Assembly: GCA_029880285.1 (NCBI GenBank)
Contig: JAOUOS010000001.1
Span: 131,131-195,130 of the forward strand
Reading direction: 5' to 3'
DNA length: 64,000 bases
Origin: Spirochaetia bacterium
GTDB lineage: Bacteria; Spirochaetota; Leptospiria; Turneriellales; JAOUOS01
This document shows, one piece after another, positions 1 through 64,000 of the stretch. Every line of letters starts with the position of its first letter. Position 1 is the stretch's first letter. Position numbers and translations under genes: made by a program. The notes below the pieces were generated by a model. The model was not told the origin of the DNA, did not search any database, and worked only from the letters and a program-made list of their open reading frames with translations.

Positions 1-1617
1 TAAATTTTTATTTTTCATCACAAAATCATTAAGTTCATTTGTTATTGAATTCCATTGATTTAAATTTAAATAAGATGAGAGAAGCATATGCTCCTGTATT
101 AAATTTCTATTAGTTAAGAGCAAAAATGATTCTATTGCTAACTCATATTCATTAGAATAAAAAGAACTTTCTGCATGCCACGTATTGTACGCATCATTAC
201 TTTCAAAAAAAACATAATAGTTATTTGTAAAATTAAATAATAGTCTATACTCTTTTTCATTATAAAGAAATTCAGCAGTTGAAGAAATATCCTGCAATAC
301 CCAATTTGATAAATAATGATCTCTGGCAATCAGTTCAATTTCTTCTTTACTCTTATTTTGCAGCTTATGGTTGCGATAGATACTTTTATAAAAATAATCA
401 ATCGTTTTATCTTTTTTTGTGATAGATTTAGAATCTTCATATTCTTTTCTTATTAAATCACCTAACATAAAATATAATAATTGTTTTTCTCTAGAATCTT
501 TTATCTTAGTTTCTATATTTATTTTACTAAAATCACAATTATTTTTCATCTCATCAGATAAGGACCATATATTTTTATTATTATTTTTCTTTCCAGAGTA
601 GCAAAAAATAATTACAGGCATTAAACTTTCATTTTTTATCTTTTGGTAATATTTATTTTCATAAGCTTTGAATGCATACTCAGCTGACGCGAGATAATTT
701 TGAGCTGCAAATAAAACTTGCGACAAGTTTAAATATAAAAAATAATCATAACGAATATCTTTTTTCTTATTTTTAATTTCTGCTTCATTTAATAAATGAT
801 ATGCGTCTGCAAAATTTCCCTTTTTTTTAGCAATAACACCTAGTTTATAATAGGCCTTGGCAAATGGTTTCTTCCCTAAAATTTTTTTGTAAATTTCTTC
901 AGCTTTTTCAATATTATTTAGTTTTTCATAATAATAAGCAATTTTCCAATACAAATGAAATAAAGTTTCATCTAAAGTTACCGCCTGTTCATAGTAATAA
1001 ATTATATTATTCAATGATGAACTGTATTCTTTCCAAAATTCTGTATCGGAAAATTCATTTTTATTTGTAAATATTTCTTTTTCAATTGTAGCGGCATTAA
1101 TAGCCATACTTTTAGCCATCTTTTTTTCAGGAGATATTTTTAATTCTGCTTCTTCTTTCAATCTTTCAAGCTGAGAACTTTCTGATTCATCCATTTTTTC
1201 AAACATTTCGATATATTCCAGCACACGACTGTAATCTTCCATTTTCTTAAAATATAATATTAACTTCCACAACGAAGCAGATTTATATTCTTTATCTAAC
1301 GGTTTTTTTACTGCTGCCATGAAATATTGAATACTCTTTGAATAATTTCTTCTGGCCTCCTGAATACTGCCTAAGAAAAATTCAGGTTCTCCTCTTACCT
1401 CATTTTCTTCAATAGCTTTTTCAAATTGTTTAATCGCTTCGTTATATTCTCCTATAGAATAAAATTCTTCGCCTTTTAATGTATGTTCATTTTTTAATAT
1501 TTCATCTAAATTTAAAAGTTCTGAATTCTCAATGTCATTTTCTTTTTCTTCTGGATAAATATAAATAGAGTTAAAGAAAAAAATTATTAAATAAAAAACA
1601 ACTACTTTTATTTGCAT
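1..1617 (-). CDS. TPR-repeat protein with N-terminal signal-like segment (partial; C-terminus lies beyond the window start)
   Basis: I hand-translated the minus strand from ATG at 1617 (MQIKVVVFYLIIFFFNSIYIYPEE...) to position 1 and found 539 codons with no stop. It is missing from the ORF track because no stop lies inside the window. It has repeated ~34-aa helical A/Y/L patterns such as EEFYSIGEYNEAIKQFEKAIE and WKIAYYYEKLNNIEKAEEIYKKIL. The small track ORFs at 138-329, 419-601 and 864-1070 lie inside it in other frames. Confidence 0.6.
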   Translation of the reverse strand, partial: MQIKVVVFYLIIFFFNSIYIYPEEKENDIENSELLNLDEILKNEHTLKGEEFYSIGEYNEAIKQFEKAIEENEVRGEPEFFLGSIQEARRNYSKSIQYFMAAVKKPLDKEYKSASLWKLILYFKKMEDYSRVLEYIEMFEKMDESESSQLERLKEEAELKISPEKKMAKSMAINAATIEKEIFTNKNEFSDTEFWKEYSSSLNNIIYYYEQAVTLDETLFHLYWKIAYYYEKLNNIEKAEEIYKKILGKKPFAKAYYKLGVIAKKKGNFADAYHLLNEAEIKNKKKDIRYDYFLYLNLSQVLFAAQNYLASAEYAFKAYENKYYQKIKNESLMPVIIFCYSGKKNNNKNIWSLSDEMKNNCDFSKINIETKIKDSREKQLLYFMLGDLIRKEYEDSKSITKKDKTIDYFYKSIYRNHKLQNKSKEEIELIARDHYLSNWVLQDISSTAEFLYNEKEYRLLFNFTNNYYVFFESNDAYNTWHAESSFYSNEYELAIESFLLLTNRNLIQEHMLLSSYLNLNQWNSITNELNDFVMKNKNL

Positions 1618-1632
1618 GACTTTATCTTAATT

Positions 1633-2766
1633 TTAAACAGCGTTTATTTTTTTAATAAGACTTATATTTTTATTATTAAACAATTTTCTATACCTATATG
1701 AAAAAGTTTGTCTGGGAATACCTAATAGCATTGCCGCGTTAGACTGATTACCACCAGATTCTTCCATTGCCCATTTTAATATTTTTTTTTCTTCACTAGC
1801 TAGCAAATCTGGCAGTGTTTGTCCCATATAGCTTTTTTTGTTTTCGTCTTTAAATGTTTTTTTTGTCATATTTTCTTCAATACTATTTTTTGTATTCTTA
1901 TCACCTGAATATTGATTTTCAAATATCCAAAAGAGATATCCTATTGCTTTTATATTTTTATCTGCCTTATTCTCAAAATTAAATATCGTTTTCATTAATA
2001 ATTTTGATTTATTATCAAGATTCATAATTTCAAATGTATCTTTAATATCAAGTTTATTTTCAAGAGCTAAACTTCCAATTTTCTCTTTGCCTAATTTATA
2101 TAAAATATTAGTTTTTAATTTTTGATTATTATTTTGTATATTTTCCCATTCTGCATTGTAGAAGAGTTCATCTCCTTTAATATTTACGGCTAACATAGGT
2201 ACAGGAAGAGTTTCCATTGTTAAAACGACTAATTGTGCCCAATAATTATTATCTTTAATTAAATTCTTAGTATCTTCTTGGGCAATTTCTTCTTTTCTAT
2301 TTTTAAAATCATGCGGAACTGTTATTTTAATCTTTTTCCCACTTTCTTCTTGCTGAGATTCTTTAGAGTCATCATCTTTACTTTTAATAATTTCTTTATC
2401 ACTAATTTTCAATGGGCTCCATTTTTTTATTTGAGGCATATTTTCCCATGATTGAATAATTTCTTTTCTGCCCCATAAACCAACTACTTCGATGTTAGAG
2501 TTAACTATAGGAATTACCTTATTTTCTTCGTATAAAAAGGAAAAACTTTGATGAATTTCAAGAGCTGTTTCAAGATTCTGAAGTTTATTTAATATTGTAT
2601 CTATTTTATTATTAAAGGATTTTACTTCATCTAAATCACTTAATTTTTCTTCAATATCCCTTTTATAAAAAAAACCTTTTAACAATCCTTTTTCAATATA
2701 AAAAATATAATCGATACTAAAATAATAAAATAATTTTAATAAATTCTTTAGAATGTGATTTTCCAT
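1633..2766 (-). CDS. DNA-binding protein with C-terminal Fis-type HTH and an uncharacterised N-terminal region
   Basis: The C-terminus ...ILKWAMEESGGNQSNAAMLLGIPRQTFSYRYRKL matches the Fis/NtrC-type HTH_8 pattern. No AAA+ Walker motifs are seen upstream. Confidence 0.55.
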   Translation of the reverse strand: MENHILKNLLKLFYYFSIDYIFYIEKGLLKGFFYKRDIEEKLSDLDEVKSFNNKIDTILNKLQNLETALEIHQSFSFLYEENKVIPIVNSNIEVVGLWGRKEIIQSWENMPQIKKWSPLKISDKEIIKSKDDDSKESQQEESGKKIKITVPHDFKNRKEEIAQEDTKNLIKDNNYWAQLVVLTMETLPVPMLAVNIKGDELFYNAEWENIQNNNQKLKTNILYKLGKEKIGSLALENKLDIKDTFEIMNLDNKSKLLMKTIFNFENKADKNIKAIGYLFWIFENQYSGDKNTKNSIEENMTKKTFKDENKKSYMGQTLPDLLASEEKKILKWAMEESGGNQSNAAMLLGIPRQTFSYRYRKLFNNKNISLIKKINAV

Positions 2767-2777
2767 TGTATGGTTAA

Positions 2778-3578
2778 TTAACTTTTCCTTATAAAATATC
2801 TTTCACCTTTTATTTTTATATATTCTTTGTTTTCTTTATCTGAAATTTGAAATTTTTCAGCTTTTTTTTCATATAATCTGGGGTTAAGAATTATTGTATT
2901 TTCTATTTTATCAACAATATATGCTTTTATATTTCCATTTTTTTCTTTAATTAATAAAGCCGTTTTATTTTGGGGATTTTTTTCATTCTCTGAGTATCCG
3001 GGTAATTCAGTAAATAAAAAAACATTTGGCTCAGGTAATGATTTTATTTTTATTTTTAAATTCTTTTTGTAAGGGACAATTGATGACCAAATTTTTTCGC
3101 TATATGGAATAAGAAATCCCATACTTCCATTTTTTGTCATAAAATATTTAACAGCATTGTTTAACTCTAGTTTATTTTGCAGAATTTTTTCTTTTAAGAT
3201 ATTTTGGGCCTTTCTTAATATTCTCTTATTTAGTTTTTCCTTTAGCTTTGATGGAACTATTTCATTAGGAATACTTTTTGTTGTTTTATTTAAATAAGAA
3301 AATATATCTTGAAATATCTGCATATCATAACCACGTTTTTGTTTTAAAGTTCTTACCATAGAAATTAAATTTATAATTTTTTTAACAACAAGTTCGCATT
3401 TATGATCTAGCATTAAAGATAAAACATCATTTAGTTTAAGTTCTACATTTTCAAAGGAAGGTATCAACGAAAAAAATTGTTTTTCTAATTCGACTAATTC
3501 TTTTTCTATGTCTTTTATTTTATTATCTGTTAAAAAATAAAGATCGTCAAGAGGTATTTTTTTATTGTTTTCTTTCAT
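2778..3578 (-). CDS. Hypothetical protein (K/E/N-rich, no recognisable motif)
   Basis: A 266-aa ORF in an operon-like array. Its start is a 4-nt overlap with the stop of pgpA. Confidence 0.45.
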   Translation of the reverse strand: MKENNKKIPLDDLYFLTDNKIKDIEKELVELEKQFFSLIPSFENVELKLNDVLSLMLDHKCELVVKKIINLISMVRTLKQKRGYDMQIFQDIFSYLNKTTKSIPNEIVPSKLKEKLNKRILRKAQNILKEKILQNKLELNNAVKYFMTKNGSMGFLIPYSEKIWSSIVPYKKNLKIKIKSLPEPNVFLFTELPGYSENEKNPQNKTALLIKEKNGNIKAYIVDKIENTIILNPRLYEKKAEKFQISDKENKEYIKIKGERYFIRKS

Positions 3579-4045
3579 ATTTTTATCTCATATGTTTTAT
3601 TTATTAAAAGTAATATAATGGCACTGTAAGCTCCCGCAATTACATCATCAACCATTATTCCCCATCCAGAAATCAATTTTTGGCTTCTATTAATAGGCCA
3701 TGGTTTATATATATCAAAAAATCTAAATAATAAAAACCCGAGAATTAAGTTTGTTAATTTAAATGGTACCAAAGCAAATACTAGAGCCTGTCCGCTTAGT
3801 TCATCTATTACAATATAACTGGGATCTTGTTCTTTCGTAATAGTTGTTATATGAGAAGAAGCGAATAACCCTGTAAGAAAAAATAGAATAGATAAAATTA
3901 TACATATTAAATTCCAATAAGATAAAAAATAAAATCCGGTTAAAGCACAAATACATAAAGCGGCAAGCGAACCAAATGTTCCCGGCGCATATGGGATGTA
4001 TCCGATATAAAATACTGTTGATATAATTTCTGCTGCTCTATTCAT
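3575..4045 (-). CDS. pgpA: Phosphatidylglycerophosphatase A
   Basis: Motifs GYIPYAPGTFGSLAA and RFFDIYKPWPI, size and hydrophobic profile are typical of PgpA. It sits next to pgsA. Confidence 0.8.
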   Translation of the reverse strand: MNRAAEIISTVFYIGYIPYAPGTFGSLAALCICALTGFYFLSYWNLICIILSILFFLTGLFASSHITTITKEQDPSYIVIDELSGQALVFALVPFKLTNLILGFLLFRFFDIYKPWPINRSQKLISGWGIMVDDVIAGAYSAIILLLINKTYEIKI

Positions 4046-4752
4046 AAAATTCTTTTCTCATTAAATAAATAATATGGCGGTTTTAAAACATGAAAATTCG
4101 TGTAAATATATCTAATTCCTGAAATAATTGTTATTATTGTAGTTATTAACATTAAAAAATATGGGACAAACTGCGCGAATACCTTCTTTTTTTCATCAGT
4201 CTCAATATTTTCTTTTCCTATTAAGTCAAAAGCTTCTACAAGTAAATTTGAAGCTATTTCAAAATTTTTTTTACCTTTTGCTTTTTCAGATATAAATACT
4301 TCTTGAATATCAACCCTGTATGATCTTACAAAAAAAACAGCGCTTATAATTAATATAGAAAATAATTGAAAAACTGTTTTCGCCTTGGCTAATCTAGTTG
4401 TTTTTACTTCAGTTTTTTTACGTATAGCTAAATATCTCATTAAAGTAATAAGAACATCTCTTCCTATAATAGTTAAAATCATCCATAAAGGTATTTGTTT
4501 ATCTAAATAATAAAAAGCAAATAAACTTGAAATTACGAGGAACTTATCTGCCAAAGGATCTAAAAACCGGCCGAATTTACTTTCTAATTTCAATCGTCTT
4601 GCAAAATAGCCGTCTAATATATCTGTTATAGCCGCTACAAAAAATATGAATATAGCAATTAATCTATATAGAGGTATATCTTTTATAAGAAAAAAGAGAA
4701 ATAAAGGTATCAAAATGACCCTAAAAATTGTCAATGCATTAGGTAGGTTCAT
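4042..4752 (-). CDS. pgsA: CDP-diacylglycerol--glycerol-3-phosphate 3-phosphatidyltransferase (CDP-alcohol phosphatidyltransferase family)
   Basis: CDP-alcohol transferase motif DGYFARRLKLESKFGRFLDPLADK. Multi-TM protein with N-terminus PNALTIFRVILIP. Confidence 0.85.
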   Translation of the reverse strand: MNLPNALTIFRVILIPLFLFFLIKDIPLYRLIAIFIFFVAAITDILDGYFARRLKLESKFGRFLDPLADKFLVISSLFAFYYLDKQIPLWMILTIIGRDVLITLMRYLAIRKKTEVKTTRLAKAKTVFQLFSILIISAVFFVRSYRVDIQEVFISEKAKGKKNFEIASNLLVEAFDLIGKENIETDEKKKVFAQFVPYFLMLITTIITIISGIRYIYTNFHVLKPPYYLFNEKRIL

Positions 4753-6130
4753 GTTTTACTAGTTCTCCTATCCAATCATATTCCATATCTGCAGTTAGTT
4801 CAATCGGTATTATATCTCCTTGTTGAATACTTGAGAGATTTTCTGTCTTTATAAAAACCATTTCATCTATCTCTGGTGAATCTTGAGGACGCCTGCCAGA
4901 AACTTCATCTAATTTTACGTTATCAATAATAACATTTTGTATGGTACCTAAAAGTTTTTGCCTATGAGGCTTTCTATTTTTTAAATGATAATTCCGAATT
5001 AAATTTATTCTTTCTTTAATAAGATGATCAGCAACCATATTATTTTTATTAATTTTAAAAGAATTTTCATGAGAATATGAAAATAATGAAAGTTTATGTA
5101 TTTGATTCACTTCAAGAAAATTTAAAATCTCATCGATATCTCTATTTTCTTCACCGGGAAATCCTAATATAAATGATGTTCTTATTTCAATATCTTTTCT
5201 TACTTCAATGGCTTTTTGTATAATCTCACTAAAAAAATCTGAATCATACGGCCTGTTCATGTTTTTTAATATATTTTTTGAAATATGCTGAAAGGGTATA
5301 TCTAAATAAGATACCAATTTGGAATATTTTTCAAATAACTTAATTATATTCAAAATCCTTTTATCCGGAAAAAGGTAGTGAAGTCTTATCCATTTTACTT
5401 CGTCTAACGAAGAGAAGTATGAAATGATCTTTTCAAGTTCAAAAATCTTTTGACTGACAGTATCCTGACTAACTAAAATTACTTCTGTTATATTATCATT
5501 ATTTCGAAATTTTTTTTCTTCTATAAATTGCTTTTTTATATTATCTAGATCATAAGAAATAAATTTTCCCCTTATTGACGGAATAACACAAAAAGTACAC
5601 CTTCGTGAGCATCCCTGAGAAGTACGAAAGTAGGCATAGGGTTTATTATTTTTCTTTATTGTATTTACATTATTTTCTGATTTTTTATTATTAAATTTTT
5701 TTTTAAATTTTTCTGTAATTATTTTACCAACTTGATCATAAAGTCCTGTACCTATAATTAAATCAACTTCTGGAATTTCTATTTTAGTTTCCTTTTCAAA
5801 TCGTTGTGAAAAACATCCTACAAGTACTATCTTTCTATTTTTTAAATCTGTTTTTTTCCATTTTATTGCATTAAATATTGTATCAATTGTTTCTTTTTGA
5901 GCTTCTTTAATAAATCCACAAGAATTAATTATTAAGATATTTGCTTTTTTTATTGAATTTGTTTCACAATAACCTAAACCAGTTAGTGAATTCCAGATTT
6001 TCCTGCTATCTACTTTATTTTTGGGACAGCCTAATGTTAGAATATAAAATATATTATTTTCTATTTTTTTTTCGCAAATTTTCTTATTCACGAATTCAGT
6101 TTTAGTTTCATCAAATTTTGTTTTTATCAT
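4739..6130 (-). CDS. rimO: Radical SAM methylthiotransferase, RimO-like (ribosomal protein S12 methylthiotransferase)
   Basis: N-terminal MTTase cysteines (TLGCPKNKVDS, NSCGFI), a radical SAM CxxxCxxC (GCSRRCTFCVIP) and a C-terminal TRAM-like segment. RimO versus MiaB was judged only from the LGCPKN-VDS signature. Confidence 0.75.
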   Translation of the reverse strand: MIKTKFDETKTEFVNKKICEKKIENNIFYILTLGCPKNKVDSRKIWNSLTGLGYCETNSIKKANILIINSCGFIKEAQKETIDTIFNAIKWKKTDLKNRKIVLVGCFSQRFEKETKIEIPEVDLIIGTGLYDQVGKIITEKFKKKFNNKKSENNVNTIKKNNKPYAYFRTSQGCSRRCTFCVIPSIRGKFISYDLDNIKKQFIEEKKFRNNDNITEVILVSQDTVSQKIFELEKIISYFSSLDEVKWIRLHYLFPDKRILNIIKLFEKYSKLVSYLDIPFQHISKNILKNMNRPYDSDFFSEIIQKAIEVRKDIEIRTSFILGFPGEENRDIDEILNFLEVNQIHKLSLFSYSHENSFKINKNNMVADHLIKERINLIRNYHLKNRKPHRQKLLGTIQNVIIDNVKLDEVSGRRPQDSPEIDEMVFIKTENLSSIQQGDIIPIELTADMEYDWIGELVKHEPT

Positions 6131-6140
6131 TCATTAATAT

Positions 6141-7259
6141 TTATAGATCTTTTATTATTATTTTATATTTTGTTTGTTCCATGGGATCTCTGACTTTTCT
6201 GATTATTTTACTTACCTGAACTCCCCTTTTACCAAAATCGTATGACTTATTATTTATTTTAATTTTTATAGCGCCAGCGTCACCTATTTTCATTTGTATA
6301 CTATCATTTGCTTCATATAGCATTTCTGTATTGGACCCTAGCATATCTCTTTTACATGGTTTGCCGTCTATACATATTTCAATAAAATTTTCAGCAGTTG
6401 TAACAGCTTCAAAACGAATAATAAAATTTTCAGTTTTTAAAATATTAGCGTTTCCTTCAATCGCTGCTTGAGTTTGTTCTTCTTTTTCTTCATTTACTAA
6501 TTCTCCCTGATCAATTTGAACTTTTACAGTATTAGGAGTGGCTCCCATAAGCGAGATTCTAAATTTACGTGGAATATTTGGTTCTTCAACCCATATAGGA
6601 GCATTTTCTGAAATTTCAATTTTTTTTCTGCCAGGAAACAATTCAAAATATGCCTTATTCTCATTTTTTCCGTAATTTAAATTTTTTAATACCAAATATA
6701 CCTCAACATTTTCAATTGAAAAATCTATTCCCTTACCAATTGGTATTAAGGCAGTAGTGAAACCAGATCTAAATTTTATATGTTCAGTTTCTTCTAACGG
6801 TACCTGATTTGATTTATTTATAATATCTTCAATTTCTTCAGGTTGATTTTTATTTTCAAGTTCTTTAACTAGAACCGTTGATTTATTAGTTGAAAGATAA
6901 TAAGTAAAAAAAACAGCAATTATAATTAAAAAAGGGACAGCTAAAATTATAGCATACTTTTTTATATGATCCAATGCGGTAACTGTAGGTCTAGTTAACT
7001 CATGAAGAGGAACGTCTTTTTCTATAAGCTGTGTTCCTCTATATATTTGAACAATTTTATCAGGTTCTAAATCAAGATAAGCCGCGTATTTTTTTATAAA
7101 ACCCACAGTATATGTATCACCGGGAAAAATACCAAAATTATTTTCTTCCAGTGCTTTTATATGACGGCTTGTTATTTTGGTTTCATCTGCCGCTGTTTGT
7201 AATGTTATTTTTTTGTTTTCTCTGGCTTTTATTAAAATTTCACCAACTGTTTCTTTCAT
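6141..7259 (-). CDS. rodZ: RodZ-like cytoskeleton protein (HTH + TM + DUF4115-like C-terminus)
   Basis: N-terminal Xre-type HTH (ITLQTAADETKITSRHIKALEENNF), a single TM (AIILAVPFLIIIAVFFTYYL) and a beta-rich C-terminal domain. Confidence 0.65.
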   Translation of the reverse strand: MKETVGEILIKARENKKITLQTAADETKITSRHIKALEENNFGIFPGDTYTVGFIKKYAAYLDLEPDKIVQIYRGTQLIEKDVPLHELTRPTVTALDHIKKYAIILAVPFLIIIAVFFTYYLSTNKSTVLVKELENKNQPEEIEDIINKSNQVPLEETEHIKFRSGFTTALIPIGKGIDFSIENVEVYLVLKNLNYGKNENKAYFELFPGRKKIEISENAPIWVEEPNIPRKFRISLMGATPNTVKVQIDQGELVNEEKEEQTQAAIEGNANILKTENFIIRFEAVTTAENFIEICIDGKPCKRDMLGSNTEMLYEANDSIQMKIGDAGAIKIKINNKSYDFGKRGVQVSKIIRKVRDPMEQTKYKIIIKDL

Positions 7260-7274
7260 GTATATTCTCCGATA

Positions 7275-7988
7275 TTATTCAGTAACAAGAGGATTTTCAA
7301 CTACTTTATCATTAGGATTTAATTTATAATTAAATAAGTTACCAGATAACTCTTTATTTAATTCTATATCATTAAATTCAAGAGTAACTTCTCTGCCGCT
7401 TGGTGTTGTTCCAATCACTTTTTGTATTAGATAGGTTTTTGTATCTACATATATAATCATTTTTTCAAATCCGCCCGATTTTTCTTTTTCTTCTAAATAT
7501 AAAACATAATATTGATTTTTTTTAATCGATACCGGCTGCTTGGGAGACTCAAATCTATAATGATATCTTCTAAATAGATTCACTAGGCCTTCATATTCTG
7601 CGGCTTCATAAATACTTTTTCCTTTAAGGGTACTGTCTAATTCTTGAATTCCAACCGCTTTAAGACTGGCAATATAAACCCACATTTTCTTCCCATTTGA
7701 AATAATTAAATCGCCTTGTGGATTTTTAAAAGTAAAATTAATTTTACCGCCTTTTTCGTAATAAGCCGTGCCCGTTGATATTGTAGTTTTATTCTTTTCT
7801 TTTAATTGAATATTAAATTGGGCCTCATATGATTTCATATTTTTAAATTTCTCTTTCATGACACTTACAACATCATTTGGATGTAAAAATTTATCTGCAA
7901 ATATCATTTTTACAGATATAATAAATAAAATGTAATTTAAATATCTGAAGATTCGATTATAATTGAAAAAAGAAAAGTTTATGTTCAT
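7275..7988 (-). CDS. LolA-like outer-membrane lipoprotein carrier family protein
   Basis: Signal peptide, ~230 aa, and a pattern (SYEAQFNIQ..., ISNGKKMWVY) typical of the LolA/LolB fold family. Confidence 0.55.
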   Translation of the reverse strand: MNINFSFFNYNRIFRYLNYILFIISVKMIFADKFLHPNDVVSVMKEKFKNMKSYEAQFNIQLKEKNKTTISTGTAYYEKGGKINFTFKNPQGDLIISNGKKMWVYIASLKAVGIQELDSTLKGKSIYEAAEYEGLVNLFRRYHYRFESPKQPVSIKKNQYYVLYLEEKEKSGGFEKMIIYVDTKTYLIQKVIGTTPSGREVTLEFNDIELNKELSGNLFNYKLNPNDKVVENPLVTE

Positions 7989-8029
7989 GGTTTAATTTTA
8001 TATGTATTTTTATATTTTACTACATCCAA

Positions 8030-8047
8030 ATGCCAAATATTTGGCAT
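8030..8047. repeat. Perfect 18-bp palindrome ATGCCAAATATTTGGCAT in a divergent promoter region
   Basis: Read directly from the sequence and is its own reverse complement. It lies 42 nt from the lolA-like start and 80 nt from the glyQ start. Confidence 0.6.
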
Positions 8048-8126
8048 CCAGTCAAGTTTTTTAAGTTCTATTCTTGTAAATGATTGATTCTATGAATTAA
8101 TTTTTTTTTATGCCTAATTAATAATA

Positions 8127-9026
8127 ATGTATTTTCAAGATTTAATTCAAAACTTAAATATTTATTGGAAGAATCAGGGCTGTTTAATTGCACAAGGATA
8201 TGACCTTGAAGTGGGCGCCGGAACTTTTAATCCTCATACATTTCTAAGAGTTTTAGGGCCTGAACCTTATAATGTGGCCTATGTAGAACCTTCTAGAAGA
8301 CCTACAGACGGCCGATATGGAGAAAATCCTAACCGTCTACAGCACTATTACCAATATCAGGTTATTATGAAACCTTCTCCTTTGAAATCACAGGAGCTAT
8401 ATTTGGGTTCATTAAATGCCATTGGTTTTAATTTAAAAGAACATGATTTAAGGTTTGTTGAAGATGATTGGGAGTCTCCAACTTTAGGGGCAAGCGGCTT
8501 AGGATGGGAAGTATGGTTAAACGGTATGGAAGTAACACAATTTACTTATTTTCAAACTTGCGGCTCATTACCGCTTAAACCTGTTTCAGTTGAATTTACT
8601 TATGGTATAGAACGATTAGCAATGTATCTTCAAAAAGTTGAAAACGTATATGATTTAATGTGGAATAACAAATTAAAATATGGAGATATACACAAACAAA
8701 GTGAGTATGAATTTTCAAAATATAATTTTGAAATTGCCGATATAAATTTACTATTTAAATGGTTTAATGAATATGAGGCTGAAGCAAAAAATATTTTATT
8801 AACATCAGACAATTTAGTTTTACCCGCATATGATTATCTATTAAAATGCAGTCACACATTTAATTTACTTGATGCAAGATCTGCCATATCAACAAATGAA
8901 AGAGTTCAATATATTACCCGTGTAAGACATCTGGCAAAAGAAATCGCACAAAGATATGTTCAAATTAGAGAAAATCTTAATTTTCCTTTAATAACAAAAC
9001 TTTCAAATACTATAAAAGAGAAGTAA
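8127..9026 (+). CDS. glyQ: Glycine--tRNA ligase alpha subunit
   Basis: Highly characteristic GlyQ sequence ([19 protein letters not shown]..., [41 protein letters not shown]). Confidence 0.95.
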
Positions 9027-9747
9027 TAAAATTTACAAATCTTTCTGTTCCAAGGCCGTCTAATAGTTTTTTATCGTCTTCTGCTTTTTGCCAAAAATTA
9101 CAAAACCAATCTGATAATTTCGCGTGATATTCAGAAATATCATGCAAACAAATTTTTTTGCCCAAATACAAAGCTTCAAATAAGGTTTGCCCAAAATAGC
9201 AACAAACAATAGAAGAATTTTTAAGCAATTGTTGAAATTTTTTTGGTGAAAGCCTTTTTTCTTGATTGATCTTTATACTTACGAATTGTTTATTTTCAAT
9301 ATTTTGATTTTTTTTACCATTTAAGAATGTTTTTACATGAAATAACTGGGCCTCTAAAATTTGATTTTTGACATTGATAAAATAATCTGGTAATATTATA
9401 TTTTTTAAAGATTCTCTTATTTCATTATTTTTCATTTTAAAATGGGGTAATATATCGCGAATATAATCAGCTTGTTTTCTTCCTATACCTCTATTATCAA
9501 CAGCTATTTTAATAATATTTTTCTTTAATAAAATATTCTCAGGAAAATGGGAATCTCTATTATCAAGTATTACTATTTTATAATTATTAAAATCTTTAAT
9601 TTCTTGATTTTCCCATATTTTTATTTTAGATTTAACATTTTTCAATTTTAAAGCATTTTGAAGTATTTTCATTCTGGTTATATGACCATTCCCATGTTTT
9701 TCAGGATTCGCCGTTAAAATTAAAATATTTTTTTTTTCACTTTTCAT
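9010..9747 (-). CDS. PseG/SpsG-like protein (GT-B/glycosyltransferase-28-like UDP-sugar hydrolase family), short form
   Basis: The N-terminal [24 protein letters not shown] resembles the G-x-G-H-x-x-R signature of PseG/SpsG. Its start overlaps the stop of the SpsF-like gene by 11 nt. Confidence 0.4.
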
Positions 9748-10495
9748 AACTAATTTCTAATTTTTGCTGCACTGTTTCATTTTCTGTAAATATCATTTTG
9801 TCTTTATTATATAACATAATGACATCTTCGGCACAAAAACAGGGATGATTTTGCGCCTTAAAATATGTAAATACGCCATTTGCTGTTTTTAAGTCATCAT
9901 CTTCATCTATGGTTAACCTGATTTTTTTATTATAATTTTTATTATAGAAAGTTACAGGTAAAATATTGAATATATCATTATTTTCTCTAAAATATACTGT
10001 AACATGTTCCTTATGATATTCTTTTAGAGCTCTTGAAGTTAAAGAACGTAAAACCTTCACATTAACAGCTTCAGAACCCATACCTAAGGGCAAACCAATG
10101 CTATAGGTATATTCAGGTTTTGTTTTTATTATATGCTCTTTTAAAATTTCAATTTTTTTATAATCTATAAAAGGATTATCAGCTGTGAGTCTAAAAATAT
10201 AATCATTATCTTCAAGTTCAGAAGATGATTTTATATATCTTGACAGCACATTTTTTTCATTACCTTCAATATAATTGATGTTTTCTCTTTGTAAAAATTC
10301 AATTAATTCTTGATCATTTTCTGGAATTGCGAAACAAATTTCATTTCTTTTTTGATGTATTAAAAGCCTGTCTATAATATGCAGTAAAAGAGGCTTTTCT
10401 CCGATAGTTTTAAATATTTTTCCCGGTAGTCTTTTTGAATTTGTTCTGGCCTGAATAATAAATTTAAATTTACAAGTTAAAGGTAAAATACTCAT
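9737..10495 (-). CDS. SpsF-like cytidylyltransferase (CTP_transf_3 / acylneuraminate cytidylyltransferase family)
   Basis: The N-terminal IIQARTNSKRLPGKIFKTIGEKPLL is the typical nucleotide-binding loop of this family. Size is ~250 aa. Confidence 0.7.
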   Translation of the reverse strand: MSILPLTCKFKFIIQARTNSKRLPGKIFKTIGEKPLLLHIIDRLLIHQKRNEICFAIPENDQELIEFLQRENINYIEGNEKNVLSRYIKSSSELEDNDYIFRLTADNPFIDYKKIEILKEHIIKTKPEYTYSIGLPLGMGSEAVNVKVLRSLTSRALKEYHKEHVTVYFRENNDIFNILPVTFYNKNYNKKIRLTIDEDDDLKTANGVFTYFKAQNHPCFCAEDVIMLYNKDKMIFTENETVQQKLEISYEK

Positions 10496-12068
10496 CGCAT
10501 TTTAAACAATCGGGAGAATTTGGATATATATTAGCAAGATTTTTCTCCCAAAACGGTATTTGTTTTTCTCTTACTTGAGCCAAGGTTTCATGCTCAATAT
10601 TCCCTATACAATTTTTGTTCTCAATATCCTGCTTGCAAAAAGAAACACTGCCGTCTGCTCTTATAAACATATCTCTTCTTAAATGCCAGCAAAATGTTCT
10701 TTCTAAAGGGGTCATGTCTGAAACCCGCCTTTCTTTCATAAGAGAAATGTATTTATTATATTTTTGAAATAAAAAAGACACGTTTAGTTCTTCACACAAG
10801 TTAAAAATTTCATCTATTTCATCTTCATTTTCAACTATCTTTAATGTTTGAATGTATATTTTCTCTTTAGCATCATAGCCTAATTCTTTCATCTTTTTGC
10901 CTAAGTTTTTTATATTTTCAATCACTTTATTTTTATTTTCTTTACTGGTTCCATGTAGTTTATCATAATTTTTTAGGCTGTTAATATTAATTATAATTTT
11001 AATCTTATTAAAGTTCGTATGTTCAATACAATTAAGTAACCTTGATAGATATAATCCATTCGATTCTATAATTAAATGCTTTAATTTTTCTGTTTCTAAT
11101 AATTTAGTGATAAATTCTTCTACTTTCGGATGTTCTAAAGGTTCACCCATTCCCGCCAATGAAATTGAAGTATCACCAATGCTATCATTTAGATAGTTTA
11201 TAATTTTATTTAAAACATCAAAACTCATTTGGTTTTTTTCTAATATAGTAAATTGTCTCGGACAGAAATCACATTTATATTCACAATCAGAATTTATTTC
11301 TATTTCAAGATACGACGGAAAAGAAAATAAAATCTTAGGATCATTTTTTATTATTTCTTCTATCTCAGAGTATATATTTTCTTTTTCTTTTACAATATGA
11401 AAAAAACGACTTGTTTTCATTATTGATCTAATATTTTTACAGCTAAAATCCAGCCTTAGCATTCTAAGATCTGGAGCAATAAAATCAATTTCAGCGTGAA
11501 ATTTATTAATGTTTTTTTCAACAAAAGTCTTTAAAGGCATAGAAAGCTCATCTGGTATTTTATCTTCATTCCCGGTTTCGTCAAATTCTAATGATAGAGG
11601 TGTAAAAATACTTTTTGAAAAAAATACGGGAGAAATCCCCGGCGGGATATTCTCACAAAAAGTATAATCGGCTTCATATTTACAATGTATACTAAATAAT
11701 TGTTCAGCAGCAGATTTATCCCAAATGGGAAAAATAGAATCAAAAAAAACAATATAATTTATATTAGAGTAGTTTTTATAAATATTTTTTATTACATACA
11801 ATTCATGTTTAAATTCAACTTGTTTTATATTTTGAGTATTTTTAAGATTAAAATATGTTCTTATAAATTCAGAATCTTCTGCCGCGAAAAAAAGTAAATT
11901 ATTATTTTTTAATAAAGTATTAATAAAATTTTCTATTAATTTATCCGCTTTAATATCTGTATTATATTTTTCAAAAGCCTTTTTCCAAACATCTATAACC
12001 GCGTTGCTTAGATATACCAGTATAGCAGTTTTTTCATTTTTTATTGAAGTGATTTGATTTTCAACCAT
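10470..12068 (-). CDS. Radical SAM / SPASM-domain protein with ~250-aa N-terminal nucleotidyltransferase-like extension
   Basis: CX3CX2C motif (SDCEYKCDFCPRQF), GGE-like LAGMGEPL, and a C-terminal Cys-rich SPASM-like segment (FCWHLRRDMFIRADGSVSFCKQD...NCIGN...CLKCDEY). Confidence 0.8.
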   Translation of the reverse strand: MVENQITSIKNEKTAILVYLSNAVIDVWKKAFEKYNTDIKADKLIENFINTLLKNNNLLFFAAEDSEFIRTYFNLKNTQNIKQVEFKHELYVIKNIYKNYSNINYIVFFDSIFPIWDKSAAEQLFSIHCKYEADYTFCENIPPGISPVFFSKSIFTPLSLEFDETGNEDKIPDELSMPLKTFVEKNINKFHAEIDFIAPDLRMLRLDFSCKNIRSIMKTSRFFHIVKEKENIYSEIEEIIKNDPKILFSFPSYLEIEINSDCEYKCDFCPRQFTILEKNQMSFDVLNKIINYLNDSIGDTSISLAGMGEPLEHPKVEEFITKLLETEKLKHLIIESNGLYLSRLLNCIEHTNFNKIKIIININSLKNYDKLHGTSKENKNKVIENIKNLGKKMKELGYDAKEKIYIQTLKIVENEDEIDEIFNLCEELNVSFLFQKYNKYISLMKERRVSDMTPLERTFCWHLRRDMFIRADGSVSFCKQDIENKNCIGNIEHETLAQVREKQIPFWEKNLANIYPNSPDCLKCDEYFTFNL

Positions 12069-12076
12069 AAATTATT

Positions 12077-13018
12077 TTATAATTCTTGATAATCTTGCAT
12101 ATATATTTTTACGGCAATATTTTTTCTTTCTTCTTTTATCCAATCTGAAAACGCTGCCTGTTGATTCTCAAAATACAATTTTGCTCTTATTTGTTCGTAT
12201 ACATCTTCTAATTCAATTGGTTTTGTTTTTTCTACTTTAACAATAAAGTATCCTAATTTACCAACAGAAACAGTAGAAACTTGTCCTTGTTTTGTTTGGT
12301 ATACAATATTTGCTAATGCTTCATCTAATGCTGCAAGCTCACTAAGAGTTACCCAACCTAATAGACCCCCATTCTTTTTACTGGCATGTTCAGATACTTT
12401 CGCTGCAGTTTCTTCAAAATTTTTCACAGCCTCGCCCCTTGCCTTGTTCAATTCTTTACTTACTCTTAATTCGTCCTGCATATCACCTTTTTTGAAGCTT
12501 TTGATAATTATACGAAGAAGCATTTTATTGCCTATTTTTTGTTTATTTTTTTTATACCAGTCTGCAATTTGTGAGCTAGAAGGATTAGGAACAGTAACTC
12601 TAAGCTGAACAACCTGCTGGGTTTTCATTTGTCTCGCTTTTTCTATTCTATACTCACTTAGTGAAATACCTATTTCTTTTTTTAGCATCTTTTCAAAGGT
12701 TTTCTCATCGGATATACCGCTTCTTGTCATATCATTTTCAATTATTTCATCAATTCTATCCGGTGAGATTCTAATAGATTCTGCATCGGCAATAACATTT
12801 ATAATTTCTCTTTCAATTAATTTATCTAATGCCTGACTTTCGATATTTCGCCCTTTTATTAAACCTCCTTTTTGTTTTTTTAAATAATTTATCTCTTTAA
12901 CCAAATCTAGTCTTGTTACTGGTTTCGAACTAATAACCGCTACTATTTCATTTAATGGCTGGCTTTCAATATTTAAATTTATTATAATAAAAACTAATAG
13001 AACTCGAACGCTTTTCAT
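12077..13018 (-). CDS. SurA-like periplasmic chaperone / parvulin-type peptidyl-prolyl isomerase
   Basis: Signal peptide, a SurA_N-like helical region, and a PpiC rotamase-like segment (NGGLLGWVTLSEL...GQVSTVSVGKLGYFIVKVEK). Confidence 0.7.
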   Translation of the reverse strand: MKSVRVLLVFIIINLNIESQPLNEIVAVISSKPVTRLDLVKEINYLKKQKGGLIKGRNIESQALDKLIEREIINVIADAESIRISPDRIDEIIENDMTRSGISDEKTFEKMLKKEIGISLSEYRIEKARQMKTQQVVQLRVTVPNPSSSQIADWYKKNKQKIGNKMLLRIIIKSFKKGDMQDELRVSKELNKARGEAVKNFEETAAKVSEHASKKNGGLLGWVTLSELAALDEALANIVYQTKQGQVSTVSVGKLGYFIVKVEKTKPIELEDVYEQIRAKLYFENQQAAFSDWIKEERKNIAVKIYMQDYQEL

Positions 13019-13057
13019 ATAGACAGCAGAACAAGGCGGCTTAGTACGTAAACTTTT

Positions 13058-14134
13058 TTATGAATCTTTTTCTAATAATGATACGATTTTCTCTTCTGGA
13101 TGTTTGTAAAATATTTTTTTTTGCATATTTGAAGTTATACGCTCTAAATTATTTTCCTGGATAATTTCTTTTATCTTTTCTTTGGCTTTTTCAGGATCAA
13201 AAGGTCTTATGTCTATTATTTCTGCCATTCCTAATTCTGTTAATTTTAAGGCGTTATATTTTTGATGATTATAAACAGCATAAGGATAAGGCAGTAAAAT
13301 AGATGGTTTTTTTGCCCATAGAATTTCAAAAATACTTCCGCTACCGGCTCTAGAAACAATTAAATCACAATTCATAAGAGCCTTGGGCACATCTTCTATA
13401 AAACTATACATTAAATCATTTGTCCTTTTTTTTCCTTTCATCTTTTCATAATTATTAATTCCGGTAGATAAAATTAATTTTATTTTTGAAAAATAAGTAT
13501 CTTTTATCATTTCAAGATAAAGTTGGTTTATATTTTCAGCTCCTTGGCTTCCTCCTATCATAAGTATAACTTTTGGAGTTTTCTGTATTTTTCTTTTTCT
13601 GCCTTTATACGTTTTAAAAATATTTCTTATTGGATTTCCCGTAAAGTATTCATTTTTTCTTAAACTCAAAACAGGAAACGATAAAAATACGCCTTTTGCC
13701 TTTTTACTCATTAATTTCGTAATTCTGCCTGAAACCGCATTTTGTTCTGCCATAAAATATGAGATTTGTTTTTTTCTTGCCCAAAATAATAAAGGAAATG
13801 ATGGATACCCTCCTAAACCTAAAGCAAATTTTGGAGGATAAACTTTGGCCCATTGATTTAAAATACCCAATGCTCTAAAAAGTTTTCCCGGAAAAATCAT
13901 AATATTTTTAATACTAGAAGGAAATCGCGGAGCTGGATACGAAACTAATTCAAATTGCTTCGATTTTTTTAATTTATCAAAATCTGGATATGATAAATCT
14001 TTTTCAAGTGTAAAAAAAACCACCTGCCATCCGCGTGAAATTAATTTTTCTGTAATAGAAACCGCAGGTGATATGTGGCCGCCTGTTCCGCCTGCTGAAA
14101 TAAAAGCTGTTTTTATTTCTTTTATTTTTTTCAT
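13058..14134 (-). CDS. murG: Undecaprenyldiphospho-muramoylpentapeptide beta-N-acetylglucosaminyltransferase
   Basis: GGTGGHISPAVS near the N-terminus, GGSQGA, and a C-terminal RAGSGSIFE motif. Confidence 0.9.
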   Translation of the reverse strand: MKKIKEIKTAFISAGGTGGHISPAVSITEKLISRGWQVVFFTLEKDLSYPDFDKLKKSKQFELVSYPAPRFPSSIKNIMIFPGKLFRALGILNQWAKVYPPKFALGLGGYPSFPLLFWARKKQISYFMAEQNAVSGRITKLMSKKAKGVFLSFPVLSLRKNEYFTGNPIRNIFKTYKGRKRKIQKTPKVILMIGGSQGAENINQLYLEMIKDTYFSKIKLILSTGINNYEKMKGKKRTNDLMYSFIEDVPKALMNCDLIVSRAGSGSIFEILWAKKPSILLPYPYAVYNHQKYNALKLTELGMAEIIDIRPFDPEKAKEKIKEIIQENNLERITSNMQKKIFYKHPEEKIVSLLEKDS

Positions 14135-14158
14135 GTAAAATTTTTAATAATATATATA

Positions 14159-15424
14159 TCAAATTAATGTTTTTACTTTTTCAATCAATTTCTCTTTTTC
14201 ATTTATAAGATTTTTTGATTTTACTTCTTCTAAGAGTATATTTAGAATTTTTCCCATTTCTGGACCGGCCTTTACACCTAAATCCATTAAATCAAATCCT
14301 GTTATATCTAAATCAATAACTTTTAGTTTCAATTCATTGGCGTATACTTCATCAATATGTTCTATAAGATTCTGTAACGCTGTGGGAAAAGCATTTCTTC
14401 TGCCAGAGGCTTTTCTATCTGCCATTCTTAAGGTTATTAAATCTTCTAAATTTTCGCGGGGTACTCTTTTTAAAAATCTTCTCACGGCCCTATCTGTCCA
14501 TTCATTCGTATAATGAAACATATGATTTCTAACTAAAAATTTTATTTTAAGACCTGTTTCTTTCTTTATGCCAAAGCGTTTCATTATTTTTACGGTTAGT
14601 CTGGCAGAAACATATTCATGATTATAAAAAGAAGCCTCGCTATTGTCTTTTTCTTTTCTTGTTAGAACCTTGCCAATATCGTGCAAAAGAGCGGCCCATC
14701 TTAATACAAAATCTGGTTTATAAATAGCGTCACAAGCCAAGAGAGAATGTTCATAAACATCGTACATATGATATTTATTTTGTGTTACTCCAATTGCCGC
14801 TTCAAGTTCGGGCAATAATAAAGATAATATATTTAGTTTCTTAAGAAAATTAAAGCCTGCTGAAGGTTTTCTGCCTAATATAATTTTGTTTATTAATTTA
14901 GAATATATAGTTAATTCGTTCGTTTTAATTTTTATATCAAGAATATTTGACTGAATATCTGGGGGTAATAGTATTTCAATATCAGGAAAACGGCTTTTAT
15001 AGACAGCCGCTAATAATATTTCTTGAAGACCAGCATTTTGTTTTATTTGAAGAGTTTCACTTTCAAATTTTATATTTTCAATAGAAATATCATCTGTAAA
15101 TTCAAATTCAAATGAATTTAAATTATTTTCCAGAGAATCATTTAATTTATACCGTTTTTCGCCTATTTTTTTTAATTTTATCCGTGAAATAAAGTCTGAT
15201 TCAGATTCAGACGAAAGATATATGGTTAAAGGCTCAGCTTCATTAAATATATCATTCTTTTCATCAATAAATTCATTCTCAATCGTTTCTAAACCATCAG
15301 GAATTTCTTGATTCTTTTTTATTATATATTTTTTTTCTATTTTAATTATTTCGTTATCATTATCACTTAATAATGTAAAAAGTTTTTCTTCTATATTTGG
15401 GACTCTTGAACTTAGTCTAATCAT
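14159..15424 (-). CDS. HD-domain protein related to the body and HD part of CCA-adding/poly(A) polymerase enzymes, without a recognisable nucleotidyltransferase head
   Basis: HD motif (AALLHDIGK, ...NHEYVSA) and a preceding helical region (FNFLKKLNILSLLLPELEAAIG) like CCA-enzyme body domains. The first ~165 aa lack a GG-x-VRD / DxD head motif. Confidence 0.65.
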   Translation of the reverse strand: MIRLSSRVPNIEEKLFTLLSDNDNEIIKIEKKYIIKKNQEIPDGLETIENEFIDEKNDIFNEAEPLTIYLSSESESDFISRIKLKKIGEKRYKLNDSLENNLNSFEFEFTDDISIENIKFESETLQIKQNAGLQEILLAAVYKSRFPDIEILLPPDIQSNILDIKIKTNELTIYSKLINKIILGRKPSAGFNFLKKLNILSLLLPELEAAIGVTQNKYHMYDVYEHSLLACDAIYKPDFVLRWAALLHDIGKVLTRKEKDNSEASFYNHEYVSARLTVKIMKRFGIKKETGLKIKFLVRNHMFHYTNEWTDRAVRRFLKRVPRENLEDLITLRMADRKASGRRNAFPTALQNLIEHIDEVYANELKLKVIDLDITGFDLMDLGVKAGPEMGKILNILLEEVKSKNLINEKEKLIEKVKTLI

Positions 15425-16242
15425 TAATCATGCCGTTCTTCTTTTTTTAAAATAGTAAACATTGTATCTGAAAATTTCATTTTTTTTTGAATAAATTGAT
15501 ATATTTTTGACAATACAATATTTTTACCTAATGGAAACCTTTCTGGATGAATACCTTCATAACTTGTCATAATAACGTTAAAACTAAACAATTTTGCTGC
15601 GTTTTTTAAAGTTTTAGGTGAATAATCCACAAAATGATCTTTAGGATGAAATTTTAGCCAATTATTAAACTCAAAATAATAAGATGGTCCATAAATAGAC
15701 GGCATAGCCAGCATTAAAAAACCGCCCGGTTTTATCATTTCTTTAAATAAACTCCATATAAGATTTTGTTCTTCAATATGTTCTAAAAAATAAAAAGCGC
15801 ATAGAATATCATATTTTTTATTTTGTTCTTTATTCCATTTTTGATAAAGACTTTTCCAATCTCCCGTTTTTGTCTTTATACCATTTTTATTGGCAACTTG
15901 AGCCATTTTCTTGGATATCTCCCATCCCTCAACCGAAAATCCTTCATCTTTAGCTTTCTCAAGAAAAAATCCGGCAGCAGAGCCTATTTCTAACAATGCC
16001 ATATTTGGGGCATAATTTATATTTTCTTTAAATTTTCTTAATCTTTCTTTTGCTCTTATCTGTAAATTTGCTTTATCTTCAATATATGTCTTGCCATATT
16101 GAATTTTATACTCATCTTCAAAATATTGTTTCTCATATACGAATGATTTCGCTTTTATGAAATGAACAAGTTTACACTTTACGCAAATATATAATAATTT
16201 ATTTTTTTTTTTACATTTTGAAAAACATAGTGAACAATTCAA
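15424..16242 (-). CDS. Class I SAM-dependent methyltransferase with N-terminal Cys4 ribbon
   Basis: Motif I LEIGSAAGFF, and N-terminal CSLC...CVKC. Confidence 0.7.
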   Translation of the reverse strand: MNCSLCFSKCKKKNKLLYICVKCKLVHFIKAKSFVYEKQYFEDEYKIQYGKTYIEDKANLQIRAKERLRKFKENINYAPNMALLEIGSAAGFFLEKAKDEGFSVEGWEISKKMAQVANKNGIKTKTGDWKSLYQKWNKEQNKKYDILCAFYFLEHIEEQNLIWSLFKEMIKPGGFLMLAMPSIYGPSYYFEFNNWLKFHPKDHFVDYSPKTLKNAAKLFSFNVIMTSYEGIHPERFPLGKNIVLSKIYQFIQKKMKFSDTMFTILKKEERHD

Positions 16243-16246
16243 TGTA

Positions 16247-17323
16247 TTATTTATTGACCTGACGGTTTCTAGCTTCTTCTGCCGTAATATACAGTTTTGA
16301 AGCTTCTAACTGAGCTTTTTTCACAATTATTGATGCTGCGATTAGTCTTTCACCCATCTCGGGCCAAAGCGCCTGCGCACCGTCTACTAAAGCTTCTTCT
16401 GGTTTCGGATGTAAATCTACCAAAATTCCATCAATCCCCATTGCTATAGCACCCATGGAAACTGGTAAAATAGCGTCTCTGTTACCTGTTGAATGAGACG
16501 GATCAAAAATTACCGGTAAATTACATAATTGTTTTATTCTTACAACATCTGCACTATCTACATCGTTTCTGTAAGCATCATTAAAAGTTCGTATACCTCT
16601 TAAGCATAATATAACATCAGGATTACCATGTGCCGCAATTCTTTCTGCCGCTAATAAAAATTCTTCTATTGTACCACTCATACCTCTTTTTAGTAAGACT
16701 GGTTTATCTACCTCACCTAAAGCGTCTAATAATCGAAAGTTTTGAAAATTTCTCGTGCCAACCTGATGAATATCAGTATACTTATTTACCAGCTCGACAT
16801 CACTAGCTGACATAACTTCGGTTATAACAGGTAAATTATATTTTTTGCCAACATCACTTAAAATCTCTAAACCTTTTTCGCCTAACCCCTCAAACGCATA
16901 GGGGCTGGTTCTCGGCTTAAAAGCTCCGCCGCGTAAAATATAGCCTTCAATAGCATCATTTTTAGGGAAATTTGCGATTTGTTTTGCGGCTGTTTCTGTC
17001 TGCTCATATGACTCTACTGCGCACGGACCTATCATTATAATAAGTTTTTTGCCCCCTATCGTTACGCCGCCAACATTTATTTCATGCCGCCTTCTGCCAC
17101 CTTCAAAACTTATTCTCTTATAAGGCTTTTCGATTCTATGAACTTTTTCTACACAGGCAAACTTTCTAACATCTTCTATATCTAAATTGCCATGTCCTAT
17201 TAGTTCTATTATTTTATTCTGCTCACCTGTCACTAATCTTGGCTTATAGCCCGATTTCGCTATAAAGTCCATTAATAAATTTATTTCATCTTCTTGAATG
17301 TTATTGTGAAGCAATATTATCAT
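16247..17323 (-). CDS. aroF: 3-deoxy-7-phosphoheptulonate (DAHP) synthase, type I-beta with N-terminal regulatory domain
   Basis: GPCAVES, RGGAFKPRTSPYAFEGLG, KRG and DPSH motifs. The ~90-aa N-terminal ferredoxin-like domain resembles Thermotoga-type enzymes. Confidence 0.9.
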   Translation of the reverse strand: MIILLHNNIQEDEINLLMDFIAKSGYKPRLVTGEQNKIIELIGHGNLDIEDVRKFACVEKVHRIEKPYKRISFEGGRRRHEINVGGVTIGGKKLIIMIGPCAVESYEQTETAAKQIANFPKNDAIEGYILRGGAFKPRTSPYAFEGLGEKGLEILSDVGKKYNLPVITEVMSASDVELVNKYTDIHQVGTRNFQNFRLLDALGEVDKPVLLKRGMSGTIEEFLLAAERIAAHGNPDVILCLRGIRTFNDAYRNDVDSADVVRIKQLCNLPVIFDPSHSTGNRDAILPVSMGAIAMGIDGILVDLHPKPEEALVDGAQALWPEMGERLIAASIIVKKAQLEASKLYITAEEARNRQVNK

Positions 17324-17347
17324 ATTGTTGTCAAAGCTTAAAAAAAA

Positions 17348-17456
17348 GACATATTGTCAAAAAGTTTAAATCTAAGATTATGTTTATTCGTTTTTTTATG
17401 AATAAATTATTCATTTAAATTGACTTTTTATACTATAAAATAATTGACAATATGTC
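17348..17456. repeat. 13-bp perfect inverted repeat pair: GACATATTGTCAA at 17348-17360 and TTGACAATATGTC at 17444-17456
   Basis: Read directly from the sequence. Each copy is itself a GACA-N3-TGTC palindrome. A third degenerate copy (17321-17336) overlaps the aroF start codon. All lie in the aroF/dksA-like divergent intergenic region. Confidence 0.55.
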
Positions 17457-17880
17457 AGGTTTTTTCTTTTGTTTCGCCCTAATGAAGAAAAATCCATTTA
17501 CAGAAAAAGAATTAAAAGACTTTAAGAGTACTTTATTAGAAAAGAAAACTAGAGTACTAAAAGAAATACAGGAACACTCTGATGAAGCCCATCATGAAGC
17601 TGATGAACCCGGTGATTTAGTTGATATGGCTTCTGAACTGCTTGAAAAAGAATTAAACCTGACATTAACTGAAAAAGAAAAAGAAATTCTAAATGATATT
17701 GATGAAGCGTTAGAAAGAATTGCTAAAAAAACTTTTGGTATATGTGTTGATACAGGCGAAGTTATATCTAAAGTTCGATTAAAAGCAATTCCTGAGGCGA
17801 AAAGAACTCTCGAAGCTCAAGAAGCATTTGATAAAATACAACGTGAGAAAAGAAAAAGATTATTAGATTCTTATAAATAA
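17452..17880 (+). CDS. DksA/TraR-family protein lacking the C4 zinc finger
   Basis: DksA-like coiled coil (acidic tip DEPGDLVDMASE) and C-terminal FGICVDTGEVISKVRLKAIPEAKRTLEAQE, with only one of the four usual Cys. A more plausible start may be ATG 17482 (MKKNPFTEKEL...). Confidence 0.65.
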   Translation: MSGFFFCFALMKKNPFTEKELKDFKSTLLEKKTRVLKEIQEHSDEAHHEADEPGDLVDMASELLEKELNLTLTEKEKEILNDIDEALERIAKKTFGICVDTGEVISKVRLKAIPEAKRTLEAQEAFDKIQREKRKRLLDSYK

Positions 17881-17889
17881 GCTTTCGTA

Positions 17890-18606
17890 ATGCATATTTT
17901 TGAGTATCCAGCTTTTCTTGAAATACTTAAAAATATAAATTATATTTTAAGAAATAATAAAAATAATTTAATATATAAAAAAGAAGCTGAAGCTCTCCCT
18001 GAAAGCTATAATTTATCATTTCATCCTATATTACCTGAAAAAACAATAGAAAAAATATATAATGAAAAACTATGCGTAAGTTGCTCGAAGAGAATATCCT
18101 ATAAAGAGAATCAGTTTGATGATAACAGGCCTAAACTTCCCTTTTTAATTTTAATTCATAACACTTTAAAAAAGGACCAAAAATACTTTCAAGACATAAA
18201 TGCTGATACTATGTTTAAAAATATGATACAAAATACTTTAGGCTTTTTACCTGAAGATTTTTTAATAAGAGAAGTCTTAAGATGTCATTTTAGCGCTGAC
18301 GAAATAGAGAATGAAATTTGGATTAAAAACTGCAAATCTAATATTTATAATGATATTAAAAATTTTAAAATCAAAGGCATTTTAATAATTGGTGACGCCG
18401 TTAAATTTTTTATAAATAAAACTGAAATGAATAATAATTTTAATAAAGTAACAGAAGTTTTAGGGTTACCTGCCGTCTTTTCAGCCGGACCTAATAGAAT
18501 TATATATTTACAAAATAAAAAATATACAAATACAATTATAAAACAAGAAAAACTAAAAATATTTAACTCTATAAAATTATTTAAAGAAAAAATAATGCGT
18601 ATTTAA
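17890..18606 (+). CDS. Uracil-DNA glycosylase-superfamily-like protein with degenerate catalytic motifs
   Basis: The overall pattern resembles family-4 UDG (CVSC..., LPFLILIHNT in place of the GEAPG block, ILIIGDAV, GLPAVFSAGPN in place of the HPS block). This was assigned by eye only. Confidence 0.4.
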   Translation: MHIFEYPAFLEILKNINYILRNNKNNLIYKKEAEALPESYNLSFHPILPEKTIEKIYNEKLCVSCSKRISYKENQFDDNRPKLPFLILIHNTLKKDQKYFQDINADTMFKNMIQNTLGFLPEDFLIREVLRCHFSADEIENEIWIKNCKSNIYNDIKNFKIKGILIIGDAVKFFINKTEMNNNFNKVTEVLGLPAVFSAGPNRIIYLQNKKYTNTIIKQEKLKIFNSIKLFKEKIMRI

Positions 18607-18945
18607 TGGAGACGGCGGGAGTTGAACCCGCGTCCTACCGCACAAATAAAAGCTTTCTACATGCTTAGTTTGTATTTTGTTTTCAGAAATTTATTCTCTA
18701 CAAACAAAGTCAAAATTTCCCAGCGAATATTTTCTCAACAATGTTTATTCGCGTCACACTGCCCAGCTTTCTAAGGTTATACCATAAAAGTTGACGAAAG
18801 CATTCAATTTTCACGGTGTTTGGCTAATTATGCAGCCAAAGCAAATTCATTATTGTCGGCAGTTATTACCGATTCCCTTTTTAGAAGAGGGTACTTCGCG
18901 TGCTTTTCTTTCACTCAAAACGGCAGTCGATACCAGTTCGTCCCC
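18607..18945 (-). ncRNA. ssrA: tmRNA (transfer-messenger RNA)
   Basis: On the minus strand the 5' end is GGGGACGAACTGGTATCGAC and the 3' end is GGACGCGGGTTCAACTCCCGCCGTCTCCA. The acceptor stem pairs with the diagnostic G3:U. The internal tag ORF is GCC GAC AAT AAT GAA TTT GCT TTG GCT GCA TAA = ADNNEFALAA* (18828-18860). Length is 339 nt. Confidence 0.92.
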
Positions 18946-18980
18946 TTCAAAGAACAATAAGCCTTTTAGCTTAATATTAT

Positions 18981-19007
18981 ATTATAATAAATCAAATCAT
19001 TTGTCAA
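18981..19007 (-). promoter_or_regulatory. Candidate sigma70-type promoter for ssrA
   Basis: On the minus strand, TTGACA (19002-19007) and TATAAT (18981-18986) are separated by 15 nt; TAATAT is available at 17 nt. This is ~36 nt upstream of the mature tmRNA 5' end, consistent with a processed precursor. Confidence 0.4.
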
Positions 19008-19059
19008 GTATTTTTAATCATTTCTATTTTACAATTTCGGTAGTTTATTAATACATTTC

Positions 19060-19087
19060 TTGACAACAGATTAAAAAATAATAATAT
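19060..19087 (+). promoter_or_regulatory. Candidate sigma70-type promoter directly abutting the cheY start codon
   Basis: TTGACA (19060-19065), a 16-nt spacer, then TAATAT (19082-19087). The ATG at 19093 is only 5 nt downstream and no SD is present. Confidence 0.4.
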
Positions 19088-19092
19088 ATCTC

Positions 19093-19455
19093 ATGGCAAG
19101 AATATTACTGGTAGATGATTTGGCGTTTATTAAAATAGTTGAAAAAGATATACTTGAAAAAAACGGTCATGAAGTAGTTGCCGATGCCGCGAATGGTAGT
19201 GATGCTATAAGGCTATTTAAAGAAACGCGTCCTGATATGGTAATTATGGATATTACAATGCCCGGCGTAAACGGTTTAGAAGCATTGAATAAAATTTTAG
19301 AAATTGATCCTAGCGCGAAAGTAATTATGTGTTCAGCTTTAGGACAGCAAAATTTAATTATGCAGGCAATTGAGTCTGGGGCTAAAGATTTTATTGTTAA
19401 GCCATTTAAACCCGATAGACTTATTTCTTCAATTGAAAAAGCTCTTTCTCAATGA
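19093..19455 (+). CDS. cheY: CheY-like single-domain response regulator
   Basis: 120 aa. LLVDD, the phospho-acceptor context MVIMDITMPGVNG, CSALG, and KDFIVKPF. Confidence 0.85.
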   Translation: MARILLVDDLAFIKIVEKDILEKNGHEVVADAANGSDAIRLFKETRPDMVIMDITMPGVNGLEALNKILEIDPSAKVIMCSALGQQNLIMQAIESGAKDFIVKPFKPDRLISSIEKALSQ

Positions 19456-20954
19456 GAAATAAATTAAATTTATTTATAATATTAATAATTTTTCCGGTAC
19501 GAATCTTATTAAGTAAAGATAATATATATAATGGCGAGGTCTCTTATCCTCAAAATTATAATTTATTTATTTATACACCCTATATTCAGGCAGATAAATC
19601 TAAATTCTACCTTAGCTCTTTAGTTAATAATTTATTAAAAGATAATTTATTAATTCAAAAATCTGCCTATATCCCCAATGCGAAACCTCATAAAATAATT
19701 TATCCTTATCCTCCGTTAAAAGAAAATGGAAAATATATAGAAGATCCAAATTATAATTACTTATCTTCAAAGAAGAATAATAATTTATATTTTCCAATAA
19801 AAATTGAACTTATAAATACAAATAAATCTATAGAGAATTTTTTTCAAAAAATAGACAACGAAAAAATAGATTTTCTAAAGGCAAACTCGTATCACTTATT
19901 GCAAAAAATTGAGCATAAAAATTCCGAAAGTTTTTTTAGCTTAACAATTTTATTATATTGGGAAAATCAATTAATATTTAATATTAGTCAAATTATTGAT
20001 GAAGAAAACGCAAGTAATGGAATTAAACTAATCTCTGATAAAATTAGAGAAAAGTTAAGCGGCTCAAACTGGGGACATCTTGAAGTATTAAGCGAACCAA
20101 GCCAGGCATCAGTATATCTTGACGATCAATTTATCGGTAAAACTCCTTTATCAGAAAGATATTTGCCCGCATTGCCATACAAATTAAGTATACAGAAAAA
20201 AGGATATTTACCTACATTAAAAACAATTAATGTAAACACCGGAGAAACCTCAGGTTATTCTGAAAAATTAATAAAAGCAAAATCCACCGGTTCTATAACT
20301 ATTACATCAGTTCCAGAAAACGCTTTTATATATTTAGATTCAGAATACAAAGGTAAAACGCCATTAAAATTAAATGAGATTGAAGAAGGCGTTCATCAAT
20401 TAAAAATTTCAAAAAAAGAATACCAAAGTTATTATAAAACCTTTTTTATTTCTGAAGATATTAATGAGATTTCAATAGATATATCTTTAGAATCTGGCTC
20501 TGATATAAAGCTAACACGAACTGATTCTTCTTTTTCAACTGTTTTTAATTATGAAAATTTCTTTTATAGTTTTTTAACAGCTTCTGCTTTTTTTGCGGGC
20601 GGGGGTTTGTTTTATAGTTATAAAATGGATAAAGAAGAAGAAATTCTGGCAAAAAACTTAAGCTCAAATGAATTTGAAAGTATTAATTTAGATGAATTTT
20701 CATTTAATGAACAAGATTTAAGACTCATAGAATCAGGTGTTTCAAAAATACGTTATTATCAAAAATTATCAGATTATTCTTTTATGAGCGCTGGTTTTTC
20801 TCTTTTGATCTCGGTCTATTTTTTTTACAAATCAATTTCAACAGTAGAAAATAATTTTGCTTTTAATAATAATTTCAGTAAATTCTCTTTACAAGCATTT
20901 TCAAGTTTTAACAAAAACTCTGGTTATGATCTAAGAATGATTTATCATTTCTAA
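19452..20954 (+). CDS. PEGA-domain membrane protein
   Basis: Signal peptide. Two PEGA-like repeats (LSEPSQASVYLDDQFIGKTPL...LSIQKKGY and ITSVPENAFIYLDSEYKGKTPLKL...LKISKKEY). Two C-terminal hydrophobic segments. Its start overlaps the cheY stop (ATGA). Confidence 0.7.
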   Translation: MRNKLNLFIILIIFPVRILLSKDNIYNGEVSYPQNYNLFIYTPYIQADKSKFYLSSLVNNLLKDNLLIQKSAYIPNAKPHKIIYPYPPLKENGKYIEDPNYNYLSSKKNNNLYFPIKIELINTNKSIENFFQKIDNEKIDFLKANSYHLLQKIEHKNSESFFSLTILLYWENQLIFNISQIIDEENASNGIKLISDKIREKLSGSNWGHLEVLSEPSQASVYLDDQFIGKTPLSERYLPALPYKLSIQKKGYLPTLKTINVNTGETSGYSEKLIKAKSTGSITITSVPENAFIYLDSEYKGKTPLKLNEIEEGVHQLKISKKEYQSYYKTFFISEDINEISIDISLESGSDIKLTRTDSSFSTVFNYENFFYSFLTASAFFAGGGLFYSYKMDKEEEILAKNLSSNEFESINLDEFSFNEQDLRLIESGVSKIRYYQKLSDYSFMSAGFSLLISVYFFYKSISTVENNFAFNNNFSKFSLQAFSSFNKNSGYDLRMIYHF

Positions 20955-20958
20955 CCGT

Positions 20959-22110
20959 TTAACCTTTTAATAAATATGCTTTTTTTATCGAAGCAATACT
21001 TTCTATATTTGGTTTAGCATTAGGAAATATAAAAAATGGAACCCTTGACTGCGGTATCTCTAAATACTCATAGGCAGAAAAAGTAGCTGCTCTAAAAAGC
21101 ATACTTTCTGAAAAAAATCCTGTTTTATATACCGCGTAAATTTCATCTAAAATAGACACGTCAGGACTTGAAGCCGCACTATCGGTTCCTAATAATAACC
21201 GAATAGGAGTTTTTTGAAGTAATTCCCAATTTTTTCTTATCTCGCCAATATTTTCATTTGAGCGGTGGCACAAAACCCATGCAGCATGAGGAATTATTTT
21301 TTCAAGATATTCTAAATCTTTTTTCATTGCGTGAACCAGATGAACTAAAATAAGTTTTTTAAAAGAAAACATCCCCATAGAATTTAAATAATCAAGTAAA
21401 TAAATATTAAAAATTTTAGTATATTTTTCATATAAACCCATTGTTCTTAAAAATTCAAAGGTTTTACCTCTTTCATACGCAAATTCAATCTCATCAATTG
21501 TCTCAAATAGATGTATTGACATTGTTGTAAAACGCGCAAATTCTCTGACAAATGACATAATTTGCGGTGAACTCCCATAATAAGAGTGTGGTGTAGGAAA
21601 AATTTTAGCATCATAACCCATTACTTCTTCTACGATTTTTATGTTTTCTTCGGCCCTTTTTGTATTAAAACCTAATATTTCAAAAAAGCGATATCCTTGA
21701 AAATTTTTTATATTGCGTAAAAAATCTATAAAAAACGAATCGTTACAAATATCATTATAAAAGAATGTACCGCGTGAAAAAGCATAGTTAATCTCTTCTT
21801 TTGCTTTTTTTATCATATCTTTTTCTTTTATTTTTTCTCGATTTTCCATAATTTGTTTAGAAAAGTCTAATACTCCATTACCTAAACGAATTTTGCCCTT
21901 TAAGGCAGATAGTGACAAATGAGAATGCGCGTTTACAAACCCCGGAATTACGACTCCATCTATTAATTTTTTAGAAAAAAATTCTTTTGGTGGTTTACCA
22001 AAACCTCTGTCTAAAATTTTATTGCCGCCAATTATAAACCAAGGGTCTTTTTTAAAATGACCTTCTGAGTTTAATCCCCACTGGGCTTTGTAAACCTGAA
22101 ATATATTAAT
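20959..22110 (-). CDS. Amidohydrolase-family metal-dependent hydrolase (chlorohydrolase/deaminase-like); start codon uncertain, proposed ATT
   Basis: The track ORF begins at TTG 21918. The same frame stays open upstream to a TGA at 22129-22131 and encodes ...KILDRGFGKPPKEFFSKKLIDGVVIPGFVNAHSHLSLSAL, which is the HxH metal-binding motif. The C-terminal part has LLLGTDSAAS. There is no ATG, GTG or TTG in the extension. ATT at 22108-22110 is preceded by AAGAGG. Confidence 0.65.
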   Translation of the reverse strand: MNIFQVYKAQWGLNSEGHFKKDPWFIIGGNKILDRGFGKPPKEFFSKKLIDGVVIPGFVNAHSHLSLSALKGKIRLGNGVLDFSKQIMENREKIKEKDMIKKAKEEINYAFSRGTFFYNDICNDSFFIDFLRNIKNFQGYRFFEILGFNTKRAEENIKIVEEVMGYDAKIFPTPHSYYGSSPQIMSFVREFARFTTMSIHLFETIDEIEFAYERGKTFEFLRTMGLYEKYTKIFNIYLLDYLNSMGMFSFKKLILVHLVHAMKKDLEYLEKIIPHAAWVLCHRSNENIGEIRKNWELLQKTPIRLLLGTDSAASSPDVSILDEIYAVYKTGFFSESMLFRAATFSAYEYLEIPQSRVPFFIFPNAKPNIESIASIKKAYLLKG

Positions 22111-22261
22111 AAATTGCCTCTTACAATTTCAAGATAATTTTAATTTTATTGCTCTTCTTTTATCTAAAAGTGTAACAGTAGGTCAAATTAAAAATAAACA
22201 TTTATTTTATATTTTGCGGACATTTTTATAAAAATTACTATATTATATAAATCTTTTAGCT

Positions 22262-22288
22262 TGAAAACCCAAAATATTTGGCCGATAG
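22262..22288 (+). promoter_or_regulatory. Candidate sigma28 (FliA)-type promoter for the cheA operon
   Basis: TGAA-N15-GCCGATAG compared with the consensus TAAA-N15-GCCGATAA. The -10 box (22281-22288) ends 6 nt before the cheA ATG at 22295. Confidence 0.45.
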
Positions 22289-22294
22289 TATACC

Positions 22295-25200
22295 ATGGTT
22301 ATAACACAAGATCAAGAAGAAATCAAAATATTTCTAGATGAATTAGAAGAAAGTTTAAATTATTTAGATGATGCCATTATGGCTCTTGAAGAAAACCCCA
22401 GTGATAGAGAAAATATAGAAGAAATATTCAGAGTAGCTCATACAATAAAAGGAAGTGCCGGATTTTTAGATTTAAAAAATCTGGTTGGTCTTGGGCACGC
22501 GATGGAAAGTGTTTTTCTTGAGTTCCTAAACGGAAATATGGCTGTCTCAAAGGATGTTATAGATACTCTTCTAGAGTGTAAAGACGCTATAAAAGCTATA
22601 GGCAAAGCACTTGGCAATAATCAAAATACAGAAAGCATTAAAACTGAAGATTTAATAAATAAAGTTAATCAATTTTTACAGGCTGCTAATAAAAAAAATG
22701 GTAAATCATCTGATTTGGTAAAAAAAGTATCTGATGATAAAAGTACAGTTGATGATAAACTTACGGATAATATTGAAGTAATACCGGGTACTATACTGGT
22801 CAGGCTATGGATATCACCCAATGAAATGGCTCCTTCTATTAGAGCATTCTTAATTCAAAAGAGATTAAGTGATATTGTTGAAATTGTTAAACAAGAACCA
22901 TCTGAAGACGCTTTAGAAACAGAAGATTTTACTACACAATATGACAGAGAAATTCGATTTTGGGTACAGGCCGACGTTTCTAAAGATGAAATTAAAAAAG
23001 CTGTTAGTGTTGATTTAATTGAAAAAGTTGAAATACATGAAGAAGATGAAGATGAATCAAAAGAAATATCTAAAGAAAAATTAAAAACTGAACCTACCAA
23101 TGAAGAAAAAAAGCAAACTGCGGCAAAATCTAAGACTGATGAAATAGAATCCAGCGATTCTGTACGTATTCCCGTAACCCGGCTAGATGTACTACTTAAT
23201 TTGGTTGGAGAATTGGTAATTGCTAACAGCGGATTTGTTCAAATTCAAGATGATATAAAAAATATAATTGAGTTAAGCCATCTTAACAGACGTGTTCGTG
23301 ATAAAACAAGAGAATTATTTAGAATTTCTGGCGATATTCAAGAATTAATAATGAAATCACGTCTTGTTCCTGTTGGTCAATTATTTAATAGATTTAAAAG
23401 ATTTGTAAGGGATTACTCATCAAAAACAAATAAAAATATTAAATTAGTGCTTTCTGGCGAAGAAACAGAAATTGATAAAAAAATAATAGATGAAATGATA
23501 AAGCCCCTAACCCATATAGTTAGAAATTCAGTGGACCATGGTATAGAAACATCTGATACAAGAGCCTCTATGGGTAAGCCGGCAGTTGGAACTTTAAACT
23601 TAGAAGCTTCTCAGGAAGGTAATTATATAAATATTATTGTCAAAGATGATGGCAAAGGTATTGACATTGAAAAAGTCATAAATAAGGCAGTAACAAAAGG
23701 CATAATTACTAAAGAAGAAGGAGATAATCTCTCAGAAGAAGAAGCTCTGAATTTAATTTTTCATCCGGGGTTTTCAACAAAAGATGAAGTAACTGATATT
23801 TCGGGACGCGGCATTGGTATGGATGTTGTTAAAAGAAGTGTCGAGTCATTAAATGGCAGCATTCAAATTGATTCTTTTATTGATGCAGGAACGACAATGA
23901 CAATAAAGCTGCCTTTAACATTAGCAATTCTCAACGCATTAATTGTAAAAGTGGGTGTTGAAAAATTTTGTATTCCAATGTCTACAATTATTGAAACACA
24001 AAAAATTGATAGTAAAAACTTTATAACCATCGAAGGTAATGAAATGGTTCGATTAAGAGATACAATAATACCCATTGTGCGTTTGGCAGATATTTTTGAT
24101 GTTTCTCCCGATCCGAATTTTGTTTTAAATGAAGAAAAATCAGTGATTATTGTTGAATATAATGAATCTCTCGTTGGATTATATGTAGATGAATTTTTAA
24201 ACCGTCAGGAAATGGTTATAAAATCATTAGCTGAACATTTTAAACAAATAGATGGAGTTTCAGGCGCTTCTATTTTAGGCGATGGAAACATTATTCTTAT
24301 TCTTGATGTTCATGGTATTATGAAATTATTTAAGGGATATAAAGAAAAAATAGTTGAATTAAGAAAACAGCAAAAAATAGATTCTGAAAGATTAAAAGAT
24401 GATATTAGTAAATTAAAATTATTTTCAAAACAACAATCCTTTTTAAAGCAATCTCACATAAAAGAAGATGATGAAACTGATCTAATTGAAGAATCTTCAT
24501 ACGAAACAGAAGAATCTACTCAAAAGCCCAAAATAAAATTATATACAAAAAGACAGGAAGAAAAGCCGACAACAGATCAAGTTGAAACTCCAGAAGAGGT
24601 TCCGGTATCTGAAAAATCTGCTTTTAACGACAAAGAAATACTCGAAACAGAACCCGCAACTCTTGACGATTTTGACAATGAAGATGAAGAAATAGAAGAA
24701 GCAGATTATTCAGATCTTCCCGAAGAAATAAGAAGCCGCTTAGAATTAGCTGAAGAAATGCAAAATGTAAACAGCATAAAGAAATTGCATAAATTATTTG
24801 AACCCGAAAATGTTAATATGTTAAAACAGTGGCTTTTACAGGGTAATACAAGAGCTATTCAAGGTTTACAGCAGTTAACAGGTAATTCAGAAATCAAGGT
24901 GGGCCAAAGCAGAGCACGGCGATTAAGTTCAGATAAAACAGAAATTTTATTAAAAAAGTTAGAAGAATCATCTCAAGGTATGATTTCTTTTTTACTCCCA
25001 ATTTTACCTTTAGATGGGGCGATACATTTTATTCTTACACATAATAACGCCTCTAAGATAATTAAACATATGTTAAAAACGTTATCATTACCAGATCAAG
25101 AACATTTTGATTTAGAACCGCTAATGGAAGTCACAAATATTTTGGGAGCGGCATATACAAATAGCTTAACTACTGTAACAGAAGTAATGGTTGAACCCGG

Positions 25201-25381
25201 CGTACCCGAAATATTAAAAGGAACAGTAAAAATTAAAGAAATGATTGAAGGAAAAGTTGCCAGTGGCCACTTTAGTTTGTTATATATAGAGAATCAGTTT
25301 TTATGGGATGAAGAAGATATTTTAGCTGAACTTCTTATAATGCTGCCAGAGATAAAAGTTTTACAGGATAATGCAGTTTAA
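22295..25381 (+). CDS. cheA: Chemotaxis histidine kinase CheA with acidic linker and C-terminal CheC/CheX-like domain
   Basis: P1 Hpt (AHTIKGSAGFL), P3 (VRIPVTRLDVLLNLVGELVI), P4 HATPase (HIVRNSVDHGIE, DDGKGID, GRGIGMDVV) and P5 CheW-like (GASILGDGNIILILDV). These are followed by a ~150-aa D/E-rich linker and ~200 aa containing E-x2-N-x22-P (EVTN...P, nt 25115-25207). Confidence 0.9.
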   Translation: MVITQDQEEIKIFLDELEESLNYLDDAIMALEENPSDRENIEEIFRVAHTIKGSAGFLDLKNLVGLGHAMESVFLEFLNGNMAVSKDVIDTLLECKDAIKAIGKALGNNQNTESIKTEDLINKVNQFLQAANKKNGKSSDLVKKVSDDKSTVDDKLTDNIEVIPGTILVRLWISPNEMAPSIRAFLIQKRLSDIVEIVKQEPSEDALETEDFTTQYDREIRFWVQADVSKDEIKKAVSVDLIEKVEIHEEDEDESKEISKEKLKTEPTNEEKKQTAAKSKTDEIESSDSVRIPVTRLDVLLNLVGELVIANSGFVQIQDDIKNIIELSHLNRRVRDKTRELFRISGDIQELIMKSRLVPVGQLFNRFKRFVRDYSSKTNKNIKLVLSGEETEIDKKIIDEMIKPLTHIVRNSVDHGIETSDTRASMGKPAVGTLNLEASQEGNYINIIVKDDGKGIDIEKVINKAVTKGIITKEEGDNLSEEEALNLIFHPGFSTKDEVTDISGRGIGMDVVKRSVESLNGSIQIDSFIDAGTTMTIKLPLTLAILNALIVKVGVEKFCIPMSTIIETQKIDSKNFITIEGNEMVRLRDTIIPIVRLADIFDVSPDPNFVLNEEKSVIIVEYNESLVGLYVDEFLNRQEMVIKSLAEHFKQIDGVSGASILGDGNIILILDVHGIMKLFKGYKEKIVELRKQQKIDSERLKDDISKLKLFSKQQSFLKQSHIKEDDETDLIEESSYETEESTQKPKIKLYTKRQEEKPTTDQVETPEEVPVSEKSAFNDKEILETEPATLDDFDNEDEEIEEADYSDLPEEIRSRLELAEEMQNVNSIKKLHKLFEPENVNMLKQWLLQGNTRAIQGLQQLTGNSEIKVGQSRARRLSSDKTEILLKKLEESSQGMISFLLPILPLDGAIHFILTHNNASKIIKHMLKTLSLPDQEHFDLEPLMEVTNILGAAYTNSLTTVTEVMVEPGVPEILKGTVKIKEMIEGKVASGHFSLLYIENQFLWDEEDILAELLIMLPEIKVLQDNAV

Positions 25382-25393
25382 ATAAATGTCACT

Positions 25394-25774
25394 ATGTCTG
25401 AAATTGCGGGAACAAAAGTACTTATAGTTGATGATTCTGGATATATGAGGCAGGTAATACGAAAATACCTTGAGCCTCAGGGATTTATTATCATAGGTGA
25501 GGCCCAAGATGGCTGGGAAGCTATCCAAATGTTTGATGAATTAAGGCCAGATGTCGTAACAATGGATATATCCATGAAAAAGATGGGTGGTATAGAGGCT
25601 ACAAAAAAAATTAAAGAAATAGAACCCAAAGCAAAAGTAATCATGGTATCAGCATTAGGAGAAGCTCGGTTTATTAAAGAAGCAATAAAATCTGGCGCCA
25701 GTGATTTTATAATAAAACCATTTGCAGAAGAAAGATTAGTAACTTCAATAACAAATGTGGTAAAAAAGGGATAA
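25394..25774 (+). CDS. cheY: CheY-like single-domain response regulator
   Basis: 126 aa. LIVDDSGYMR, VVTMDISMKKMGG, VSALG, SDFIIKPF. Confidence 0.85.
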   Translation: MSEIAGTKVLIVDDSGYMRQVIRKYLEPQGFIIIGEAQDGWEAIQMFDELRPDVVTMDISMKKMGGIEATKKIKEIEPKAKVIMVSALGEARFIKEAIKSGASDFIIKPFAEERLVTSITNVVKKG

Positions 25775-25786
25775 AGGCAGAGTATA

Positions 25787-26143
25787 ATGGTAAGAATTTT
25801 AATTGTAGATGACGCTACTTTTATAAGAAATATGGTAAAAAAATCATTATTACCGACTGATTTTGAGGTCATAGCCGAAGCAGCAAATGGTTTAGAAGCA
25901 ATAAAATTATTTCAAGAATTAAAACCAGATATAATTACAATGGATATAACAATGCGCGGTATGGATGGTCTTACGGCTTTAGGAGAAATTTTGAAAAGTA
26001 ATCCTGAAGCTAAAGTAATTATGCTAAGTTCAATGGGTGAAGAAGGCTTAATTAAAAAAGCGATTAGTATGGGTGCAAAAGACTTTATAACAAAACCTTT
26101 TAAACCAGATAGACTTGTCAACGCAATACGCGCTATTGTATAA
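25787..26143 (+). CDS. cheY: CheY-like single-domain response regulator
   Basis: 118 aa. LIVDDATFIR, IITMDITMRGMDG, LSSMG, KDFITKPF. Confidence 0.85.
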   Translation: MVRILIVDDATFIRNMVKKSLLPTDFEVIAEAANGLEAIKLFQELKPDIITMDITMRGMDGLTALGEILKSNPEAKVIMLSSMGEEGLIKKAISMGAKDFITKPFKPDRLVNAIRAIV

Positions 26144-26155
26144 AAATTTTTAATA

Positions 26156-27376
26156 ATGTCTTCAACAGAAAATGCGATAAAGCATATTTTCAATGAACAG
26201 AATATTGAAGTAAATATAGTAAACTCAGTTAAAGATGAAAATGATTTTAATTATCATTTTTGTTTAGATATTATTGATAACAAAGATATATCGCTTTATT
26301 CTGTTTTATTATCTACTAATTATAAAACAGCAGAATGGATTGCAGTTAATTTACTAGAAAATAAAAATATTGTTCCTGAAGAAATTGACAGCTCGTTAAG
26401 AGAAATTTTAAATATTTTCTCAGGACACGTAATTCCAGATTTACCGCATGAAGGCAGAGAGTATTTATTACTCTCTCCTCCGTATATTCCCGGTAAGATT
26501 CAGGCGAATCCGAATAAAAAAGATATATTATCAAAACAATATTATTCTATGCAAAATAATAATGGAACTGATAAAAATATATCTTTTACTATTTTCAAGG
26601 CTACCAATGACAAAGAAAAATATTTTGAATCAACTGATGCTTTACCCTTAAAAGATAAATCTATTTTAATTATTGAAGACGCTAAAATAAGTAGCCGTTT
26701 TTTAAATGAAATTGTTGAAGAAATGGGAGGCAAAACTTTTCTTTTTTCAGATATTACTGAAGAAAAAAATATCTTAAAAAATTCTTATTCAGCAGCAATG
26801 GTAGATCTTATTCTGAAGGGAGGTAGCTCCTTTAATATAATTAAAAAACTAAAAATAAAATATCCAGATATTCGTTTGATTGTAATTTCGTCTTCACCAG
26901 ATTTATTAGGTAAAAATCCCGAAATTTTACCATATATAGATTTTATATTTTCAAAACCAATAGAAAAAAATACAATTAGACAGAATCTTCTCGATATGGT
27001 TCAGCATCCTATTCATGAAAGAAGAATCTCTCTTCGAAAAAAACCCATCCCCAATGTATGGATTGCGCGATATATTAAAGAATTAAATAAAACTGAATTA
27101 TTTGAAAGCCCTTTTATAATTGAAACTTCAAAAGAGGGGTTCTCATTTCAATCTTATTTTAATTATGATAAAGATGATGAAATAATTATCTGGGTATATG
27201 ATTTGGTTCATGAGGGCATATTAGAGTTATGCGGTAAGATAGCTTGGGTAAAAAAAATTGAAAATCCCAAAAAAGTAAAGCTTCTATTATATCAATATGG
27301 TGTTCATATCGATACTCAAAAAAGTAAAAACTCAACAGAATATATAGAGACAATTTTAAAACAGCCAGAATTTTAA
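26156..27376 (+). CDS. Tri-domain protein: CheX/CheC-like phosphatase module + receiver domain + PilZ domain
   Basis: aa 79-109 give an exact S-x3-E-x2-N-x22-P CheC/CheX active-site pattern (SSLREILN...P). aa ~168-285 are receiver-like (IIEDA, MVDLIL, VISS, FSKPI). aa ~285-400 carry PilZ motifs (RRISLR = RxxxR; ETSKEG resembling D/NxSxxG). Confidence 0.7.
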   Translation: MSSTENAIKHIFNEQNIEVNIVNSVKDENDFNYHFCLDIIDNKDISLYSVLLSTNYKTAEWIAVNLLENKNIVPEEIDSSLREILNIFSGHVIPDLPHEGREYLLLSPPYIPGKIQANPNKKDILSKQYYSMQNNNGTDKNISFTIFKATNDKEKYFESTDALPLKDKSILIIEDAKISSRFLNEIVEEMGGKTFLFSDITEEKNILKNSYSAAMVDLILKGGSSFNIIKKLKIKYPDIRLIVISSSPDLLGKNPEILPYIDFIFSKPIEKNTIRQNLLDMVQHPIHERRISLRKKPIPNVWIARYIKELNKTELFESPFIIETSKEGFSFQSYFNYDKDDEIIIWVYDLVHEGILELCGKIAWVKKIENPKKVKLLLYQYGVHIDTQKSKNSTEYIETILKQPEF

Positions 27377-27379
27377 TTT

Positions 27380-28600
27380 CTAATAAATTCTATTTCTATA
27401 AAAAAAGAATCCAATAATTATATTAAATATATTTGCCGACCAAGCGGCTACAAATGTGGGAATAAACTCAAATTTTTCTATGATAGAGTCTGCTCCTAAA
27501 AATAATATATAATATAAAAATATGAAAACAATAGAAATACCAAGCCCTATACCCTTCCCGCTTCTTTTATTAGTAATTCCAATGGGAAATCCAAGATAAA
27601 TAAAAGTCAATGCCGCAAATGACAATGCTATCCTTTTATGAAGCTCTAATTTAGCTTTTCGAACTTGACTTTTATCATTTTTCTTAATTTTTTTATTTTC
27701 AACATTCATTTTTATATCTTTTTCTTTATCTAATTGTATTATACTTATAAGTTCATTATATTTTTTACTTTGCAAATTTTGAATATCATTATTATCCTCA
27801 TTATATTCGGCGGGTAACTCATAAATATTTATATCAATACTGCCTTTATGAAAATCAATTCTCTGAAAAGTTTGAGATTCTTTATCCCTTAAAAAAATAT
27901 ATCCTTCATAAAGCCTTAAAGCTCTAATATTTTCTTTACTTTCATCTTTTTTTTGTATTTTTATACCTTTTCTTGCTATTATTAACTGAGTAAGTCTATA
28001 TATTTTATCATTTCCCTTTTCAGTTGTTCTAATTTGTATATTTTTTAATATTTCATTATCTTTATTTTTTTCTATATCTTCAATATAAACATGCCTTTCT
28101 AATTTTTCAGTTTTATCTAAAGTAGTAAATTGTCCTTTTTCTAAAATAGCAATAGGATCATACTGGTAAATATTGCTCATAGCCGTTCTCATTTTTGAAA
28201 AACAATTTGGGTTTATTTCAAAATTAAACCAAATTAAAAGAATCGTTATTAATAAACCAAAATATAGTAACGGATTAAATATTTTATAATATGACACTCC
28301 TCCGGCTCGCATTGCTGTAATTTCAGTATCAGCATTTAATCCGCTTATTGAAATAATAACAGCAAATAGTATAGACATAGGAATCGTAATACTAATGGTC
28401 CATCCAGTTGAATTTATTAATAAATCAAAAATTAAGTTGAAGGGTATTCCTTTTTCAACAGCTGCTTTAATAGCCTCTTTTAAATAAAATAATAAATGAA
28501 TAAAAGTAAAAAATAATACTCCGGTAAGAAATGGAGTAATAAAACTTCTCAATAAATATCTATTAAGAATTCGCGGATATAATTTTAAAATAAAGCTCAT
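27380..28600 (-). CDS. LptF/LptG-family (YjgP/YjgQ) permease
   Basis: ~400 aa with three N-terminal TMs, a large periplasmic beta-jellyroll-like insert and three C-terminal TMs. N-terminal ILNRYLLRSFITPFL is typical of the family. Confidence 0.7.
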   Translation of the reverse strand: MSFILKLYPRILNRYLLRSFITPFLTGVLFFTFIHLLFYLKEAIKAAVEKGIPFNLIFDLLINSTGWTISITIPMSILFAVIISISGLNADTEITAMRAGGVSYYKIFNPLLYFGLLITILLIWFNFEINPNCFSKMRTAMSNIYQYDPIAILEKGQFTTLDKTEKLERHVYIEDIEKNKDNEILKNIQIRTTEKGNDKIYRLTQLIIARKGIKIQKKDESKENIRALRLYEGYIFLRDKESQTFQRIDFHKGSIDINIYELPAEYNEDNNDIQNLQSKKYNELISIIQLDKEKDIKMNVENKKIKKNDKSQVRKAKLELHKRIALSFAALTFIYLGFPIGITNKRSGKGIGLGISIVFIFLYYILFLGADSIIEKFEFIPTFVAAWSANIFNIIIGFFFYRNRIY

Positions 28601-28977
28601 TTAATATTTACATCATACGTATATGTAATGGTTCCTTCTGTTAATTCATAAACAATTAGTGTTCCATTACCTAAATCAATTTTTTCTTCTTGTATCGAAA
28701 ACTTTTTTGTTTCAACCAAATCAGCTTTTTTTTTCATTTGACCAAAATATTCTTCATAATAAAATTCAACTTCAGAAGAATCTGCTCCCATAAATCTCCA
28801 ATATGCAAATATCACCTCTTCTTCATTGTTTGCTTTTACATCAAGTTTAGTAAAACTTACAATTATATCGCCTTTTTTGGCAGTCGCATATTCTTTGTTT
28901 GGTAATTCTCTTTTAACAATAACTTTGCCGCATGAAAGCAAATAAAAAAAAATCATATATTTAATATATTTTTTCAT
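28597..28977 (-). CDS. Small putative lipoprotein
   Basis: Signal plus lipobox-like FYLLSCGK. Its stop overlaps the lptF/G-like start by 4 nt. Confidence 0.45.
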   Translation of the reverse strand: MKKYIKYMIFFYLLSCGKVIVKRELPNKEYATAKKGDIIVSFTKLDVKANNEEEVIFAYWRFMGADSSEVEFYYEEYFGQMKKKADLVETKKFSIQEEKIDLGNGTLIVYELTEGTITYTYDVNIK

Positions 28978-28995
28978 ATCTTTTCTTTACACTTT

Positions 28996-29775
28996 TCAAG
29001 AGTTATTATAATTTTTATGATATAAAAACAATAACCCTCTGAGTGTCAAATTTTTATCTATTATATCAAAAATTTCCTGAATAAAATATAAATTTTCTGA
29101 AATACCGCCTGTAGCGATTAAAATCAATTTATCTTCTTGATTTTTATGATGTATTTTTACATAATTTTTTATTTCTTGTATAATTTCTTTTACCAGACCT
29201 TTCCAACCATAATATAATCCTGATTTCATTGCCAATTCGGTGGATTTTCCTAAAATATTTTTTTGATTTTCTATTTCAATTTTTTTTAACGCCGCTGTTT
29301 TTTCAACCAAGCTGTCTAAAGCAATTTTTATACCCGGAGTTATTAATCCTCCCTGGTATACAGAATCTACAATTAAACAAAAAGTGATAGCCGTTCCAAA
29401 ATCTACGATTATTACATTTTTTCCATAATTTAAAACTGCTCCCGCTGCATTGGCTAGCCTATCGGCTCCTAAGGTTTCTTTATTTTGATAATTAAATTCA
29501 TATGGCATTTCTAATTTTAAATTCAATATAAATATATTTTTAATACCAAATTCTTTTAGAATTTTTTCTATTTTATTATTTAAAGATGGTACAACTGAAC
29601 AATAAATTGCTCTATCACAAATCAAGCTTTTGTTTTTATATTTAACTAAATTGTTTTCACAATCATTTATAATATTTTTTGATTTTGTATTTACACGAAA
29701 TGAATTAATTATTGAGTTTTTTTCCCAAAAGGCAAAAATTGTATCAGTATTGCCTATATCAATAGTTAAGATCAT
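28996..29775 (-). CDS. coaX: Type III pantothenate kinase
   Basis: ILTIDIGNTDT, GADRLANAAGA, IIVDFGTAITF, ATGG. Confidence 0.9.
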   Translation of the reverse strand: MILTIDIGNTDTIFAFWEKNSIINSFRVNTKSKNIINDCENNLVKYKNKSLICDRAIYCSVVPSLNNKIEKILKEFGIKNIFILNLKLEMPYEFNYQNKETLGADRLANAAGAVLNYGKNVIIVDFGTAITFCLIVDSVYQGGLITPGIKIALDSLVEKTAALKKIEIENQKNILGKSTELAMKSGLYYGWKGLVKEIIQEIKNYVKIHHKNQEDKLILIATGGISENLYFIQEIFDIIDKNLTLRGLLFLYHKNYNNS

Positions 29776-29778
29776 TCA

Positions 29779-30960
29779 TTACCGATATCCTGTAGGCATT
29801 TCGACAATTTTTATTTTTGCGTTTTTTGTTTTACCCTCAGATATTAATTGCATTTCTATTATACCACCCACGCCTTTTTTAATTACTGCTGATTTTAATA
29901 TAGAAAATTTTATTGCCTCTTTATTTTCTACATGGGTTATAAAATCATATGGTCTTATGCCTGCTTTCCATGCTGGTGAACCAATAACTACCTGAGCGAC
30001 AAGCAATCCCGTTTTACCTAATAAATTAAGTTCTTTTAACTGTTCTTCGGTTACATCAGGATTAACTGAAACCCCTATATATCCCGGCTTTATTTCTTTT
30101 CCTGTTTTTAGTCTTTCTAAAACCTCAACTGCATAATTTATTGGTATAGCAAATCCAATGCCCACAGAACCGCCTGATTGTGAGTATATCATTTGATTTA
30201 TTCCCACTACTTCACCTTTTAAATTTAACAAAGGCCCGCCAGAATTTCCCGGATTTATTGCCGCGTCGGTTTGAATTCTCGCGATACCATCGGGAGTATT
30301 TATATCCTGCCCTTTTGATGATATAACGCCAATGGTAAATGTAGAAGAAAGCCCAAATGGGTTTCCTATTGCTATGGCGAAATCTCCTACTTCTATTTGA
30401 TCAGAATCTCCTATGTGTACAGTTTTAAGATTTTTTGCGTCATTAATTTTTATTAAAGCGATATCTGAAGTAGAATCTGCTCCAATCACTTTGGCGTCAA
30501 ATGATTTTCCTGAAATCATTTTTACAATGATTTTATCAGCGTTTTTCACAACATGATCGTTTGTCACGACGTATCCATCTTCACTTATCACAAAACCTGA
30601 GCCCAGGCCCTGTCTTTTTTGTTTAGGTGATTCATCATTTGGCATTCCAAAAAACCTTCTAAACATGGGATCACTAAAAAAAGGATGCTGGGGCAGATCA
30701 ACCGTTTGTTCTGTTTCTATTCTTACTACAGCAGGGTTTACTTCTTTATGAATTTCTCTTAGAGCATCCTGCAATACTAAAGCTCCTTTTACTGATTCTG
30801 AATTAAGCAGAGGATTTTTTTCATTTGCATTCGCAAAAGTTTCTGTTCTTTCTTTACATCTGCTAATAAATGGTGAAAAAAATGTACCGGCTAAAAAAGT
30901 AAATATTACTATATTTAAAAACCCTAGTTTCGTAATTTTAAATTTTTGTTTAAAACTCAT
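29779..30960 (-). CDS. htrA: HtrA/DegP-family periplasmic serine protease with one PDZ domain
   Basis: Catalytic triad context (TNDHVV, DIALIK, GNSGGPLLN) followed by a PDZ-like C-terminus. Confidence 0.9.
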   Translation of the reverse strand: MSFKQKFKITKLGFLNIVIFTFLAGTFFSPFISRCKERTETFANANEKNPLLNSESVKGALVLQDALREIHKEVNPAVVRIETEQTVDLPQHPFFSDPMFRRFFGMPNDESPKQKRQGLGSGFVISEDGYVVTNDHVVKNADKIIVKMISGKSFDAKVIGADSTSDIALIKINDAKNLKTVHIGDSDQIEVGDFAIAIGNPFGLSSTFTIGVISSKGQDINTPDGIARIQTDAAINPGNSGGPLLNLKGEVVGINQMIYSQSGGSVGIGFAIPINYAVEVLERLKTGKEIKPGYIGVSVNPDVTEEQLKELNLLGKTGLLVAQVVIGSPAWKAGIRPYDFITHVENKEAIKFSILKSAVIKKGVGGIIEMQLISEGKTKNAKIKIVEMPTGYR

Positions 30961-31043
30961 TTTCTATTTTCTCCTATTAACATATATTTAATGTTATAAA
31001 ACTTAATTATTTTTTCAAGTAAAAAAAATAAAATAAAGAATTT

Positions 31044-32633
31044 TTATCGAAAATTTAAAGAGGCAAACATTGCTCTTTCTACTATGAAATCAGAGAATAT
31101 TCCAATTATTAAAATAAGTATTCCTAGCGAAATTCCCGATATCCAAGCAGACACACTTTTAAATGCAAATGATTTTTCTTCTGATTTTTCATCTTCAAAA
31201 TCCCAGTAACAATTAAAAACCACTCTGGCGTAATAATATACCCCAATTAAACTGTTTATTGTAACCATTAGAGCTAAAAATATTTCATTTTCTTTAAATA
31301 ATACTCTTAGTAAATAAAACTTACCGTAAAACCCTACAAGAGGAGGAATACCGGCAAACGACAAAGAGCCCATAGATAATAAAAACGCTGAAATTGGATT
31401 TCTTTTAGATAAACCCTTAAGATCTTCAAAAGTAATTTGTACTCTATCATTATTCTTTTTAGTAATATTTTCAAGATATGCTATAACTCCAAAAACAAGT
31501 ATACTGCCCAAAGCATAACCCCAAGCGTAAAAAAATAAAGAACCAGACGCTTCTGCATGTATTAAATATCCTGTACGAGATGTATTGGGAATTACAAATA
31601 AAGCAGCCATGTATCCCGCGTGCGAAATAGATGAAAAGGCGAACATTCTTTTAATATTAGTTTGAACTAAAGCAGTAAAATTACCATAAAACATAGACAA
31701 TACGGATAATATAATAATTGTCAACATTATAGGTTCTCCCATCGGTTTACCTAAAAGAATCATTAATTTATAAAATACTGATACAGATGCGATTTTTACT
31801 AAACCAGCCATAAAAGCTGTTACAATAGTTAGACTTCCTTCATATACATCGGCCACCCATCCATGAAATGGAAATAACGCTACCTTAAAGCCTATACCCA
31901 CTAATACTAAAATAAGCCCTGCTGAGTACAATCTTTTCATATCAGTTGAGATGCCAGTACCTTCAATTAAACCATTTATATCTAATAGGTTCATACTTCC
32001 GCTTGCTCCATACAATAACGCCGACCCTAAAAGTAAGAACGCAACAGAAAATACACCCAGCAAGAAATATTTCATACCCGCTTCATTAGCAGATTTATTT
32101 TTTCTATCCCATGCTGCTAACACAAATAAAGGCAAAGAAGCCAGCTCTAAACCTATAAATATCATAATTAAATTATTCGCCGTAACAAAAAATAATAAAC
32201 CCGCTCCTGTATATAATATCATTTGGTAAGCTTCAGATAAATTTAAATTGATATCTTTTAATATTTTTGGTGTAAATAGAAGAGTTAACAAAAGACAGCT
32301 CAATATACCAAAAACATAGAGACCAGAATACGCGTTCCATATTGTATGCCCTGAAAAAGCGCTTATTTTCGATAGTTTATCAAAACCTATTAAGAAACCT
32401 GAATATGTCAAACCACTTGCCCCTTGGCCAAATATAGAAACCAAAGCTTCTGAAGATAAACCAAATATTGAAATTAATGTAGATATGGTAACGGCTATAA
32501 TTGATATTATAAATGCGCTTTCTGTTCTATACCGTGGCAATGAAATCTGCAATATTAATATAATTAAAGCCCCTGAAACTAATATTAAATGAGGAAATAT
32601 TGCAATAATATCTGTTACTTGAAAAAAGCTCAT
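31044..32633 (-). CDS. nuoN: NADH-quinone oxidoreductase subunit N
   Basis: Antiporter-like polytopic protein at the last position of the operon, with NuoN-type motifs (KVALFPFHGWVADVYEG). Confidence 0.9.
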   Translation of the reverse strand: MSFFQVTDIIAIFPHLILVSGALIILILQISLPRYRTESAFIISIIAVTISTLISIFGLSSEALVSIFGQGASGLTYSGFLIGFDKLSKISAFSGHTIWNAYSGLYVFGILSCLLLTLLFTPKILKDINLNLSEAYQMILYTGAGLLFFVTANNLIMIFIGLELASLPLFVLAAWDRKNKSANEAGMKYFLLGVFSVAFLLLGSALLYGASGSMNLLDINGLIEGTGISTDMKRLYSAGLILVLVGIGFKVALFPFHGWVADVYEGSLTIVTAFMAGLVKIASVSVFYKLMILLGKPMGEPIMLTIIILSVLSMFYGNFTALVQTNIKRMFAFSSISHAGYMAALFVIPNTSRTGYLIHAEASGSLFFYAWGYALGSILVFGVIAYLENITKKNNDRVQITFEDLKGLSKRNPISAFLLSMGSLSFAGIPPLVGFYGKFYLLRVLFKENEIFLALMVTINSLIGVYYYARVVFNCYWDFEDEKSEEKSFAFKSVSAWISGISLGILILIIGIFSDFIVERAMFASLNFR

Positions 32634-34234
32634 GAGCCTTCCCCCGATTTTTCTATATTTTCTTTTTTATCTACAGCTTTAATATTCTCACCGATATTCA
32701 TATTTGTTTGAATATTTTGGGACTGTGAAATATTTTTTTGTAGCACAGCTTTTGTAGTATCTAACAATAACCCCGGTTTAATACCAAGCCAAAATATCAT
32801 AATGACAAAGGGAACTGTAATTATTGCCTCTTTAAAAGTTATATTTAAAGAGATTTTTTCTTTTACTTTTAATAATGCTTCAGAAGGTTTGCCCCAAAAA
32901 ACTTGTTTATATAAATGAAGCATGTATACTGCGCCAAAAATTACTCCAGTAACGGCAAAAACAGTAATTATCGGACTTGTAAGAAAAGTTCCAATTAATA
33001 TTAAAAATTCACCCACAAACCCGTTTGTACCAGGCAACCCAACTGAACTTAATGTCGCTATCATAAATATAATGGCATAAACGGGCGAAAGTTTCGCCAG
33101 ACCGCCGTAATTATCAATTTCTCTTGTATGAGTTCTATCATAAATGATACCAACAAGAAGGAATAAAAGTCCTGTAGAAATGCCATGGTTTATCATCTGC
33201 ATATAAGCGCCTGATAATCCTATTATATTACCAGAGAACATTCCTAATATTATATATCCCATGTGTGAAACAGAGGAGTACGCTACTAGTTTTTTTACAT
33301 CTGTTTGCGCCCATGCCAGCCATGCTCCATATATTATTCCTATTACACCTATTAACATGAAAAAGTTTGTATATATTTTAGATACCATAGGAAAAAATGG
33401 AAGTGAAAAACGCATTATACCATATGTTCCCATTTTAAGCAGTACACCGGCTAAGATCACTGAACCAACTGTTGGAGCCTCAGTGTGCGCGTGCGGTAGC
33501 CATGTGTGTACAGGAAAGGCCGGAATTTTAATTATAAAACTTATAATAAACGCCCAAAAAAGATAATGTTTAATATGTTTAGGAAAATTATTTAAACTCA
33601 TTATTAAATTATCTGTTATATCAAAAGAAAGTTTTCCGTCTGTATTAAAAAACAATATTGCGATAATACCAAAAATTAAAAATACTGAACCGCCAAAAGT
33701 ATAAATAAAAAATTTAATTGTGGCGTATTTTCTATTTTTACCTCCCCAAATACCTATTAATAATACCATGGGAACCAGCATTAATTCCCAAAAAACATAA
33801 AAAACAATTAAATTTTGAGCAGCAAAAACTCCTAGTACACTAGTCTCTAATATAAGAAGACTACTCCAAAAAAGTTTTTCTCTGTGCGGTTTTTCATTTT
33901 GTTTGCTTCTTATTTCAAGACTCACGTAAGAATAATAAATTCCAAGCGGGAAAAGCACCGCGGTTAAAATATAAAGTCCAAAACTTAATCCATCGAGCGC
34001 AAAACTCCAGTTAATACCGCTTAAAGAAGATAAAAACCATGTTTCAGTTAATTGAAAATTCTCGTTTTCTAAAGAGAATTGACCGGCAATTACAAAAGAA
34101 GCTATCATAGATATTATGCTGGCTGCCATTGAAATATACATCAATAATTTATTGGGCTTATCTTTTTGCGAGGATGGTAATAAAGAAATTATTACTACCG
34201 CCAGAAGAGGAGCAATGATACTTAAAGTAAGCAT
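32630..34234 (-). CDS. nuoM: NADH-quinone oxidoreductase subunit M
   Basis: PAFPVHTWLPHAHTEAPT, KLVAYSSVSHMG. Confidence 0.9.
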   Translation of the reverse strand: MLTLSIIAPLLAVVIISLLPSSQKDKPNKLLMYISMAASIISMIASFVIAGQFSLENENFQLTETWFLSSLSGINWSFALDGLSFGLYILTAVLFPLGIYYSYVSLEIRSKQNEKPHREKLFWSSLLILETSVLGVFAAQNLIVFYVFWELMLVPMVLLIGIWGGKNRKYATIKFFIYTFGGSVFLIFGIIAILFFNTDGKLSFDITDNLIMSLNNFPKHIKHYLFWAFIISFIIKIPAFPVHTWLPHAHTEAPTVGSVILAGVLLKMGTYGIMRFSLPFFPMVSKIYTNFFMLIGVIGIIYGAWLAWAQTDVKKLVAYSSVSHMGYIILGMFSGNIIGLSGAYMQMINHGISTGLLFLLVGIIYDRTHTREIDNYGGLAKLSPVYAIIFMIATLSSVGLPGTNGFVGEFLILIGTFLTSPIITVFAVTGVIFGAVYMLHLYKQVFWGKPSEALLKVKEKISLNITFKEAIITVPFVIMIFWLGIKPGLLLDTTKAVLQKNISQSQNIQTNMNIGENIKAVDKKENIEKSGEGS

Positions 34235-36237
34235 TATTTTATACCTCCATAAATGATTACTGTTAATAGTAATGTTCCAGCCGCGATATAAAACGCGTAA
34301 TGCGCTGTTATTCCCGTCTGCATTTTTCTAAAAACCGAACCTATTTTTAATGTATTTTTTCCTAAGGCGTCAACAAAGGCATCTATTATTTTATCATCAA
34401 TAACTTTATAAGAAAAAACCGCCAGTTTTTTTATAGGTTTTAGTAAGAATATTTCGTAAATTTCATCAACAAAAAATTTATTAAAGCTTAAATTCACAAA
34501 GAAAGACCGTTTTTTTGAATCTTCACTCGGTATATTGTTTTGTTTTTCATATCTAAACCAAGCAAATAATAATCCTATAAAAGCTACTAAAATAGATCCA
34601 AACATTAAACTGTAGGCTAATCCCCCGTCAATATGATTATGCCATGATTTTGAAAGTTCTGTGGGCGGCACAGCTAATACTTTGTCAAAATACTGAACAA
34701 TTCCCGGAGTTTGATGAGTTATCACATGCGGTAACCCAACATATCCACCAAATACAGATAGTACACCTAAAATCACAAGTGGTCCTAAAATATTCCATCT
34801 TAAAGGATGTAAGGTCTCATGATGACCGTGTCCATGACCATGTTCATCATGGTGGTGATGTATGGCCTCTTTCATTTTTTTAACGGCATCGCCGCTTGTA
34901 TGAAAGGTTAAAAAAATTAATCTAAAAATATAAAAACTAGTTAATATAGCGGTTAAAAATCCCATTAAGAATAAGATACTTCCACCGTACTTATATGTAA
35001 ATGCCATTTCAAGAATCATATCTTTTGAGAAAAATCCAGATAATCCCGGTATTCCTGAAATCGCAATGGCCGCTATCCAAAAAAGGATCGCTACTAGTTT
35101 GATATGTTTGTATAACCCGCCCATTCTTCTCATATCCTGTTCATGATGTAAGGCAATAATTACTGCGCCCGAACCTAAAAATAATAAGGCTTTAAAAAAA
35201 GCATGGGTCATTAAATGAAAAAGCCCTGCCCCATAGGCCCCAACACCCATTGCCATGAACATATAACCTAACTGCGAAACCGTTGAATAAGCCAATACTT
35301 TTTTTATATCTGTCTGCGTTAACGCTATTAATGCTGATAATAAAGCTGTAAATCCGCCCACAAAGGCGATAAACGTAGAAGCTTCTGGGGCTCCTAAAAA
35401 AACAGGAGCTAATCTTGCAATCATGAATACGCCGGCTGTAACCATAGTAGCCGCATGTATTAAGGCCGATACAGGTGTTGGACCTGCCATAGCATCTGGC
35501 AGCCATACATATAAAGGAAATTGAGCCGATTTTCCCATTGCCCCGATAAACAAGCAGATGGCGATCAAATTTAATAATGAAGTATCTAATGAATTTTCAC
35601 TAAAAAATTTATTCATGATATCATAATTTAAAGTGCCGGTATGCTGAAACAACAAAAACATTCCAATTAAAAATCCCGCATCGCCAATTCTATTTGTTAT
35701 AAAAGCTTTCTTTCCCGCTTCTGCCGCGAAATCTTTATCATAATCAAAACCTATTAAAAGATAAGAGCAAAGACCAACACCTTCCCAGCCTAAAAATAAA
35801 AGAGGCAGACTGTCACCCAAAACCAAATGCAACATAGCAAAAATAAATAAATTTAAATAAGCAAAAAATCTCGCGAAATGCGGCTTTTCTTCTTCCATAT
35901 AACCTGTGGAATATATATGAATAAGCATACCAATGCCGGTTACTATCCATGCCATAAAAACAGATAAACCATCCAGTTTATATGCGAAATCTGACTTTAA
36001 ATGGCCTACATCTATCCAGGTAAAAAAGTGAGCCCCTAAGCCTGTTTTAGACATTATTATAGCATTTTCAGAAATGGTAAGTATTACAAAAATAATAAAA
36101 GATAATAGCACAGATCCCACGCCAAATAAAATCACGGCTTTTTGACTGATGGGTTCTTTTTTTAAACTAAACAATCCATTAAAAAGAAAACCTATAAAAG
36201 GAAGCCAAATTGCAGTGATGAGTAATGCTTCTGACAT
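34234..36237 (-). CDS. nuoL: NADH-quinone oxidoreductase subunit L (with His-rich insertion)
   Basis: GKSAQFPLYVWLPDAMAGPTPVSALIHAATMV, KKVLAYSTVSQLG. At 667 aa it has the long C-terminal part. It contains HHHHDEHGHGHGHH. Confidence 0.9.
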   Translation of the reverse strand: MSEALLITAIWLPFIGFLFNGLFSLKKEPISQKAVILFGVGSVLLSFIIFVILTISENAIIMSKTGLGAHFFTWIDVGHLKSDFAYKLDGLSVFMAWIVTGIGMLIHIYSTGYMEEEKPHFARFFAYLNLFIFAMLHLVLGDSLPLLFLGWEGVGLCSYLLIGFDYDKDFAAEAGKKAFITNRIGDAGFLIGMFLLFQHTGTLNYDIMNKFFSENSLDTSLLNLIAICLFIGAMGKSAQFPLYVWLPDAMAGPTPVSALIHAATMVTAGVFMIARLAPVFLGAPEASTFIAFVGGFTALLSALIALTQTDIKKVLAYSTVSQLGYMFMAMGVGAYGAGLFHLMTHAFFKALLFLGSGAVIIALHHEQDMRRMGGLYKHIKLVAILFWIAAIAISGIPGLSGFFSKDMILEMAFTYKYGGSILFLMGFLTAILTSFYIFRLIFLTFHTSGDAVKKMKEAIHHHHDEHGHGHGHHETLHPLRWNILGPLVILGVLSVFGGYVGLPHVITHQTPGIVQYFDKVLAVPPTELSKSWHNHIDGGLAYSLMFGSILVAFIGLLFAWFRYEKQNNIPSEDSKKRSFFVNLSFNKFFVDEIYEIFLLKPIKKLAVFSYKVIDDKIIDAFVDALGKNTLKIGSVFRKMQTGITAHYAFYIAAGTLLLTVIIYGGIK

Positions 36238-36242
36238 ATATT

Positions 36243-36557
36243 TTATCCTTTCATCTCTCTAATTTTTGTTATATCGACAGTATGAAATGTTCTAAATATA
36301 GATATCACCAAAGCCAATCCTACTGCCGCTTCTGCTGCCGCCACAGCCATTACAAAAAAAACAGCCATTTCTCCTTCTAAGTTTTTCCACATTCGGGCAT
36401 ACCCAACAAATAATAAATTAACAGAATTTAACATAAGTTCAACCGACATAAAAATTACGATAATATTTTTTCTTGTCAAAACCCCCACAATTCCTATGCT
36501 GAATATTAATAGGGTTAAAATTAAAACATATGACATGGGAATTTCTGATATTATCAT
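36243..36557 (-). CDS. nuoK: NADH-quinone oxidoreductase subunit K
   Basis: 104 aa, three TMs, SVELMLNSVNL. Confidence 0.9.
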   Translation of the reverse strand: MIISEIPMSYVLILTLLIFSIGIVGVLTRKNIIVIFMSVELMLNSVNLLFVGYARMWKNLEGEMAVFFVMAVAAAEAAVGLALVISIFRTFHTVDITKIREMKG

Positions 36558-36574
36558 TTATTTACCTTAACTTT

Positions 36575-37129
36575 TTACTCTAACTTGCGTCTGTTTTTTT
36601 TCGCAATTACAACCGCTCCTATAACGCCTACCAATAGAACTAACGATATAACTTCAAAGGGTAATAGATACTTTTCAAATAATTGAAAAGATATATTTTC
36701 TGCGTGACCTGTAATTTTTATGTTTGCAGATGCATCAATAGTTCTTTCGTATCCCGCACTTGTATCTATTTTATTCTTAAAATGTACCGATACAAGAGCT
36801 GTCATTTGAATTAAAAAAGCTGTTATAAGTAATGATACAACCATTGTTTTACCAAATCTAGAACCAATATTTTCAAAATTTTCATCTCTTACAGCAATAA
36901 GCATAATCACGAATAAAAACAATACCATAATAGCGCCTACATAAACTAAAACCTGTAATACGGCTAAAAATTCAGAACCTAATAAGCCAAACATTGAGGC
37001 TAAGCTTACAAAAAACACAACTAAAAATAACGCAGACTTTACAGGATTTTTATGCATTATTACGCCTACTGACGAACCTGTCATTATAAACGCGAACAGA
37101 AAAAAAAGTATTTCTTTAATATTTTCCAT
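36575..37129 (-). CDS. nuoJ: NADH-quinone oxidoreductase subunit J
   Basis: 184 aa, with VQVLVYVGAIMVLFLFVIML typical of NuoJ. Confidence 0.85.
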   Translation of the reverse strand: MENIKEILFFLFAFIMTGSSVGVIMHKNPVKSALFLVVFFVSLASMFGLLGSEFLAVLQVLVYVGAIMVLFLFVIMLIAVRDENFENIGSRFGKTMVVSLLITAFLIQMTALVSVHFKNKIDTSAGYERTIDASANIKITGHAENISFQLFEKYLLPFEVISLVLLVGVIGAVVIAKKNRRKLE

Positions 37130-37134
37130 AATGT

Positions 37135-38187
37135 TTACTTAATATATAAATATATTCCCGATAAAAATATTTGAAAAATCGCCAGTGGCAAAAGGTACTT
37201 CCAGCCTATATTCATTAATTGATCGTATCTAAATCTCGGCAGGCTCCATCGTACCCAAATAAATAAAAAAGCAAAAAACAAACCTTTTACAACAAAAAAT
37301 AAAACACCCACGAGCGGCCCCCACCAAAGACCTTCAAGCATTTCCCTTAAAAAAAACGGAACGTTCCATCCGCCAAAAAATAAAAGTGCCGTTAAAAATG
37401 AGATAGTAATTAAATTGATATATTCGGCCACCATAAATAAAGCAAATTTAAAGGCTCCATATTCAGTATGATATCCCACAATCAACTCACTTTCGGCTTC
37501 TGCCAGATCAAATGGCAATCTATTGGTTTCAGCAAAAACCGAGACAATAAAAATAAAGAAACTTAAAAATCCGGGAATTGTTAATAAGAACCAGCCATAT
37601 TTAGATTGCGCTTCAACAATTCTATATATATCCAGATGCCCTGTCATTAAAATAACGCCTATGATACTTAATGATAAACTAAGTTCATAGCTAATCATTT
37701 GCGCTGTTGATCTTACCGCTCCCAATAAAGAGTACTTATTATTACTAGACCAGCCCGCCAAAAGTATGCCGTAAACAGATAATGATGAAATAGCAAATAA
37801 AAATAATAATCCGCTGTTGGGATTTAACACCTGCAAATTAACTTCGCTTTTACCCAGTACTTCAACAGGAAGTTTTATTAAAGGCGTAAATGGTATAGAT
37901 GACCATAACAGTACCGCCGTTATAACAGAAATAGCGGGAGCAGCTAAAAATAAATAGATATCTACATTTTTTGGCAAAGTTTCCTGTTTTAATAAAAATT
38001 TAATACCATCTGCCAAAGGCTGAAAAATACCAAAAATTCCGGCCCTGTTTGGACCATATCTCAGCTGAAAATAACCGGCACCTTTTCTTTCCATTAGTGT
38101 ATAATATCCGGCGCCTGTTATTATAACAAAAAATAACAATAGTATTTTTATAAGCACCCAAATTATTTCTGACTCATACCATTCCAT
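37135..38187 (-). CDS. nuoH: NADH-quinone oxidoreductase subunit H
   Basis: MERKGAGYFQLRYGPNR, ETNRLPFDLAEAESELV-like (ETNRLPFDLAEAESELIVGYHTEY). Confidence 0.92.
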   Translation of the reverse strand: MEWYESEIIWVLIKILLLFFVIITGAGYYTLMERKGAGYFQLRYGPNRAGIFGIFQPLADGIKFLLKQETLPKNVDIYLFLAAPAISVITAVLLWSSIPFTPLIKLPVEVLGKSEVNLQVLNPNSGLLFLFAISSLSVYGILLAGWSSNNKYSLLGAVRSTAQMISYELSLSLSIIGVILMTGHLDIYRIVEAQSKYGWFLLTIPGFLSFFIFIVSVFAETNRLPFDLAEAESELIVGYHTEYGAFKFALFMVAEYINLITISFLTALLFFGGWNVPFFLREMLEGLWWGPLVGVLFFVVKGLFFAFLFIWVRWSLPRFRYDQLMNIGWKYLLPLAIFQIFLSGIYLYIK

Positions 38188-38196
38188 TATTTCTCT

Positions 38197-39516
38197 CTAT
38201 CTATCACCAATTGAAATTTTTTCATGAACTTTTTCTGTTTTATCTATTCTTGCTTCAAATTCTTCTCTAAACTTTTTTACAATAGGTATTACGGCCATTT
38301 TTACTGCGTCTCCAAAGGGGCATATTGTAGCGCCATTAGACATATATTCACTAAAATCACAAAGTGTATCTAAATCGTCTGCTGAACCAATTCTATCTTT
38401 AAATCTTTTTAAAATATTTTTTACCCATCTTGTACCCTCACGGCATGGTGTGCATTGACCGCATGATTCATGATCGTAAAAATAGGCCACTCTGTACGCT
38501 AATTCTACCATATCCGTTGTTTCATCAAGAACGATAACAGCTCCGGAACCTAAGAAAGTTCCTGCTTCGGCCATTCCCTCATAGTCCATAATGGCTTTTT
38601 TAGCTTCTTGTGCCGTAAGTATGGGTGTTGAGCTACCTCCCGGAATTACAGCTTTTAATTTTTTATCCCCTTTAATACCGCCTGTTACTTTTTCAATAAT
38701 ATCAATTAATGGAAGCCCCATAGGCAATTCATATACTCCGGGCTTATTTATGTGACCCGATATTGAAAATAATTTTGTACCACCAGATTTTTCTGAACCC
38801 TGCCCTAAGTTTGCGTACCACTTACCACCATTAATTATGATATGTGGTATTGCCGCATAAGTTTCTACGTTATTTACTACCGTGGGACATTTGTATAAAC
38901 CCTCTACAGCGGGAAAAGGTGGTTTAAGTCTTGGATGGCCGCGTTTGCCTTCTAGGCTTTCTATTAAAGCGGTTTCTTCTCCGCATATATATGCCCCCGC
39001 GCCTCTGTATGTCGTTAGATGAAAACTGTGTTTTGTGCCTAGGATATTATCTCCTAAATAACCTTTATTATAAGCGTCTTTTATGGCTTCTTCTACTCTT
39101 TGCCATGGTTTATAAAACTCGCCTCTTAAATAAATATATCCTTGTTTACTACCAAGAGCAATACCCGCAATTATCATTCCTTCTATAAAACCATGCGGTA
39201 AATCTTCAAGAAGCACCCGGTCTTTAAATGTACCCGGTTCACCCTCATCCGCATTGCAAATTAAATACTTGGGCTTATCTGTATCTTTAGGGATAAAACT
39301 CCATTTTAAACCAGTAGGGAAACCGGCCCCTCCGCGGCCTCTTAAGCCTGAGATTTTTACTTCTTCAATAATATTTTCTGATGTCCATTTATCTTTTTCA
39401 TCAATTAAAACTTTTTTCAAAGCGGTATAACCGCCTTCTTCTTCATAAACTTCAATAGTATGGCAGTTGTTTTTACCCCAGTCTTTTAGTAAGATTCTTT
39501 TTTCAAGTGATGACAT
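38197..39516 (-). CDS. nuoF: NADH-quinone oxidoreductase subunit F
   Basis: [16 protein letters not shown], the [19 protein letters not shown] site, and the [13 protein letters not shown]3 cluster. Confidence 0.95.
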
Positions 39517-39520
39517 TTTT

Positions 39521-40021
39521 TTAAACTTCTGCCTTTAATTTTTCAATTAATTCTTCTAATTTTTGCGGATCCATTTTTTCATGATAATCATTATTTACCT
39601 GTACCACGGGAGATGTTCCACAGCTGGCTAAACATTCGACATGAGTAAATGTGAATAGTCCGTCTTTTGTGGTTTCGCCATGCTCGATATTAAGTTTTTC
39701 TTTTATAGTTTCTTCTAGTTTATCTGAACCATTTAACCAGCATGAAACATTATGACAAACCTGCAGATGATATTTACCTACAGGTTTTTTATTATACATA
39801 CTATAAAAAGTACAAACGCCCTCAACCCACGATTTTGAAACACCAACACGCTTTGCAACATATTCAATAGCTGGCTTTGATATATAGCCAATATCTTCTT
39901 GAACTAAATGCAATGTCCATAAAACCAGAGAACTTCTTTGAGGAAATTTTTTTTCAAGTTCTTTAAATCTATCTTCTGATTTTTTTGAAAAACTATACTC
40001 TTTTTCTTCTGTCTTATTCAT
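39521..40021 (-). CDS. nuoE: NADH-quinone oxidoreductase subunit E
   Basis: 2Fe-2S ligand pattern ([12 protein letters not shown] ... [12 protein letters not shown]). Confidence 0.9.
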
Positions 40022-40029
40022 ATCTATTT

Positions 40030-41277
40030 TTATCCGTCTAGTTCTCCCGCTATAACATTTAATGAACTCATATTCGCGATGGCATCTGCTAAAAAGCCGC
40101 CTTCAACTAACTCTGGATATGCCTGATAAAACCAAAAACAAGGTCTTCTCACATGAACCCGATAAGGTATTGCGTCTCCTTTAGAAATTATCATAAAACC
40201 AAGTTCTCCATTGGCGGCTTCGGTTGAAAAATAATATTCACCGGGCGGAACTTTTATCCCGTGCATAATAAGTTTAAAATGATATATTAAATCTTCCATT
40301 GATGTATAGACTTTTTCTTTTTCAGGAAGATAAATATGGGGAACATCTGCGTGATAAGAACCCTCAGGTATATTATCTATCAACTGATTTAATATTCTCA
40401 AAGACTGCTGCATTTCTTCAACGCGTACTAAAAATCTATCATAAACCGAACCATTTTCTCCTATTGGTATATCAAATTTTACCTGATCATAAAACATATA
40501 CGAATTATCTACCCTAACATCAAAATTTATGCCGGCAGCTCTTAAATTTGGTCCCGTAAAGCCATATTCTAAGGCTCTCTCTCCGCTTATTTTACCCACG
40601 CCATTTGTTCTTTCATAAAATATTCTTGATTTAGTAAGAAGCTTGTCATTATATTTTAATATTTTAGGAAATTCTTTTAAAAATACTTTTACGTCTTTTA
40701 CAAATTCAGGATATATATCTCTTTCTAACCCACCGACCCGGCAGAATGTGGTTGTTAGTCTGGCGCCGGTTAGTTTATCTAAAATATCATATACCTTTTC
40801 TCTTTTATTAAACATATAAATAAAAGAAGCGAACGCGCCTAAATCTACCCCTAAAATACCCATAGAAATAATGTGATCTATTATTCTTGAAAGTTCAGAC
40901 ATTATCATTCTTACGACTGTCACTTTCGCTGGGACCTCAATACCCAGCATGTTTTCAACGGCAAGCACCCATCCAATATTATTTAATGGTGTAGAAATAT
41001 AGTTCATTCTATCGGTACAAACAAGAAATTGATTGTAAGTATAATTTTCGCCAAGCTTTTCAAATGTCCTGTGCACATAGCCAATTACAGGTTCGCATTT
41101 TTCAATTTTTTCACCGTCTAAAATAAGATGATTTTCTAGTATACCATGAGTTGCCGGATGCGAGGGCCCTAAATTAATAGTCATTCTGCCCGGTTTCATA
41201 TTTTCATTACCTGACTTACTTTCTGACTTTATATCTTCTATTTTTTCTTTTGCGTTACTCATAATATTTTTAATCAC
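40030..41277 (-). CDS. nuoD: NADH-quinone oxidoreductase subunit D
   Basis: [13 protein letters not shown], and C-terminal NVIAGELDG. Confidence 0.93.
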
Positions 41278-41974
41278 TTAATGAATGTTCTTTTAATAAA
41301 TCTTCAATTAAATAATCTTCACCTAATCCTTTTAAAGGAAAGTCTTTTCTTAAAGGATGACCTTTATAATTATCAGGCATTAAAATTCTTTTTAAGTTCG
41401 GATGATTTGAAAACTTTATTCCCATTAAATCATAAACTTCTCTTTCGGGCCAGTTAGCGCCTACCCAAACATCACATAAAGAAGGTACTTCTTCTTCATC
41501 ACTTACAGAAACAATAATTCTAATTAAAGCGCCTTTATTTTTTAAAGATCTTAGGATATATCTTACCTGAAATCTTTTATCTTGATTATTTTTAATATCT
41601 TCAGAATCAGGAGAATTTAATAAATCGACAGCTGTTAAATCTGTAAGTACATTATAAGAAAAACTTGTGTCTTCTTTGAAGAATAACATAATATCACGAA
41701 GGTTTTCTTTTTTCACCCATATTACAGGCATATCTATTTTTATTGAATTGGGCGCATCTTTAATAACGGCTCTTTCATGCCAGCCGCCTAGTTTTTCAGG
41801 CGTCTCTATTTTTTTCTCATTTAAAAAATCTGGCCATTGAATTTTATAAACCCAGTTATTAATACTATTTTGAGATTCTATATATTTTTTTTGAGACTGC
41901 CAAAGCTCGGCTGTTTCAGGTTTTATATAAGCGGGTATACCACTTTTTGCTTTTTGTTCAAACCGTATAGACAT
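41270..41974 (-). CDS. nuoC: NADH-quinone oxidoreductase subunit C (first gene of the local operon)
   Basis: [41 protein letters not shown]. Carries an ~60-aa N-terminal extension. Confidence 0.88.
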
Positions 41975-42145
41975 CGGCGGACAAATTATAAAACAGATTC
42001 AAAATTTGTAGTATTTTTTATTTTTTCGGCAATATGAATATAAAAAAAATACTTTACAAGTATTATACCTGTCCTATATATGTTAAATTATAATCTTATA
42101 AAGGTTAAGAAACCGATAATAAAGTAAAATTAAGAGGTATACATT

Positions 42146-43189
42146 ATGAAAGCTCCCATAAAAATAATTAATTACTGCATTATATCTATTATAGCCGCTA
42201 TTTTCATGCTTAACTGCACGTCAGAAATTGACACAAACCGTGTAACTGAACTTTCGTTAAGCCCCGACGGTAAATCTGTTTTAATAGGCAAAACACTAAG
42301 CCTTTCTGCTGTTGAAATATACAAAGACGGTAAAACAAGCGATGTAACGGGTTCTGCATCGTGGTCTACAAGCGACAGCACCATTGCTACAATTTCTGCG
42401 GGTGTTATAACGGGTGTTAAATCTGGCAAAGTAACGGTAACAGCAAGCTATGAAGGTTTTAGTGATGAAGTATTTGTCTTTGTCTCTCATCTTCCTGAAG
42501 GCAGTGAAGCAACGCCGGTTTCTCTTGATTCAACATCAGCATTACCCTACGCGGGAACAACAGACTTTAACGCAAGCTATTACACAATTACGGGTTTAAA
42601 CGATGGCAGCACCTATTTATTAGTGGCCTATGTGCCTAATCATGAAGAAGAAATGGTATTAACAGCGCCTGAAAATAGCACTGATTATATTTGCGCTCAA
42701 GCCAGCATTGGCCTTTCTGATTCAGATTTTTACTGTCTTTTAAAAAATGTAACGGCAAGCGTTAATATTACCGTAGACGGCAGTTCAAGCCCTATTGGCG
42801 CCGCCTATACTTTTGAACTTTATGAAATACCTGAAGGTAATTCAACTGCACCCAGAGAAATTGCCTATTCAAGCGACAGGCCTTATTTTTACGGCGCCTC
42901 AAATGGGAATACTAGCGGCACCGGCGGCAGCTATTATAAAATAACCGGTTTAAATCAAGACAGCGCTTACACAATATCAGTATTAAAAGGAATCGCTACT
43001 AGTAGCAATAATGTATCATTTTCATTTTTTTATGCTGCTGGTTATGATTTTTACTCACCAACTTATGATTTAAATTGCGAAATAATAAATAGTGACATAT
43101 GCACTACACAAGCATTGCCTTCAACCGATTTATACATACAAGCAGGAATCGCTTCAGGTGAAGCGGTTTATCAAATTTATATAGAATAA
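42146..43189 (+). CDS. Surface lipoprotein: Big_2 (bacterial Ig-like) domain followed by two tandem beta-sandwich (PPC-like) repeats
   Basis: Signal plus lipobox-like AAIFMLNCT. Big_2 pattern (LSLSPDGKSVLIGKTLSLSAVEIYKDGKTSDVTGSASWSTSDSTIATISAGVITGVKSGKVTVTASYEG). Internal duplication (PEGSEATP...SYYTITGLNDGSTY versus PEGNSTAP...SYYKITGLNQDSAY). Confidence 0.7.
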   Translation: MKAPIKIINYCIISIIAAIFMLNCTSEIDTNRVTELSLSPDGKSVLIGKTLSLSAVEIYKDGKTSDVTGSASWSTSDSTIATISAGVITGVKSGKVTVTASYEGFSDEVFVFVSHLPEGSEATPVSLDSTSALPYAGTTDFNASYYTITGLNDGSTYLLVAYVPNHEEEMVLTAPENSTDYICAQASIGLSDSDFYCLLKNVTASVNITVDGSSSPIGAAYTFELYEIPEGNSTAPREIAYSSDRPYFYGASNGNTSGTGGSYYKITGLNQDSAYTISVLKGIATSSNNVSFSFFYAAGYDFYSPTYDLNCEIINSDICTTQALPSTDLYIQAGIASGEAVYQIYIE

Positions 43190-43197
43190 AAACTTTA

Positions 43198-44904
43198 CTA
43201 AAAAAGTTTTAACTGCTTCATTTTTTTATTTATAATAAAACCAGAAAACAGTAATAACATAAGAAATATAAATGCGTCTGTATATTCTTTAAAAATAAAT
43301 TTACCCATACCAAATAAAAAAGACAGCACAAAAATACATCCGGCTGCCCATAAATAAAATTTATTAAAAAGAGGTTTTAATGATGACTGCTCTTTGGTTT
43401 GAAAATTTTTCCAGCCAGGACCCTCGGGTTTAATTTTCTCTACAAATTTTTTTAACAACGTTTCATCTTCAGGCTTTGTCATATAAGTTACCGCGACCCA
43501 AACAAATGTTGTTATTAAAGTGTTTATAATTATTAACAAAGCAAAATCGGTAATACCGGCTATTCTTAAAAATATACTGCCAAAAAAAGCCGCAATCATG
43601 GCCGAAATCTCGCTATAAGCATTTACCCTGTGCCAGTACCATCTTAAAAGATAAACCAGCCCCGTTCCCGCGCCTATTGAAAGAAGAAGCTCCCAGCTTT
43701 CTTTTACGCTGTCAAAAAAATAACTGGTAATTAAGGCCAATATCATTAATATAAATACGGTTACCCTAGAAATAAGAACGTAATGATTTTCTTTTTCATT
43801 TTTTCTTATAAACCTTTTATAAAAATCATTTACTATGTAAGAAGCACCCCAGTTCAAATGGGTTGATATGGTAGACATAAAAGCCGAAAAAAATGCAATG
43901 GCAAGAAGCCCAAAAAATCCGGAAGGTAGAAATTTTTTCATGGCCATAGGATAACCCATTTCTGGATCGCTTAAATTATTAAAAGTTACCATGGCGACCA
44001 GTGCCGTTATAATCCAAGGCCACGGCCTTACACCATAATGAAGTAGATTAAAAAAAAGCGTAGAATAAACAGCGTTTTTTTCATCTTTTGCGGCATATAT
44101 TCTTTGCCCTACATACCCGCCGCCTCCCGGTTCTGCGCCCGGATACCATGATACCCACCACTGCATAGATATCCAAACCAACGCGGTTGAAAAAGCGATT
44201 TTAGCATTTAAAAAAGGAGACAAAGAAAGCAGTCCGTGATTTTGACCAAACTCTAAAACCAGTTTTTCTTTTAATCCGTCAATGCCGTTTACAGAATCAA
44301 GCGCGTATACCATTAATACAATAGAACCAGCCATTGCGGTTATAAATTGAAAAAAATCAGCTATAATAACGCCCCATAAACCGGAAAATATAATATATAC
44401 ACAGGTTATTAAATATAAAATTAAAATTACCTGCCATTTGGGCCAGCCAAAGGCGGCTTCAATTACTTTTGACATTCCAATTGTTACCCATCCCATTATA
44501 ATTATATTAATGGGCACCGCTAAATAAACCGCTCTAAATGCCCTTAAAAATTCTGCCGGCCTGCCGCCGTAACGAATTTCTGCAAATTCAGCATCGGTCA
44601 TAACTTCAGAACGCCTCCAGTACGGCGCGAAAAAGAATACGGTCATAATACCCGAAAAAACGAAACTAAACCATAACCAGTTGCCCGCGATACCCGATTT
44701 TGATACAATACCGGTAACAGCTAAAGGAGTATCTGCCGCAAACGTAGTGGCAGCCATGGACATTCCGGCTAGCCACCAGGGGAGTTTTCTATCTGATAAA
44801 AAATATCCTTCAATATTTTTTTGCGAACGCTTTTTTAAATAAAAACCAGCAGTTATCAGTATAACAAAATATATAACTATAAAAGAAATATCAAGAGAGC
44901 TCAT
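43198..44904 (-). CDS. Sodium:solute symporter (SSF) family transporter
   Basis: 568 aa with ~13-14 TMs. N-terminal FVIYFVILITAGFYLKK...YFLSDRKLPWW is typical of SSF. Confidence 0.8.
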   Translation of the reverse strand: MSSLDISFIVIYFVILITAGFYLKKRSQKNIEGYFLSDRKLPWWLAGMSMAATTFAADTPLAVTGIVSKSGIAGNWLWFSFVFSGIMTVFFFAPYWRRSEVMTDAEFAEIRYGGRPAEFLRAFRAVYLAVPINIIIMGWVTIGMSKVIEAAFGWPKWQVILILYLITCVYIIFSGLWGVIIADFFQFITAMAGSIVLMVYALDSVNGIDGLKEKLVLEFGQNHGLLSLSPFLNAKIAFSTALVWISMQWWVSWYPGAEPGGGGYVGQRIYAAKDEKNAVYSTLFFNLLHYGVRPWPWIITALVAMVTFNNLSDPEMGYPMAMKKFLPSGFFGLLAIAFFSAFMSTISTHLNWGASYIVNDFYKRFIRKNEKENHYVLISRVTVFILMILALITSYFFDSVKESWELLLSIGAGTGLVYLLRWYWHRVNAYSEISAMIAAFFGSIFLRIAGITDFALLIIINTLITTFVWVAVTYMTKPEDETLLKKFVEKIKPEGPGWKNFQTKEQSSLKPLFNKFYLWAAGCIFVLSFLFGMGKFIFKEYTDAFIFLMLLLFSGFIINKKMKQLKLF

Positions 44905-44905
44905 G

Positions 44906-45355
44906 TTATTCCGATTTTTTAATTAAAGGCAGTTGAAATAATTCAATATACAGTTCAGTTGAATCATAAGACTTTTTAAGCCATCTGATTATTAATTCAA
45001 CCTCTTCTTCATCCCAAAATGTTCGCGCTATTTTTCGAATAGTATTAATTTGATCAAGGTGAATTTTATTGCTAGATACCAAAAGAAAAAAACAAACCCA
45101 TAAAACTTTAGCCGCTTTTTCTTTGTTTAGTAGTTTTATCTCTGCAAGAAGCGGTTCTATTTGGCGGTTTTTTTCAAGAATCTCTTCAAGCTTTTCATCA
45201 TTAAAACCGCTTACTTCAAATAAATTTAACAGTTTATTTTTCTCACTTTTTGAAAGCTCACCGCCAGAATTGGCCGCTGCCGCAATTATTTTTAATATTA
45301 ATTCTTTTTTTTCATCTGCCATAGGTTCTTTATTATTTACCCAAAATTTAAACAC
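44906..45355 (-). CDS. Hypothetical protein, possibly TerB-like two-repeat helical domain
   Basis: Two helical repeats of the type IIAAAANSGGELSKSEKNKLLNLF. Its stop is 1 nt from the SSF start. The domain call is weak. Confidence 0.35.
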   Translation of the reverse strand: MFKFWVNNKEPMADEKKELILKIIAAAANSGGELSKSEKNKLLNLFEVSGFNDEKLEEILEKNRQIEPLLAEIKLLNKEKAAKVLWVCFFLLVSSNKIHLDQINTIRKIARTFWDEEEVELIIRWLKKSYDSTELYIELFQLPLIKKSE

Positions 45356-45391
45356 ACCCCGAAGTCAACTAAAAATCAATGATTTTTTGGC

Positions 45392-45419
45392 TTGACGGCG
45401 CAATCATTATTAATATAAA
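45392..45419 (+). promoter_or_regulatory. Candidate sigma70-type promoter
   Basis: TTGACG (45392-45397), a 16-nt spacer, then TATAAA (45414-45419), 11 nt upstream of the GTG start at 45431. Confidence 0.4.
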
Positions 45420-45430
45420 TTTTATAAGTA

Positions 45431-48388
45431 GTGAAAAAATACAAAATATTAATTTTAGCTTTTTTTTTATTTAATCTTACACATAGTACGTCTGGCACGG
45501 GTAGCAAAGTTGTATGGGAAGATTTAGAATGGAACGTTTTAAAAAGCGAACATTTTGATATTCATTATCCAAAAGGCTATGATTATCTTGGAAAAACAGC
45601 GCTACTATACGCTGAAGAAGCCAATATTCTTTTAAGTAAAAAATTAGAACACAATTTATCTCAGGTTATACCTGTTTTTATTTATCCATCACACAGTCAT
45701 TTTCAAATGACAAATATTATTTTTGAAAATATAGAAGAAGGCGTGGGAGGCTTTACTGAAAGAATGAAGAAAAGAGTGGTTGTACCTTTCATGGGCAGTT
45801 ATGATGATTTTAGGCATGTTATAACCCATGAACTAGTTCATGCTTTTCAATATGATTTACTTTTAGGCGGCGGATTTGGCGGAGTTTTTGCCGCCCAATA
45901 TACTTTTAATCCTCCGCTTTGGCTTGTTGAAGGGATGGCTGAATATTTTTCTATAGGCTGGGACGAAACGGCAGATATGACCATAAGAGATGCCGTCTTA
46001 ACAGAAACTTTACCCTCTATTATAGATATGACTGAGTTTAACGTAATGACCGGATACATGTTATACAAAGGAGGACAATCTGTAATACACTTTATTGCAG
46101 AAACTTACGGTGAAAATAAAATAGCGGAATTCTTTAAAGATATAAGAGATATTAAAGATTTAAATGATGCCGTAAAAACTAACTTTGGAATTTCATTAAA
46201 AAGATTTGATAATGAATGGCGTCTATGGTGCAAAAGAAAGTTTTTCTTAAAAATAGAAAAAAATGTTGATGAAGAAGAAGCAAACCTTGTAAGCAGACAT
46301 TTTGAAGACAAAAGTTTTATTAATCTTCATCCTGCTTTATCACCAGATGGAAAACTCTTGGCCTATATGACCATTAGAGATTTTTTCCCTTCTATTGTTA
46401 TAAGAAAAGCCATACCATTTGAAGATAAAAGAAATTATTCATTAAGTAATGACAAACCAGATTTTGATGAAAAAATACTCATTACCAGCGGCAGAAAAAA
46501 TATCTTCTACCAGCTGAATATTCTTGATAACCGAATTTCTTTTTCTCCTGATTCTAAAAATATATTTTTTGGCGCTGAAAACAGTGGCAAAGATCATCTT
46601 TTTCTTTATAATATTGAAAAAGAAAAAATAGTAGAAAAATGGACCCCGCCTTTAGATATGATTCAATATCCACGGCTTTCTACTGATGGGAAAAAAGCGG
46701 TATTTACAGGAACTGTTGCCGGTCAAACCGATATATTTATTTTAGACTTAAAGACTTCGGAGCTTTTACAAATAACATTTAATTTATTTTCAAAAAGAGA
46801 CCCCGCATTAAACATTGATAACAGCCGCGTATTATTTTCGGCTAATAATAATATTGAAAATAATTTTGAATCTACTGTCTTTAACATTTTTGAATATAAT
46901 CTAAAAACTCAAGAAACAAAACAACTTACATTTAATATGAATAAAAATCATTCGCCGGTCTATATTAATGACAGCGAAATACTTTATACATCGAATGAAA
47001 ATGGTATTTTTAACGCGTATGTATTAAATTTAAATTCTATGCGTTCAAAACAAATTACCAACTTAACCGGTGGTGTTTTTGAACCCCAAATAAACGCTGA
47101 AACTAAAAAAATGACTTTTACAATGTATAGAAATCAGGGTTATGACATAGCTTTAAAATCAACCGCAGAAGATAAAAGTTATATTAATAAAAGCGAAGAA
47201 AAAGCAGTTTTTGAAAAAATAAAATACCCTGCTTATCCGGCGGGATTATCTTATATAAAGCCTGTTGATTACAATACCAGATTTTCACCCGACTGGCTTT
47301 TTTTTGGAATTCAATATTCAACTTATTTTGGGTTCGGTGGTTTTCTGCAGTCTTCTTTAAGTGATTATCTGGGCAACCATCAAATTCACGGTTATGTTGA
47401 TTATTTATCAAAAAGAGAATATCAAAACTCTACGTCTGAACTAAATATTTTAGAAAATATGAATTTTGACATAAATTACGGATATCTAAAAAAAAGAATG
47501 AATTTTTATGTAGGCTTTTTTCGCGCCTCAAATTTTTTCAGTATATTTAACATAACAGATATTGCTACTTTAAATGAAATTCTTCATAACCAAAACATAG
47601 TAACTGAAGATATATACAGATTTGGAGCATATTTTGCGGCTGAATACCCTTTTTCACCTTTTTGGTCAGCAGAAACCCGTCTTGAATTATCCAGATACCA
47701 GGAAACTTTTTATAAAAAAGATATTCCTGAAATTTATAAAAGAAAAGATATTTTTACCAATATACAAAGCTTAAACTTAGCAGCGCGTTATAACAATGTT
47801 TTATATTCTTTTGAGGGGCCTCTAAAAGGCTTATATTTTAAATTGCAGGGTGAACAAACTTTTAATTTAAGCGGCAATGATTTTGTTTATAACCGTGAAA
47901 TTGTTGATTTTAGATACTATTTTTTATTTTTTAATCGTTTTGTACTGGCATATCGTTTATTTGCAGGCAATATTTCTGGTCCTCAAAAAGAATATTTTCC
48001 ATGGCAAATAGGCGGATACAATACAATACGCGCCTATCCTTTCTTAAGTATGAAGGCCAGTAACGCTTTTTTTTCTAATATAGAATTTAGATTTCCTTTA
48101 ATTGACGCTATAATGTTTGGATTTCCCGTACCATGGATAATTCGCGGATTTTCAGGCGTAATGTTTCTTGATTCGGGTACGGCTTTTGATAATTATAAAG
48201 ACTTAAAAATTTATGATAAAAAAGAAAAATCACTGCAAGACTTAAAACTGTCATTTGGCCTTGGTATGCGTATGGTAATTTTTCCCGGGTTTTTAATTAA
48301 AATTGACTGGGGAACTCCATGGAATCTTAAAAAAGCGCTGCCAATTTCTAAATGGAAAGGTGAATTTTCTTTAGGTTATCAGTATTGA
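45431..48388 (+). CDS. Outer-membrane protein: N-terminal HExxH zincin-like domain + TolB-like beta-propeller + C-terminal Omp85/surface-antigen-type beta-barrel
   Basis: GTG start and signal peptide. HELVH at nt 45827-45841 with downstream EGMAEYF. Repeated PDGK/..SPD.. propeller-blade motifs (LSPDGKLLAY, FSPDSKNIFF, STDGKKAVFTG). Aromatic-rich alternating C-terminus ending ...GEFSLGYQY. Confidence 0.65.
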   Translation: MKKYKILILAFFLFNLTHSTSGTGSKVVWEDLEWNVLKSEHFDIHYPKGYDYLGKTALLYAEEANILLSKKLEHNLSQVIPVFIYPSHSHFQMTNIIFENIEEGVGGFTERMKKRVVVPFMGSYDDFRHVITHELVHAFQYDLLLGGGFGGVFAAQYTFNPPLWLVEGMAEYFSIGWDETADMTIRDAVLTETLPSIIDMTEFNVMTGYMLYKGGQSVIHFIAETYGENKIAEFFKDIRDIKDLNDAVKTNFGISLKRFDNEWRLWCKRKFFLKIEKNVDEEEANLVSRHFEDKSFINLHPALSPDGKLLAYMTIRDFFPSIVIRKAIPFEDKRNYSLSNDKPDFDEKILITSGRKNIFYQLNILDNRISFSPDSKNIFFGAENSGKDHLFLYNIEKEKIVEKWTPPLDMIQYPRLSTDGKKAVFTGTVAGQTDIFILDLKTSELLQITFNLFSKRDPALNIDNSRVLFSANNNIENNFESTVFNIFEYNLKTQETKQLTFNMNKNHSPVYINDSEILYTSNENGIFNAYVLNLNSMRSKQITNLTGGVFEPQINAETKKMTFTMYRNQGYDIALKSTAEDKSYINKSEEKAVFEKIKYPAYPAGLSYIKPVDYNTRFSPDWLFFGIQYSTYFGFGGFLQSSLSDYLGNHQIHGYVDYLSKREYQNSTSELNILENMNFDINYGYLKKRMNFYVGFFRASNFFSIFNITDIATLNEILHNQNIVTEDIYRFGAYFAAEYPFSPFWSAETRLELSRYQETFYKKDIPEIYKRKDIFTNIQSLNLAARYNNVLYSFEGPLKGLYFKLQGEQTFNLSGNDFVYNREIVDFRYYFLFFNRFVLAYRLFAGNISGPQKEYFPWQIGGYNTIRAYPFLSMKASNAFFSNIEFRFPLIDAIMFGFPVPWIIRGFSGVMFLDSGTAFDNYKDLKIYDKKEKSLQDLKLSFGLGMRMVIFPGFLIKIDWGTPWNLKKALPISKWKGEFSLGYQY

Positions 48389-48391
48389 AAT

Positions 48392-48658
48392 TTATTCTTT
48401 GTCTGAATTTTCTTCAGCTACATCATTCGCCGACATTCTATTAAAAAGAGCTTCAGGTCTTACACATGATAAAAAAGTATATTGGCTTTCTGTTAAAATC
48501 ATAGATCGTATTTTTCTACCCATAGTGCAATCAATTAGCGTGTTATTTTCTCTGGCATCGTCTCTTATTCTTTTGGCTGCTGTTGTTTCAGGCGCTATGA
48601 TTGCCACTACTTTTGATGCCGAAAGAACATTTGAAAAACCTATATGCAATAATGTCAT
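48392..48658 (-). CDS. remA: RemA/DUF370-family regulator
   Basis: MTLLHIGFSNVLSASKVVAIIAPETTAAKRIRDDARENNTLIDCTMGRKIRSMILTES closely follows the conserved RemA/YlzA pattern (INIGFGN..., SAP.KR, LIDAT.GR..R). Confidence 0.8.
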   Translation of the reverse strand: MTLLHIGFSNVLSASKVVAIIAPETTAAKRIRDDARENNTLIDCTMGRKIRSMILTESQYTFLSCVRPEALFNRMSANDVAEENSDKE

Positions 48659-48852
48659 ATTAGAATGTTAATAGTGCCCTTTTCATTATATCCTGTATTA
48701 GTCTGCTTGTTACTAACGCTTTTATTAATTTCTTGGCCTTCATTTGTATCTACGTTCGATTTGCCTCTCACTGATAAATATAGTAAAGCTTTTATCTCTT
48801 CAAGCGTCATTAAAGGGGTCATGCCATTCATACTTGTTTGTACACTGTTCAT
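48655..48852 (-). CDS. Small hypothetical protein translationally coupled to remA
   Basis: 65-aa ORF whose stop overlaps the remA ATG (ATGA). No recognisable motif. An antisense ORF of similar size also exists. Confidence 0.3.
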   Translation of the reverse strand: MNSVQTSMNGMTPLMTLEEIKALLYLSVRGKSNVDTNEGQEINKSVSNKQTNTGYNEKGTINILI

Positions 48853-49072
48853 GATAAACCTTCCTATTTTAAAATATCGTCTGATTAAAAAATAACTTAA
48901 TAAAATTAATTTTATAAAAAATTTATTTTAGCACTTAATAATACAATCCGATATCATATTCAAATAGAAAGTTTATGATTACACAAACAATAATAGGTTT
49001 ACTACTTAATTAAAGAGTCGAAATGAAGCGGTAAAAACTTCGTGTTTTTAAAAACTTTCACAGGAGAAATCT

Positions 49073-49891
49073 ATGAATACTAAATTAAATGAAAACATAA
49101 AAAACAAAGATTTTTTTTCACATAAAACAGCATGGAGCGAGAGTTTATACTCAGATAATTACAATAAATTTAATAAAAAGTCATTTAAAAGAAATGATGA
49201 TATTATTGATAATATCAATAATTGTTCCATAGAACAATTTTTATTAAAAATTAAAAAAGCTGAAGATTGGATAAGTTTATGTTTTGAAGCAGAGGTCGCG
49301 AATTCAAAATCTGTAGAAAAATTATGGATAGCGGGTATTGAAAAATTTCATGGCTCGGTTATTTATCTTGAAAATTTAGGATTCTATTATTATCGAAAAA
49401 AACAATTTCATAAGGCCCTGCAATATTTAAAAAATAGTCTTGATATATTAAAAAGCTGCAATGCGGTTAAAATAGGTGTTGCTTCGGCATACGCGCTTTC
49501 TCAATACCATTTAGTTTGGGATTACTATAATTTATTAAATCAAACTGAACAAAAAAAACTAGAAGATGAACTATTAAACAAGGTTGCGATATCTGCCCTT
49601 CATCAATCTCAATATAAAGAAGCTGAAAATATTTTTATTTATTTAAGAAACAGAAAAAAATTACCTGAGCTACCTTCACTTGAAGAATCCCTTTTAGAAT
49701 CTTTTGAAACAAAAGAAAAAATGAATAACTGGATGTCTGAAATGGATAAGCAGGTAAATAATTCTTCATTAAGAAAGAAATTACCTGTTTATAAAATGGT
49801 AACCTATGCTTCTGTTTTAATTTATAGAAAACAATATAAAGATGCTTTAATTTTACTTACTAAAATTAAATCGCAAATTGAAAGAAATTAA
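49073..49891 (+). CDS. Hypothetical helical (TPR-like) protein
   Basis: 272 aa, preceded by AGGAG 7 nt upstream. Has TPR-like segments (GFYYYRKKQFHKALQYLKNSLDI). Confidence 0.45.
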   Translation: MNTKLNENIKNKDFFSHKTAWSESLYSDNYNKFNKKSFKRNDDIIDNINNCSIEQFLLKIKKAEDWISLCFEAEVANSKSVEKLWIAGIEKFHGSVIYLENLGFYYYRKKQFHKALQYLKNSLDILKSCNAVKIGVASAYALSQYHLVWDYYNLLNQTEQKKLEDELLNKVAISALHQSQYKEAENIFIYLRNRKKLPELPSLEESLLESFETKEKMNNWMSEMDKQVNNSSLRKKLPVYKMVTYASVLIYRKQYKDALILLTKIKSQIERN

Positions 49892-49897
49892 TTAATA

Positions 49898-50245
49898 TTA
49901 TTCTTCTAAAATCAATTTAACAGCTTCATCAACAGAATCATATACTTTAAATATTTTATCTAGCATGGTAATTTGAAGAAGCTGAAAAACTTCTTCTGAG
50001 TTAGATACTAAATAAATATCACCATTTTCTTTTTTAAACTTTCGCTTATAATTTACTAAAACACCTAGTGTAGCACTAGGAATCAAGGTAACCGCTCTAA
50101 GATCGATAATTATTTTAGTTATTTTTTTTTCAAAAAAATCGGCAAGTACATCTTCAATTTTTTCTGTTTCATCCTGTTGAATATTGCCCTTAAGCTCAAT
50201 AATTTCTAGTCCTTTTTCAGAATAGTACTTCATTAATTTTACCAA
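49898..50245 (-). CDS. STAS-domain protein (anti-sigma-factor antagonist family)
   Basis: LEIIELKGNI..., IIIDLRAVTLIPSATLGVLV. The track start is TTG; ATG at 50233 (MKYYSEKG) is more likely. Confidence 0.7.
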   Translation of the reverse strand: MVKLMKYYSEKGLEIIELKGNIQQDETEKIEDVLADFFEKKITKIIIDLRAVTLIPSATLGVLVNYKRKFKKENGDIYLVSNSEEVFQLLQITMLDKIFKVYDSVDEAVKLILEE

Positions 50246-50285
50246 AAAATATATCTGCGAACCGAATTATTTTGTCAACTAAATT

Positions 50286-51536
50286 TTACTGACAATCACA
50301 TGTAAAAGTAACAAGAGCTTTATTTTGTTTCGTTACATTTACGGGCACTTCGGCCTCATTACACAAAACCCCTTTTTCAGGAAAACCATCATTGCCGGGC
50401 AAGTCAATATCGTCTTCTGTTTTATAGGTTAAATCGCATGTTTTATATATATTATATTTTCCTTCTGGTAAATTTTTTATTTCTGCGGCAGGCTTTCCCG
50501 ATACGGCTGCATAGGGCATTTGGGTAGCCGCGTCAAAGTTTTCACCAACAGGAATAGCGGCATAATAATATTTTTCACTTTGGCTTATACCTGAGTCAGA
50601 TATTTCTACACTTCCTGTTTCTTCTGGAACATATGCTCTAGCGTTAAAAATAATACTGCCCCCCATTTTTCCTTTGTTGTTTATATCTGCATGAGCGTGA
50701 TTTGAATTCCAATCTGAAAAGGCGGTAAAAGATAAATAATTTATGTCAGAAGAATCTGTTTTTAAATCTGAAATTAAATGTTTCATTAAAATGTTTTTAA
50801 GCAGTATTCGAATTTCAAAAACATAAGGTTTATTAGATTCCGAAATTTTAATTTTTAAGTCTTTTCGCTGCAACGGAAACAATCTGGGTTCATTTTCATT
50901 GGTATCATCACTGACGTTCCATTGGTAAAGACTTTCAATATCATATCCGTAAATTTTTCTATTATCAAAAGACGCTAATGCTTCTCTAACGAAATTACCG
51001 GCAGTATCATAATAATAAGCCGGTGAGATTGCGAACTTTCGTATAAAAATCGCTAGATGTTTATATTCTCCGCTTTCTATATCTACTGAAGGATAATTGA
51101 ATCCACTTGAGAAAAACTCCTGTAATTTATTAATACCATTATTTTCTTTACATGATTCTAATTCTTTATCATACATCGCGCCATAGCTTGTGCATAGAAC
51201 CTGCCTGTCTCTGGCAAAATACTGCCAATATTCACTTTTATCGGTTGTCTCACTTATATCGTTTCTTTTTGAAATTCTTATTTCAGCTATATCTATATAA
51301 AATTTAAGATCTTCAGTTGAAATTACGTCTTGCGGCACGTCAGCAACAAGTGTATAAGCGTCATCTACGTAAACCGGTGTCTCATTTGTAAATAAGTACG
51401 GATCATTGCTTTCATAGGTGCCTTTTAAGTTTAATGTTATTCTCGAATTAGTTAAATCTGATAACACAGGTTTATTTGTACATGAATAAAATAAAAAAAT
51501 TGCTAGTATTATTATAATATTTTGAATTATCTTCAT
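50286..51536 (-). CDS. Putative lipoprotein, function unknown
   Basis: Signal plus lipobox AIFLFYSCTN. 416 aa, beta-rich, Cys-containing C-terminus (TFTCDCQ). Confidence 0.5.
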   Translation of the reverse strand: MKIIQNIIIILAIFLFYSCTNKPVLSDLTNSRITLNLKGTYESNDPYLFTNETPVYVDDAYTLVADVPQDVISTEDLKFYIDIAEIRISKRNDISETTDKSEYWQYFARDRQVLCTSYGAMYDKELESCKENNGINKLQEFFSSGFNYPSVDIESGEYKHLAIFIRKFAISPAYYYDTAGNFVREALASFDNRKIYGYDIESLYQWNVSDDTNENEPRLFPLQRKDLKIKISESNKPYVFEIRILLKNILMKHLISDLKTDSSDINYLSFTAFSDWNSNHAHADINNKGKMGGSIIFNARAYVPEETGSVEISDSGISQSEKYYYAAIPVGENFDAATQMPYAAVSGKPAAEIKNLPEGKYNIYKTCDLTYKTEDDIDLPGNDGFPEKGVLCNEAEVPVNVTKQNKALVTFTCDCQ

Positions 51537-51550
51537 TTTTAAGAATCCTT

Positions 51551-52138
51551 CTATATGTTAAAATTTACCATTAACCCTAAATTAAAAAAGTGCCCGTTAA
51601 TTATTTTCATATTAGGATTTTCTTCAGGGGGTTTTAAATATTTTTCGTACACAAAATAGTAATCTGCCCTTAACCCTATATTAACATATTTACCGGCAGG
51701 AAAGCTCATCTCTAAACCTGAAAACCACATAGGATGCGTGTTTGAGTTATTTTCAGGATTATTTTTCAAATAAACTGCCCCTAGGCCAGATTTTGCCTGA
51801 AAAGATACCGGAAGTTCCAGCGGAAGCATATATGATAGAGCGGCATACATTGGTATGGCATGTAACCCCTCTGTTTTATCAGAATCATAATAACTATAAG
51901 AAGAACATACTTCTGTTTTTAAAGTTTCAAAAGGTAAATTTACGCGGTAAAACAATCCGCCACCTAGGTATGTATTTAAAACATCAGACAATTGACTTCC
52001 CGGAAAAGGCGTAACCGCGCCAAACCAAATACCAATCTGTTGTTTTAACTTCCATTCTTCTGTAATTTCTTGTGAATATAAATTAAAAGAAAATAAACTT
52101 AAAAAAATCATGAACAATAAATGTTTAATTAGTTTCAT
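51551..52138 (-). CDS. Small outer-membrane beta-barrel protein (OmpA-like/porin-family fold)
   Basis: ATG at 52138 gives MKLIKHLLFMIFLSLFSFNLYSQE, a signal peptide. Alternating aromatic/hydrophobic strands follow. C-terminus is ...FFNLGLMVNFNI. The track ORF starts at an upstream TTG (52177). Confidence 0.5.
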   Translation of the reverse strand: MKLIKHLLFMIFLSLFSFNLYSQEITEEWKLKQQIGIWFGAVTPFPGSQLSDVLNTYLGGGLFYRVNLPFETLKTEVCSSYSYYDSDKTEGLHAIPMYAALSYMLPLELPVSFQAKSGLGAVYLKNNPENNSNTHPMWFSGLEMSFPAGKYVNIGLRADYYFVYEKYLKPPEENPNMKIINGHFFNLGLMVNFNI

Positions 52139-52183
52139 AAATTCAAACCAAAGAAGAATAAAAACTTTACTCGTCAATACAAA

Positions 52184-53197
52184 CTATGAATTTTCAATCC
52201 ATTTTTTTAAAACAGATATCCAGTCTTTATTATAATTTAAAGATGACGCTAAATAAAGATTCTTACCTCCTGCCTTTATAAAATTTTCTTTAGCTCTTAT
52301 GCCTATTTCTTCAAGAGTTTCTAAACAATCTGCGGTAAAAGAAGGACAAACAAGCAAAATATTTTTTTTATTTTCTCTTGCGGCTTTTATAATTTCTGTT
52401 TCAGTAAAAGGTGAAAGCCAAGAATCTTTAGAAAAACGAGATTGATAGCAAATAGAATACTGGCTGTTAGAAATTTTCAATTCTTTTGCCGTCAGATTTG
52501 TCGTTTCAATTGTTTGATGTTTATAGCAGGTTAAATGCGCGTTTGATTTTTTTTTACAGCAATTTTCTGTTTGTAAACAATGATTTTTGGTTTTATCGGT
52601 TTTTTTTAAATGACGAAGCGGAATCCCATGATAACTAAAAAATATGTGATCTATTTTTTTTTTCAAGAAAGGCTTTATTGTTAAAGCTAAAGAATTTATA
52701 TAATCTTTATCATTATAAAATGGAGGATGGAACTTTAATTCAATATTCTTAAAATATCTTGAAGCAATACTTTTTACTTTTTCTACACAGGTTTCATAGC
52801 TTGACATAGCATAATGAGGGAACATAGGAATTATATAAATTTTTTTATTTTCTTTCGCAAGTTTATTAAGTCCTTTTACAATAGAAAGAGAACCATATCT
52901 CATTGATATTTCTATTGAATATTTATTTTTTAAGGCTTTTCTTAGTGACTCTGCCGCATAAAGAGAATTTACAATTAACGGAGAACCTTCCTGTGTCCAA
53001 ATTTGCTTGTAAGCTTTCGCAGATTTACGGGGACGAAAAGGCAGTATAAAAAAATAAATAATTATAAACCTGAATAAAAAAGGAATATCAATTACTCTTT
53101 TATCCATTAAAAATTCTGCCAGATATCGACGTACATCTGAAGTTTTACAGGTATCTGGAGACCCCAGATTTACCAATAATATACCGGAATTTTTCAT
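52184..53197 (-). CDS. hemH: Ferrochelatase (with internal Cys-rich insertion)
   Basis: GILLVNLGSPD, IIPMFPHYA, FSYHGIPLRH, and a C-terminal PSFTADCLETLEE. Confidence 0.9.
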   Translation of the reverse strand: MKNSGILLVNLGSPDTCKTSDVRRYLAEFLMDKRVIDIPFLFRFIIIYFFILPFRPRKSAKAYKQIWTQEGSPLIVNSLYAAESLRKALKNKYSIEISMRYGSLSIVKGLNKLAKENKKIYIIPMFPHYAMSSYETCVEKVKSIASRYFKNIELKFHPPFYNDKDYINSLALTIKPFLKKKIDHIFFSYHGIPLRHLKKTDKTKNHCLQTENCCKKKSNAHLTCYKHQTIETTNLTAKELKISNSQYSICYQSRFSKDSWLSPFTETEIIKAARENKKNILLVCPSFTADCLETLEEIGIRAKENFIKAGGKNLYLASSLNYNKDWISVLKKWIENS

Positions 53198-53198
53198 T

Positions 53199-53864
53199 TT
53201 ATGGTGAAAGTCTTACTGTTTTCCATATGTTATTTTCACTTCTATATTCTATTCTATCATGCAGTCTTGATTCTCTGCCCTGCCAAAATTCAATAACTGA
53301 AGGTATTAATATATATCCACCCCAATATTCAGGCATAGTTATTTCTTTTTCGGCAAATTCTTTTTTATATTTTGCGAACTCATCTTCTAAAAATTTTCTA
53401 TCTTTAATTTCATGACTTTGTTTTGAGGCCCATGCCCCTATTTTACTTGCCTCTGGACGGGTTTTAAAATATTTTTCTGCTTCTTCTTTTGAAATTTTTT
53501 TAACAATACCGTCAATTCGTACCTGACGGCTTAAAGGTGACCAGTAAAAAAGATAAGACGCCTTATTGTTATTTTTTAGTTCTTGCGCCTTCCTGCTTAG
53601 ATAATTTGTATAAAAAACAAACCCTTCTTTATCAAAAGATTTTAATAATACAATACGTGTATCAGGAGAATTATCTTCTCTTACCGTACAAAGAGCCCCG
53701 GCGTTCACGTCTATAACTTCAATACTTAAAGCCTCTTCAAACCATTTTTCAAATTGCTTTATGGGATCAGCAAAAATATCTTTTTCTAATAAACCATTGC
53801 CGGTATATTCTCTTCTTAATTTTTCGTATTTTTCTTTTTTTATTTCTTCGTTTTTTTCACTCAA
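53199..53864 (-). CDS. pdxH: Pyridoxamine 5'-phosphate oxidase
   Basis: RIVLLK, the FYTNYLSRKAQEL pattern, IEFWQGRESRLHDRIEY, and a terminal RLSP. TTG start preceded by AAGAGGT. Confidence 0.9.
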   Translation of the reverse strand: MSEKNEEIKKEKYEKLRREYTGNGLLEKDIFADPIKQFEKWFEEALSIEVIDVNAGALCTVREDNSPDTRIVLLKSFDKEGFVFYTNYLSRKAQELKNNNKASYLFYWSPLSRQVRIDGIVKKISKEEAEKYFKTRPEASKIGAWASKQSHEIKDRKFLEDEFAKYKKEFAEKEITMPEYWGGYILIPSVIEFWQGRESRLHDRIEYRSENNIWKTVRLSP

Positions 53865-53923
53865 TTTGTTTTACCTCTTATTATAAACGTCAAATATTAA
53901 AAGAAAGACATCCCATAAAGTTT

Positions 53924-55105
53924 TTATCCTAAAAAATTTTTAAATTTTAACTGATAGTTTTTAAAAAAGAAAAACATCAACAAGGCTGTAAATGAACCTA
54001 AAAAAGCCAATAAGAAAACCATATCATATTTATTTTCAGACGCTAAATTCCCCAGAAAATACGCTCCTAAGCCGGTACCAGTTGAACGGGCCAATATCAA
54101 ATACATTGCCTGTGCCGTGGCAAGCCTTCTAGGATGTGTTTTTTTTTCTAAAAACAAAAGTGATCCCATATAACCTCCTGAAAACTGAATACCGTGTAAA
54201 AACTGCCAAATTAACACCCCCCCGCCGGGAATAAACATCCATAATATGAAATTGCGTAGCGTACCAGCCGCGAAGCCAGCGCTTAAAAGCGGCATAATTC
54301 CATTTTTTTTAATTAAATAAGGTGAATAAATAAAAAATATAATCTCTACCAATGTTCCAATTATCCAGATAAAAGGTATGGGCTGCATAATAAAATTTAT
54401 ATTGCTTAAATATGAACTTATAACATATTCAGCCGAAGAATATCCTATAAAAAAGAAAAACATCATTAATAAAAAAAATATCATTAACGGGGACCGCAAA
54501 AGTTTAATCATCTGTGACCAGTGAGCAGCTGACTTTTCACTTTCTCTGGGATTTCTTTTAACAGGTAAAAATAAAATAATTATACTGCTAATTAAAAAAA
54601 AAATAAACGCGTATGACATATAAACATATGAATTTAAAGATAAAAATAATAATGGGATATTTACAACAAGAAATCCTAATGTGCCATAAAGCCTAAAATG
54701 TCCAAAAAAAAGAGGATCATTCCCGCTTTGCATAAACAAAACATCAACCAATGGTATGGTTCCTCCAATAGAAAAAGTTAAAAGACACCATAAAACTATA
54801 GCATATTCATATATATTTTCACCTTGTAAATTTGGCAAAAGTGATAATATATAAATAGATATTGAACTTATTAATATTTTAACTATAATAATATATCTCG
54901 CGTGCAGAGTTTTATCTGATATGTAGCCAGAAAGCAATGCTCCAAAAGGCATGGATATTTGCCCGGCCAAAAATATTAATCCCGGATTTTTAAAATTAAA
55001 AACATTTAAAAAATAAGGCGATATCTGTGGAACAATTAACCCCATTCCACAGAAATATATAAAAAACCAGATTTTAAAGAATAAATTAATCTTGAAAAGA
55101 TTCAA
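53924..55105 (-). CDS. MFS-type transporter (12 TM)
   Basis: 393 aa, uniformly hydrophobic with ~12 predicted helices and a central loop (KRNPRESEKSAAHW). Confidence 0.7.
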   Translation of the reverse strand: MNLFKINLFFKIWFFIYFCGMGLIVPQISPYFLNVFNFKNPGLIFLAGQISMPFGALLSGYISDKTLHARYIIIVKILISSISIYILSLLPNLQGENIYEYAIVLWCLLTFSIGGTIPLVDVLFMQSGNDPLFFGHFRLYGTLGFLVVNIPLLFLSLNSYVYMSYAFIFFLISSIIILFLPVKRNPRESEKSAAHWSQMIKLLRSPLMIFFLLMMFFFFIGYSSAEYVISSYLSNINFIMQPIPFIWIIGTLVEIIFFIYSPYLIKKNGIMPLLSAGFAAGTLRNFILWMFIPGGGVLIWQFLHGIQFSGGYMGSLLFLEKKTHPRRLATAQAMYLILARSTGTGLGAYFLGNLASENKYDMVFLLAFLGSFTALLMFFFFKNYQLKFKNFLG

Positions 55106-55502
55106 CAGCGTCTTCTTGATTTTTAAAAACTTCTAACACAGAATCAAGTTTAGTAATTTCTAATAAATTCTCAACATCCGCGCTTAATGAACAAATACCA
55201 AACCGTCCGTTTTTCTTTTCTACTTCACGAAATATACTAAGAAAAATTCCCAGGGCGGCGGAATTTATAAAGGGAACTTTTTTCATATCTACAATAATTT
55301 TAGGCACATCGCTTTGATGCAAAAAAGTTTCTAGTTCATCAGCTAGAGTAAATTCCATACCTGACTTTATAGGGCCGTCAATAGCAAATATCCATAAATC
55401 ATTTTTTCTTTTTGTTTTTGTTTTCATAGCATGAATTTCAATTTTGTTTATAAATTCTTTAATTCTCGTTTGACATTTTATAATATATTCAAAGAATTGC
55501 AA
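55086..55502 (-). CDS. STAS-domain protein (anti-sigma-factor antagonist family)
   Basis: IIVDMKKVPFINSAALGIFLSI, LLEITKLDSVLEVF. The likely true start is ATG 55427 (MKTKTKRK...). The 3' end overlaps the MFS gene by 20 nt. Confidence 0.65.
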   Translation of the reverse strand: MQFFEYIIKCQTRIKEFINKIEIHAMKTKTKRKNDLWIFAIDGPIKSGMEFTLADELETFLHQSDVPKIIVDMKKVPFINSAALGIFLSIFREVEKKNGRFGICSLSADVENLLEITKLDSVLEVFKNQEDAVESFQD

Positions 55503-55691
55503 GTATTTTTTTAATTTATAAAAAATTATTTAATAGATTCCCGCTTTAGTTTATGCCGCGTAAAAAAGAGGTGCGTATCAAGATTTGAACCCGGTACTGT
55601 CATCCCCTGCTAATACAAACATTTTTAATTATTGAAACGTATTTTCTTTACGCAAGAAAGACTTTTTCTTATTTGTCCATTAAAAAATACA

Positions 55692-57377
55692 ATGGATTTT
55701 GCTTCAATTATAACACTTCTAGGCGGCTTGTCGGTATTCCTTTTCGGCATGAAACTAATGAGTGAGTCACTTCAGTCGGTTGCCGGCGATCGCTTAAAAA
55801 CCATTTTAGGTAAAATGACAACCAATCGATTTACTGGTGTTTTTAGCGGTTTATGGATAACGGCTTTTATACAGTCTTCTTCAGCAACAACAGTTATGGT
55901 AGTGGGGTTTGTAAACGCGGGACTTCTTAGTCTTAACCAGGCGATAGGACTTATCATGGGAGCCAATATTGGAACCACTATTACTGCGTGGCTTGTCGCG
56001 CTTCTTGGCTTCAAGGTGAAAGTAAGCTCTTTTGCTTTGCCTGCTATAATTATAGGACTTTTACTAACTTTTAAGAAAAATGAATCATCACGCGGATGGG
56101 GTAATACTTTAATAGGGTTTGGAATTCTTTTTTTAGGTTTAGATTTTATGAAAAACTCCATACCCGATGCAGCTAAGCATGCCGAAACTTTCGCTTTTTT
56201 ATCTCAATTTACAGAAGTAAATTATCTATCTATTTTATTTTTTATTTTTATAGGAACACTTTTAACTATTGTTATACAATCATCATCCGCGACAACAACA
56301 ATAACCATAACACTGGCCTTCACTGGTCATATTCCCATTCACGCGGCCCTTGCCATGATATTAGGAGAAAATATCGGAACAACCATAACCGCATTTCTGG
56401 CATCTTTAGCCGGCAATCATGATTCAAAAAAAGCTGCGTTGGCTCATACTCTATTCAATATAATGGGCGTAATTTGGGCAATTCTTTTCTTTTTTCCTTT
56501 TATGCAGTTTATAGATTTTATTGTGCCCGAAGATCCTCTTATAAATAAAGAATCTACAAGATTTCACATTTCAGCTTTTCATACCGCGTTTAATATTATA
56601 AATACGGGTATTTTAATTTGGTTTGTGTCACACATCGAAAGACTAGTTAATTTTTTAGCAAAATATATCATTCCCGCTGATAAGGTAAAAGTAAAGTACA
56701 CAATTCCAGCTCTTCGAAAAGTAATAGGCTTTGGAACCATACATACTCCTGAAGCTGCAATTATAACCCTTGAAGCTCAAAATAAAAAGTTAATTAGAAT
56801 AGCTCTAAAAGGGTTAAAACGAATGGAATATTTAATCATTGATAAATATCAAAATGAAAGTGTAGAAGCTTTACTTGAAGAAGAAAAAGAATTAGATACG
56901 GCCCGTACTGAAACTTTACATTATTTGGCGCAAGTGCAAGAAATAGGAATAACAGGTCACATCGGTTTAAAAGTATTTGAAATAATGGAAAGAATTAAAA
57001 TTATTGAAGAGATAAGTGATAACATGGCCAAAGTAGCTAAAAAAATTCGAAACGCGCATAACTATAAAATTGCTTTAAGTAAAAAGAAACAGAATATTAT
57101 TATAGAACAAATAAACTATATTAAACAACAAAAAAAATTATTAAAAGATAATATGAATGAGTTAACTAATCCTTCTATAAAAAAATTAAGTCAAAAACTA
57201 TATGACGAGAGTCATGCAATATTTAGAGAACTTGATAAAAAAACATTAAATAGAAAGAAAATAGAATCTAATAAACACGAATTATCCGCTTTTTTTTATT
57301 TTATGGATATGGCAAGGCTGCTTGATTTAATATCAAAACATCTGCATAAAATAATTATTCTAGATGATTTAGAATAA
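55692..57377 (+). CDS. Na/Pi-cotransporter family protein with PhoU-like C-terminal domain
   Basis: Duplicated QSSSATT motifs (FIQSSSATTVMVVG and VIQSSSATTTITITL), GANIGTT/GENIGTT, and a helical C-terminus. The ATG at 55692 (MDFASIITLLGG) is preferred over the track TTG at 55632. Confidence 0.85.
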   Translation: MDFASIITLLGGLSVFLFGMKLMSESLQSVAGDRLKTILGKMTTNRFTGVFSGLWITAFIQSSSATTVMVVGFVNAGLLSLNQAIGLIMGANIGTTITAWLVALLGFKVKVSSFALPAIIIGLLLTFKKNESSRGWGNTLIGFGILFLGLDFMKNSIPDAAKHAETFAFLSQFTEVNYLSILFFIFIGTLLTIVIQSSSATTTITITLAFTGHIPIHAALAMILGENIGTTITAFLASLAGNHDSKKAALAHTLFNIMGVIWAILFFFPFMQFIDFIVPEDPLINKESTRFHISAFHTAFNIINTGILIWFVSHIERLVNFLAKYIIPADKVKVKYTIPALRKVIGFGTIHTPEAAIITLEAQNKKLIRIALKGLKRMEYLIIDKYQNESVEALLEEEKELDTARTETLHYLAQVQEIGITGHIGLKVFEIMERIKIIEEISDNMAKVAKKIRNAHNYKIALSKKKQNIIIEQINYIKQQKKLLKDNMNELTNPSIKKLSQKLYDESHAIFRELDKKTLNRKKIESNKHELSAFFYFMDMARLLDLISKHLHKIIILDDLE

Positions 57378-57401
57378 GTTTTTACTTTATTATAAATAAA
57401 A

Positions 57402-57583
57402 GCGGCCGGGATCCGCGCTGGCGCGTAAAATTATGAACCTTAGATTTAAGTGGGTTCCATCACTGCTAGAGCTACTCTTCCGGGTGTACCCGTACTTTTG
57501 CTCTAACAAAATATCTGGATCCCTCTGAGGTACATTGATTCATATATTATTTTATCGCGGACAGTACAGATTTTACCGGCCTA
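57402..57583 (+). ncRNA. Candidate structured RNA or palindromic intergenic element (~180 nt, unknown class; strand tentative)
   Basis: An island of about 45% GC in an AT-rich spacer. Eight nested co-linear helices were read by eye: 57404-09/57576-81, 57412-17/57556-61, 57426-31/57549-54, 57432-37/57539-44, 57438-44/57524-30 (one U:G, valid only on the + strand), 57452-59/57516-23, 57467-72/57500-05, and the apex CGGG-TGTA-CCCG at 57481-92. Confidence 0.35.
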
Positions 57584-57762
57584 TGCCATAGGCATAAATA
57601 CAATTTAAAAAATATATTTCAAAATTTAAAGAACTTTTTAAAAAACTTCTTGATTATATGATATAAAAGCTTAATTTATCAGATATTCAAATTTACAACT
57701 ATTTGACATATTTTAATTAAAAACAATAGCCATTCAGTAACATTTTTTCGTATAAGAGTTAT

Positions 57763-59076
57763 ATGAGAAAAATGTTTGAGAATTTTCATTTGTTAACATG
57801 GAACTATGAAGACCATGACTTTGAATGCCTTTCTACATTTCCCGATTCACGGGGCTTTTATGAAACAAACTGGCGTCCTTCTGAAGAGGTGTTGTCCGTG
57901 CTTTATTTAGCCACATGTAACAGAGTTGAATTGTATCTTCAAATAAGTGATACTGTAAAAAAATCAATAACTCGTGAAGAATTACTGCTATATCTAGAGA
58001 AATCACCTATCGCTGAACAAATAAAAAATATACTGCCTGTATGTAAGCATGGTGCATCAGCTATTAAACATTTTTTTCAGGTAACATCGGGCTTAAGAAG
58101 TATGGCTCTGGGTGAAACACAAATAACAGGGCAGGTAAAAAGAGATATAGAAAGGGCTTCAAAAAACGGTTATTTAACGTCATTATTTGAAAATATTTCT
58201 AAAAAGGCTCTTGAAACGCAAAAAAGTATTCGCAATAATACAGAAGTAGGCAAAAGCCCAATATCTTTACTTACTCTAATGGAAAGAGAAATTGAAGCAG
58301 AAACAGGTTCACAATCTAATTTTACTAATGTAGCCATTGGCGGTACCGGCGATATGTCTAGTAAGGTTTTAAAACATGTTATTAATAAGGGTGCTGAAAA
58401 TATAACCGTAATAAGACATGATACACAAAGAGAACTTCCTTTAGAATTTAAAGAACTACTTGAAAAATATACAGCGGGTAAAAATATTCAAATAAATTTT
58501 TTAACATGGGATAATGTAATTGAAAAATCTGTAAAAATATCAAATTCCTGGGATATATTAATTACAGCAACTCATTCAGAAAAACCGGTATTAACTTATA
58601 AATTAATTAATGAACTAAGAGAAATTAAATATTTAAAACAAAATGCTTATGTAGTTGATCTTGGTATACCACCAAATGTTGAAATTGTAGAAAAAACTAT
58701 TGAAAATAAAGAAAAGATTATCAATCTTCAAACACTTTTAAAGCAAAGTGAACAAAATTTAGCTTTAAGAAGATTTCACCAGCAGCAGGCGATGCCTTTA
58801 ATTGAAAAATCAATTCATGCTTTCTGGATGGATCAAATATACAGAAATCATCCCGAAGTTATAACCACTGCTCTCGATTGCGCTGCGAAAGAAAGAGATA
58901 AAGAATGGGAAAATTTATTGGCCGGACCCTTAAAAAATATAACGAATAAACAAAAAAGAGTTTTAATTGATTATTTTAAGAAACAAGAAAGAAAAACTTT
59001 AAGGCTTCATAAAGAAATTTTTATAGAAATGCTTGTTACAGGCAATCACAGCAGTATAAGCGCTGACTCTCATTAA
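57763..59076 (+). CDS. hemA: Glutamyl-tRNA reductase
   Basis: LATCNRVELY, GETQITGQVK, an NAD-binding GGTGDMS segment, and the hem cluster context. Confidence 0.88.
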   Translation: MRKMFENFHLLTWNYEDHDFECLSTFPDSRGFYETNWRPSEEVLSVLYLATCNRVELYLQISDTVKKSITREELLLYLEKSPIAEQIKNILPVCKHGASAIKHFFQVTSGLRSMALGETQITGQVKRDIERASKNGYLTSLFENISKKALETQKSIRNNTEVGKSPISLLTLMEREIEAETGSQSNFTNVAIGGTGDMSSKVLKHVINKGAENITVIRHDTQRELPLEFKELLEKYTAGKNIQINFLTWDNVIEKSVKISNSWDILITATHSEKPVLTYKLINELREIKYLKQNAYVVDLGIPPNVEIVEKTIENKEKIINLQTLLKQSEQNLALRRFHQQQAMPLIEKSIHAFWMDQIYRNHPEVITTALDCAAKERDKEWENLLAGPLKNITNKQKRVLIDYFKKQERKTLRLHKEIFIEMLVTGNHSSISADSH

Positions 59077-59090
59077 TAAAGCGCCTTTCA

Positions 59091-60935
59091 ATGCAGATAG
59101 TAACCCGTGATTCATTTTTAGCTTTGGCTCAGACTCTTACTGTCTCAGAAAAGTTAATTCAAGCAGGAATTCATCCGGCTATAAATGCAATAAAAACTCA
59201 AGGGGATATAAAATTAAAAGACCCTCTTTATGAAGTAAGCAAACAGGCAAAAGACGAGAAAGAAGGCAAGGCATTTTTTACTAAAGAACTTGAAGACGCC
59301 CTACTTTCAAATACCGGTGATTTAGCTGTTCATTCTTTAAAAGACCTGCCTACAGAAATGCCAAACGGTCTCTTTTTAAGCTCAGTTATACTTCCCGAAG
59401 ATAAAGGTGATACAATTGTAACAACACAGCCTTTGCCTGAAGATTTCACGGAACAAAAAAACCTTCTTGAAAAATACACTTTAGGAACTTCTTCATTAAG
59501 AAGAATAGCTTTATTAAAATTCTGGTTTCATAACGCAAAAATTATACCTGTAAGAGGTAATTTAATTACTCGAATTAATAAATTAATTCAAAAAACAGAC
59601 GGATTGAATGCCCTTCTCTTAGCGACATCGGGACTTAAAAGACTTCTTGAATTTCAAAAATCATGGCCCCAATTAAAAACATACTGGCAGAATAAAATTG
59701 ATAACTCTATTATTAAAAAACTAGATACCGACTATAATAAACTTTCTGAAATACTAAGTAATAAGCTATACTATTATTCTATCTCTCAAGAAAACTTTCA
59801 ACCCGCAGTAGGTCAAGGTACTTTAGGAACAGAAATGCGTGAAAACGATAAAGAAAATATATCGCATCTTTTAAAGGCAATTCCTGAAGACGCTGTTCAC
59901 AGAAAAATAATTGATACAGAAAGACATATACTTCATGAACTAGGCGCCGGATGTCACGTTCCCTTCGGCTTAAATATTCAGCCAGCTTCTCTTAATCTAC
60001 AAGAAAAGAAAATAATAACTGGCTCTGCTGAAAAAAATATAAAAGCCTTATCGGCCGATGTTTTTTATGCCGCCGATTTTAATCCAAATAGTGATGAAAA
60101 AGTAAATGCCTATAAAGCCGTAAGATATTTTCCCTTTAATAACAATAAAGAAAAAATTATGGCACTTATTGAAGAAATAAAAGGCAATACCTTTCCTGTT
60201 GTATATACGGGAAAAAACTCACAAGACATAGAGAATACACTTAAAGGCTCAACTCATGATTTTTTTCACGTACCTCTTATAGACACTATGTATATAGAAG
60301 CTGAAAATTTGTATGAGAAGAATTCATATGACGTTCTTGTTATAAGTTCTCTGGCTTCATTAAAATCTAAGGCTATTAAAGAATTTAGGAATATTAAAAC
60401 CATAGTGGCCGTGGGTGAAAAAACAAAAGTAGAAACAGAAAAAGTATTTACTGATGCTAAGGTTTTGGTACCTGAAACCTATAACGCGATATCGGCTGCT
60501 AAATTAATAGAAAAATTAAAAATAAAAAACATCCTGTGGCTTGGAGCAAGAGCCGGAATAACCGATGGCATTGATTATCTAACCAGTAAAAATATGAATG
60601 TGGATGTATTAAATTTATATGAAAATGTTGAAGTAAATATTGATAATTCATGTTCAGAATGGGAAAATAAAAATATTTCTAAGGAAGAATTTTTAGCAAA
60701 AAAAGCGTTTTGGATATTTTGCTCGCCTTCGGCTGTTTCTGCTTATTTAAAACAAAATCTACATCATAAAGATCATCTAATTGCCTGTTTGGGAACAACA
60801 ACCGCAACGGCTTTCTGGTCAAAAGATATAATTCCGTATGTTATTGCTTCAAAAAGTCTGCTTAAAACAATTGCAGAAGAAATTATGGGCAAAACAAAAA
60901 CGTCAGAATGGGAAACTAAATATTGGCAATTTTAA
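59091..60935 (+). CDS. hemC: Bifunctional hydroxymethylbilane synthase / uroporphyrinogen-III synthase (HemC-HemD fusion)
   Basis: The N-terminal half has HemC motifs (TRDSFLALAQT, AVHSLKDLPT, GTSSLRR, RGNLITRINKL, LGAGCHVPFG). The C-terminal ~270 aa are HemD-like (two alpha/beta half-domains). Confidence 0.85.
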   Translation: MQIVTRDSFLALAQTLTVSEKLIQAGIHPAINAIKTQGDIKLKDPLYEVSKQAKDEKEGKAFFTKELEDALLSNTGDLAVHSLKDLPTEMPNGLFLSSVILPEDKGDTIVTTQPLPEDFTEQKNLLEKYTLGTSSLRRIALLKFWFHNAKIIPVRGNLITRINKLIQKTDGLNALLLATSGLKRLLEFQKSWPQLKTYWQNKIDNSIIKKLDTDYNKLSEILSNKLYYYSISQENFQPAVGQGTLGTEMRENDKENISHLLKAIPEDAVHRKIIDTERHILHELGAGCHVPFGLNIQPASLNLQEKKIITGSAEKNIKALSADVFYAADFNPNSDEKVNAYKAVRYFPFNNNKEKIMALIEEIKGNTFPVVYTGKNSQDIENTLKGSTHDFFHVPLIDTMYIEAENLYEKNSYDVLVISSLASLKSKAIKEFRNIKTIVAVGEKTKVETEKVFTDAKVLVPETYNAISAAKLIEKLKIKNILWLGARAGITDGIDYLTSKNMNVDVLNLYENVEVNIDNSCSEWENKNISKEEFLAKKAFWIFCSPSAVSAYLKQNLHHKDHLIACLGTTTATAFWSKDIIPYVIASKSLLKTIAEEIMGKTKTSEWETKYWQF

Positions 60936-60952
60936 TTTAAAAGGAGATAAAA

Positions 60953-62275
60953 ATGGATCATAACAATTCAAATAAAATTTGGCAAGAATCTGTAAAATAT
61001 TTAGCAGGCGGAGTTAATTCACCAGTTAGAGCCTATGGCTCAGTAGGCGGCAATCCTGTAGTTATGAAAAAAGGAGAAGGCGCTTTTTTAATTGATGAGG
61101 ATAATAATAAATATCTTGATTTTGTTAACAGCTGGGGACCTCTTATTTTGGGACACTGCAATAAAGAATTAGTTGATGTCTTAAAAAATCAGGTTGAAAA
61201 AGGAACTTCTTTTGGCACAATCACAAAAGCTGAAAATGAACTTGCTCGCCTTATCTGTGAAAATATTCATCATGTTGAAATGATTCGTTTTGTTAATTCA
61301 GGTACCGAAGCCGTAATGAGCGCGCTACGACTCGCGCGCGGGTATACTTCAAAATCAAAAATTATTAAATTTGAAGGATGTTACCACGGACATCATGACA
61401 GTATGCTGGTAAAAGCCGGTTCAGGTCTTTTAACATTTTCAGGAGATATCTCGCTATCTAGCAGCCCCGGAGTACCCGAATCTTTTGCAGAAGACACTAT
61501 TGTTCTACCTCTTGACGAAGAAGAAATTCTTGAAAAAACTTTTGAAAGCTTAGGCGATAAAATAGCCGCTGTTATTCTTGAAGCCGTACCGGCTAACTCA
61601 GGCTTACTGCCCCAAAGGCTTGAATTTGTCAAAAAAATTCAAATACTTTGTGAAAAGTATTCCGCCTTATTTATAGCCGATGAAGTTATAACAGGGTTCA
61701 GACTCGGATTTTCAGGATTTTGCGGTAAGTATAATATTAAGCCAGATTTAGTAACCTATGGTAAAATTATCGGAGGTGGTCTTCCCGTTGGCGCTTTTGG
61801 CGGTAAAAAAGAAATAATGAACCACCTTTCACCTGTAGGCAAGGTATACCAGGCAGGAACACTATCAGGAAATCCGCTGGCAATGGCCGCGGGTTATACA
61901 AGTTTAAAAATATTAAAAGAACAAAATGTTTACGAGCACTTAAATAATTTAGCTACTTATTTAAAATCATCATTTGATAAATTAATAATGCCCGCTTTAA
62001 ATGCAAAATCCTTTACTATAAAACTGGTTCAAGAGGAATCTATCTTCTGGTTAAATATTAGAGAAAAAGATTCAGATGAATTAATACGGCGCGTTGATAA
62101 AATTTGGCAGGATGCCGCGGGTATTTATAAACAAATATTCTGGCATATGCTTGAAAATGGCATTCATATAGCGCCTTCAGCTTATGAGGTAGGTTTCTTA
62201 TCACATCCTATGACAAAAGAAGATATTGACTTTTTTATAAATAATCTTAAAACAGCTATTGATAAAATTGACTAA
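60953..62275 (+). CDS. hemL: Glutamate-1-semialdehyde 2,1-aminomutase
   Basis: GGVNSPVRA, VNSGTEA, DEVITGFR, TYGKIIGGGLP. Strong SD (AAGGAG). Confidence 0.95.
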   Translation: MDHNNSNKIWQESVKYLAGGVNSPVRAYGSVGGNPVVMKKGEGAFLIDEDNNKYLDFVNSWGPLILGHCNKELVDVLKNQVEKGTSFGTITKAENELARLICENIHHVEMIRFVNSGTEAVMSALRLARGYTSKSKIIKFEGCYHGHHDSMLVKAGSGLLTFSGDISLSSSPGVPESFAEDTIVLPLDEEEILEKTFESLGDKIAAVILEAVPANSGLLPQRLEFVKKIQILCEKYSALFIADEVITGFRLGFSGFCGKYNIKPDLVTYGKIIGGGLPVGAFGGKKEIMNHLSPVGKVYQAGTLSGNPLAMAAGYTSLKILKEQNVYEHLNNLATYLKSSFDKLIMPALNAKSFTIKLVQEESIFWLNIREKDSDELIRRVDKIWQDAAGIYKQIFWHMLENGIHIAPSAYEVGFLSHPMTKEDIDFFINNLKTAIDKID

Positions 62276-62341
62276 ATTAAAATAAAATTTAGCTTTTCGA
62301 TTATTTTACTTAAAATATTTAAGTAAATATTTTAAATACAA

Positions 62342-63502
62342 ATGAAAAAAAATATTAACTATAGCATATCAAACACAATTAAAAGAGGAATTGATTTTTT
62401 TCTTACAGACATTGAATACAGGTTCCCTATTACTCTCGCCGTAATTTTTTTAAGCGTAATTGTTATGACAATTTGGTGGCAGATATTGTTTGAAAGAATG
62501 CTACTTTTTTATACTGAAGGACGGCTTGATAAAATTGAAATTGAAATGTTAAAAGCAAAAGAAAATTCGCAGCTAATTAAAAGCCTAATTAATGAAAATA
62601 AAGTATTATTGGTTGAAAAATGTTCTATAAATCCCTGTGTATCGGTTAAGTTAAATGATAAAAATAGTTTTTTACAAATAAATAATCATTATTATGAAAA
62701 TATCTATATTACCAGAGACCGTAAATGGAAAATGATAATCTGGGAAACAACTTTTTTAATTTTTGTCTTATTCTTAGCGTTAAGTTATCTTTTTTGGGCA
62801 ATATATCATGAAAAATCAAAATTAAAAGAACGGCAGAATTTTTTAGCAATGGCAACTCATGAACTAAAGCGTCCCCTTAGCTCTATTAGTCTTTTATTAG
62901 AAAGTTTAAACCGAAAAACCCTGCCCACTAAAGATAAAGATAAGTTTATAAATAAAGGATTAGAAGAAATTAAATCTTTAACTAGTCAGCTGGAAAATTT
63001 ATTAAAAATTCAAGAACTGCAGTCACACTATAAAAAAAGATTCACCCTATTTAATATAAACACATTTGTAAAAGAATTTATAGAAACATGGAAAATTGTT
63101 GATAATAAAAATAAAAACAGAATTATATTTAAAAACAGCTTAAAAAAAGAAGTCAAAGTTAAAATTGAAAAATCTGGATTTGAAACTATATTAAAAAATC
63201 TGTTAGAAAACGCTCTTCTTTATTCAAAAGAAAAGGTAATTATAAATCTTTATAACGAAAATAATAATGTTTATGTTGAAATTGAAGATAACGGTATAGG
63301 ATTTACCCAAGAAGATAAAAAAAATATCGGCACAATGTTTTACAGATCATACAGACACTCAGTTCAAAATATAAAAGGCAGCGGCTTAGGTCTTTTTATT
63401 GTTTACAGCCTGGCCGCGCAAATGGGAATTAAAATAAACCTTAAGACCAATGGTGAAAATCAGGGAAGTAAATTTAACGTAATATGCCAGATAGCGAAAT
63501 AG
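62342..63502 (+). CDS. Sensor histidine kinase (two TM, HisKA + HATPase_c)
   Basis: H-box MATHELKRPLSSI, N-box LLENALLYS, G1 EDNGIGF, G2 GSGLGLFIV. Confidence 0.85.
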   Translation: MKKNINYSISNTIKRGIDFFLTDIEYRFPITLAVIFLSVIVMTIWWQILFERMLLFYTEGRLDKIEIEMLKAKENSQLIKSLINENKVLLVEKCSINPCVSVKLNDKNSFLQINNHYYENIYITRDRKWKMIIWETTFLIFVLFLALSYLFWAIYHEKSKLKERQNFLAMATHELKRPLSSISLLLESLNRKTLPTKDKDKFINKGLEEIKSLTSQLENLLKIQELQSHYKKRFTLFNINTFVKEFIETWKIVDNKNKNRIIFKNSLKKEVKVKIEKSGFETILKNLLENALLYSKEKVIINLYNENNNVYVEIEDNGIGFTQEDKKNIGTMFYRSYRHSVQNIKGSGLGLFIVYSLAAQMGIKINLKTNGENQGSKFNVICQIAK

Positions 63503-64000
63503 AAAAAACATTAGTTAATGATACCAAAATTGCTTTAGTTGAAGACGATGATTCTATTCGACAGTTGATAGAATTAAATTTAAAGCATGAAAAATATCAG
63601 GTTCATTCTTTTTTTAGTACCGAACAGCTTGAAAGAAAATTTAAAATTTCTGAATTTGATATTCTTTTGTTAGATATTATGCTACCTGGTGAAAATGGTC
63701 TTATTTTCGCTGAAAGACTAAACAAAAATAATATTTCTATTCCTATTTTATTTATATCAGCCCTAGGACAGGAAGATAAAATTCAAAAAGCCTATGAATT
63801 AGGCGCTATTGATTATATTGTTAAACCTTTTTCAATAGAAACACTTTTGGCAAAAATACGAAATCTTCTAAAACATTTTATTCGAAGAGAAACCGGGGCG
63901 CTACCTTCTAAAATAGGTAAAGCCGTTATCGACTGGGATCTTTTAAAAGTTAAAAATGATGAAGAGATTTTAATTTTATCACCAAAGGAAGCCGAAGCCC
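63484..64000 (+). CDS. OmpR-family response regulator (partial; runs off the 3' window edge)
   Basis: Hand-translated from ATG 63484: MPDSEIEKTLVNDTKIALVEDDDSIRQLI...ILLLDIMLPGENG...ISALG...IDYIVKPF, followed by the start of a winged-helix domain (LSPKEAEA). It overlaps the kinase stop by 19 nt. It is not in the ORF track because it has no stop in the window. Confidence 0.85.
   Translation, partial: MPDSEIEKTLVNDTKIALVEDDDSIRQLIELNLKHEKYQVHSFFSTEQLERKFKISEFDILLLDIMLPGENGLIFAERLNKNNISIPILFISALGQEDKIQKAYELGAIDYIVKPFSIETLLAKIRNLLKHFIRRETGALPSKIGKAVIDWDLLKVKNDEEILILSPKEAEA

Follow-up and report, generated by a model that had tools for sequence, protein, structure and literature searches.

A minus-strand candidate for a divergent 6S RNA gene between the Na/Pi cotransporter and hemA genes of an uncultured Leptospira-related spirochaete

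The spacer between a Na/Pi cotransporter gene and hemA in the 64-kb stretch of DNA that was analysed here (the window) carries an element that, judged by its sequence, its predicted structure, and its orthologue, is likely to be a divergent 6S RNA (ssrS-type) gene on the minus strand. 6S RNA is a small RNA that binds the housekeeping RNA polymerase and damps it, and it is a near-universal global regulator of bacterial transcription. What is new here is an unannotated candidate in an uncultured Leptospira-related spirochaete, and the RNA is probably not novel in kind. The initial annotation had proposed a novel small RNA, a cis-regulatory RNA, or an ERIC/MITE-like repeat. The first of these proposals is kept as far as a structured small RNA is concerned but it is given up as to novelty in kind, the RNA probably being 6S RNA.

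The element, its orthologue, and the RNA strand

The element is flanked on one side by the end of the Na/Pi cotransporter ORF at 57377 (PF02690 homologues) and on the other side by the start of hemA at 57763 (PF05201 and PF01488), which are the neighbours that had been named at the outset, and no ORF of at least 40 amino acids was found in 57378-57762. The GC content in 100-nt windows across 57400-57599 was 0.51, 0.43, and 0.38 compared to 0.15-0.27 in the flanks, an island of 43-51% GC with flanks of 15-27%, and the earlier description of a GC-rich island in an AT-rich spacer was correct. The genomes that are nearest by their related HemA proteins bear the labels Spirochaetia, Leptospirales, Turneriellaceae, and Turneriella, and the relatives of the Na/Pi transporter are one close MAG first and then Leptospira species at about 52% identity. 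The closest homologue of the transporter is P0122, which has 67% identity and is encoded on a 335-kb JGI contig; only 2 nt separate its stop codon from a clearly homologous element. This orthologous element is at 11692-11865 of the locus L037, directly after the orthologous Na/Pi transporter gene, and its neighbour on the far side is an unrelated hypothetical gene, unlike in the window.

On either strand of the window the element folded into one long irregular hairpin, as had been described, with an energy of -67.6 kcal/mol (z -4.4) on the plus strand and -71.9 kcal/mol (z -5.6) on the minus strand, and on both strands 0 of 200 shuffles were equal or better. The minus strand is the RNA strand because the RNAalifold energy of the two sequences was -59.5 kcal/mol on the minus strand vs -38.0 kcal/mol on the plus strand, because 13 G:U cells in the minus strand structure are A:C mismatches on the plus strand, because 10 of the 56 pairs of the plus strand structure break in L037, and because a U-tract follows the closing stem on the minus strand only. 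When L037 was folded alone the energy was -61.8 on the minus strand vs -45.8 on the plus strand. The initial annotation had weakly preferred the plus strand on account of a T57441:G57527 pair; these positions fall within the central bubble and are unpaired in the two-sequence consensus, and the preference is reversed by the G:U analysis, the RNAalifold energy, and the trailing U-tract. Its apex, CGGG-UGUA-CCCG, is present as described at 57481-57492. A 14-nt loop that it had placed at 57562-57575 was not reproduced, the conserved structure having 5 nt opposite 2 nt there, and a short hairpin at 57582-57596 is not kept in the orthologue, where its 3' arm is deleted.

The cis-regulatory proposal needs the disfavoured plus strand. 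There the element would belong to the 3' UTR of the transcript for the Na/Pi transporter, and its hairpin would either stabilise or terminate this mRNA or have a regulatory role in cis. This is very improbable even though the element starts 2-25 nt past the transporter stop in both genomes, the transporter is the only neighbour that is conserved between both genomes, and the plus strand of the window is stable by itself. The energies of the consensus and of L037, the A:C mismatches, and the broken pairs given above all argue against it; moreover, no T-run follows the hairpin on the plus strand as for an intrinsic terminator, and the transporter homologues in Leptospira and other relatives are without such a spacer.

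The covariation and alignment evidence rests on two sequences, those of the window and L037, which differ in 37 of 176 aligned columns. The 176-nt core consists of six collinear helices, with 51 pairs in total, and a bubble of 13/12 nt. In both sequences each of the 51 consensus pairs is a standard pair; 7 pairs have changed in both partners and 7 in one partner, and no pair was broken. In a control in which the 3' partners were slid by 1-3 columns, pairing was 34-45% and almost all the double changes were lost. When the fold predicted from the window only was used, which avoids circularity in the pair-retention test, 52 of 55 pairs were kept in L037 vs 43.6 +/- 2.2 with randomly placed substitutions (P = 1.5e-4). 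The conservation with compensatory changes in the orthologue supports the structured small RNA that had been proposed initially, and on this comparative evidence the element is a conserved gene of a structured RNA on the minus strand, single-copy in the sequence searched. The substitutions cluster in the closing arm (17 of 63 positions differ) and in apical helix b (12 of 20), where they are compensated, and helices 2 and 5 are supported by covariation. The differences amount to 1 of 13 positions in the 5' bubble strand, 4 of 12 in the 3' bubble strand, 1 of 16 in each of the bubble-flanking helices, and 0 of 27 in the apical region. Since the bubble-flanking helices are invariant the central bubble is without covariation support, and the minimum-free-energy fold of L037 departs from the consensus near the bubble. 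The distribution of the differences over the parts is as expected of an RNA in which unpaired parts contact protein.

Further copies were looked for in several ways. Among the 36 loci that were compared for hemA synteny, the closest relative by hemA has groES upstream of hemA and the element is absent, and in the relative L047, which is on a short contig, the sequence upstream of hemA differs. The transporter loci that were inspected in L. biflexa and five further contigs had no spacer with the element. When the metagenome collection was scanned with the invariant 5'-bubble block, only the contig of L037 and one chance match (L041) came up, and no third orthologue. A covariance model that was built from the window and L037 copies (R1) retrieved from 206 kb (the window and related loci) only the two known copies, with the core in the window at 57405-57580(-). 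By the R1 search and a pattern search the 64-kb window and the 21.7-kb L037 have a single copy each, and the other related loci have none. As the element is thus single-copy in 206 kb and is at an orthologous position, the proposal of an ERIC/MITE repeat was rejected. What the element shares with ERIC, REP, or MITE-like palindromic units that have no RNA function is a full-length imperfect palindrome in an intergenic spacer. It differs from them in that no dispersed copies were found, with one copy per locus in the 206 kb; a single further contig in the metagenome collection has the conserved block; and the compensatory substitutions together with the strand-asymmetric G:U cells point to selection on one RNA strand. 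The probability left for such a repeat is accordingly slight in the extreme.

Resemblance to 6S RNA

When the element was scanned against Rfam, RF00013 was the only full-length match in both orthologues, on the same strand, and a side remark of the initial annotation that the element recalls a 6S-type architecture thereby became the best lead. The match in the window was at 57408-57575(-) with 23.1 bits over model positions 1-187 and an E-value of 0.011 in a 501-nt search; in the 64-kb search its E-value was 1.3, which is not significant alone. The match in L037 was at 11693-11861(-) with 28.6 bits and a local E-value of 4e-4. Neither the window nor L037 reaches the curated gathering score of RF00013, 46.4 bits, and therefore the element is a candidate divergent 6S RNA and not a database-certified member of the family. 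An E-value scan of the whole window showed that the element is the only 6S candidate in the 64 kb. No match at the element to SRP RNA, RNase P, a riboswitch, or another family was obtained in the Rfam scan. A match to the Bacteroides-1 RNA (RF01694) with 20.6 bits vs a gathering score of 43 and an E-value of 0.42 was discarded; it rests on the hairpin whose 3' arm is deleted in L037 and is a chance match.

The 6S match is probably meaningful despite its low score because the reverse-complement strand, which forms an equally long hairpin, has no 6S match at E<=10 at either locus, because the matched strand agrees with the one indicated by the G:U cells and the U-tract, and because the landmarks and the bubble coincide with those of the model. 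Around the bubble both orthologues have UGAAUC...GGGAUCC / GGAACCCAC(C)U...GGUUCA where the consensus has uGAgCC...GGGa / CCCACCU...GGuUCa. On the closing side of the bubble UGAAUC/GGUUCA stands against the consensus uGAgCC/GGuUCa, and on the apical side GGGAUCC/GGAACCCA(C)CU stands against GGGagcc/ggcaCCCACCU. The bubble of 13/12 nt is at positions 45-57 and 130-141, and that of the model, 16/13 nt, is at 43-58 and 132-144. Three G-C pairs (GGG/CCC) close the bubble on the apical side, and a C:G pair followed by a U:G pair closes it on the side of the closing arm.

It has been described that 6S RNAs are rod-shaped molecules of about 200 nt (160-200) in which a closing stem leads to a large, mostly unpaired central bubble and then to a bulged apical stem-loop (PMC8876501), and the passage of PMC4064990 that cites Barrick 2005 states that conserved G-C pairs flank the central bubble on both sides. 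The element agrees with this type in its length of about 180-190 nt, in the rod shape with a central bubble between a closing arm and an apical arm, in the size and position of the bubble, in the landmarks UGA..C/GG.UCA and GGGA..CC/GG.ACCCA(C)CU, in the G-C pairs that close the apical side of the bubble, and in being a free-standing gene with a trailing U-tract. It differs from the type in its scores of 23-29 bits vs 46.4, in being AT-rich, in having U:G and C:G at the closing-arm side of the bubble and not two G-C pairs, and in the invariance of its apical 27 nt. It is also without a linked gene for 5-formyltetrahydrofolate cyclo-ligase, to which ssrS is linked in E. coli and in many other bacteria too (PMC4064990).

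Some of these differences would also fit if the RNA were a lineage-specific rod-shaped small RNA of the minus strand and not 6S RNA, for example one bound by another protein through the invariant 27-nt apical region, its likeness to the 6S model being generic to long bulged hairpins. Complete invariance is atypical for 6S terminal loops, the Rfam scores are under the gathering score, and when R1 was searched reciprocally against the E. coli ssrS locus the full-length match coincided with ssrS but was weak (7.2 bits). However, the reverse complement is an equally rod-like hairpin and yet is without a 6S match, the landmarks specific to 6S (UGA..C/GG.UCA and GGGA/CCCA(C)CU) are found where the model has them, as is the bubble, and no other Rfam family matches at full length, and for these reasons we regard a rod RNA outside the 6S family as unlikely. 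More broadly, it is rather unlikely that the element is other than a plain 6S RNA, which could come about in two ways, either as a lineage-specific rod RNA with another partner or as a 6S RNA with an extra function in the invariant 27-nt apical module. If either of these were true, deep-branching Leptospirales-like spirochaetes would have a class of structured RNA, or a subclass of 6S RNA, that is new.

6S homologues in AT-rich or deep-branching lineages often miss the thresholds of covariance models. A literature search for a 6S RNA of Leptospira found no paper describing one. Read as the gene of a divergent 6S RNA, the locus gives an uncultured lineage related to the Leptospirales a credible 6S candidate and could seed a 6S search in Leptospira and relatives. 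The outcome is a correction of the annotation, in which the strand is corrected and the flag of a novel RNA or repeat is removed, and it brings no new kind of biology.

Parts of the candidate RNA and its proposed mode of action

The candidate ssrS-like transcript is about 190 nt long and would extend over 57398-57589 (-), its 3' end being placed at the U-tract and its 5' end being set at about 57587-57589 by inference; all the parts that follow are on the minus strand. The terminal closing helix is formed by the 5' arm GGCCGG (57576-57581) and the 3' arm CCGGCC (57404-57409), with GCCGG/CCGGC invariant in both orthologues. The closing arm pairs its 5' strand at 57550-57570 (columns 11-31 of alignment A4) with its 3' strand at 57412-57430 (A4 columns 151-169), and its 17 pairs include 2 with changes in both partners and 3 with a change in one partner, while no pair was broken. 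The P2 helix, which is next to the bubble, consists of the 5' strand UAUGAAUC (57537-57544), which aligns with the 6S consensus uGAgCC, and the 3' strand GGUUCAUA (57432-57439), which aligns with the consensus GGuUCa; 7 of its 8 pairs are invariant. The central bubble has the 13-nt 5' strand AAUGUACCUCAGA (57524-57536), with the single position that differs from the orthologue, and the 12-nt 3' strand ACUUAAAUCUAA (57440-57451), which aligns with CCCACCU..A.. of the RF00013 consensus. Beyond the bubble is apical helix a, with the 5' strand GGGAUCCA (57516-57523), which matches the consensus GGGa.cc and contributes to the three G-C pairs that close the bubble, and the 3' strand UGGAACCC (57452-57459), which matches the consensus ggcaCCCA; 7 pairs of this helix are kept. 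In apical helix b the 5' strand at 57500-57509 pairs with the 3' strand at 57463-57472, and these 10 pairs include 5 with changes in both partners, 2 with a change in one partner, and no broken pair. The rod is capped by the invariant apical region of 27 nt at 57473-57499 (the GCAAAAGUACGGGUACACCCGGAAGAGUAG region), which includes the hairpin CGGG-UACA-CCCG at 57481-57492. This region starts about 22-24 positions from the edge of the bubble, and by this spacing it may be a '-35-like' contact, provided that the bubble stands in for the -10 region of an open complex.

A terminator-like U-rich tract, UUUUAUUU, follows the closing stem immediately, at 57394-57401 (-). The U-tract reads CUUUUAUUU in the window; in L037 it reads UUUUAUU and shares nucleotides with the stop codon of the transporter gene. 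The RNA gene is most likely convergent with the Na/Pi transporter gene and divergent from hemA. In L037 at 11686-11697 the stop codon of the convergent transporter gene is abutted and overlapped by the closing stem and the U-tract, with a gap of 2 nt, and therefore the two transcripts would have to overlap or to terminate in a common zone.

Just upstream of the closing stem is the conserved block TTATGCCTATGGC at 57585-57597 (-), which is the site of the short hairpin mentioned above. As read from the sequence, a part of the -10 element is probably contained in this block, as are the discriminator and the start of the 6S promoter. Together with the trailing U-tract, the block is an indirect indication of a discrete transcript. 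The sequence and alignment A2 point to a candidate promoter at 57594-57622 (-) that is made up of TTGAAA (57622-57617), 17 nt, and TGT-ATTTAT (-10 at 57599-57594). The counterpart of the candidate extended -10 in L037 is TGT-GATTAT, and TTGAAA in the window or TTTACC in L037 is 17-18 nt upstream. In a consensus promoter scan this candidate was below the cut-off and was not reported, and its assignment as the extended -10 promoter of the 6S candidate is tentative. For an upstream match of the scan, CTGATA-18-TATAAT (57682-57653, minus strand), conservation in L037 was not seen.

By analogy with known 6S RNAs the following sequence of events can be proposed. Transcription on the minus strand would run from about 57589 to the U-tract at about 57398 and would yield an RNA of about 190 nt that folds into a rod of the closing arm, the 13/12-nt central bubble, and the apical arm with its small hairpin cap. 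This rod would mimic an open promoter and bind the holoenzyme of RNA polymerase with the housekeeping sigma factor, and sigma-70-type transcription would thus be damped under nutrient scarcity. Upon a nutrient upshift a short product RNA would be transcribed by the polymerase from the 5' bubble strand together with the adjoining helix, and the P2 5' strand UAUGAAUC is a putative template for it. The product RNA is predicted to be 5'-AUUGAUUCAUAUA..., with U57534 as the candidate start. We take U57534 to be the equivalent of U44, the start of the product RNA in E. coli, by alignment with the 6S consensus, and the predicted product AUUGAUUCA... would then presumably parallel the E. coli product AUCGGCUCA....

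Copying would unwind P2, and the 3' strand that is freed would pair again with ACCUCAG of the 5' bubble in a collapse helix, leading to release of the enzyme. Such a rearrangement with collapse of the bubble has been described for the 6S RNAs of B. subtilis and A. aeolicus (PMC8876501). When the template positions were blocked in silico, the RNA of the window refolded and ACCU.CAG of the distal 5' bubble paired with CUA.AGGU. In L037 6 of 7 pairs of the collapse helix are possible, but the constrained fold prefers a small hairpin in the 3' bubble. The in-silico refolding is suggestive of a central bubble collapse helix and is not proof of it. The element is like the 6S-1 RNA of B. subtilis and the A. 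aeolicus type in that ACCNCAG of the distal 5' bubble can pair with CUNAGGU, which in the element comprises the 3' bubble and the freed P2 3' strand, with 6 of 7 pairs in both orthologues, and it is different in that its collapse helix is predicted in silico and is without covariation.

Other features of the locus

Several other features were observed in the window. Haem-synthesis genes are present on both sides of the element, at 52184-53864 (-) and at 57763-62275 (+). Those at 52184-53864 (-) are for ferrochelatase and pyridoxamine-phosphate oxidase, and those at 57763-62275 (+) are hemA, a fused porphobilinogen deaminase/uroporphyrinogen-III synthase gene (614 aa), and a class-III aminotransferase (hemL-like) gene. 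About 55 nt upstream of the hemA start there is a 17-nt block, TTTACAACTATTTGACA, which is followed about 17 nt further on by AATAGC. It is invariant in three genomes, at 57692-57730 (+) in the window, 5930-5968 in L001, and 132-170 in L047, and the gene upstream of hemA differs in each of the three. Judged from its sequence, the TTTACAACTATTTGACA block may be a promoter of hemA, with TTGACA as its -35, that is overlapped by an operator. The 5' portion of the hemA coding sequence contains, at 57840-57854 (+), a terminator-like hairpin, TCCCG-ATTCA-CGGGG, that is followed by CTTTTATGAA; it may be due to chance or it may be an attenuation site. Finally, the tmRNA gene at 18604-18945 (-) scored 160.3 bits against RF00023, and tmRNA is the only RNA in the 64-kb window that is above an Rfam gathering score.
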